In this document: positions 1 through 32,000 of the stretch, one piece after another
How positions within the stretch are numbered: the first letter of the stretch is position 1
Layout of the letters: each line of letters opens with the position of its first letter
Notes under the pieces: generated by a model
Seen by the model: the letters and a program-made list of their open reading frames with translations, nothing else
Database searches by the model: none
Told to the model about the DNA's origin: nothing
Position numbers and translations under genes: made by a program
NCBI GenBank assembly: GCA_030606485.1
Contig: JAUWGH010000001.1
Span: 210,001-242,000 of the forward strand
DNA from: Promethearchaeota archaeon
Lineage (GTDB): Archaea; Asgardarchaeota; Lokiarchaeia; Sigyniarchaeales; SOKP01
Length of the DNA: 32,000 nucleotides
Direction of reading: 5' to 3'

Positions 1-723
1 GTTTTGCTTTTTGGTCCGCCCGGATGTGGGAAAACTTTACTGGCAAAAGCAGTTGCTACTGAGAGTAAATGTAATTTTATTTCAATTAAAGGTCCGGAGG
101 TCTTTTCAAAGTGGGTTGGAGAAAGTGAAAAAACAATTCGAGAAATCTTTAGAAAAGCACGTCTAGCATCACCTTCAATTGTCTATTTTGATGAGATTGA
201 TGCCATAACTTCTGGAAGGGGTGGTTTTGAAGGATCTCATGTATTTGAATCCATCGTCAACCAAATTTTAGTTGAAATGGATGGCCTTGAAAAAAGAGAA
301 GGAATTGTAGTGATTGCCAGCACAAATCGGCCTGATATGGTAGACCCTGCATTATTAAGACCAGGCAGGTTCGATCGTCTATTATATTGCCATGCTCCGG
401 ATAGAGAAAGTCGATTAAAAATTCTAGAAGTTCATACTAAAAATATGCCTTTAGCAGATGATGTTTCCCTGGAAAAAATGACCGATCAAACAGAAGGATA
501 TAGTGGAGCTGATCTTGAAAATTTAGTTAGGGAAGCAGGTATGCAAGCTATACGAGAAAAAAAAGAAGATTTCGATATAGTTGAGCGGCGCCATTTCGAA
601 TTTGCGATCACTAAAGTTAAATCTTCATTATCACAAGATTTTATTGAAAAATACGATAAAATAGCAAACCGAATTACAAGCTCCAGAAATATCAAAGAAG
701 CTCAAATCGATTTTTATAAATAG
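1..723 (+). CDS. cdc48: Cdc48/VCP-family AAA+ ATPase, C-terminal D2 domain (5' part lies outside the window)
   Basis: Frame is open from base 1. Walker A GPPGCGKT, SIKGPEVFSKWVGESEK pore region, Walker B YFDEID, second region of homology NRPDMVDPALLRPGRFD, C-terminal F-Y-K. Confidence 0.9.
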   Translation, partial: VLLFGPPGCGKTLLAKAVATESKCNFISIKGPEVFSKWVGESEKTIREIFRKARLASPSIVYFDEIDAITSGRGGFEGSHVFESIVNQILVEMDGLEKREGIVVIASTNRPDMVDPALLRPGRFDRLLYCHAPDRESRLKILEVHTKNMPLADDVSLEKMTDQTEGYSGADLENLVREAGMQAIREKKEDFDIVERRHFEFAITKVKSSLSQDFIEKYDKIANRITSSRNIKEAQIDFYK

Positions 724-754
724 ATTTAATTGATTGTGAGTATTATTTTTTTAC

Positions 755-1993
755 ATGTTTGACTATTTAATTAGTGATGATTATAAAAAATTAAGGGATA
801 AAGTTCGGGCTTTTGTCAGAAATGAAGTCCCGCATTCATTGCTAAAACAAATGGATAGAGATGAGGTAATATATCCCAAAGAATATGTTCAAAATTTAGC
901 TAAACACGGTCTTTTAGGCTTAAGATTCGATAAAAAATATGGCGGTCAAGGATTAAATTGGGAGGCTGAAGTCTTAGCACTTGAGGAAATTGGGGTTTTG
1001 GGAGGATCACTCGGATGTTTATTTGCCTTAGTTTCGATTTGCGGTGAAGCAATTCATATTTTTGGTACCGAAGAGCAAAAAATGAAATATCTAAAGCCAA
1101 CTTTAGAAGGTAAGATTTTCAACGCGGAAGCTCTGACCGAACCCCGAGGAGGCAGCGATTTTTTCGGCGCTACATGCACAGCAGAAAAAAAAGGAGATAA
1201 ATATATTTTAAATGGAGAAAAAAGATTTGTTGTAGGAGCTGAAGGGGCAGATTACTTTTTAGTATATGCGAAAACAAATCCCGAAAAACCACCTCGTGAA
1301 TCTTTAAGTCTTTTTATTGTTGATCGAACAGAAGGTGTTAAAGCTAAATATCTATATGGTTTATTGGGAACAAGAGGGGGAGGTGCAGGAAGATTAGTGT
1401 TCAAGGATGTTGAAGTTCCAGAAGAAAATTTAATTCTCGCTGAAGGTGCAGGAGGCAAAATCTTTTATCAAATGATGATCCCAGAACGATTAACAAGCGC
1501 TGCAGCAGCATTGGGTACTGCAAGAGCCTGTCTTCGGATTGCAACCAAATACAGCACAAAAAGAAAAGCCTTTGGTAAAGTTATTAAAAGATTTGAAGCA
1601 GTAAGTTTTAATATCGCAGAATCTATTACCCTATTAGATGCTGCTAGAGCCTTAACATTAAACACTGCAAGAGCAATTGATAATAACGCACCTCCGAGTG
1701 TTCAAAGAAGATTAGTCTCAGAATCCAAAAAATTTGCAACAGAATCTTGTTGGAAAATAGTTAATAATGCTATGCAAGTAATGGGAGGTATAGGTTACAC
1801 CACAGTCTATCCAATCGAACGACTACTTAGGGATACCCGACTTTGCATGATATGGACAGGAACCAGCGAGATAATGTCCTTAATTATCCAGCATGAGTAT
1901 TATAATGAAGTTCTATCGGAAAAATGGCTAGGACGAGACGTTGAACAAGACGCATTAGATTCCGATGCTGTAGAAGAAAAACATTATGGCTAA
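755..1993 (+). CDS. Acyl-CoA dehydrogenase family protein
   Basis: [36 protein letters not shown] and IERLLRD motifs of ACAD enzymes. Confidence 0.92.
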
Positions 1994-2048
1994 ATAAATA
2001 AAAAAGAGATTCTAATCAGGAGTAAAATATTAGTAAAAACAAAAAAGA

Positions 2049-2597
2049 TTACCTAATTTCTCCGAATTGTTTTAAAATTGCAATAACCAGCGATTTAAAT
2101 GCTTCTTTGACTTTATCTCCCGTTTTTGCACTAGTTTCAATAAATTTAGTCGCGTTAATCTTTTTTGCTAATTCTCTGCCTTTATCTGTTGAAACTAATC
2201 GTGATTCCTCTAAATCCACTTTATTCCCGATGAGAATGTAGGAAGTATCTTCTCTAACGTTACCTTTAAAATCCTTCAGCCAAGAATCTGTAATATTCTG
2301 AAAAGTTTCCGGTCTAGTTGTGTCATAAACCATAAGAGCACCCCGGCACCCTTGAAAATACAGAGGACGAACCTGTAAGTATTTTTCCTGACCTGCAATG
2401 TCCCAAAAAACTAGTCGACAATGAATTTTTTTAGCGTCCTGCTCAATATCAATATCACTTCTAAATAAATCGCAACCCAATGTGGGTTTATACTCTTTTT
2501 CGAATTGTTTTTCAATATATTGTTTAATTAATGAAGTCTTACCTACTGCAAAGTCTCCACAGATGCATATCTTAAAAATGAAATCTCTTTCGCTCAA
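2049..2597 (-). CDS. Rab-like small GTPase (TTG start)
   Basis: G1 GDFAVGKTS, switch I YKPTLG, G3 WDIAGQE, G4 GNKVD, G5 ETSAK; no C-terminal Cys prenylation motif. Confidence 0.92.
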   Translation of the reverse strand: MSERDFIFKICICGDFAVGKTSLIKQYIEKQFEKEYKPTLGCDLFRSDIDIEQDAKKIHCRLVFWDIAGQEKYLQVRPLYFQGCRGALMVYDTTRPETFQNITDSWLKDFKGNVREDTSYILIGNKVDLEESRLVSTDKGRELAKKINATKFIETSAKTGDKVKEAFKSLVIAILKQFGEIR

Positions 2598-2654
2598 AAT
2601 TTTTTCTTTACCTAATCTTTATTTTTTCTTTATAATATTAAAATTTAATCTTTA

Positions 2655-2670
2655 ATTGAAATATTTCAAT
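2655..2670. promoter_or_regulatory. Perfect 16-bp palindrome ATTGAAATATTTCAAT between the two Rab-like genes; possible transcription-factor site
   Basis: Exact reverse-complement symmetry, about 60-75 bp upstream of the 2597 start. AT-rich, so chance occurrence is possible. Confidence 0.3.
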
Positions 2671-2721
2671 AAAAAATTGAAGAATTTCCTAGGAAATAAG
2701 TTGATTATAATGTTAAAAAAA

Positions 2722-3279
2722 TTACTCTATTTTCCCAAGATTCTTTAATATTTGAATAGATAAACTTTTAAAGGCATTAGTTACATTTTCTCCGGTTTTT
2801 GCACTAGTTTCAATAAATTCAGTGGCATTAATCTCCTCAGCTAATTCTATTCCCTCCTCTTTTAAAACCGATTGCGAATCCTTTAAATCTATTTTATTTC
2901 CTATAAGAACAAAAGAAACTCTACTCCCCGTATTAATTAATAATTCATTTAACCATATATTCGTTATGTCTTCGAATGTCGTAGGTCTGGTGCAATCATA
3001 AACTAAAAAAGCACCAACACAACCCTTGAAATATAAAGAACGTATTAACTCAAATCTACTTTGCCCAGCTATATCCCATATTACTAGTGTACATAGAAAT
3101 TGCTTCCCCCCCTCAACTTCAATTCCTACATTCTGTCGAAGTAAATTTGCACCAAGTGTAGGACGATAATCTTCCTTGAATCTCGCCTCAACAAAACGAT
3201 TTATTAATGAAGTTTTTCCAACAGCTGCATCTCCTATAATTACTATTTTGAATATATAATCCCCTTCGCTCATAACCAA
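2722..3279 (-). CDS. Rab-like small GTPase, tandem paralog (true start probably the ATG at 3273)
   Basis: GDAAVGKTS, YRPTLG, WDIAGQS, GNKID, ETSAK; purine-rich AAGAGGA ribosome-binding site upstream. Confidence 0.92.
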   Translation of the reverse strand: MVMSEGDYIFKIVIIGDAAVGKTSLINRFVEARFKEDYRPTLGANLLRQNVGIEVEGGKQFLCTLVIWDIAGQSRFELIRSLYFKGCVGAFLVYDCTRPTTFEDITNIWLNELLINTGSRVSFVLIGNKIDLKDSQSVLKEEGIELAEEINATEFIETSAKTGENVTNAFKSLSIQILKNLGKIE

Positions 3280-3294
3280 ATTTCCTCTTTTCTT

Positions 3295-3723
3295 TTAAAG
3301 GTCTAATAAAGATAAATCCCATTCCGGATCATTAACTCGTTCTATAGCAGGTTTAAATTCATAAATTAGTACTTCACCGGTAACACTGATGATAGAGGGT
3401 TGGCTTAAATGACCTCCAATGATTGAATAATCTGCATTCCCAAGCGTTATATGCAGGTGAATTATTGGCTCTCCGTCTTTCTGAGCAATAGAGCCCATAC
3501 AAGTCGTCATCTCAACAGGAGTGTCGAATGTTTTAAATTGATATTCCTTGGTGTCAATATTAAAATAACCAATCGTAAATTTCTTACATGCACCAATCAC
3601 ATTGACTAATCCTGATTTAACTTTATGCTCTTTTACAAGTTTCATAACAGAATCTAAAATATCTTCTCCACCCGTTAATTTCGCTACGATAACTCTTCCA
3701 ATTTTGAATTCTTTACTCTTCAT
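3295..3723 (-). CDS. PPC domain / DUF296 protein
   Basis: GEDILDSV, VIGA, IHLHITLG (HxH) and IIGGHL motifs; 142 aa. Confidence 0.85.
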   Translation of the reverse strand: MKSKEFKIGRVIVAKLTGGEDILDSVMKLVKEHKVKSGLVNVIGACKKFTIGYFNIDTKEYQFKTFDTPVEMTTCMGSIAQKDGEPIIHLHITLGNADYSIIGGHLSQPSIISVTGEVLIYEFKPAIERVNDPEWDLSLLDL

Positions 3724-3826
3724 AGAATAATTTACGCCTAAATGTACTTATTGTTTTATGCTTAAATTAATTGCCTTTAGAATATAATTTTAATGAGAAT
3801 ATACAAATAAATAAATATCCATATAA

Positions 3827-7376
<3,550 letters not shown>

Positions 7377-7377
7377 A

Positions 7378-7617
7378 TTATATTCTCCATTTCTTTTGTT
7401 CAGAATCTATAAAGGCTTTAGCTTTTTCTATATTAATTTCATCTCTCAATAAACCTCGAAGCATCCCTATATGAGATATTTTAGGTTTAATAATAATTCC
7501 ATTGTCTTGAAGCAGTAAAATTACCTCGTCTCCTGCGTGTATATTTAGTATCTCTCGGAATTCCTTAGGAATCGTTAATTGACCTTTAGTTGAAATTCTA
7601 CTATGTTTGATTTCCAT
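7378..7617 (-). CDS. vapB: AbrB/MazE/SpoVT-family antitoxin (VapB-like)
   Basis: RISTKGQLTIPKEFREILNIHAGDEV AbrB signature; directly upstream of the PIN gene. Confidence 0.87.
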   Translation of the reverse strand: MEIKHSRISTKGQLTIPKEFREILNIHAGDEVILLLQDNGIIIKPKISHIGMLRGLLRDEINIEKAKAFIDSEQKKWRI

Positions 7618-7641
7618 ATAATCTCACATAATTTATTAGTT

Positions 7642-7660
7642 GTAGGAATATAAATCTTAC
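7642..7660. promoter_or_regulatory. Imperfect inverted repeat GTAGGA-N7-TCTTAC over the TATA-like box of the vapBC promoter; probable autoregulatory operator
   Basis: The spacer ATATAAA reads TTTATAT on the minus strand about 30 bp upstream of 7617; a further TCTTAC half-site lies at 7675-7680. Confidence 0.4.
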
Positions 7661-7738
7661 CTTTTTACTTTTTGTCTTACTTCCTTATTAACTTTCAAAT
7701 TTATTCTAAACGTGTATTTTGCTCCATAAGGCTCATAA

Positions 7739-9694
7739 TTATAGAAATATATAGTTATGGGCAATTTTTCTCAAATATCTTCCACGTAAGAAATGAACAT
7801 GCTTCACGCATCTTAAACTTTCAGTACTAAAATTATCTATTGAGTAAAAAATAAGTTCTCGATTTTTTCTGGCAGCAAGATTAAAAAAATATGGACGAGG
7901 ATGGTCTTTTGCGATGTATATTATATATTTTTCACTTGAATATATAATTCCCGCTTTCAGCAACCGTTCTGCTTTATTTTCTACATTTCCATACTCAAAG
8001 TCATATTCTTCAAGAAACACAGGTCTCAGACGACCCGGTGGGAAAATAGTTAATAAACCACCGACCTCAACATGGGCGATACCAGGACCAATCACATATT
8101 CCCCAGGATTAGTGGTATATAAAGCCATATCACTTTCTTTATCATGTTCTGCCCACCATGTTAGTTTGAAAGGGTATTTCTCGTTTTCTTCTTTAGCCTC
8201 ATCATCAAATATAACTATTAATGTATCGATCTTTCCAACTATTGGTCGTTCGTTTCGTACATAGATTTTTCTCTCAATTGGCCACTTCCGAATTGTTTCT
8301 TTTATGTCAATTCCATCCATTAAAGATGATTTGAACTCCTCAACCTTTACATTTTGATCTTTTAATTTTTTCTTAATTCTTTTGCGTATGAATGCAAAAT
8401 AATCTTCAATAACAATATCTTCTGGTGGCCATGAGACTAAATCTTTTCCACCGTTCCAGAGATCACGCCATTCTCCCGGATATTTTTCTTTTGGTCGTTT
8501 TTTCATTGGAAGATCGTCATTTTCTTTAAAATATCTGGCATGACGGGGACGCAATTTTATGAATTTTCCTTTACTGATTGCTCCTTCCATATTCAAATCT
8601 AAATCTGGATATTTACCGCTATCATCTTCAAAAGGATATTTAGCTGCAACCTCAAGAACCTTCCAAGCATAATCATCATCCACACAGTTCTTAGAAGATA
8701 CTAATAATTGAAATAATGTAGGATTTAGTAAATTTTCAGCAATGGACAAATTCCTACAATATTGAAATAATGTTTTCAGCCTATGCAAGTCAATAAATTC
8801 TTTAAATTCTTCTCTGTAAAAATCTCTTGCTTGCAAAAATATAGGTCTAATAAATTCTTGTTTGTCAAATGAATTTAACTTTTGAAAAAAAACTTCTGGC
8901 TCTTCATATTTTTCTAACTCCTTTTCAGAATATTTCTCTCTAAATTTTTCCCAGTTGATCGTTATATATGGTATTTCTCTCAGTAAGAATCTAGCAGAGC
9001 CGCCTTTAATATTAAAAATTTCAACATATCTTTGAGGTAATAAATCCTCTTCTACTTCTTTTAATTCTGATTCATTCTCCAAATAATGTTTTATGTTTTC
9101 CCAATGAGCGAGCCCACAAATAAAAAGGACTCGATTATAAAGCTTCATTAATTTTATCAAATGAGATGCCATAAATTTCTCACGCTTTTCATCAATTTTT
9201 CTTAACTTATCGTCCTCTGGAAATTGTTTTTTCTTTTCGTTAATTATTTTAAATACCTCTCTATAAAATACTTCAAGTCCAAGCTTTGATAGTGCATAAT
9301 CATCTGGCAATTGATACGCAAACGGAGTATAATCTTTAACACTTAAATCAATAAATTCAAGCGTAATTTTATGCTCTTGAGATAATCTAATTCCCTCAAT
9401 TATTGCATCACCTGGGTCTATTGGAATAAAACTCATTGTTTTTGGTTGCATTGTATCTGCATATCCAATAAGAGATAAGTAAGGAAGTCTTTCTACACCT
9501 TCCAAAATTTGTTCTTTAATATTATTCGGTAGCTCAACTGCAATTACATCTGGGTAAATTTGATAAAATGCAGTTCGAATTAACTTTGAGAATTCAATTC
9601 TTGAATGAAAAACAGGAATAACATAGATATTTTTAAATTTTAAATAAGATTTTTTTATTATTTTCCCCCTTCCATTATAATTCTCAAAACTCAA
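7739..9694 (-). CDS. Conserved hypothetical MoxR partner; N-terminal TraB/TIKI/EreA-like domain and possible degenerate vWA-like C-terminus
   Basis: VFHSR...VIAVELP near the N-terminus, REKFMASHL...RVLFICGLAHW, later DGIDIKETIR followed by TLIVIFD; 9-bp gap to the MoxR gene. Confidence 0.55.
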   Translation of the reverse strand: MSFENYNGRGKIIKKSYLKFKNIYVIPVFHSRIEFSKLIRTAFYQIYPDVIAVELPNNIKEQILEGVERLPYLSLIGYADTMQPKTMSFIPIDPGDAIIEGIRLSQEHKITLEFIDLSVKDYTPFAYQLPDDYALSKLGLEVFYREVFKIINEKKKQFPEDDKLRKIDEKREKFMASHLIKLMKLYNRVLFICGLAHWENIKHYLENESELKEVEEDLLPQRYVEIFNIKGGSARFLLREIPYITINWEKFREKYSEKELEKYEEPEVFFQKLNSFDKQEFIRPIFLQARDFYREEFKEFIDLHRLKTLFQYCRNLSIAENLLNPTLFQLLVSSKNCVDDDYAWKVLEVAAKYPFEDDSGKYPDLDLNMEGAISKGKFIKLRPRHARYFKENDDLPMKKRPKEKYPGEWRDLWNGGKDLVSWPPEDIVIEDYFAFIRKRIKKKLKDQNVKVEEFKSSLMDGIDIKETIRKWPIERKIYVRNERPIVGKIDTLIVIFDDEAKEENEKYPFKLTWWAEHDKESDMALYTTNPGEYVIGPGIAHVEVGGLLTIFPPGRLRPVFLEEYDFEYGNVENKAERLLKAGIIYSSEKYIIYIAKDHPRPYFFNLAARKNRELIFYSIDNFSTESLRCVKHVHFLRGRYLRKIAHNYIFL

Positions 9695-9703
9695 TTTCTG
9701 GGT

Positions 9704-10720
9704 TTAAATATCATCATCATCTTTATCATCAAAATCAGATAATTCATCATCATAGAAATCATTATCATCAGATTCTTCTATATCATGCAACACTTTAAAT
9801 GAAGGTGGTATTGGTTCAGAATCTTTTATTTTCGAAAAAGCAATCAAAATGTTTTTTTCTCTACGTTTCATGTATTCTTCATATTCTCCTTTCGTATATT
9901 TAATAGATGATTTATCTAGAATATGAATCATCGAATCTTTAAAGTCTGGAATAGATAATTCACTATAATCTTCATTTTTACTTGCTTTCAATTTCATATA
10001 ATATCGTAGAATGTTGATACCATCCCTGACAGTATAAGGCTCATCGTGAATATGTGCATTTTGTAAAAATTCAACAGTATATTCTAAAATTTCCTTTTCG
10101 GCAAAAGGAAGATTATATTTTAATATTTCTAATTCATCAACCCTTCCGGGAAACTCAATAAAAATTTTCGGTTGCAATCGGCTTGAAATGTATTCAGGGA
10201 TCTCATAAGTACTTGCATCTTCATTCATTGTAGTACATAGTCTAAAATCTTCATGTGCATAAATCCTAATGCCGGCAATAATTGATTCCACATAACGTCT
10301 GCGGTCCATCAGCGGAGCTATTGAAGCCCAGCATTTTTCTGACATCCGATTTCCCTCATCTAAAACACAAACACCACCCTTGATCATTGCTGAAACTAAA
10401 GAACTTGCGTGGTATTCTATCTCATTTTTTGCGGCAATGATAGGTGTTATAATAAGATCTTCTGGTCTTACATCCATTGAGGCTTGAAATAAATAAACCG
10501 GTTTATTCAAGGATTTTCCTGCGGCATACGCCAATGTAGTTTTACCAACACCTGGTTTTCCTAAAATTCGTGGATTTAAAGGTAAATCATCATCATCTAA
10601 CAATAACCAAGCTGCTTTTAATTGTCTAATAAGCGTATCATCACCGACCCAATCCATATTTATATCTACTGGTTCGGATAAACGTAGCTCTACGCCTTCT
10701 ATTTCTATTTTTTCAACCAT
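9704..10720 (-). CDS. MoxR-family AAA+ ATPase with acidic C-terminal tail
   Basis: Walker A GKPGVGKT, Walker B CVLDEGNR, sensor TTMN, SRLQP arginine-finger region; Asp-rich tail. Confidence 0.85.
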   Translation of the reverse strand: MVEKIEIEGVELRLSEPVDINMDWVGDDTLIRQLKAAWLLLDDDDLPLNPRILGKPGVGKTTLAYAAGKSLNKPVYLFQASMDVRPEDLIITPIIAAKNEIEYHASSLVSAMIKGGVCVLDEGNRMSEKCWASIAPLMDRRRYVESIIAGIRIYAHEDFRLCTTMNEDASTYEIPEYISSRLQPKIFIEFPGRVDELEILKYNLPFAEKEILEYTVEFLQNAHIHDEPYTVRDGINILRYYMKLKASKNEDYSELSIPDFKDSMIHILDKSSIKYTKGEYEEYMKRREKNILIAFSKIKDSEPIPPSFKVLHDIEESDDNDFYDDELSDFDDKDDDDI

Positions 10721-10788
10721 AGATTATCAATAATAATGATGAATATCTTACTTATTATATTTGTTGCAATCTTTAAAGCTTAGAAAAA

Positions 10789-12354
10789 TTAACTATTTAC
10801 TTCTTCTTTTTCAAAATCATCTTTTGAAGCATAATTAATCTCGTGGAAATCAAGCCTTTTTAGGAAATAATCTAATCGTTTTAGAAATGCTTGGAAATTT
10901 CTTTTCTTTTTAGGTGTCCATCCAATTTCCGCAACGGCAATTAGACGTGGAAATGTGTGCCATTCCAGACGTTTTTTATTTGGAATATATTCGGTCCATA
11001 AACAAGCCTCAAGACCAAGTATTTGGTTAAAAAATTTTTGTTCTAATTCATTTGGAATGGGGTCATACATGTAAGTCTTACGCAATGCAAGTAAATTATA
11101 AGGAAAATTCAAATAAACAGCGTTCAGTTCTGACATAACCACATTCCTACCCATTCTCAGATGCTCTAGAACTTTATCAAAATTATGTGTCCAATACTGA
11201 CAAATAGCATTTTTATCCAAATTTTCATTTAGAATTTCATTCCAGCCCACTAAGTTGCGCCCATGAGAAGTTATATAGTCTGCAATTCTGTTTGTAAAAT
11301 ATACTTGTAGATCTTCTTCGGTCTCAAGACCTTCATCCTTCATCCGATTTTGACAATCAGGGCACCTGTGCCACCGTCTTTTTGGAACCTCATCCCCACC
11401 TATATGAATTATTTCAGAAGGAAAGATATTCATTACTTCATTCAGAACATCCTGTACAAACTCAAAAACCTTTTCTTTACCTACACAGAGTACTTCTTTG
11501 TGAATACCAAAACGAGTACTGACTTCAAAAGGTCCGCCAATACAGCTTAATTCTGGATATGAAGCAAGAATCGCCGTTGAATGGCCGGGAAAATCTATTT
11601 CAGGAATTATAGTAATAAATCGCTCTGCCGCATAATTAATTATCTCCTTTAAATCCTCTTGTAAATAATATCCAGAAACAGGGATCCCATCTATCCCTTT
11701 TCGCTTACTTATAAAAGTACCTTTTCTTTTCGAGCCAACTTCTGTGAGAAGATGATACTTTTTTATTTCGATCCTCCAACCTTGATCATCAGTCAAATGC
11801 CAATGAAAAATATTTAATTTTAAGAATGCCATTAGATCTAGAATTTTTTTAACAACACCTTTACCAAAAAAATGTCTTGCTTCATCTAACATAAATCCCC
11901 GCCAAGGAAAACGGGGAAAATCTTCAATTATTACACAAGGAATGGACAGTGTTACCTTTTTTTGAGTTAGGCTCTCTATTTCTGGTGGAAATAGCTGTCG
12001 CAGTGTTTGGACGCCATAAAAAAGCCCTATTGGAGTAAGAGCTGAGATATCAATACCATTTTGAGAGACTTTTAATTTATATCCTTCATGTTTAAAACTC
12101 TTCACATTCTCAGTAATTCTTAGTGTAATAGTGTTATTTTTCTCTTCTGTCTGAGTAAGATCTTCAATAGATAGATTTAAACCTGTGACTTGAGCTAAGA
12201 ATTGTTCTAATAGTTCAGCAATTTCTTTTAATTTTAAATCTGTTAAAATAACCGTTTTTTTATTAAAAGTAAAAATATCCTTTTCTGAAATTATTTTAAC
12301 TGGTTCAGGTATAATTGAAACTTTATAGCTTGACACTATTTCATTTCGCTTCAT
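10789..12354 (-). CDS. GH20 beta-N-acetylhexosaminidase, no signal peptide
   Basis: DFPRFPWRGFMLDEARHF, FHWHLTDDQGWRIEI, PEIDFPGH, catalytic HIGGDE, GLEACLWTEY. Confidence 0.92.
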   Translation of the reverse strand: MKRNEIVSSYKVSIIPEPVKIISEKDIFTFNKKTVILTDLKLKEIAELLEQFLAQVTGLNLSIEDLTQTEEKNNTITLRITENVKSFKHEGYKLKVSQNGIDISALTPIGLFYGVQTLRQLFPPEIESLTQKKVTLSIPCVIIEDFPRFPWRGFMLDEARHFFGKGVVKKILDLMAFLKLNIFHWHLTDDQGWRIEIKKYHLLTEVGSKRKGTFISKRKGIDGIPVSGYYLQEDLKEIINYAAERFITIIPEIDFPGHSTAILASYPELSCIGGPFEVSTRFGIHKEVLCVGKEKVFEFVQDVLNEVMNIFPSEIIHIGGDEVPKRRWHRCPDCQNRMKDEGLETEEDLQVYFTNRIADYITSHGRNLVGWNEILNENLDKNAICQYWTHNFDKVLEHLRMGRNVVMSELNAVYLNFPYNLLALRKTYMYDPIPNELEQKFFNQILGLEACLWTEYIPNKKRLEWHTFPRLIAVAEIGWTPKKKRNFQAFLKRLDYFLKRLDFHEINYASKDDFEKEEVNS

Positions 12355-12446
12355 TGACTATAAGTTATTGATAATTGTTTATGAGTTTTATTGATAAAAA
12401 TAATAACATGAAAATTTTATTGATATTATATAAAATAATTCTCGAT

Positions 12447-12497
12447 TGGTCATATGTCCAAAATGATCACATATAAATATGACCATTTTGATCATAT
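12447..12497. promoter_or_regulatory. Two tandem palindromic operator-like sites between the divergent hexosaminidase and PadR genes
   Basis: ATATGTCCA-AAA-TGATCACAT (12452-12472) and ATATGACCA-TTT-TGATCATAT (12477-12497), 25 bp apart, plus a TGGTCATAT half-site at 12447-12455; TTATAAA box at 12497-12503. Confidence 0.6.
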
Positions 12498-12526
12498 TAT
12501 AAAGAAACTCTTTTCGTTTTGTATAG

Positions 12527-13294
12527 GTGATATATATATCGTTTAATAGAGATATAGATCAATTTAGGTTTCCAGAAGATCATCATAAAGACATGGCACC
12601 TGGACCCTATGACCCATATGACCATCCATATGGGCCGCTACATGGAAGTCCTCCCCCATTTGGACCACCATTCTTACCACCACCATTCTCTATGCCACCT
12701 CCCTTTAGTAGAAAGGCATTTCAGGATATTAAAACGTTTATCATTTTAATCATTATCTCTGAACATCAAGATGGTATTACTGGCTACCAATTACAGGAAA
12801 AATTCAAGTTTCCAAGAGGTACTTTATTAAGAACTTTAGATGATTTAGAAGAAAAAGGTTATGTAAAAATTAAAGAAGACATCATAAAAGGTCGGGCACA
12901 AAAAATTTACACAATATCACAATCGGGGCGTGACTTTTTAGAACACTTAAAGATGAAATGGGCAACTCAATTTGCAAGAATGTCAGATATGGCACCCCCA
13001 GAACAATTTATTGGAGAAGGAATGAAGGTTATGTTTGATGAGCATATTAAAAATTTTACCACAAAAGATGATACTGAAGACTTTTTCCGAGGAATTAGGT
13101 CTTGGGTAAATTCAATTTTAAATAGAATCGAACATAGGAGAAAAAATCTTTTAATCGTAAAATCGGAATTAGATAAATCTATTGAGAATATAAGTAAGAT
13201 CGAAGAGTTAAACATCGATTCTTTGAAGAAGTTAATTGATAAATTTATTAAAAAACTTCTTGAATCTCAAGAAGGTGAAGATCAAATTGTATAA
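12527..13294 (+). CDS. PadR-family transcriptional regulator with Pro/His-rich N-terminal extension
   Basis: IILIIISE...ITGYQL...GTLLRTLDDLEEKGYV...KIYTISQSGRDFL winged-helix pattern; GTG start about 25 bp after a TATA box. Confidence 0.82.
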   Translation: MIYISFNRDIDQFRFPEDHHKDMAPGPYDPYDHPYGPLHGSPPPFGPPFLPPPFSMPPPFSRKAFQDIKTFIILIIISEHQDGITGYQLQEKFKFPRGTLLRTLDDLEEKGYVKIKEDIIKGRAQKIYTISQSGRDFLEHLKMKWATQFARMSDMAPPEQFIGEGMKVMFDEHIKNFTTKDDTEDFFRGIRSWVNSILNRIEHRRKNLLIVKSELDKSIENISKIEELNIDSLKKLIDKFIKKLLESQEGEDQIV

Positions 13295-13350
13295 GGCTAT
13301 TACAAAATTTTTAAGATGATCCTCTGGGTTAACATCCAAGATAATTTATC

Positions 13351-14130
13351 ATGGAGGTAAGTAATTTGATAGATTTCATTGTGATGCAATTCATAAAAGT
13401 GGGTATGAATTTTGCTATTTGGTATGCTTGTGGTTTATTGGTATTGAAAAGAGGAGTAAAAACTAATTATACAAGAAAAATTGTTCATTTCTCTTTGCTA
13501 TTACTTCCATTTTTAATGGATATGTTTCGTGGGCCTTCTAACGGAGCTTCTAATGAGAGTGGGAACAATTTCCTCTTAACAGCAATAGGACTTTTTTCTG
13601 GACTATTATATTTATTACTCTTCATTCAACCCATTCGAAATCGAGTAAAAGTGCTCAATACTGCATTTCTAAGCGTGGATAGGCCTGAAGATCGCCCTCA
13701 TACTATTTCTTGGCTTACTATTCAAACAACTGCCAATTTTTTAGTATCATTGCCTTTTTATGCTTATTTAAAAACGATTCAAAAGATGGAACTGCTTTTT
13801 ATCCCCATGTTAATTAATGGAATCGGAGACGGATTAGCAGAACCAATTGGTATTCGTTTTGGAAAACATAAATATAAGACATATGCACTTTTTACCAAGA
13901 AAAAATATGAGCGAAGTATTGAAGGGAGTGCTTGTGTTTTCATTACGGTATTATTAACTATTATTGTTTTCAGTTTTTCCTTCAGCCCGATTCAATTCAT
14001 AATCGCATTAATAACAATTCCAATTTTGATGACTTTAGCTGAGGCAATTGCACCACATAGTTGGGATAATCCATTCCTATCACTAGTGGGTGAAATTCTA
14101 TTATTTCTTATTTTACAATTTGTAATTTAA
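13351..14130 (+). CDS. Phytol/farnesol/dolichol kinase-like membrane protein (SEC59/CTP-dependent family)
   Basis: TRKIVH, GDGLAEPIGIRFGKH, RSIEGS and WDN motifs; multiple transmembrane segments. Confidence 0.78.
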   Translation: MEVSNLIDFIVMQFIKVGMNFAIWYACGLLVLKRGVKTNYTRKIVHFSLLLLPFLMDMFRGPSNGASNESGNNFLLTAIGLFSGLLYLLLFIQPIRNRVKVLNTAFLSVDRPEDRPHTISWLTIQTTANFLVSLPFYAYLKTIQKMELLFIPMLINGIGDGLAEPIGIRFGKHKYKTYALFTKKKYERSIEGSACVFITVLLTIIVFSFSFSPIQFIIALITIPILMTLAEAIAPHSWDNPFLSLVGEILLFLILQFVI

Positions 14131-14364
14131 TCAAATATCAACTTATAGGAAATCTTATTAATATTTTAGAAATTTCTTCTGTAAGTTTGATAATTCCTGA
14201 AATTACTCTCTTGATTTTTTATTTAGAAGATTAAATAAAAGCAAAAAATGAAATATTTAGTTGTTTTCAGCACTTTCTTCATTTAATTATTTGTTAATTT
14301 TTTGAAATAAAGTAATTTATTGTTAAAGAAAAGGAATTAGATAAATTCAAATCATCTGCGTGGT

Positions 14365-14712
14365 TTATATCATTTTTCTGATTTCTTCAAGATTATACTT
14401 TGGATCTGGACCAGCCGTTTTAAAAAAACTACTTAATTTTTCGCAAATATAGTCTTTACAATAGGCACAATTTTTAAGGTCTTTTTCTTGACCACACTTC
14501 CTTATTTCACACACATTGCAGTATCTAAAAAATCTTCCGCTTTTTGCCAAACATCCGTCGCAATTAATTTCCTCTGGTTTTATTTCACTTTTATACATTT
14601 TAGACCATAATTCAGCGACCTGTTTCCTTTTCTCATCATCATTTTCTTGAGTTGCTACTAATGCAGGGCATTCAGAACAAATTATTCCACAAAAGGCAAT
14701 CATTTTTTCCAT
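14365..14712 (-). CDS. DUF3795 Cys-rich metal-binding protein
   Basis: AFCGIICSECP, CDGC, CNVCEIRKC, CAYCKDYIC. Confidence 0.8.
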   Translation of the reverse strand: MEKMIAFCGIICSECPALVATQENDDEKRKQVAELWSKMYKSEIKPEEINCDGCLAKSGRFFRYCNVCEIRKCGQEKDLKNCAYCKDYICEKLSSFFKTAGPDPKYNLEEIRKMI

Positions 14713-14763
14713 TATTAATACCTCTAAAAATGAATTAAACTTAAGAATTTATTGTTATCTATA

Positions 14764-15930
14764 TTAATAAAATTGATTATTATCATCTAAATGATTTATT
14801 GCAGAAGCGATTACTTGACAGAAATTACATAAAAGTTCATAATCGACCCTATCAATAGTGTATTTTCGGTGAACATATTTATACACACTAATATCACCAA
14901 AACCTATGCCATTAAATCCTTTTTTCGCAGAAATCCATCCATCACTATGAACTCCAATTATTTTTCGTCCTTTTTTAATTTCTAAATTATGGTTTCTAGC
15001 AGATTTAAAAATTGAATTAATAAATTTAAAAAAATCGTTTTTCTCCTCACCAAATTTGAATAAACCAATCCCTTTACCGATTGTATCAAAATTAATTATG
15101 ATAAATTCATTCTTGTCATATTTCTGAAGACTATTTAAAAAAAATCTAGCACCCATCGTTCCAACTTCTTCAGCTCCAGTAAATAAAAACCAGAAATTAT
15201 AATTTTTTGATTGAACCTTCTCAATTTGAAAATGGTGTAATAATTCAAGAACTATTGCAATACCTGTTGCATTATCTAATGCTCCATCAGAATTATTATT
15301 TGATATATTTGTTAGGATAAAAATACAAGAAATTAAATTTAATATCATTATTATAGTTGCTATTGAATGGAAAAGCAAGAAAAATTGTGTTTGAAAGATA
15401 TATCTTAAAAAAAATACAATTATTATAATTAAAACAGATATAATCCAAACATAATAAGATACTATTCGATATATAATAGGTAAAGTCTGACCTTTTGAAT
15501 CTACATGCGCGATAAAAATCAATTTCTTTTTCATCTCTTTCATATTATCCATTTCTGCTTCTGAATTTAATTTAACGAGTAGATTTTGAGAATCTTGTTT
15601 TTTACCAAATTTAATTTTCTCAGGGTTTCTTGAAACTAAAAAAAGTAAAAACGATATAAAAATCACAATACCTAAGAACAGAATAAATATTATATCTGTG
15701 ACATTAAGATATTTCAAAAAAAGAATGATAAATACTAAAACAACATAAATTTTTAACAAAACATTTGAATAAAAAGTAGAAAACACAAAAGAGTGGCTTT
15801 CGGTTTTTAACCCTAATTTCTCAATTTTCTGTTTAATCTTTTCAAATGCTAATTTTTCTGAATTTGTACCATAACGGCGAGGGAAAGAAAGTTCTTGAAG
15901 ATTTCTCTTTATTCTCAATAAATCAATCAT
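14764..15930 (-). CDS. M28-family Zn peptidase with inserted transmembrane hairpins
   Basis: AHVDS, GALDNATG, GAEEVG, NFDTIG and a late His (YVH); two hydrophobic insertions. Confidence 0.75.
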   Translation of the reverse strand: MIDLLRIKRNLQELSFPRRYGTNSEKLAFEKIKQKIEKLGLKTESHSFVFSTFYSNVLLKIYVVLVFIILFLKYLNVTDIIFILFLGIVIFISFLLFLVSRNPEKIKFGKKQDSQNLLVKLNSEAEMDNMKEMKKKLIFIAHVDSKGQTLPIIYRIVSYYVWIISVLIIIIVFFLRYIFQTQFFLLFHSIATIIMILNLISCIFILTNISNNNSDGALDNATGIAIVLELLHHFQIEKVQSKNYNFWFLFTGAEEVGTMGARFFLNSLQKYDKNEFIIINFDTIGKGIGLFKFGEEKNDFFKFINSIFKSARNHNLEIKKGRKIIGVHSDGWISAKKGFNGIGFGDISVYKYVHRKYTIDRVDYELLCNFCQVIASAINHLDDNNQFY

Positions 15931-15967
15931 ATTAATTAGTTTTTGGAAGTTTCCACCTTTTATTAAA

Positions 15968-16798
15968 CTATTTTAAAAATCTCACTTGAACAATCTTTGC
16001 CGTTTTAAACCGCTCAGCAATATTAATCATCTTAATGGTTTTTTTACTCCAGTTTGGATTACGTGGTGCTCGGGCCCATATAGTGAACCAATCAACCACT
16101 TCAATTTTATCAGACCATTTCGGAAATTTTTTCATAGGATTACCAACACTAAAACAAAAAGGTTTCGTTTCTGTACCTGCTTTTCGAACTCTTCTATTCA
16201 TAATTTTTTTAGCAAGTTTTGAGATTGCATCAAAAATAATTTCACCCTCCGGAAATCTTTCAGCCATTACTCTAAAAAGAGCATATATCTCCTCTTCTTT
16301 AAAATAGTAAATAAACCCACCTGCTATAAAGAAAATGCCTTTATCAGCGTTAAATTCAATATCATCGAACCAGCTATAATCTAATGCAGATTTTGCAATG
16401 CATTTACATCGGGGTGATTCGGGGATGAATTGTTTGCGAAATTCGATAGCATCGGGTAAATCTAAATCATACCATTTAATCCTACCATTATCAACACGGA
16501 AAAAGGTTGTATCTAATCCGGCTCCAATATTAACTACGGTGGTATTCGGATTTTTCTCTATATATTTTTTTAGAGCATCATCAAAACTCTTGGCTCTAAC
16601 TAAAAGACCAAGTCCACGCCATTCATCTAAAAATTCTTGAACTTCAGAGAAATCATAATCAAGATCTTTAATAATTTTAGATGCTTTAGGGTCATTTAAC
16701 AAATCAGGATATAACTTGCTATAAGTTGCTCGAGCCCATAAAGGACCAAGCATAGTTGCTTCAATCGTACCACTATTGAGATTCAATTTTTTTGTCAT
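15968..16798 (-). CDS. Class I SAM-dependent methyltransferase (leucine carboxyl methyltransferase/TcmP-like)
   Basis: TMLGPLWARA, VVNIGAGLDTTFFR, WYDLDLPD. Confidence 0.85.
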   Translation of the reverse strand: MTKKLNLNSGTIEATMLGPLWARATYSKLYPDLLNDPKASKIIKDLDYDFSEVQEFLDEWRGLGLLVRAKSFDDALKKYIEKNPNTTVVNIGAGLDTTFFRVDNGRIKWYDLDLPDAIEFRKQFIPESPRCKCIAKSALDYSWFDDIEFNADKGIFFIAGGFIYYFKEEEIYALFRVMAERFPEGEIIFDAISKLAKKIMNRRVRKAGTETKPFCFSVGNPMKKFPKWSDKIEVVDWFTIWARAPRNPNWSKKTIKMINIAERFKTAKIVQVRFLK

Positions 16799-16958
16799 GT
16801 ATTCTTAAAATCGCTATTTCCAATTAAAATTTGTGATCTAAACAAATAAAAGAAATGAAGTTTTGGAACATAGATTGATAAAAATTCTTTTAGATTGATT
16901 TTATTCTGAATATTTAGCAAAATAAATTAATTTTTTTATACAGCATAAGCTTTTTTAT

Positions 16959-17852
16959 ATGAATTTCAATTTAAATAAAATTGATGAGAAAATGGCTAAA
17001 AAATTAAAATATGGTTTATATACTCCAAATTATGGTACTATTTTTGGCTACGCAAGAAAATTAGCAGAATTATCAAAGGAAGTAGAAAATGCTGGGTGGG
17101 ATGGATACTTTATATGGGATCATATTTTGGTTGATAGAAATTTTCCTTATCCAATTGTTGATCCTTGGGTTGCTCTGGCAGCAATGGCAATCTCAACCGA
17201 ACGTATTTATATTGGAACAACTATTACTCCCTTACCACGTCGTCGCCCATGGAAGCTCGCTCGCGAAACGGTTGCAATAGATCACCTATCTAAAGGGAGA
17301 ATGATTTTAAGCGTAGGTTTGGGAGAACCACCAGAGGTAGAGTATAAGGCTTTCGGTGAAGAATCTGATTTAAAAGTGCGCGCTAAGAAACTGGAAGAGG
17401 GAATTGATATCTTAATAGGTCTCTGGAGTGGTAAACCCTTTAGTTATAATGGAGAATATTATGATATTGATAATGTGAGATTCTTACCAAAACCAGTTCA
17501 AAAACCAAGAATTCCAATATGGGGGGCTGGACAATGGCCAAAAAAGGGACCTTTTATTCGGGCTGCTCGTAAATTGGATGGCATCTTTCCATTAAAAGAA
17601 AATTTTCGAGGGAAATTAACCCTAGATGATTTAGGAGAGATAATAAATTTCATAAAAAAACATCGTAAGGTAGAAACTCCTTTTGATGTTGTATTTATGG
17701 GTAAAACGACTGGAAAAAGTCCAAAATCGACAAATGAAAGATTTAAACAATATGCAGAAGTTGGTGTGACTTGGTGGTTAGAATATTTCGGAGCGACTGC
17801 GAAATTAGAAAAAATACGGGAACGGATAAACTTAGGACCAGGAGATGTTTAG
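16959..17852 (+). CDS. LLM-class flavin/F420-dependent oxidoreductase (start may be the ATG at 16992)
   Basis: GWDGYFIWDH, DPWVALAAMA, LARETVAIDHLSKGR, PKPVQKPRIPIWGAG. Confidence 0.88.
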   Translation: MNFNLNKIDEKMAKKLKYGLYTPNYGTIFGYARKLAELSKEVENAGWDGYFIWDHILVDRNFPYPIVDPWVALAAMAISTERIYIGTTITPLPRRRPWKLARETVAIDHLSKGRMILSVGLGEPPEVEYKAFGEESDLKVRAKKLEEGIDILIGLWSGKPFSYNGEYYDIDNVRFLPKPVQKPRIPIWGAGQWPKKGPFIRAARKLDGIFPLKENFRGKLTLDDLGEIINFIKKHRKVETPFDVVFMGKTTGKSPKSTNERFKQYAEVGVTWWLEYFGATAKLEKIRERINLGPGDV

Positions 17853-17961
17853 CGGGTTTTAGATGTGATTAGAAAAATATTGGGCGGCTTATTGAATATA
17901 AAATTAATCTTTATTAATCCAATTCACATATTCTTATATATTCAAGAAAGGTGTTAATAAA

Positions 17962-18819
17962 TTGCAAAGTGAAAAAATAGATCCTACTTATATTGGTCAC
18001 AACGATGGCTGTGCGTTTATAATTCCTAAAAAACTCTTTCAGATGAAATTAAAAGGAGTTATTCCACCAGAAGATCTAAAACTATTTAGTAAATATATGA
18101 GAAAGACGATTATAGGATTTGATAAAGCACGTAAAACAAAATATGGAAATAAAAACAAAACTAAAACAGCAACAACGCCAGAATTTTGGGAAAGATTTGA
18201 AAGTAAAGCTAAAGAATTAGGTGCAGACCTTATTGGCTATATACCAGTTAATGAAAATTACATCTTTAAAAACCTCACCATCTATGGAAAAAATGCCATT
18301 GTTCTTTGTATGGAGCTAGATTGGGAAAAAATCAAGACTGCCCCGAGCTATTTTTGTGGAATGGAAGCCTTTAGAGTCTATAAAGAATTAGGGGATGTAG
18401 TTATCGAATTAACCAATTACTTACAAGAACAAGGCTATAAGGCTGAAGCACACCATCCTTTTGGTGGAAAATTATTATTTCCTTATCACGCTGTGGCTGC
18501 AAATATTGGAATAATAGGAAAACTTGGATTGCTTATTACCCCTGAATTTGGTCCAAGACAACGTATTGGAATAATAACGACTGACGCTGATATTCCATTG
18601 AATAGAAAAAAAAGAGACTTTAGTGAATTGGAAGAGTTCTGTAGTAATTGTGGGGCTTGTGTTAAGAGTTGTAAAGCTGCATTGGAAGAACCTGTTGAAA
18701 AAATCAAGGGTTCTGGAGTAATATCGCGCATAGATCGCTCAGAATGTATAGAAAGATTGATAGATGATAATTACTGCTCAATCTGTCTAAAAATTTGTTC
18801 TTTAGGGCACCCAAAATAA
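17962..18819 (+). CDS. QueG/reductive-dehalogenase-superfamily 4Fe-4S (cobalamin-binding-type) protein
   Basis: AKELGADLIG, HAVAANIGIIGKLGLLITPEFGPRQR, CSNCGACVKSC and C-x9-CSICLKIC; TTG start; no Tat signal. Confidence 0.75.
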   Translation: MQSEKIDPTYIGHNDGCAFIIPKKLFQMKLKGVIPPEDLKLFSKYMRKTIIGFDKARKTKYGNKNKTKTATTPEFWERFESKAKELGADLIGYIPVNENYIFKNLTIYGKNAIVLCMELDWEKIKTAPSYFCGMEAFRVYKELGDVVIELTNYLQEQGYKAEAHHPFGGKLLFPYHAVAANIGIIGKLGLLITPEFGPRQRIGIITTDADIPLNRKKRDFSELEEFCSNCGACVKSCKAALEEPVEKIKGSGVISRIDRSECIERLIDDNYCSICLKICSLGHPK

Positions 18820-19083
18820 TTAATAATATTTTAATTTTTACCCTAATTCTAAAATTAAAAATCTTAAAAATAAAAGGAAAACTTTTAAGAAAGATTTTGG
18901 AAAATCTAATATATAAAAAGTTTAACTTTGATTGTGATAAAAATCTGAATTATATAGAATATTTGGGTTAAATTATTTCCTTTAATTATCTTATTATTAC
19001 TTTTCTTTTAGTTTTATATGATTGTGATGATTCTTTCGATGCAATTAATAATTGATCAAATACAAAAGTTTATATATAAGAAT

Positions 19084-19127
19084 GTCCATTATAAGAGTGG
19101 ACGTCCAAGAATATATTAAACGTCCAA
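19084..19127. promoter_or_regulatory. Cluster of GTCCA/TGGAC elements in the promoter of the pseudo-GTPase gene
   Basis: GTCCA-N9-TGGAC (19084-19102), perfect palindrome TGGACGTCCA (19098-19107), ACGTCCAA repeated at 19101 and 19120, just downstream of a TTTATATA box. Confidence 0.4.
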
Positions 19128-19161
19128 AAAAAAATAAATAAAAAAAAGAGATGGATTTGAA

Positions 19162-20142
19162 TTGAAAAATATAAACACTGAAGGGAAGAAAATAAAAAAT
19201 GGAAAATTAACAAATATACAGTTAGAAAATTTGGAAGTTTTTCTTAAAAAATGTAATTATAGTAAAGAAGAATTGGTGACAGAAAGTGATGTTAGATTAT
19301 CTAGAACCATTCTTGTTAAAGAAGATTGGATTAGGAGCTCTAAAAAGAAAATGAAACATTTAATTCAAGTTCTTATTCAAAATTTTGACCTGAATTGGTT
19401 AATTTCAAAAATCGCATTTGATCTTCATATAAAATATGATAAAACAATCAGTCAAGGACAAGCAGAAGCCATTATACGACGAGTTTTAGGTATAAAACTC
19501 TCAAGCACGGGTAGAAGTCAATTGCATGAATTACGCAAGAAAATCCAAAAATATAAAAGATTTTTAACATATTTTGAAGAATGGGGCAAGCAAGAAGACT
19601 ATACATTAAAAGTTATTATTATGGGCTTAAAAGACGAACAAAAAAATAAATTATTCCTAATACCATCTGAAGTAGAGGGGTCTAATATAACCATTGGAGT
19701 GGAATTCCATAGAAAAATGATAGAAATTTATGATAAAATAGTAGAATTACAGATTTGGGATGTTACAGGGAATAAGAAATTCTCACTCCTAAGACCAAAA
19801 TACTATTTAGGTGCTAAAGGAGCAATTATAACTTATGATAAAGGTGATCGTGAATCATTTGAATTAGCCAAAAAATTTTATTCTGAATTAAAGAAGGTAA
19901 CTAATCTAAAGTTCAAATTAAAAGAAAAAAAAGGAGTTTATGTTGATATTCCTATAACTCTCATCAGCTTTGGCGAATCTAAACTAGTGACTTCAGAAGA
20001 AGGGCAATCTTTAGCAAAAGAATTAGGAGCATATTATTATGAAATGTCAGAGATTGATGAACAAATCTTTGGAGAAGCACTTTCTTATCTTTCCCTTCAA
20101 GTTATTACGAGATGCCAGAAAATGATGGGGAAAAGATACTAA
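19162..20142 (+). CDS. Rab-like pseudo-GTPase with ~145-aa N-terminal extension
   Basis: TIGVEF, LQIWDVTG, RPKYYLGAKGAIITYD and GQSLAKELGAYYYEMS are Rab-like; G1 is GLKDEQKN and G4 NKxD is absent. Confidence 0.78.
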   Translation: MKNINTEGKKIKNGKLTNIQLENLEVFLKKCNYSKEELVTESDVRLSRTILVKEDWIRSSKKKMKHLIQVLIQNFDLNWLISKIAFDLHIKYDKTISQGQAEAIIRRVLGIKLSSTGRSQLHELRKKIQKYKRFLTYFEEWGKQEDYTLKVIIMGLKDEQKNKLFLIPSEVEGSNITIGVEFHRKMIEIYDKIVELQIWDVTGNKKFSLLRPKYYLGAKGAIITYDKGDRESFELAKKFYSELKKVTNLKFKLKEKKGVYVDIPITLISFGESKLVTSEEGQSLAKELGAYYYEMSEIDEQIFGEALSYLSLQVITRCQKMMGKRY

Positions 20143-20185
20143 TTTGAAAATTTAAAAATTTTTTTTTAAATTAGAAGGATTTATA

Positions 20186-20710
20186 ATGAGATTATTAATT
20201 TTAAGTTATTTCGATAAAATAATTGGTCCAAAAATTTTTTTAAAGGTACCAGATAATTATAATAGCAATTATCTGCAATATATCCCTAATTTAATAGATT
20301 ATTATGATGAAGGTTATTTCATTCATGAATTTGTTATATTAAAAACCGCAAATCTTATTTTTCAAATATCTAGTCCATTAGCAAGAGGATATATGGAGAT
20401 TGCTATGATATCAATAGTACTTCTTAATGAAGAGATAAATCCTAATTTTTTTCAGGAATCATTAAAATATTTTGTTTTTGAGATAAAAAGAATAAATGAT
20501 ATATATCAGGGATTTTACATTGAAAAAGAAGAAATCAAAGGTACTCGTAAAGCGTATATTAAAATGAAAGATCTGATGAATTTAATTTATAATTCACTTC
20601 CTAAAAAAATCTTATTCAGAAGATTTAATATTATACCATTTCAAATTTCTTATCAAATTTGCAAAATAGGAAAGAGTAGAAGAAATCTGAAAAACATTAG
20701 AGAATTTTAA
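20186..20710 (+). CDS. uDENN/longin-domain protein resembling folliculin/SMCR8/NPRL2
   Basis: N-terminal ILSYFDKIIGPKIFLKVP and FQISSPLARGY resemble the F-x3/4-GP and LARGF motifs of eukaryotic longin GAP subunits (recognised by eye). Confidence 0.6.
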   Translation: MRLLILSYFDKIIGPKIFLKVPDNYNSNYLQYIPNLIDYYDEGYFIHEFVILKTANLIFQISSPLARGYMEIAMISIVLLNEEINPNFFQESLKYFVFEIKRINDIYQGFYIEKEEIKGTRKAYIKMKDLMNLIYNSLPKKILFRRFNIIPFQISYQICKIGKSRRNLKNIREF

Positions 20711-20759
20711 AAAAAATAAAAAACGATTTTATGAAAAGGAAAAAATGAGACATAATAAT

Positions 20760-21320
20760 TCATCTATAACATATTAATCCAAATCGATATATCCAACGTT
20801 TTGGAGGCCATTCTAACCTAAAATTTAAGGATTTTACCGTTTTATCCACATCAATCCCTACCGCCTCCATCGAATATCTCATCTCATCCGGATAACGACA
20901 TGGTTCTCTACTATCATATGTACAAGCACCATCTCGTCGATCATTACAAATTTTACAATGTCCTCCTACCAAAATTATTTTATCTTGGAAAGGCTCTTGA
21001 CTCGTTTCTAAAAATTGATTTATTTCTATATCAAGCCCTTTTCGTGTGATTTCTTTGAAAAATACTTGGTTTCTTATTCTCTCTTCACTCCAATTTGGGT
21101 GTTTTGATCGAGTTTCTTTTATATAGGATTTTAAATCAAATTGAAAGTATATTAGAAAAAATTTTTGAAAGCATGAGATTTCTTCTTCTAAATAGGGCGC
21201 CACTGGGGGACAAGACCAATTATGATCATAATTTGGGCATTTAAAGTTTGGATTAACACAATATGTTTGAACCTTTGGATCGAAAACAATATCATTAAAC
21301 TTAATTTCAATAAAAGGCAT
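20760..21320 (-). CDS. DUF2284 predicted metal-binding protein
   Basis: CPNYDHNWSCPP, GGHCKIC, CRYPDEMRYSMEAVGIDV. Confidence 0.8.
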   Translation of the reverse strand: MPFIEIKFNDIVFDPKVQTYCVNPNFKCPNYDHNWSCPPVAPYLEEEISCFQKFFLIYFQFDLKSYIKETRSKHPNWSEERIRNQVFFKEITRKGLDIEINQFLETSQEPFQDKIILVGGHCKICNDRRDGACTYDSREPCRYPDEMRYSMEAVGIDVDKTVKSLNFRLEWPPKRWIYRFGLICYR

Positions 21321-21413
21321 AAAAATATCTTTAAAAGTGTTTAAAATAATATAATTTCTTCTATTATTTTTTTTTAATGTAAATTTGATTTTAAAGAAAA
21401 AAAGAGAATTATG

Positions 21414-22649
21414 TTAAAGATGTTCATTCTTAACAGGTGTTATGAAGGCAATAATTATTATCGTTATCCCTAAAAATAAGAACACCGCATATAAGTTCCA
21501 TGTTGCCATAAACCCAATAATTGGATTCATTATTGCTAGCGAAATCCCAAAGATCATACTTATTGTACTTAAAACAGTTGCTCTATTTTCTGGTTCAATT
21601 TGTTTGTTGATTCCATCTACAAAAATTAGCCATCTTGGAAAGCCAAACCCCGTAACGATTAATATCAAGCCAATACTTATAGGAATGATATTCGTAAAAC
21701 TCATAAATATAAATGCTAATCCTACTAACACCGTGCTAAACATTAAATACCTCTTACGCTTCTTAAACCATTTCATAAATTTTGGTATAAAATTCAAAAA
21801 CACCATCTCTGTAAATGTCATCATGGACAATATAAAGCCGAAAAAAATTATTGGAACGTTGAGCACATCAAGATACAATTGAGAAGTCCAAAACATGAAA
21901 TAAATTAACACACCAACTGAAATTTTATCGATTATTAAGAAGATTAATACTTTACTATTTTTTATTTGTATGAAACCTTGTTTTAGGAAATGTAGATATT
22001 TCTTATGCTCAGTTTTATGATCGTTAGGCTCCTTAAAAGATAGGGAAATTAATGCTGCACAAAATGATGGAAAGAAACAAAAAAACATTGTAAATTGTAG
22101 TGAAATATATTCTGCAATAATGGAACCAATTGGACCGCTAATCATTATTCCAATTAATAAAAAACTATCTACACGTCCTATAATTTTCGTATATCTTTCT
22201 TCTTGATTTGTTTTCTTTAATGTATCATATAAAAAAGCTTCACCTGCACCGGATAATAATGCTTCTCCCAATGCGAAAAAAGTTTCTCCAATTGCAAAAA
22301 TAAATATGCTTGGCATACTAGAATAAATCAATGTCGCTAGTGCAATAGCAAAAGCTGCAATCGTTATGACGTATTTCCGACCTAAATAATCTGCTATTGC
22401 ACCACTTGGAACTTCAAATAAAAAGTTCATAAATAAAAAATAACTTTGCAAAATTGTGATTTCGATAAATGTGATTTGACCCCATTCCATAAAAAAGGGA
22501 ACTATAACACCTATAGAAGTATGGAAAAACAAAAAAAAACTAAATAAATAAAATTTCGGCACATTTCTACTGTAATCTATCTCTATTGTTTTTTGTTCCG
22601 TTGCAAGCTGGAACTCTCCTGTTCCATTAGTTCTTTCTAAATCAGTCAC
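21414..22649 (-). CDS. MFS transporter, tandem paralog 1 (GTG start)
   Basis: FEVPSGAIADYLGRK motif A, about 12 TM segments, NRATVLS; AGGTG ribosome-binding site. Confidence 0.9.
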   Translation of the reverse strand: MTDLERTNGTGEFQLATEQKTIEIDYSRNVPKFYLFSFFLFFHTSIGVIVPFFMEWGQITFIEITILQSYFLFMNFLFEVPSGAIADYLGRKYVITIAAFAIALATLIYSSMPSIFIFAIGETFFALGEALLSGAGEAFLYDTLKKTNQEERYTKIIGRVDSFLLIGIMISGPIGSIIAEYISLQFTMFFCFFPSFCAALISLSFKEPNDHKTEHKKYLHFLKQGFIQIKNSKVLIFLIIDKISVGVLIYFMFWTSQLYLDVLNVPIIFFGFILSMMTFTEMVFLNFIPKFMKWFKKRKRYLMFSTVLVGLAFIFMSFTNIIPISIGLILIVTGFGFPRWLIFVDGINKQIEPENRATVLSTISMIFGISLAIMNPIIGFMATWNLYAVFLFLGITIIIIAFITPVKNEHL

Positions 22650-22689
22650 TTTTACAACACCTATTTCTTATTTCGGAATGAAATCAACG

Positions 22690-23940
22690 TCAAAGATGGT
22701 CATTCTTAACAGGTGTTATAAAGGCAATTATTATTATCGTTACTCCTAAAAATAAGAACACCGCATATAAGTTCCAAGTTGCCATTAACCCTATAAATGG
22801 GTTCATTATAGCTTGTAAAACTCCACCGAGCATACTAATTGCGCTTAAAACTGTTGCCCTGTTCTCTGATTCAATTTGTTTATTGATTCCTTCGGCAAAG
22901 ATTATTCGTCGCGAAAATCCGAAACCTAAAATGATCATAATTAAAATAATACCTACTGGGACAATTTGCGTAAAGCTCATAAATATAAATGCTGCACCGG
23001 TCATCAATGTACTAAACATTAAGTATCTCTTGCCTTTTTTAAACCATTTCATAAACTTTGGTACAAGATTAAGACATACCATCTCTGAAAATGTCAGCAA
23101 GACCAATATGAAACCGAAATATATTATCGGAACATTAAGCGCACTCAAGTATAACTGATAAGTCCAAATAATGAAGAATGCTAATACATTAACTGAAATC
23201 ATGTCAAACGCTAATATTTGTAATACTTTATTATGTCTTAAATGCGTAAAACCTTCTTTCAATATCTTTAAGTATCTCTTTGATTTTTTTACTAAATCAG
23301 AATTGGGTTCCTTGAAAGTAAATGATACAATCGCAGCCATCATCATTGGGAAAAAACAAATTGTCATAGTCAATTGCAACGAAATATATTCTGCAATAAT
23401 CGAACCAATTGGACCACTGATCATTATTCCTAATATCGCCATACTATTTGCCCGACCCCAGATCTTAGAAAAACTTTCCTGTTTGTTCATTTTCTTCAAT
23501 GTATCATATATAAAAGCTTCATTTGCGCCTGAAGATAAAGCTGCACCTAATGCCCAAAGGGTTTCTCCAATTACAAAAATGAATATATTTGGCATACTTG
23601 AATAAACCAATGTTGCCAGTGCGGTCATAAGAGCCGATATTATCATGGCAAGCTTACGCCCTAAAAAATCTGCAATCGCACCACTTGGAACTTCAAACAC
23701 AAATATCATAAACATGAAATAACTCTGTAAAAACATAATTTCGACAAATGTTATTTGACCCCAATCTAGAAAAAAGGGAACTAACACTCCACTAACTGTG
23801 TGCATACTAATGAAAAGATTAAATAAGTAAAACTTCAACACGTTCCTACTGTAATCTATCTCATTCGCTTTCCGTTCCACTGCAGGTTGGATATATTCCT
23901 TTCCATTTTTCCTTTCTGAATTGTTCATTTTTTTTAACAC
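22690..23940 (-). CDS. MFS transporter, tandem paralog 2
   Basis: FEVPSGAIADFLGRK; collinear with the neighbouring paralog; same AGGTG ribosome-binding site. Confidence 0.9.
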   Translation of the reverse strand: MLKKMNNSERKNGKEYIQPAVERKANEIDYSRNVLKFYLFNLFISMHTVSGVLVPFFLDWGQITFVEIMFLQSYFMFMIFVFEVPSGAIADFLGRKLAMIISALMTALATLVYSSMPNIFIFVIGETLWALGAALSSGANEAFIYDTLKKMNKQESFSKIWGRANSMAILGIMISGPIGSIIAEYISLQLTMTICFFPMMMAAIVSFTFKEPNSDLVKKSKRYLKILKEGFTHLRHNKVLQILAFDMISVNVLAFFIIWTYQLYLSALNVPIIYFGFILVLLTFSEMVCLNLVPKFMKWFKKGKRYLMFSTLMTGAAFIFMSFTQIVPVGIILIMIILGFGFSRRIIFAEGINKQIESENRATVLSAISMLGGVLQAIMNPFIGLMATWNLYAVFLFLGVTIIIIAFITPVKNDHL

Positions 23941-24308
23941 CTATTTTTTTTTTGTAATAAAACCAACTCTATTTGAAAGAAATCCGTGGAATTATTGTAT
24001 AGAAAAAGAATCTCTGAGACTTAAGAAAGATGAAGGAAAAACAAGAATAATGAAGGCAGTGATAAGAAGATGTAAAAGAGAAAAGGAGTTGATTTTATAA
24101 TCGTATCATAAGAAAATCAATGTTGTCATACAAGTCAAATTGACAGATGGCATACTATCTACTTTGAGTAGTCCGATAATTTTATTCCATCTATCTTGAT
24201 TATATAACATAAAATACTCATCAATTTTTTATGATTAGAAATATATTTAACGCCTCGAATATAAACTTATCGGAATGAGTTGCTTTCTATCTCCGATTTA
24301 TGGGAAAA

Positions 24309-24327
24309 TGGTGGGAATACACCACCA
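24309..24327 (-). terminator. Small hairpin followed by TTTT on the minus strand, downstream of the radical SAM gene
   Basis: TGGTGG-N7-CCACCA 6-bp stem about 95 bp past the stop at 24420. Confidence 0.3.
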
Positions 24328-24419
24328 AATTATTGACTTAAAATAAATCAAAATATATAGAGAATTCTCGTTCGAATAAAAGAAAAAATTATTATTATTA
24401 AAAAAAGATGTAAAAATGA

Positions 24420-26108
24420 TTATTTTTGAACTGCTTTAACCAGCTCTTCTATCTCGGCTCGTACTTGTTGGGGTGTTATATTTAATACCCCCTTTGCCAA
24501 TTGCTCTTCAATGCGGGGCCTGTGAATGGTATTATAAGCACAGAACGGAATTTCTAAGACTTTTGAAGGATCTGAAGGGTCAATTACACCGTAATGAACT
24601 AAACAGCGCTCCACTCGCTCCAAATCAAAATTGTAAGCATCTTGAAAATGCATCGCAGAAATCATTAAATTTTTCGATAGCAAGAAGTCTCCTGCAGCCT
24701 GTAATCCCGGTTTGAAAATAAGACCTGTAAACCTTTGTAATGTTTTTGATGAAAGTATTTTTTCTGGATTTTTAACATATCTAATGAGTCCTGCAAAGAA
24801 ATAAGCCCTCATCAAATTCCTATAAGCAGCATCAGCCATACCATCAATAAAGTCACCAACAACAGTTCCGAATTTACCTAAACTTTTAATGTCAAAACTA
24901 CCGAACAGTTTTGTTGGTTTGGGTATTTCTTTATTTTGAACCATATCCCAGACTTTATTCGACCATCTAATCAATCCTTCGGCATCAAAATAGTTCTCAA
25001 TAGGTTCCCATTCATTATCTTTATTAATTACGCAAATAGTAGCAAATCCGCAATCATGATGGCTTAACATCGAAAATTCAGGCAGATCATCAAACCAAGC
25101 AAGTAGCCTTGTTAATTTACCAGTCGTTGCGATTGGGTAGAAATTTTTAATGGCTCCATTTGTGCATTCATTAAGTGCAACTTTTAAATCACTTGTTGTG
25201 TATCTCATATCCATCAATTCTTCATAGCTTATCCTTCCGCATAAAGATACCGGTTGAAATACAACACCAGCAACCACATCGGTATTCTCCTTTGCATAAT
25301 CCATAATATTTCCAATTTCATGGTCATTAATTCCCTTACATACAGTTGGAACCAGCATAACACCTGATAAACCAACTTCTCGGCAATTCTCTATTACTTT
25401 TTGTTTCAAAGGCCATAGATTTACGCCTCTTATTTTTTTGTAAGTTTCAGGAGTGCAACCGTCGAATTGTAAATAAACTGCGTCAAGTCCTGCATTCTTT
25501 AATTTTCTACAATATTCTACAGATTTTCCTAATTTTACTCCATTGGTAGAAAGCATAACTTCTATAAATCCAACCTCATGTCCTTTTCGGATTAAATCGA
25601 AAAGGTCCTCTCTCATTGTAGGCTCTCCACCAGCAAATTGAAGTAAAACAGGTGGAACAGGTTTTATTGTTCTGAAATGTTTAAAAATTTGAACTATTTG
25701 ATCGAATGTGGGTTCTACGACATAACCTGCTGCATTTGCATTAGCAAAACAAATGGGACAAACTAAATTACATCTATTTGTTAGATCTACCAACGCAATA
25801 CAAGGAGCAGATTTATGATTCTCACAGATGCCACAATCATAAGGGCAACCATTTTTCCTCTCTTTAATCCCAGAGCTAACATAATTTGGTTGCGTTGATG
25901 TTAAAGTTGAGCCAACATCTCTACAGAAATCTTGACCCCAAATATAATCTTCCTTATTAATTGATAATTTATCCTTGAATTCACCATGAGTTTTACATTC
26001 TTTTCGCATCATAACCCATTGTGTCTTATCATCAACATATATTTCGGCTGGAATTGGTTGAAGACAGTCCGGACAAATACTTGTAGTAGTTCTTATTACT
26101 TCAGTCAT
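24420..26108 (-). CDS. tes: Tetraether lipid synthase (Tes/GDGT-MAS, MJ0619 family) radical SAM protein
   Basis: N-terminal CPDC...CKTHG metal site, GCPYDCGICENH auxiliary cluster, CNLVCPIC radical SAM motif, QFAGGEPT, YLQFDG, FQPVS, SHHDCG, MHFQDAYNFD, RCLVHY, IPFCAYN. Confidence 0.82.
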   Translation of the reverse strand: MTEVIRTTTSICPDCLQPIPAEIYVDDKTQWVMMRKECKTHGEFKDKLSINKEDYIWGQDFCRDVGSTLTSTQPNYVSSGIKERKNGCPYDCGICENHKSAPCIALVDLTNRCNLVCPICFANANAAGYVVEPTFDQIVQIFKHFRTIKPVPPVLLQFAGGEPTMREDLFDLIRKGHEVGFIEVMLSTNGVKLGKSVEYCRKLKNAGLDAVYLQFDGCTPETYKKIRGVNLWPLKQKVIENCREVGLSGVMLVPTVCKGINDHEIGNIMDYAKENTDVVAGVVFQPVSLCGRISYEELMDMRYTTSDLKVALNECTNGAIKNFYPIATTGKLTRLLAWFDDLPEFSMLSHHDCGFATICVINKDNEWEPIENYFDAEGLIRWSNKVWDMVQNKEIPKPTKLFGSFDIKSLGKFGTVVGDFIDGMADAAYRNLMRAYFFAGLIRYVKNPEKILSSKTLQRFTGLIFKPGLQAAGDFLLSKNLMISAMHFQDAYNFDLERVERCLVHYGVIDPSDPSKVLEIPFCAYNTIHRPRIEEQLAKGVLNITPQQVRAEIEELVKAVQK

Positions 26109-26649
26109 TATTTTAACCTCTCATACTGGGGGAATAATTGTATGAAAGAAAAGTTATTTAATTAAATACTCTTTTATTCAATTTAAAGATTATAAGATAA
26201 CTAATATTTGGATTGATATTTTTTATTAAAAATATGTTAATTTTTTAATAAATTGATTGAAAATAGCCAATAACTCATTATTTTTTAGATTAGGCGTTAT
26301 TTGACTTTTTTTACTTTAATTGAAAGATTTCTTTTTTATTAACATTATTCAATTTGTTCTAAATGAGTAATATTAGAACTTATTAATTTGATTTTAGAAT
26401 AAGCTCTTAATATTGAAAATATCAATATATAAATAATAAATATTCCAAAAAATTTGAGATTATTCCCTTTAGAATTTCATTTTTTCATTTAAATTGGGAT
26501 ATAAAGATTTTGTTAAAACTTTGTATTCTAATAGAGTACACTTCTATTCGATTTTTTTTAAAAAAATAAAATAGAGGTCAGTTTAAAATATAAAAAAGAC
26601 CAATTAGAATTAAAAAATAAAGATTTAAAAAGAGAACTCCTACTTAAGT

Positions 26650-26670
26650 AACTTTATATAGCATAAAGTT
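26650..26670 (+). promoter_or_regulatory. TTTATATA box (26653-26660) embedded in the inverted repeat AACTTTAT-N5-ATAAAGTT
   Basis: Consensus archaeal TATA box with no protein-coding gene at a normal distance; points toward the structured element at 26727. Confidence 0.45.
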
Positions 26671-26680
26671 TTGAAAGCTT

Positions 26681-26706
26681 TACGTAGCGTTAATCTCTAC
26701 GTAGCG
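26681..26706. repeat. Direct repeat TACGTAGCG x2 (17-bp period)
   Basis: Copies at 26681-26689 and 26698-26706; the second contains the palindrome CTACGTAG. Confidence 0.7.
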
Positions 26707-26726
26707 GAGCTATTTTTTGAAAGGTG

Positions 26727-26826
26727 GATCCCTGCCACAAACAAATAGGGGGAGGAGGAGGGCGAAAATAAGTGTAGACTATATTCTACACCAACCAAAA
26801 GACAAAAATCCAGAGTGGCAGGGATC
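26727..26826 (+). ncRNA. Candidate structured non-coding RNA or non-autonomous inverted-repeat element (strand uncertain)
   Basis: Perfect 12-bp terminal inverted repeat GATCCCTGCCAC/GTGGCAGGGATC, inner hairpin GTGTAGA-N6-TCTACAC (26772-26791), G-rich tract, about 46% GC versus about 15% in a sampled flank line, T-tract after 26826. Confidence 0.45.
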
Positions 26827-27193
26827 TTATTTTTGGTTTTTATTCCTATTTAATTTTTGCCTTTAATATTCCTCCAATCAATAATTTCTACAGAATTATC
26901 ATTCCAATTTTTATACTTAAATTTATGTCAATCTGTTAATTAAACTTTTTAAAGATTCAAGTTTTATGTCTTATTTAATATATATATGTGGTTCTATTTT
27001 AATAATCTTTTCTGTTTTATTGTGAGCTACATGAGAAAATATTTTTTCTTTTAAATATAATTTCGAAAAAATGTCGAATTTTGATAATTTTGATAATAAT
27101 TTTTTATTGATTTTTATATTTTTAAGGACTTTTTTAAATAATTTATAATTTTATATCACATAAGTATTATTAATAGGTCTAATTTGAGATAAT

Positions 27194-27568
27194 ATGCCAC
27201 AAAATCAAAGATCTGATTTAAATAATGGTGATAAATTTAGAAATAATCTCTTTTTGGTATTCTATTGTATAATAGGTTTTGTTGTTTCAAATATTAATAT
27301 GTATATAATAGTATTATCAATGGAGGTATGGGCTTACTTATTAATCATCTTTTTAATTATAATCCCTGCAATCATTATTGGATTAAGGTTACGAATATGG
27401 TCATATGGTTATATGATTGGATATTCTACTGCAGGAATCTTGGGAATATTTATATATGATCTTTTTATTGGTGCTTATACAGTAGCCGTTTCGATTTTCA
27501 TTTTTATAATTTTATGGTTGATTTTTTATAAGACGTGGCGTTCAATCTCAAAAATTAAAGTAGAGTGA
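27194..27568 (+). CDS. Small hypothetical membrane protein (about 4 TM)
   Basis: 124-aa ATG ORF with four hydrophobic segments and a basic C-terminus. Confidence 0.7.
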   Translation: MPQNQRSDLNNGDKFRNNLFLVFYCIIGFVVSNINMYIIVLSMEVWAYLLIIFLIIIPAIIIGLRLRIWSYGYMIGYSTAGILGIFIYDLFIGAYTVAVSIFIFIILWLIFYKTWRSISKIKVE

Positions 27569-27598
27569 GTAAGGTTTTCAAAATTATTTCGATATAAT

Positions 27599-28987
27599 TT
27601 AATCTTGCTTTTTTAGTAAGAATGTGGGATTTTTGCATCCTACATCGATATCTCTTAAGAGGGTTTTAACATTTGGTTTTAATATATTTCTCATTAAAAT
27701 TGATATATAATTAGATTTTGGATTAAGAGTTTTTTTGTATTTCACAATTGATTTATTCCAATAATTATGGGAACAAAGTTTTCCCAAACTGTTTCTCGGT
27801 GGTGGCTTGGGATAATTTTTACTATAACCTAATACTATAAGAGAACATAAATGCCAATCATTAGGGCATTTTACTATTTCTTTTATTTTTTTTCTTGAAA
27901 AGCTTCCAACCCAACAAGTACCTATTCTCAATGAGTAGGCTCTTAATAATATCAGTTGAATAATGGCTCCTATGTCAATTTTTGCATAAAAAGCAGTAGA
28001 ATTTTTAGCTTCAAATGCAACTAAAATAATTAGAGGTACTTGCTGGACATGGGATTGTTTTACAAATACTACTTTAGCTGAATTTGCAATTTTTGAGAGC
28101 ACTTTGGGATTATCAATTGCAATAATTTTAATAAAAGGCTTATTTATAGTTGGGGGTATAGATAATCCTGACTTTACAATTTTAAGCATATTTGATAAAG
28201 AAATTTTATAGTTATCTCCTTCGTGATAATTCCTTATCGAGCGCCGATCAAGAATTGCATCAATTGTAGATATATTATATTCTTCCTCCTTAATTTTTTC
28301 TAATAAATCTTGCTGATTTTTTAACGAATTCTCCCATAGATTATGAGATAGAAAATCTTCAAGAATTAATTGTTTTTCAGGGATATTTTCCTCAAGCTCA
28401 TTTGAAAAGCCCAATGCAAGAATTGCATCAATTGATATATGTTTTGGCATTTGTACTATTTCTCTGACATACTTTCGATTAAATATTCTTATCCATCTAG
28501 TAGATAATCCCATTTCATTTGCAACTAATATCATGTTAATTATCGCAGCACCCATTTCAGTTTCTCCATATACTTTTCCGGTCAACCTATTAGAATGGCA
28601 GCAAATTATAAATATAGGCGCAGACTGAGCACTTGAAACATCAATTTTATGTCTATTTTGCATTTCAGATTGATATAGGTCTTGTTCAACATTGAAGTAG
28701 GATTCATCAAATCTAAAACTTGCCTTATTTACATCTTCTTCCTTAATTTTTTTAGTAACTGATAATCTTTTAATTAACCGAGGATCTCCATCTTTTATAG
28801 ATTCTTTAATAAGTTTTAATTTATCAGCATTATTTATAGTGATAAATTTCCAAACTTGTTGATTTTGAGCGGAAGGAGCCCAACGTGCCGCTTCAAGGAT
28901 TTTTAGAATAGTTTCTCTCTTAATTTTCTTATTAGAATCAAATTTTAGGGCATTTTTGAGTGATCTTAAATTATTTATTAATTTCAT
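27599..28987 (-). CDS. Nitroreductase-family protein with two fused domains
   Basis: Domain 1 EAARWAPSAQNQQVWKF; domain 2 AILDRRSIRNY and GTCWVGSF. Confidence 0.85.
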   Translation of the reverse strand: MKLINNLRSLKNALKFDSNKKIKRETILKILEAARWAPSAQNQQVWKFITINNADKLKLIKESIKDGDPRLIKRLSVTKKIKEEDVNKASFRFDESYFNVEQDLYQSEMQNRHKIDVSSAQSAPIFIICCHSNRLTGKVYGETEMGAAIINMILVANEMGLSTRWIRIFNRKYVREIVQMPKHISIDAILALGFSNELEENIPEKQLILEDFLSHNLWENSLKNQQDLLEKIKEEEYNISTIDAILDRRSIRNYHEGDNYKISLSNMLKIVKSGLSIPPTINKPFIKIIAIDNPKVLSKIANSAKVVFVKQSHVQQVPLIILVAFEAKNSTAFYAKIDIGAIIQLILLRAYSLRIGTCWVGSFSRKKIKEIVKCPNDWHLCSLIVLGYSKNYPKPPPRNSLGKLCSHNYWNKSIVKYKKTLNPKSNYISILMRNILKPNVKTLLRDIDVGCKNPTFLLKKQD

Positions 28988-29014
28988 AACAAATCATAAG
29001 AATAATTAATGAAA

Positions 29015-29224
29015 TTATAAAAAAAATGGAAGTTTGCATTTAATACATGATTTACCTTCAAGACTGGCTTTTTTTGCACACTCTAAGCAATATGGTTGGC
29101 CGCATTTTTTACATTCATAAACATCTCCCTTAATTTGTCCTTTATGAAATAAGCAAAAATCTTTTTTGATTTCAATAGTGGGAGGCATTGTTGGAGGAGG
29201 CGGGATTTTCTTTTCATTACTCAT
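29015..29224 (-). CDS. Stand-alone RING-like cross-brace zinc finger with polyproline N-terminus
   Basis: C-x2-H-x10-C-x2-C-x4-C-x2-C-x10-C-x2-C; PPPPTMPP; GAGG ribosome-binding site. Confidence 0.7.
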   Translation of the reverse strand: MSNEKKIPPPPTMPPTIEIKKDFCLFHKGQIKGDVYECKKCGQPYCLECAKKASLEGKSCIKCKLPFFL

Positions 29225-29264
29225 AAGTTTAACCTCTCAGGAAATTGTAAATTTTAAATTTAAT

Positions 29265-29729
29265 TTAAAGAAGGGGTATATCTTCAATCGCTACATTATT
29301 AATCTTAGGAATATTCGAAAATTTTTCCTTAATTTTTTCAAGAGATATATTAATTTCATTTAAATTAGCGATATTTATATAAGTTTCATAAAAACAAAAT
29401 TCTTCGGCGTAGCAGATACCTGTAGTATGCAGAATATAATCACTTAAATTCAAATCTTTTAAAACATTTGATATACCATTTACTAACTCTGGAGAAAAAT
29501 CTTTTAAATTTATTAAAATTTTTTTGATAGTTTTATTTTCTATCGGGAATATATTTATTTTCACGATATCTTCCCGAATGATATAAATCAACAAAAAATA
29601 AGGTTTCTTTTTCAAGGATTGGATTATTTCTTTTGGAATAATTTTATTTGAAACAATATCTTTATTAGTAACGATTAATCCTATCGAAACTCTTTTTCTT
29701 TTCTCATCATTTAATACCATTTTTACCAT
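29265..29729 (-). CDS. Hypothetical protein, C-terminal half possibly ACT-like
   Basis: 154-aa ORF co-oriented with the zinc-finger gene; beta-alpha-beta pattern with TTGIC...CFYETY. Fold assignment is weak. Confidence 0.55.
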   Translation of the reverse strand: MVKMVLNDEKRKRVSIGLIVTNKDIVSNKIIPKEIIQSLKKKPYFLLIYIIREDIVKINIFPIENKTIKKILINLKDFSPELVNGISNVLKDLNLSDYILHTTGICYAEEFCFYETYINIANLNEINISLEKIKEKFSNIPKINNVAIEDIPLL

Positions 29730-29864
29730 TAACTCTTGTTTTTTGTAATATAATTACAATTCTCTATTGAATAGGGAATTGTTAGTTTTAAATTTTCTGA
29801 TTTTTAATACGTTCAATAATACTTGGGTATTATTTGATTTAATAACCGATATTTTTAATGTGTA

Positions 29865-30413
29865 ATGTTGGAGATACTATCAAATTTAAAACCATTTTTA
29901 CACACCGGAGTAATTTTATTGTATTCTGATAATAAGTTTTCAAAAAATAGATATTCAATTGTTGATAACATATCTGCCAGATTTCACGCTATTTTTTTAA
30001 TAGATTCTAAGACTGGCTTAACTTTTTTAAGTAAAAAGTTCTCAAAAAACTTAAATAAATTTAATTCAGATAATGAAGATTTAATTTCAGGATTCTTAAA
30101 TGCTCTTAATTATTTTGTGAAAGAACTTGATTTTGAAAATGAATCAATAGAAGAAGTGAATTTTAAGAATAATAGAATTTTATATGAACAAAAAGGGCGT
30201 TTAATGGCTATAGCTATTTCAAAGAAAACAGATATTGGAATTGAACGGAGATTTCTTTCTATGATTATTAATGATTTTTATCTTTCTTTTAAATTTAATA
30301 TTGAAAACTTTTGTGGAGACGTGAGAATTTTTGAAAAATTTAAATCCAAATTAGATTTATATAAGATACCCAGTGTTATTCAACCAACACATTCAAAAAT
30401 AATACCTGGGTAA
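29865..30413 (+). CDS. Longin-domain protein (Asgard type; true start may be downstream)
   Basis: FHAIFLIDSKTGLTFLSKKF...NEDLISGFLNALNYFVKEL...IEEVNF...RILY...MAIAIS pattern typical of longin folds. Confidence 0.68.
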   Translation: MLEILSNLKPFLHTGVILLYSDNKFSKNRYSIVDNISARFHAIFLIDSKTGLTFLSKKFSKNLNKFNSDNEDLISGFLNALNYFVKELDFENESIEEVNFKNNRILYEQKGRLMAIAISKKTDIGIERRFLSMIINDFYLSFKFNIENFCGDVRIFEKFKSKLDLYKIPSVIQPTHSKIIPG

Positions 30414-30426
30414 TTTTTTGATTTAT

Positions 30427-31608
30427 TTATTCATTATTTTTTTCTGTTTCTTTGGTTTTTATCTCATCAAATTTTTTTTCGACTGTTTTCTCGATTTGTT
30501 TGCCCTTTCCTTCTATATCTGCATCAATAGATTTACGTAATTCATCTCTCTCCTTTTGTCTATCCCTATAAAATGCCTTCTCAGCAATGGTTTTTTCAAT
30601 TACTCCCTTTTTACTTTCAATATCTGCTTTTATTTCAAATCTTTCCTTATCCTTTTCCTTTAATTTCTCCATTTTATATGCTTTATCGGCTATAGTCTTC
30701 TCTAATTCACTTTGTTTTCCTTCTATATCAAGTTTTATATCACTACGTTGTTGGTCTCGCTCCCTTTTTCGTTCAATCATAAACTTCTTTTCATCAACAC
30801 TCTTTTCAATTTCTTTCTGCGACCCTTCGATATCTGGACTTATATCTTTACGTTGTTGTTCTTGCTCTCTTTGTCGTTCAATCATAAATGCTTTCTCCGC
30901 AATTGATTTTTCAATTTGTTGTCCTGTACCTTCAATTTTAGGCTTCATTGAAGCGATTTGTTTATCTCTTTCCTTTATTTTTACAAATTTGAAAACTTTC
31001 TCTTCCAAACTCTTTTCAATATTTTTTCCTACACCTTCAATATCTGTTTGTATGGCTTTACGTTGGAGATCACTTTCCCGCTTTTTCTCTATCATAAATG
31101 CCTTTTCGGCCACTTTTTCCTCAATTTCTTTTTTTACTCCTTCTATATCAGGACTTATTGATTTTCGTCGTTCTTCTTGTTCCCTTTGTCGTTCAATCAT
31201 AAAGGCCTTTTCGGCCACTTTTTTCTCAATTTCTAATCCTGTTCCAATAATTCTTGGTTTTACTGATTTTCTTATATTATCCTTTTCACGACGTATATCC
31301 ATTCGATATGCCTTATCCGCGATATTACCGGCAATTGCTTTCTCAATTTTATCTAAATCCAGCTTAATACTGGCTCTCATTTTAGCTTCTGATTTCATTC
31401 TCTCAGAAATAAAAATTTTATCAGCAACAGTTTTAGCAATCTCTTTTTTACTCTGCTCAAATGATTCCTTTCGTTTTTCTTCAGTTTTTTCTAAATATTC
31501 CCTAATCTCGTTCTTTTCTTTTTGAATGAGATTTTTAAGCATCTCCTTTTCTTTTTCGATTTCTTCCGGTGTTTTTTTATTAATATTTTCATCTTCCAAA
31601 TTTTTCAC
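30427..31608 (-). CDS. Highly charged protein built from nine 35-aa tandem repeats; function unknown
   Basis: GTG-start 393-aa ORF; units such as VAEKAFMIERQREQEERRKSISPDIEGVKKEIEEK recur with an exact 35-aa period from residue 61 to 375. Confidence 0.85.
   Translation of the reverse strand: MKNLEDENINKKTPEEIEKEKEMLKNLIQKEKNEIREYLEKTEEKRKESFEQSKKEIAKTVADKIFISERMKSEAKMRASIKLDLDKIEKAIAGNIADKAYRMDIRREKDNIRKSVKPRIIGTGLEIEKKVAEKAFMIERQREQEERRKSISPDIEGVKKEIEEKVAEKAFMIEKKRESDLQRKAIQTDIEGVGKNIEKSLEEKVFKFVKIKERDKQIASMKPKIEGTGQQIEKSIAEKAFMIERQREQEQQRKDISPDIEGSQKEIEKSVDEKKFMIERKRERDQQRSDIKLDIEGKQSELEKTIADKAYKMEKLKEKDKERFEIKADIESKKGVIEKTIAEKAFYRDRQKERDELRKSIDADIEGKGKQIEKTVEKKFDEIKTKETEKNNE
30484..31428 (-). 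repeat. Intragenic 105-bp tandem repeat (9 units) with a 315-bp higher-order period
   Basis: GTTCAATCATAAA-type segments recur at multiples of 105 bp; units 2-4 match units 5-7 best. Confidence 0.85.
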
Positions 31609-31707
31609 GTTCCATATTGTCTAATTAATATAAGTGATAATTAGGAATTAAATTATTTCTGTATTTAAAATGAAAATAATTCTTAATAAAATTAGGTAAA
31701 TTTAATA

Positions 31708-32000
31708 TTATTTTATCGGAATCGGTGCAATATCATCAGCTACAGAATCCATCAAACTCAATAATGTAAATTTAAGTATAAGCATTTCATTTACCTCATT
31801 CATTAATCTTATATATTGGTTAGTTTCCTTTTCTATGCTATATTCCATTATTAAATTATCAAATTCTCGAAATAATTGGAATGTTAACTCTTCTTGTTGA
31901 TTTAAATCTAATCTTTGTCTAGAAATCCACTTATCAATTCTACTTTTTATTTCAATCTCTTTATTATCTCCTAAAACATAAGATACTTCTACCTGCTCTA
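31708..32000 (-). CDS. 3' end of a hypothetical protein that starts beyond the window (not in the supplied ORF track)
   Basis: The minus frame from 31998 is open for 96 codons (EQVEVSYVLGDNKEIEIKSRIDKW...DDIAPIPIK) to TAA at 31708-31710. Confidence 0.7.
   Translation of the reverse strand, partial: EQVEVSYVLGDNKEIEIKSRIDKWISRQRLDLNQQEELTFQLFREFDNLIMEYSIEKETNQYIRLMNEVNEMLILKFTLLSLMDSVADDIAPIPIK

Follow-up and report, generated by a model that had tools for sequence, protein, structure and literature searches.

Origins of the switches that govern eukaryotic membrane traffic are being sought in Asgard archaea. The published studies of these organisms deal with live Rab, Arf, and Rag-like GTPases, together with their longin and roadblock partners. 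A second type of protein, the class-i pseudoGTPase, has the GTPase fold but not the nucleotide-binding motifs, and neither binds nor hydrolyses GTP (PMC12490416). Eukaryotic examples are AAGAB psGD, pG1/pG2 of p190RhoGAP, and CENP-M (PMC12490416, PMC5593906). In the literature, we found no paper on a Rab-like pseudoGTPase family, or on any Asgard pseudoGTPase. Similarly, there is no mention of Asgard pseudoGTPases in PMC10933270, PMC4915359, or a 2026 structural-clustering preprint.

Here, we describe a gene for such a protein, located in a 32,000 nt stretch of DNA that was analysed as a whole and that we call the window (G+C content ~30%). Coordinates of the gene, its domains and motifs, and one neighbour are in Table 1. 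The original prediction, made without database searches, proposed a Rab-like pseudoGTPase joined to a domain of ~145 residues belonging to no recognised family. Both parts hold: Pfam, phmmer, and Foldseek results, set out below, agree with them, and the G motifs are lost. All motifs quoted at that stage (GLKDEQKN, TIGVEF, DVTGN, RxxYYxGAxG, and SFGES) are present when the DNA is read codon by codon. The DNA and the translation also agree that the frame is intact, with no interruption. A genome-wide search found the gene in single copy in the source genome.

Table 1. Features of the pseudoGTPase gene and its downstream neighbour; positions are those of the window.
Feature	Residues	Position	Strand	Remarks
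Complete gene	326 aa	19162..20142	+	TTG start, TAA stop; N-terminal helical domain, then Rab-like pseudoGTPase; from ORF list, translation, and DNA
Six-helix bundle (predicted)	18-108	19213..19485	+	
Most conserved block	96-146	19447..19599	+	T-I-S-Q-G-Q and L-S-S-T-x-R-S-Q-L-x-E-L-R-K-K-I
Rab-like pseudoGTPase domain	146-322	19597..20127	+	Pfam Ras, PDB Rab1a/Sec4, Foldseek, monophyly
Degenerate G1 (P-loop)	155-162	19624..19647	+	G155-L-K-D-E-Q-K-N162; family column counts
RabF1-like beta2 strand, kept	176-182	19687..19707	+	I-T-I-G-V-E-F
Weakened G3	199-204	19756..19773	+	W-D-V-T-G-N; catalytic Gln replaced
Y-Y-x-G-A-x-G region	211-220		+	R-P-K-Y-Y-L-G-A-K-G
Insert between helix 3 and strand 5	247-261	19900..19944	+	T-N-L-K-F; predicted small beta hairpin
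Segment at G4 (N-K-x-D) position	269-273	19966..19980	+	S-F-G-E-S
Segment at G5 position		20044..20052	+	M-S-E (T-S-A in the reference GTPase)
Downstream gene, putative longin	174 aa	20186..20710	+	43 nt from the pseudoGTPase gene; neighbour only

The C-terminal half of the protein is homologous to small GTPases far beyond chance. Pfam Ras matches residues 174-307 (E = 5.6e-22). With phmmer, the best matches in the PDB are Rab1a (E = 1.5e-16), Sec4, and Ypt1; the alignment to Rab1a pairs GDSGVGKS with GLKDEQKN. Note that the Pfam match starts only at position 28 of the profile, leaving out strand 1 and the P-loop, which fits loss of the latter. The full-length AlphaFold2 model, built on 23 relatives, has a pLDDT of 83.5 and a pTM of 0.56. 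Hence, the arrangement of the domains is not fixed by the model. Foldseek searches with this model returned Rab3A, Rab1b, and Rab43 (E ~2e-11, target TM 0.7-0.77). By the pLDDT value, and these Rab matches, the domain has the alpha/beta fold of small GTPases. Overall, Rab/Ypt proteins and Asgard Rab-like GTPases (Rab1a 2RHD, Sec4, and the Thor-Rab of PMC10933270) are the best matches for both sequence and fold.

Like Rab/Ypt proteins, the window protein keeps I-G-V-E-F, L-Q-I-W-D, and Y-Y-x-G-A-x-G. The RabF motifs of genuine Rabs are IGVDF (F1), KLQIW (F2), the segments around YYRGA...YD (F3/4), and LVGNK (F5). By these definitions RabF1, RabF2, and the YYxGA part are retained, and RabF5 has gone together with G4. 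Retention extends to the family. Across 28 pseudo-G domains, the beta2 strand has Gly in 28 and Phe in 27, and the G3 Trp is invariant (28/28). An alignment of 23 sequences shows K150 and G155, near strand 1, to be kept, as are I-G-V-x-F, W199, F207, Y214, and G217. Three of the retained residues, F182, W199, and Y214, are at what we take to be the positions of the Rab hydrophobic triad, used in effector binding. Such conservation would suit a binding surface, yet could have purely structural reasons. Likewise, the conserved residues of beta2 and beta3 may serve fold stability only.

In other respects the family is unlike Rab/Ypt proteins. GxxxxGK[ST], a conserved switch-I Thr, the catalytic Gln, NKxD, and the Ser-Ala of G5 are all missing. 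In addition, the window protein has a hairpin insert before strand 5 and a 145-residue N-terminal domain, and lacks a lipidation motif at the C-terminus. The insert is well conserved in the 23-sequence alignment: T247 is invariant, while L249, K250, and F251 are each conserved in at least 90% of sequences. Strands are predicted at residues 250-252 and 260-262, and the phmmer alignment shows no counterpart of the insert in Rab1a.

The extent of motif loss was determined by counting residues in the 28 pseudo-G domains, nine G domains found fused to such proteins, and the 32 canonical GTPases of the source genome. One of the 32 canonical rows is gapped at the P-loop columns, and the other 31 all have G-K-T. 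Every pseudo-G domain (28/28) keeps the first Gly of the P-loop, as do 31/32 canonical proteins. Elsewhere in the P-loop, the two groups differ. The second Gly occurs in no pseudo-G domain (Gln takes its place in 18) compared to 31/32 canonical proteins. For the Lys, the counts are 8/28 and 31/32. Ser or Thr follows in 12 of the 28, with Asn in six, compared to Thr in 31/32 canonical sequences. The switch-I Thr is similarly depleted (12/28 versus 31/32). In G3, Asp is retained by 19/28 (canonical, 32/32) and Gly by 9/28 (canonical, 29/32). The catalytic Gln does not rank in the top five residues at its position, and so is present in at most one of the 28, compared to 22/32 canonical proteins. 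For G4, NKxD is absent from every pseudo-G domain; the canonical set has the Lys and Asp in 32/32 and the Asn in 21/32. Finally, the G5 Ala is outside the five commonest residues, whereas canonical GTPases have it in 19/32 (Ser in 12), and none of the 28 has the Ser-Ala pair.

Judged by these motifs, the protein has lost G1, G2, G4, and G5 and keeps a weakened G3, which sets it apart from functional Rabs. It is very probably a nucleotide-free, class-i pseudoGTPase. Alternatively, GTP, ATP, or another ligand of this kind might be held by non-canonical residues, in which case the protein would be a switch, or constitutively loaded, and belong to class ii/iii. The invariant first Gly of the P-loop, the G3 Asp of 19/28 domains, and the well-predicted fold suit atypical binding. 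However, the P-loop Lys and Ser/Thr, and the switch-I Thr, are unconserved, and NKxD and the G5 Ser-Ala are absent throughout. Furthermore, AAGAB, with comparable motif loss, binds no nucleotide (PMC12490416). We consider atypical binding quite improbable. As a class-i pseudoGTPase, the protein resembles AAGAB psGD, p190RhoGAP pG1/pG2, and CENP-M in having a GTPase fold with eroded nucleotide motifs, kept as a conserved protein-binding module and sometimes in tandem with other G-like domains (PMC12490416, PMC5593906). Unlike these eukaryotic proteins, the Asgard family has an independent origin, in an archaeal Rab-like lineage. It also has a different accessory domain and is recurrently fused to a live GTPase, and its presumed failure to bind nucleotide is read from sequence.

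The P-loop invites comparison with a well-known class of mutants. Ras S17N and Rab S22N have an otherwise intact P-loop and intact G4/G5; they still bind GDP and GEF, and trap the GEF. The original prediction saw a natural S17N-type P-loop here, and the window protein does have Asn at the aligned position after Lys. Unlike the mutants, it lacks the pocket motifs, and among its relatives both the Asn and the Lys vary, as the column counts given above indicate. We reject an S17N-type dominant-negative; this needs an otherwise intact P-loop and pocket, and here the P-loop is simply gone. Viewed across the alignment, the resemblance is a coincidence in one sequence. Similarly, a GEF trap is not indicated, because the mechanism needs a nucleotide pocket that otherwise works.

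Searching 5.8 billion proteins identified ~57 near-full-length clusters of relatives, with E values from 1e-185 to 1e-54, and 17 further clusters of longer forms. All are from Asgard MAGs. In a phylum-wide sample, 22 of 301 genomes were positive and every one of them belongs to a single family, f1. Leaving aside the source genome, 21 of 68 f1 genomes, from three genera, have the gene. Copy number is one in 21 of the 22 positive genomes and two in the other, G113. In the tree, the 28 pseudo-G domains form one clade (SH-aLRT 100) with a long stem. Values of dN/dS, for 14 pairs of family genes, are between 0.14 and 0.31. By domain, they are 0.09-0.35 for the N-terminal domain and 0.18-0.37 for the G-like domain. 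These ratios indicate that purifying selection acts on both domains; the gene is maintained and is no pseudogene. Since the motifs are degenerate in 28/28 domains, and selection is purifying, loss of the nucleotide site is old, common to the family, and maintained. Homologues share the degenerate G1 and G4, a check named with the original prediction, and the same is true of G5. The alternative raised with it, of intact homologues and relaxed selection on this copy, fails for the same reasons.

The start of the gene deserves comment. P0003, the closest relative (91% identity), has an ATG start located 16 residues further upstream. The R-D-G-F-E of P0003 can still be read, in frame, upstream of position 19162 of the window. 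There is an in-frame TAA at 19135-19137, with no in-frame ATG between (window 19135-19164). Therefore, the TTG at 19162 is the first usable start. The missing ATG might be expected of a former Rab-like GTPase heading for loss in the source strain. However, the frame is uninterrupted, all relatives have the same degenerate motifs, and omega is as low as stated above. Moreover, the N-terminal 15 residues, according to both the alignment and the model, are variable and disordered throughout the family. Decay is extremely improbable, and already refuted by conservation across the family. The upstream spacer is 342 nt long and A+T-rich. Within it is a TATA-like element, TTTATATATAA, at positions 19069-19079. 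Downstream of it, ACGTCCAA occurs twice, at a spacing of ~20 nt, along with the similar ATGTCCA (window 19069-19128). The TATA-like element and ACGTCCAA repeats could be a putative promoter plus operator.

The N-terminal ~145 residues are conserved better than the G-like domain. Modelled separately, the N-terminal domain has a pLDDT of 83.7 and a pTM of 0.77, with helices predicted at residues 18-30, 35-39, 54-58, 64-75, 77-91, and 98-108. The 23-sequence alignment has 27 invariant columns, of which 17 are in the most conserved block (Table 1). This block includes a 30-residue basic, amphipathic helix (115-144). The helix has a hydrophobic stripe and conserved Arg and Lys residues, and continues directly into the first strand of the G-like domain. 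For the N-terminal domain there was no Pfam match, even at E up to 10, none in the ESM Atlas, none to the PDB by Foldseek, and nothing from PADLOC. With a profile, the best of the PDB sequences was an SMC3 fusion (E = 0.054), which is noise, and no death domain was found. The domain is a candidate new fold family.

Part of this domain also occurs elsewhere. A second, rare family of proteins, 255-330 residues long, has only the conserved C-terminal half of the N-terminal domain and no G domain. The motif, W-x-I-S-K ... I-S-x-G-Q-A ... L-S-S-T-E-R-S-x-L-H-E-L-R-K-K-I, follows an unrelated region of ~145 residues. Members (P0121, P0123, P0126, P0128, and P0210-P0212) are from other metagenome bins, and a search of the source genome found none. 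Since it occurs without a G domain, the conserved block is an independent mobile module.

Helical bundles also precede Ras-like or Roc-like domains in bacterial proteins with an EAD/death-like domain and a Ras-like AP-GTPase, and in animal DAPK, which combines ROC-COR with a death domain (PMC8195603). Recurrence of part of the N-terminal domain on a second protein family is a further likeness to the AP-GTPase and DAPK systems (PMC8195603). The six-helix domain might be a highly diverged death-fold adaptor, engaged in homotypic oligomerisation like that of bacterial EAD-NTPase systems, with the dead G domain as sensor or platform. The protein would then be the archaeal counterpart of AP-GTPase conflict proteins or of DAPK/ROCO proteins. 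The domain does have a weak structural likeness to death folds. The searches by Pfam and PDB profile described above returned no death domain. However, six helices are not found family-wide: a subclade of ~280-residue proteins lacks residues ~45-76, which form helices 3 and 4. No second, EAD-type copy of the domain was found in the source genome. We think the death-fold reading unlikely and, because of the ~280-residue subclade, keep it as a minority hypothesis. If true, a design that combines a death fold with a Ras-like domain would exist in the prokaryotes most closely related to eukaryotes. Another suggestion concerns the basic helix (R118, R125, K126, K127, and K/R130), which is conserved and comes after a short helix. 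Such a helix-loop-basic-helix might bind nucleic acid, making the protein a DNA-binding regulator in which the dead G domain would serve for sensing or dimerisation. We regard this as very improbable.

The fusions of the pseudoGTPase suggest what it might bind. Four architectures were found. The first, of 278-333 residues, has the N-terminal domain and pseudo-G domain alone. In the second (~510-545 residues), these are followed by a canonical small GTPase, with G1, G3, and G4 intact. The third (~575-690 residues, at least 17 clusters) adds CDC48_N and CDC48_2 ahead of the N-terminal domain, pseudo-G domain, and GTPase. The fourth is a single 743-residue case with an additional Arf-like domain (N-pG-G-Arf). 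The subclade of the window gene is never fused; the fusions are in a sister subclade.

In the tree, two stand-alone GTPases of the source genome fall with the fused G domains (SH-aLRT 99 and 95). Identity to a fused G domain is 55% for the one at C1:475130-475690 and 49% for the other, at C10:198305-198835. For the remaining GTPases of that genome, identity is 37% or less. By Rosetta-stone logic, fusion to one GTPase subfamily makes its two stand-alone members candidate partners in trans. Neither adjoins the pseudoGTPase gene, although the C10 gene is on the same contig, ~31 kb upstream. The C10 gene begins a cluster (C10:198305-200419), ~9.6 kb before the window, of a GTPase, a thioredoxin, a weak V4R-like gene, and a second GTPase. 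This cluster adjoins an IS605 OrfB/Cas12f-like gene. The C1 gene is flanked by a RelA/SpoT-like gene and a DUF998 gene.

Of the nine aligned G domains from fusions, six have Gly instead of the catalytic Gln in G3 (W-D-I-A/S-G-G). Proteins with this change include P0007, P0040, P0011, P0036, and P0039. These G domains are hence likely to be slow hydrolysers, and may need a residue supplied in trans by a partner. Within f1, 68 of 71 genomes encode the candidate GTPase subfamily, at 1-10 copies, those with no pseudoGTPase included. Because the subfamily is nearly universal, co-occurrence is uninformative about pairing. Most g2 and g4 genomes have 3-10 copies, and other genera mostly 1-3. Both g2 and g4 are among the three genera in which the pseudoGTPase occurs. 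Constraining the pseudo-G clade and the GTPase subfamily to group together gave a tree better by 7.9 lnL than the free quick tree (p-AU 0.66). Tandem duplication of a GTPase, followed by degeneration of one copy, is allowed by the AU test, long branches being involved, and may explain how the pseudo-G domain arose.

The gene downstream suggests a different partner. In this reading, the pseudoGTPase would serve the adjacent putative FLCN-type longin as a fixed partner or a decoy substrate, mimicking a Rag/Rab-longin GAP or GEF pair. The two genes are on the same strand with a short gap (Table 1), and longin and roadblock proteins are known regulators of small GTPases in both eukaryotes and bacteria (PMC10933270). 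However, at 22 other loci, no longin gene adjoins the family gene. Furthermore, the putative longin belongs to a broad paralogous family, found in 71/71 genomes with or without the pseudoGTPase, and has no close orthologue (best identity 48%). The original prediction's link to longin proteins thus comes down to adjacency in the source genome. We consider the longin pairing distinctly unlikely; a functional link to the downstream gene, in the source strain, is possible and has no comparative support.

More generally, we reject a conserved operon, because neighbours vary among subclades at the 22 other family loci. In the ~280-residue subclade, a 290-residue LRR protein (Pfam LRR_4, E = 2e-46) is encoded by a conserved, divergently transcribed neighbour (loci L020, L021, L022, L025, and L027; for example, L021:323-1195, minus strand). 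This recalls LRR-Roc designs, and may be plain synteny of close relatives. A DUF2284 gene, predicted to encode a metal-binding protein, is near the pseudoGTPase gene both in the window (20760-21320, minus strand) and at a distant family locus (L016:3110-3676). It was near the gene at no other family locus examined.

Our preferred reading, to which we give moderate credence, is that the protein is a fixed, non-switching binding module, paired with a subfamily of canonical Rab-like GTPases. The window gene would be the minimal form of a modular family, present in one family of Loki-type Asgard archaea. Its product would not switch, but would be a permanently shaped binding module. The partner would be a particular subfamily of canonical Rab-like GTPases, as suggested solely by gene fusion in the sister subclade. 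The pseudo-G domain would pair with the live G domain in cis in fused proteins, and in trans in the source genome. Pairing could hold, regulate, or localise the live GTPase; sequence alone does not choose between these effects. The N-terminal domain, with its basic stalk, would serve assembly or targeting. In fused forms of the sister lineage, the N-terminal position is often taken by CDC48_N, which would bind substrates or adaptors. The family may have originated by tandem duplication of the partner GTPase, with nucleotide binding lost in one copy. A role for the pseudoGTPase as a scaffold or decoy, as in the original prediction, would be reasonable. Going by the fusions, a canonical GTPase is a likelier partner than Rab regulators.

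The pseudoGTPase and the candidate GTPases provide a concrete partner pair for work in vitro. A conserved, Rab-derived pseudoGTPase, maintained by selection and recurrently fused to a live GTPase and CDC48_N, would show that designs combining a switch with a fixed partner exist in Asgard archaea. It would also show that, in these organisms, dead enzymes are reused as binding modules.

Follow-up and report, generated by a model that had tools for sequence, protein, structure and literature searches.

Folliculin, GATOR1 and C9orf72-SMCR8 are longin-type enzymes that switch off Rag or Arf GTPases in lysosomal nutrient signalling. The longin of human FLCN, like that of yeast Lst7, is the catalytic subunit of the GAP for RagC/D (Gtr2), and NPRL2 of GATOR1, like yeast Npr2, is the GAP for RagA/B (Gtr1). 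These eukaryotic GAP longins are heterodimers with a second longin-DENN subunit. Most longin or roadblock proteins, such as TRAPP, Mon1-Ccz1, DENN and the MglB-type platforms, bind GTPases as a scaffold or as a GEF. R164 of FLCN and R147 of SMCR8 are established catalytic arginine fingers, and a conserved equivalent arginine can be found in NPRL2. A GP motif, located where the beta1-beta2 loop ends or beta2 begins, adjoins the arginine finger; FLCN, NPRL2, SMCR8 and C9orf72 have it, and FNIP2, NPRL3, adaptins, TRAPP and DENND proteins are without it (Traffic 2025, PMC12290439).

Asgard longins of the FLCN/SMCR8 type, or resembling NPRL2, have already been described (Liu et al., 2020, bioRxiv 10.1101/2020.10.19.343400; Traffic 2025, PMC12290439). 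They include longin-Rag fusions as well as NPRL2-like longins fused to two-component domains (Liu et al., 2020, 10.1101/2020.10.19.343400). In Ca. Prometheoarchaeum syntrophicum MK-D1, longin-GTPase and longin-GTPase-roadblock proteins are reported, and GTPase genes are noted as generally sharing no operon with longin genes (Tran et al., 2024, PMC10933270). The earlier note on the DNA analysed here had spoken of a possible precursor of eukaryotic regulation; for the Asgard longin class, this idea can already be found in the published accounts (PMC12290439; 10.1101/2020.10.19.343400).

The window, i.e., the whole stretch of 32,000 nucleotides that was analysed, is AT-rich (G+C of 25-37% across it) and belongs to a genome of 3.75 Mb in 13 contigs. 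By the names that relatives carry at the source and by the ESM Atlas, the organism belongs to the Promethearchaeota (Asgard) and is of Lokiarchaeia type. The following features are found in the window:

20186-20710, plus strand: longin gene, 174 aa, ATG start, stop included (ORF list, homologues, AF2 model)
20186-20620, plus strand: longin domain, residues 1-145, with the element order beta-beta-alpha-beta-beta-beta-alpha-alpha-alpha
20225-20230, plus strand: GP motif, G14-P15 (GGT CCA), opening strand beta2 in the model
20351-20353, plus strand: N56 (AAT), the family's most conserved residue, in strand beta4
20384-20386, plus strand: R67 (AGA), a putative arginine finger between strands beta4 (E52-62) and beta5 (E70-80), followed by G68
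20621-20707, plus strand: C-terminal tail, residues 146-174, containing KIGKS (G162-K163-S164 at 20669-20677)
20143-20185, plus strand: spacer of 43 bp, with a T9 run (20159-20167) and a Shine-Dalgarno-like word GAAGGA (20174-20179)
19162-20142, plus strand: Ras-like pseudo-GTPase gene, 326 aa, with a conserved 145-aa N-terminal extension, ending 43 bp before the longin ATG
18820-20762, no strand assigned: two-gene cassette of 1.94 kb, absent from the same-genus genome G040, where the flanks are 95% identical

The ORF at 20186-20710 is a real gene and not a chance ORF. Its product, which begins with MRLLILSYFDKIIGPKIFLKVP and includes SPLARGY, has 271 homologues among 1.84 billion cluster representatives at a phmmer cut-off of E<=1e-3, of which 111 also pass E<=1e-10, the nearest relatives being 49-55% identical; at least eight metagenome contigs carry the same protein or one that is 99% identical to it. 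The GAAGGA word is placed 6 nt upstream of the ATG. The protein has no Pfam match at E<=1; a word-indexed homologue search returned the protein itself only, its profile version 12 unnamed proteins, and the single protein as query gave no match against genome contigs. Relatives are named at the source as 'hypothetical', 'PAS domain S-box protein' or 'ADP-ribosylation factor-like protein', names without mention of a longin, so that this part is unannotated there. In three metatranscriptome runs, one 30-base piece was found over the ORF, at its 3' end (20703-20732, contig depth 2), and within the pseudo-GTPase gene 19329-19586 is matched by one contig from a relative, with 8 differences in 258 bases; these matches count neither for nor against expression. 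At this 3' end (20708-20725), the length of a homopolymer varies among assemblies, the window reading ...REF-stop where metagenome versions read ...REFKKK or ...RELKKK (177 aa).

With a 100-sequence alignment, AlphaFold2 gives a model of the longin with pLDDT 88 and pTM 0.80, composed of beta1 (2-10), beta2 (14-21), alpha1 (28-39), beta3 (43-49), beta4 (52-62) and beta5 (70-80), followed by alpha2 (86-101), a short helix (106-111) and alpha3 (120-137), while residues 145-174 are of low confidence (pLDDT 45-62). A single-sequence model, all-helical with pLDDT 37, was replaced by this alignment-based one. The model contains the beta2-alpha1-beta3-alpha2-alpha3 sandwich of about 120-140 residues that defines the longin superfamily. 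Searched against the PDB with Foldseek, it finds at the top NPRL2/Npr2 of GATOR1/SEAC, FLCN-FNIP2, Lst4 and a Lokiarchaeal roadblock-longin protein, and structural comparison places FLCN and NPRL2 closest, 2-3 Z units above generic longins; other neighbours are DENND1, TRAPP, the Fuzzy-Inturned/RSG1 complex and an adaptin sigma subunit in complex with the AAGAB pseudoGTPase. Within the ESM Atlas, eukaryotes are represented among the structural neighbours solely by NPR2, Folliculin, SMCR8 and Avl9 clusters (TM 0.62-0.66), and a Heimdall cluster partly labelled Folliculin can be found as well. The structure is thereby nearer to FLCN, NPRL2 and SMCR8 than to SNARE, adaptin, TRAPP or DENN-GEF longins, and the protein is very probably a longin of the FLCN/NPRL2 type. 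The longin fold and this likeness, both proposed in the earlier note, are borne out by the AF2 model, Foldseek, the structural comparison and the ESM Atlas.

Similarity within the family spans about 145 residues, almost always N-terminal, in proteins of 58 to 2317 residues. The class to which the family belongs is expanded in Asgard archaea of the Promethearchaeota/Lokiarchaeia type. By profile search, the family can be found in 53 of the 151 sampled genomes of the phylum; within the window's own taxonomic family, each of the other 25 genomes sampled has 2-8 copies. Four further copies are encoded in the window's genome (L002, 289 aa; L003, 410 aa; L004, 356 aa; one of about 935 aa) and two more distant GP/ARG longins, namely L041, a G-domain fusion of 480 aa, and L042, of 212 aa. 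L041 (1225-2667, plus strand, equal to G000:C1:208112-209554) consists of a GP/EARG longin, a G domain (GLDRSGKS) and a C-terminal region of about 150 aa; L042 (1171-1809, minus strand) is a stand-alone GP/SARG longin 53 bp downstream of a PAS-histidine-kinase gene (1863-3101, minus strand).

The domain can be found alone or in combination. A G domain directly follows the longin in 61 of 151 relatives, 46 of which are longin-G only, the rest adding PAS, GAF or histidine-kinase domains; 54/151 show the longin only, and longin-PAS, longin-PAS-HK and longin-GAF-HK combinations without a G domain account for about 35/151, and the share of relatives fused to sensor-kinase modules in the absence of a G domain is put at about 30%. 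The fused G domains score in Pfam as Arf family (E 1e-24 to 1e-36), Arf-like rather than Rag-like, and an intact GxxxxGK[ST] is kept in 46 of the 61. In all three genomes of the genus, an intact Rab-like gene is found immediately downstream of paralogue L002; this neighbourhood, together with the longin-G fusions, ties the domain functionally to small GTPases. Four large Lokiarchaeal single-chain proteins, P0017 (2317 aa), P0040 (1772 aa), P0021 (1119 aa) and P0020 (833 aa), combine an FLCN-type longin and an Arf-like G domain, which is intact, with a histidine-kinase ATPase domain and multiple PAS and GAF domains; they are named at the source 'PAS domain S-box protein' only.

Regarding the C-terminus, the tail (...NIIPFQISYQICKIGKSRRNLKNIREF) can be aligned with the first part of the fused G domains, e.g., that of P0010 (RILIFGLKNSGKSTIIKCL, P-loop GLKNSGKS), namely strand beta1, the P-loop and the beginning of helix alpha1, after which it ends. 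The tail is thus the vestige of beta1, P-loop and alpha1 of a lost Arf-like G domain, and the ORF a truncated longin-GTPase fusion. In a tree of longin domains it groups with P0004 and P0006 (SH-aLRT 96), whose Arf-like domains are full-length but degenerate (DFSKGDKS/DKAN and DFFADGES/NKLG, respectively). Proteins of 175-203 aa that consist of the longin and such a stub form a clade of their own, in which L007 and L009 are complete ORFs inside contigs. This clade, comprising L007 (1456-2025, minus strand), L009 (1453-2022, minus strand), P0007-P0012, P0015, P0022, P0030, P0045 and P0067, keeps only beta1, the P-loop (often xLSxxGKx) and helix alpha1 of the G domain before the stop. Across the family, G domains are thus intact, dead or lost, while GP, N56 and R67 are retained.

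In an HMM alignment of 152 family members, R67 is conserved in 147 (97%), G68 in 143 and N56 in 150; the GP motif is kept in 127 of 140 aligned members, and N56 is invariant in alignments A2 and A3. In the 100-member alignment, the near-invariant positions are L6, F9, G14, P15, P22, F44, F45, N56, F59, R67, G68 and S76. G14-P15, which starts strand 14-21, occupies the same structural place as the published GP of FLCN, NPRL2, SMCR8 and C9orf72. The SPLARGY motif with its Arg67 codon and the GP near the N-terminus had been pointed out before as a retained motif; both are indeed present in the ORF, and near-invariant in its family.

The further claim that R67 is the counterpart of FLCN R164 has indirect support. 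We take the sequence around FLCN R164 to read SLARGF, which would match PLARGY of the longin ORF, and the equivalent arginine of NPRL2 to be R78. R67 has the beta4-beta5 place that is published for eukaryotic GAP longins and for Asgard homologues, and it shares its alignment column with R105 of L041, R70 of L003 and R82 of L042; in sub-threshold local matches of these three paralogues to the Folliculin HMM (PF11704), and assuming ungapped stretches, these arginines fall on HMM position 61. L041 is the genome's best Pfam Folliculin match, just below the cut-off. Over the whole genome, PF11704 finds sub-threshold matches only, to these other paralogues (best 20.5 bits against a cut-off of 23.3), and PF06218 (NPR2) finds none; the ORF itself reaches the curated gathering threshold of neither, and 2 of 100 relatives reach E 0.003 with PF11704. 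On the other side, no significant match to solved FLCN or NPRL2 was obtained with whole-domain, core or beta3-beta5 profiles, a single segment, L041 or L003; the one match of the profile to PDB sequences, NPRL2 residues 10-36 against profile positions 4-30, ungapped and spanning the GP region, is non-significant (E 1.2). By alignment, R67 is likely the residue-level equivalent of FLCN R164.

The most likely function of the longin, at about even probability, would be that of its class, a GTPase-docking platform whose R67 stimulates GTP hydrolysis in trans. The longin domain would form a platform, probably a dimer, on which a small GTPase docks, and R67, beside the GP motif, would be inserted into the nucleotide pocket to give faster GTP hydrolysis. 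As its own fused G domain is reduced to a P-loop stub, the longin would act in trans. The present longin probably descends from a longin-Arf-like fusion, via a G domain that degenerated first and was then cut off, and it is inherited with the pseudo-GTPase gene as an accessory cassette. Relatives with a dead cis G domain, or with none left, also keep the arginine, and its persistence beside intact, dead or lost G domains argues for action in trans or for a role beyond cis hydrolysis; the GTPase-free sensor-kinase fusions likewise allow for a role not tied to GTP hydrolysis. No FNIP-, NPRL3- or C9orf72-like gene was seen in the window, and a second longin-DENN subunit is not evident there. The Rabs at 2049-3279, named previously as candidate substrates, lie 17 kb away and represent 2 of the 57 Ras-family matches in the genome, and the suggestion was dropped.

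It can also be hypothesized that the gene is a decaying remnant, i.e., the left-over of a longin-GTPase fusion carried in an accessory cassette and no longer useful, a reading that is rather unlikely. With blastn, 17906-18819 and 20763-21367 of the window lie 22 bp apart in G040, so that 18820-20762 is missing there as one indel, and neither the longin nor the pseudo-GTPase protein was found in the same-genus genomes G040 and G129. In a close strain (L048, 4574-5104), longin codon 108 is changed from CAG to TAG (Q108*), the sequence after it being unchanged; the stop reflects a nonsense allele of recent origin or else an error of assembly. The strain is 97%-identical, its pseudo-GTPase 91%-identical. 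Taken together, the truncation, the absence from congeners and the Q108 stop indicate that the copy may be decaying, as would the P-loop stub at its C-terminus, the degenerate G domains of its nearest relatives and a dN/dS between two strains of 0.68 for the longin (8 changes only), against 0.22 for the pseudo-GTPase. However, substitutions are too few for the longin dN/dS to be meaningful, and none of the 12 near-invariant positions of the family has changed, even though identity to the nearest relatives is only 49-55%. In addition, the frame is intact on at least eight contigs carrying the cassette (99-100% protein identity), cassette DNA is represented at a word share of at least 0.57 in 19 DNA runs from 10 studies that sampled cold seeps, marine sediments and vents, and stand-alone longins as well as the 175-203-aa longin-stub proteins recur as complete ORFs in other genomes.

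No terminal repeats and no signs of a mobile element were seen at the cassette borders. A second indel relative to G040 covers 16812-17905, with a luciferase-like monooxygenase gene (16959-17852), G040 having about 145 bp where the window has about 1.1 kb, which marks the neighbourhood as a variable region. On the other flank, the window carries two tandem paralogous MFS-type transporter genes at 21414-23940 (411 and 416 aa), where metagenome contigs of the same population have a single one (412 aa); the duplication is therefore recent or variable.

The gene upstream of the longin, on the same strand and ending 43 bp before its ATG as the earlier note had it, was rightly read there as a pseudo-GTPase. 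Its Pfam Ras match is confined to residues 174-307. In an alignment with three intact Rab-like proteins that the genome also encodes, its P-loop is degenerate (GLKDEQKN against G-DxxVGKT), an N replaces the catalytic Q (WDVTGN), and both NKxD and SAK are missing; GK[ST], NKxD and SAK are likewise absent from 57/57 relatives. In this family, the 145-aa N-terminal region is strongly conserved (…KTISQGQAEA.IRRVLG.KLSST.RSQL.ELRKKIQ.YKRFLTYFEEWG) and the P-loop follows the pattern G[LF]xxxxxxx[LIVY], with GLxxEQxxKL as its commonest form (P0152-P0208). The family is old and Asgard-wide, with source labels of Hod-, Hermod-, Odin-, Thor- and Lokiarchaeota; some members are of about 520 aa with extra Arf or MMR_HSR1 matches, and two are fused to CDC48 N-terminal domains. 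A 252-aa Rab-like protein encoded two genes from the fusion P0004 (L056, 3643-4401, minus strand) has intact G1 and G4 and a G3 of WDFFDE, which lacks both Gly and Gln.

The idea of a conserved longin/pseudo-GTPase operon was considered and given up: around three further pseudo-GTPases of the family, no longin lies within 3.5 kb. P0004 and P0006, the nearest relatives of the longin, have no pseudo-GTPase neighbour, and the pairing is confined to one species-level population. Complex prediction for the longin with the full pseudo-GTPase returned 'no answer' with a score of 0.00, which speaks neither for nor against binding. The proposal of a minimal GAP module paired with a dead GTPase is not upheld, given this confinement and the reading of the ORF as a truncated longin-GTPase fusion.

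Alternatively, the longin may be a non-catalytic platform or GEF for a small GTPase or for the adjacent pseudo-GTPase, with the Arg-Gly serving in binding or folding; this is unlikely, slightly more so than decay. Longin and DENN domains are more often GEFs or platforms (PMC12290439), the structural neighbours include DENND1, TRAPP, Fuzzy-Inturned/RSG1 and the adaptin sigma subunit with its AAGAB pseudoGTPase, the arginine persists beside dead G domains, and the gene is co-inherited with a pseudo-GTPase probably incapable of GTP hydrolysis. However, GP and Arg together are reported in GAP-type longins only and as absent from GEF-type ones (PMC12290439), the closest folds are those of FLCN and NPRL2 with the margin over generic longins given above, and other members of the pseudo-GTPase family do not adjoin longins.

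A more specific variant would have the longin and the pseudo-GTPase form a nucleotide-independent, 'frozen' regulator-GTPase scaffold rather than an enzyme-substrate pair. This reading is improbable; co-inheritance is the sole evidence that the two work together. If true, it would represent a prokaryotic pseudo-GTPase/longin scaffold, comparable to AAGAB/sigma-adaptin or to the inactive lysosomal folliculin complex, in which a longin that lost its own G domain and kept its arginine is associated with a partner without canonical GTP binding or hydrolysis.

The least probable reading, that the longin is an input domain which responds to a ligand or partner and governs PAS or histidine-kinase outputs, the stand-alone form being a free regulator unrelated to GTPases, can draw on the relatives with longin-PAS, longin-PAS-HK and longin-GAF-HK architectures without a G domain, on the position of L042 just downstream of a PAS-histidine kinase and on the many NPRL2-like longin/two-component fusions noted by Liu et al. 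(2020, 10.1101/2020.10.19.343400), but the commonest fusion partner is the Arf-like G domain, even in kinase-bearing longin-G-PAS-GAF-HK proteins, and no kinase gene is found near the longin ORF.

Asgard relatives with GP and arginine are the best candidates for prokaryotic ancestors of Folliculin, GATOR1 and C9orf72-SMCR8, and a 174-aa protein without DENN domain or partner subunit offers a simple construct for GAP biochemistry. Its truncated and strain-specific state makes the ORF a weaker test case than intact longin-Arf-like fusions such as P0010. Small additions to the published picture are the near-absolute conservation of N56 and the persistence of the arginine across intact, dead or lost G domains, neither of which is found in the accessible parts of the published accounts.

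Compared with human FLCN, the ORF shows about 11% identity, lacks a DENN domain and an FNIP-like partner gene and is missed by the Pfam Folliculin model, and the fused G domains of its family are Arf-like rather than Rag-like. Unlike NPRL2/Npr2, it has neither the NPRL2 C-terminal domain nor NPRL3 and DEPDC5 partners, Pfam NPR2 being absent genome-wide. The longin-GTPase of MK-D1, from the same organism group, displays the parent architecture of the ORF's family (a longin followed by an Arf/Rag-like G domain), whereas the G domain of the ORF is cut after the P-loop and a Ras-like pseudo-GTPase gene lies 43 bp upstream. With the published Asgard longins, the ORF shares the phylum, the fold, the GP and Arg in the same elements and a class occurrence as stand-alone proteins or in fusion with GTPase or two-component domains; it differs from them as a truncated longin-GTPase with a P-loop stub, beside a pseudo-GTPase, in a strain-level accessory cassette. 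It adds no principle beyond published work and is a truncated accessory member of the published class.
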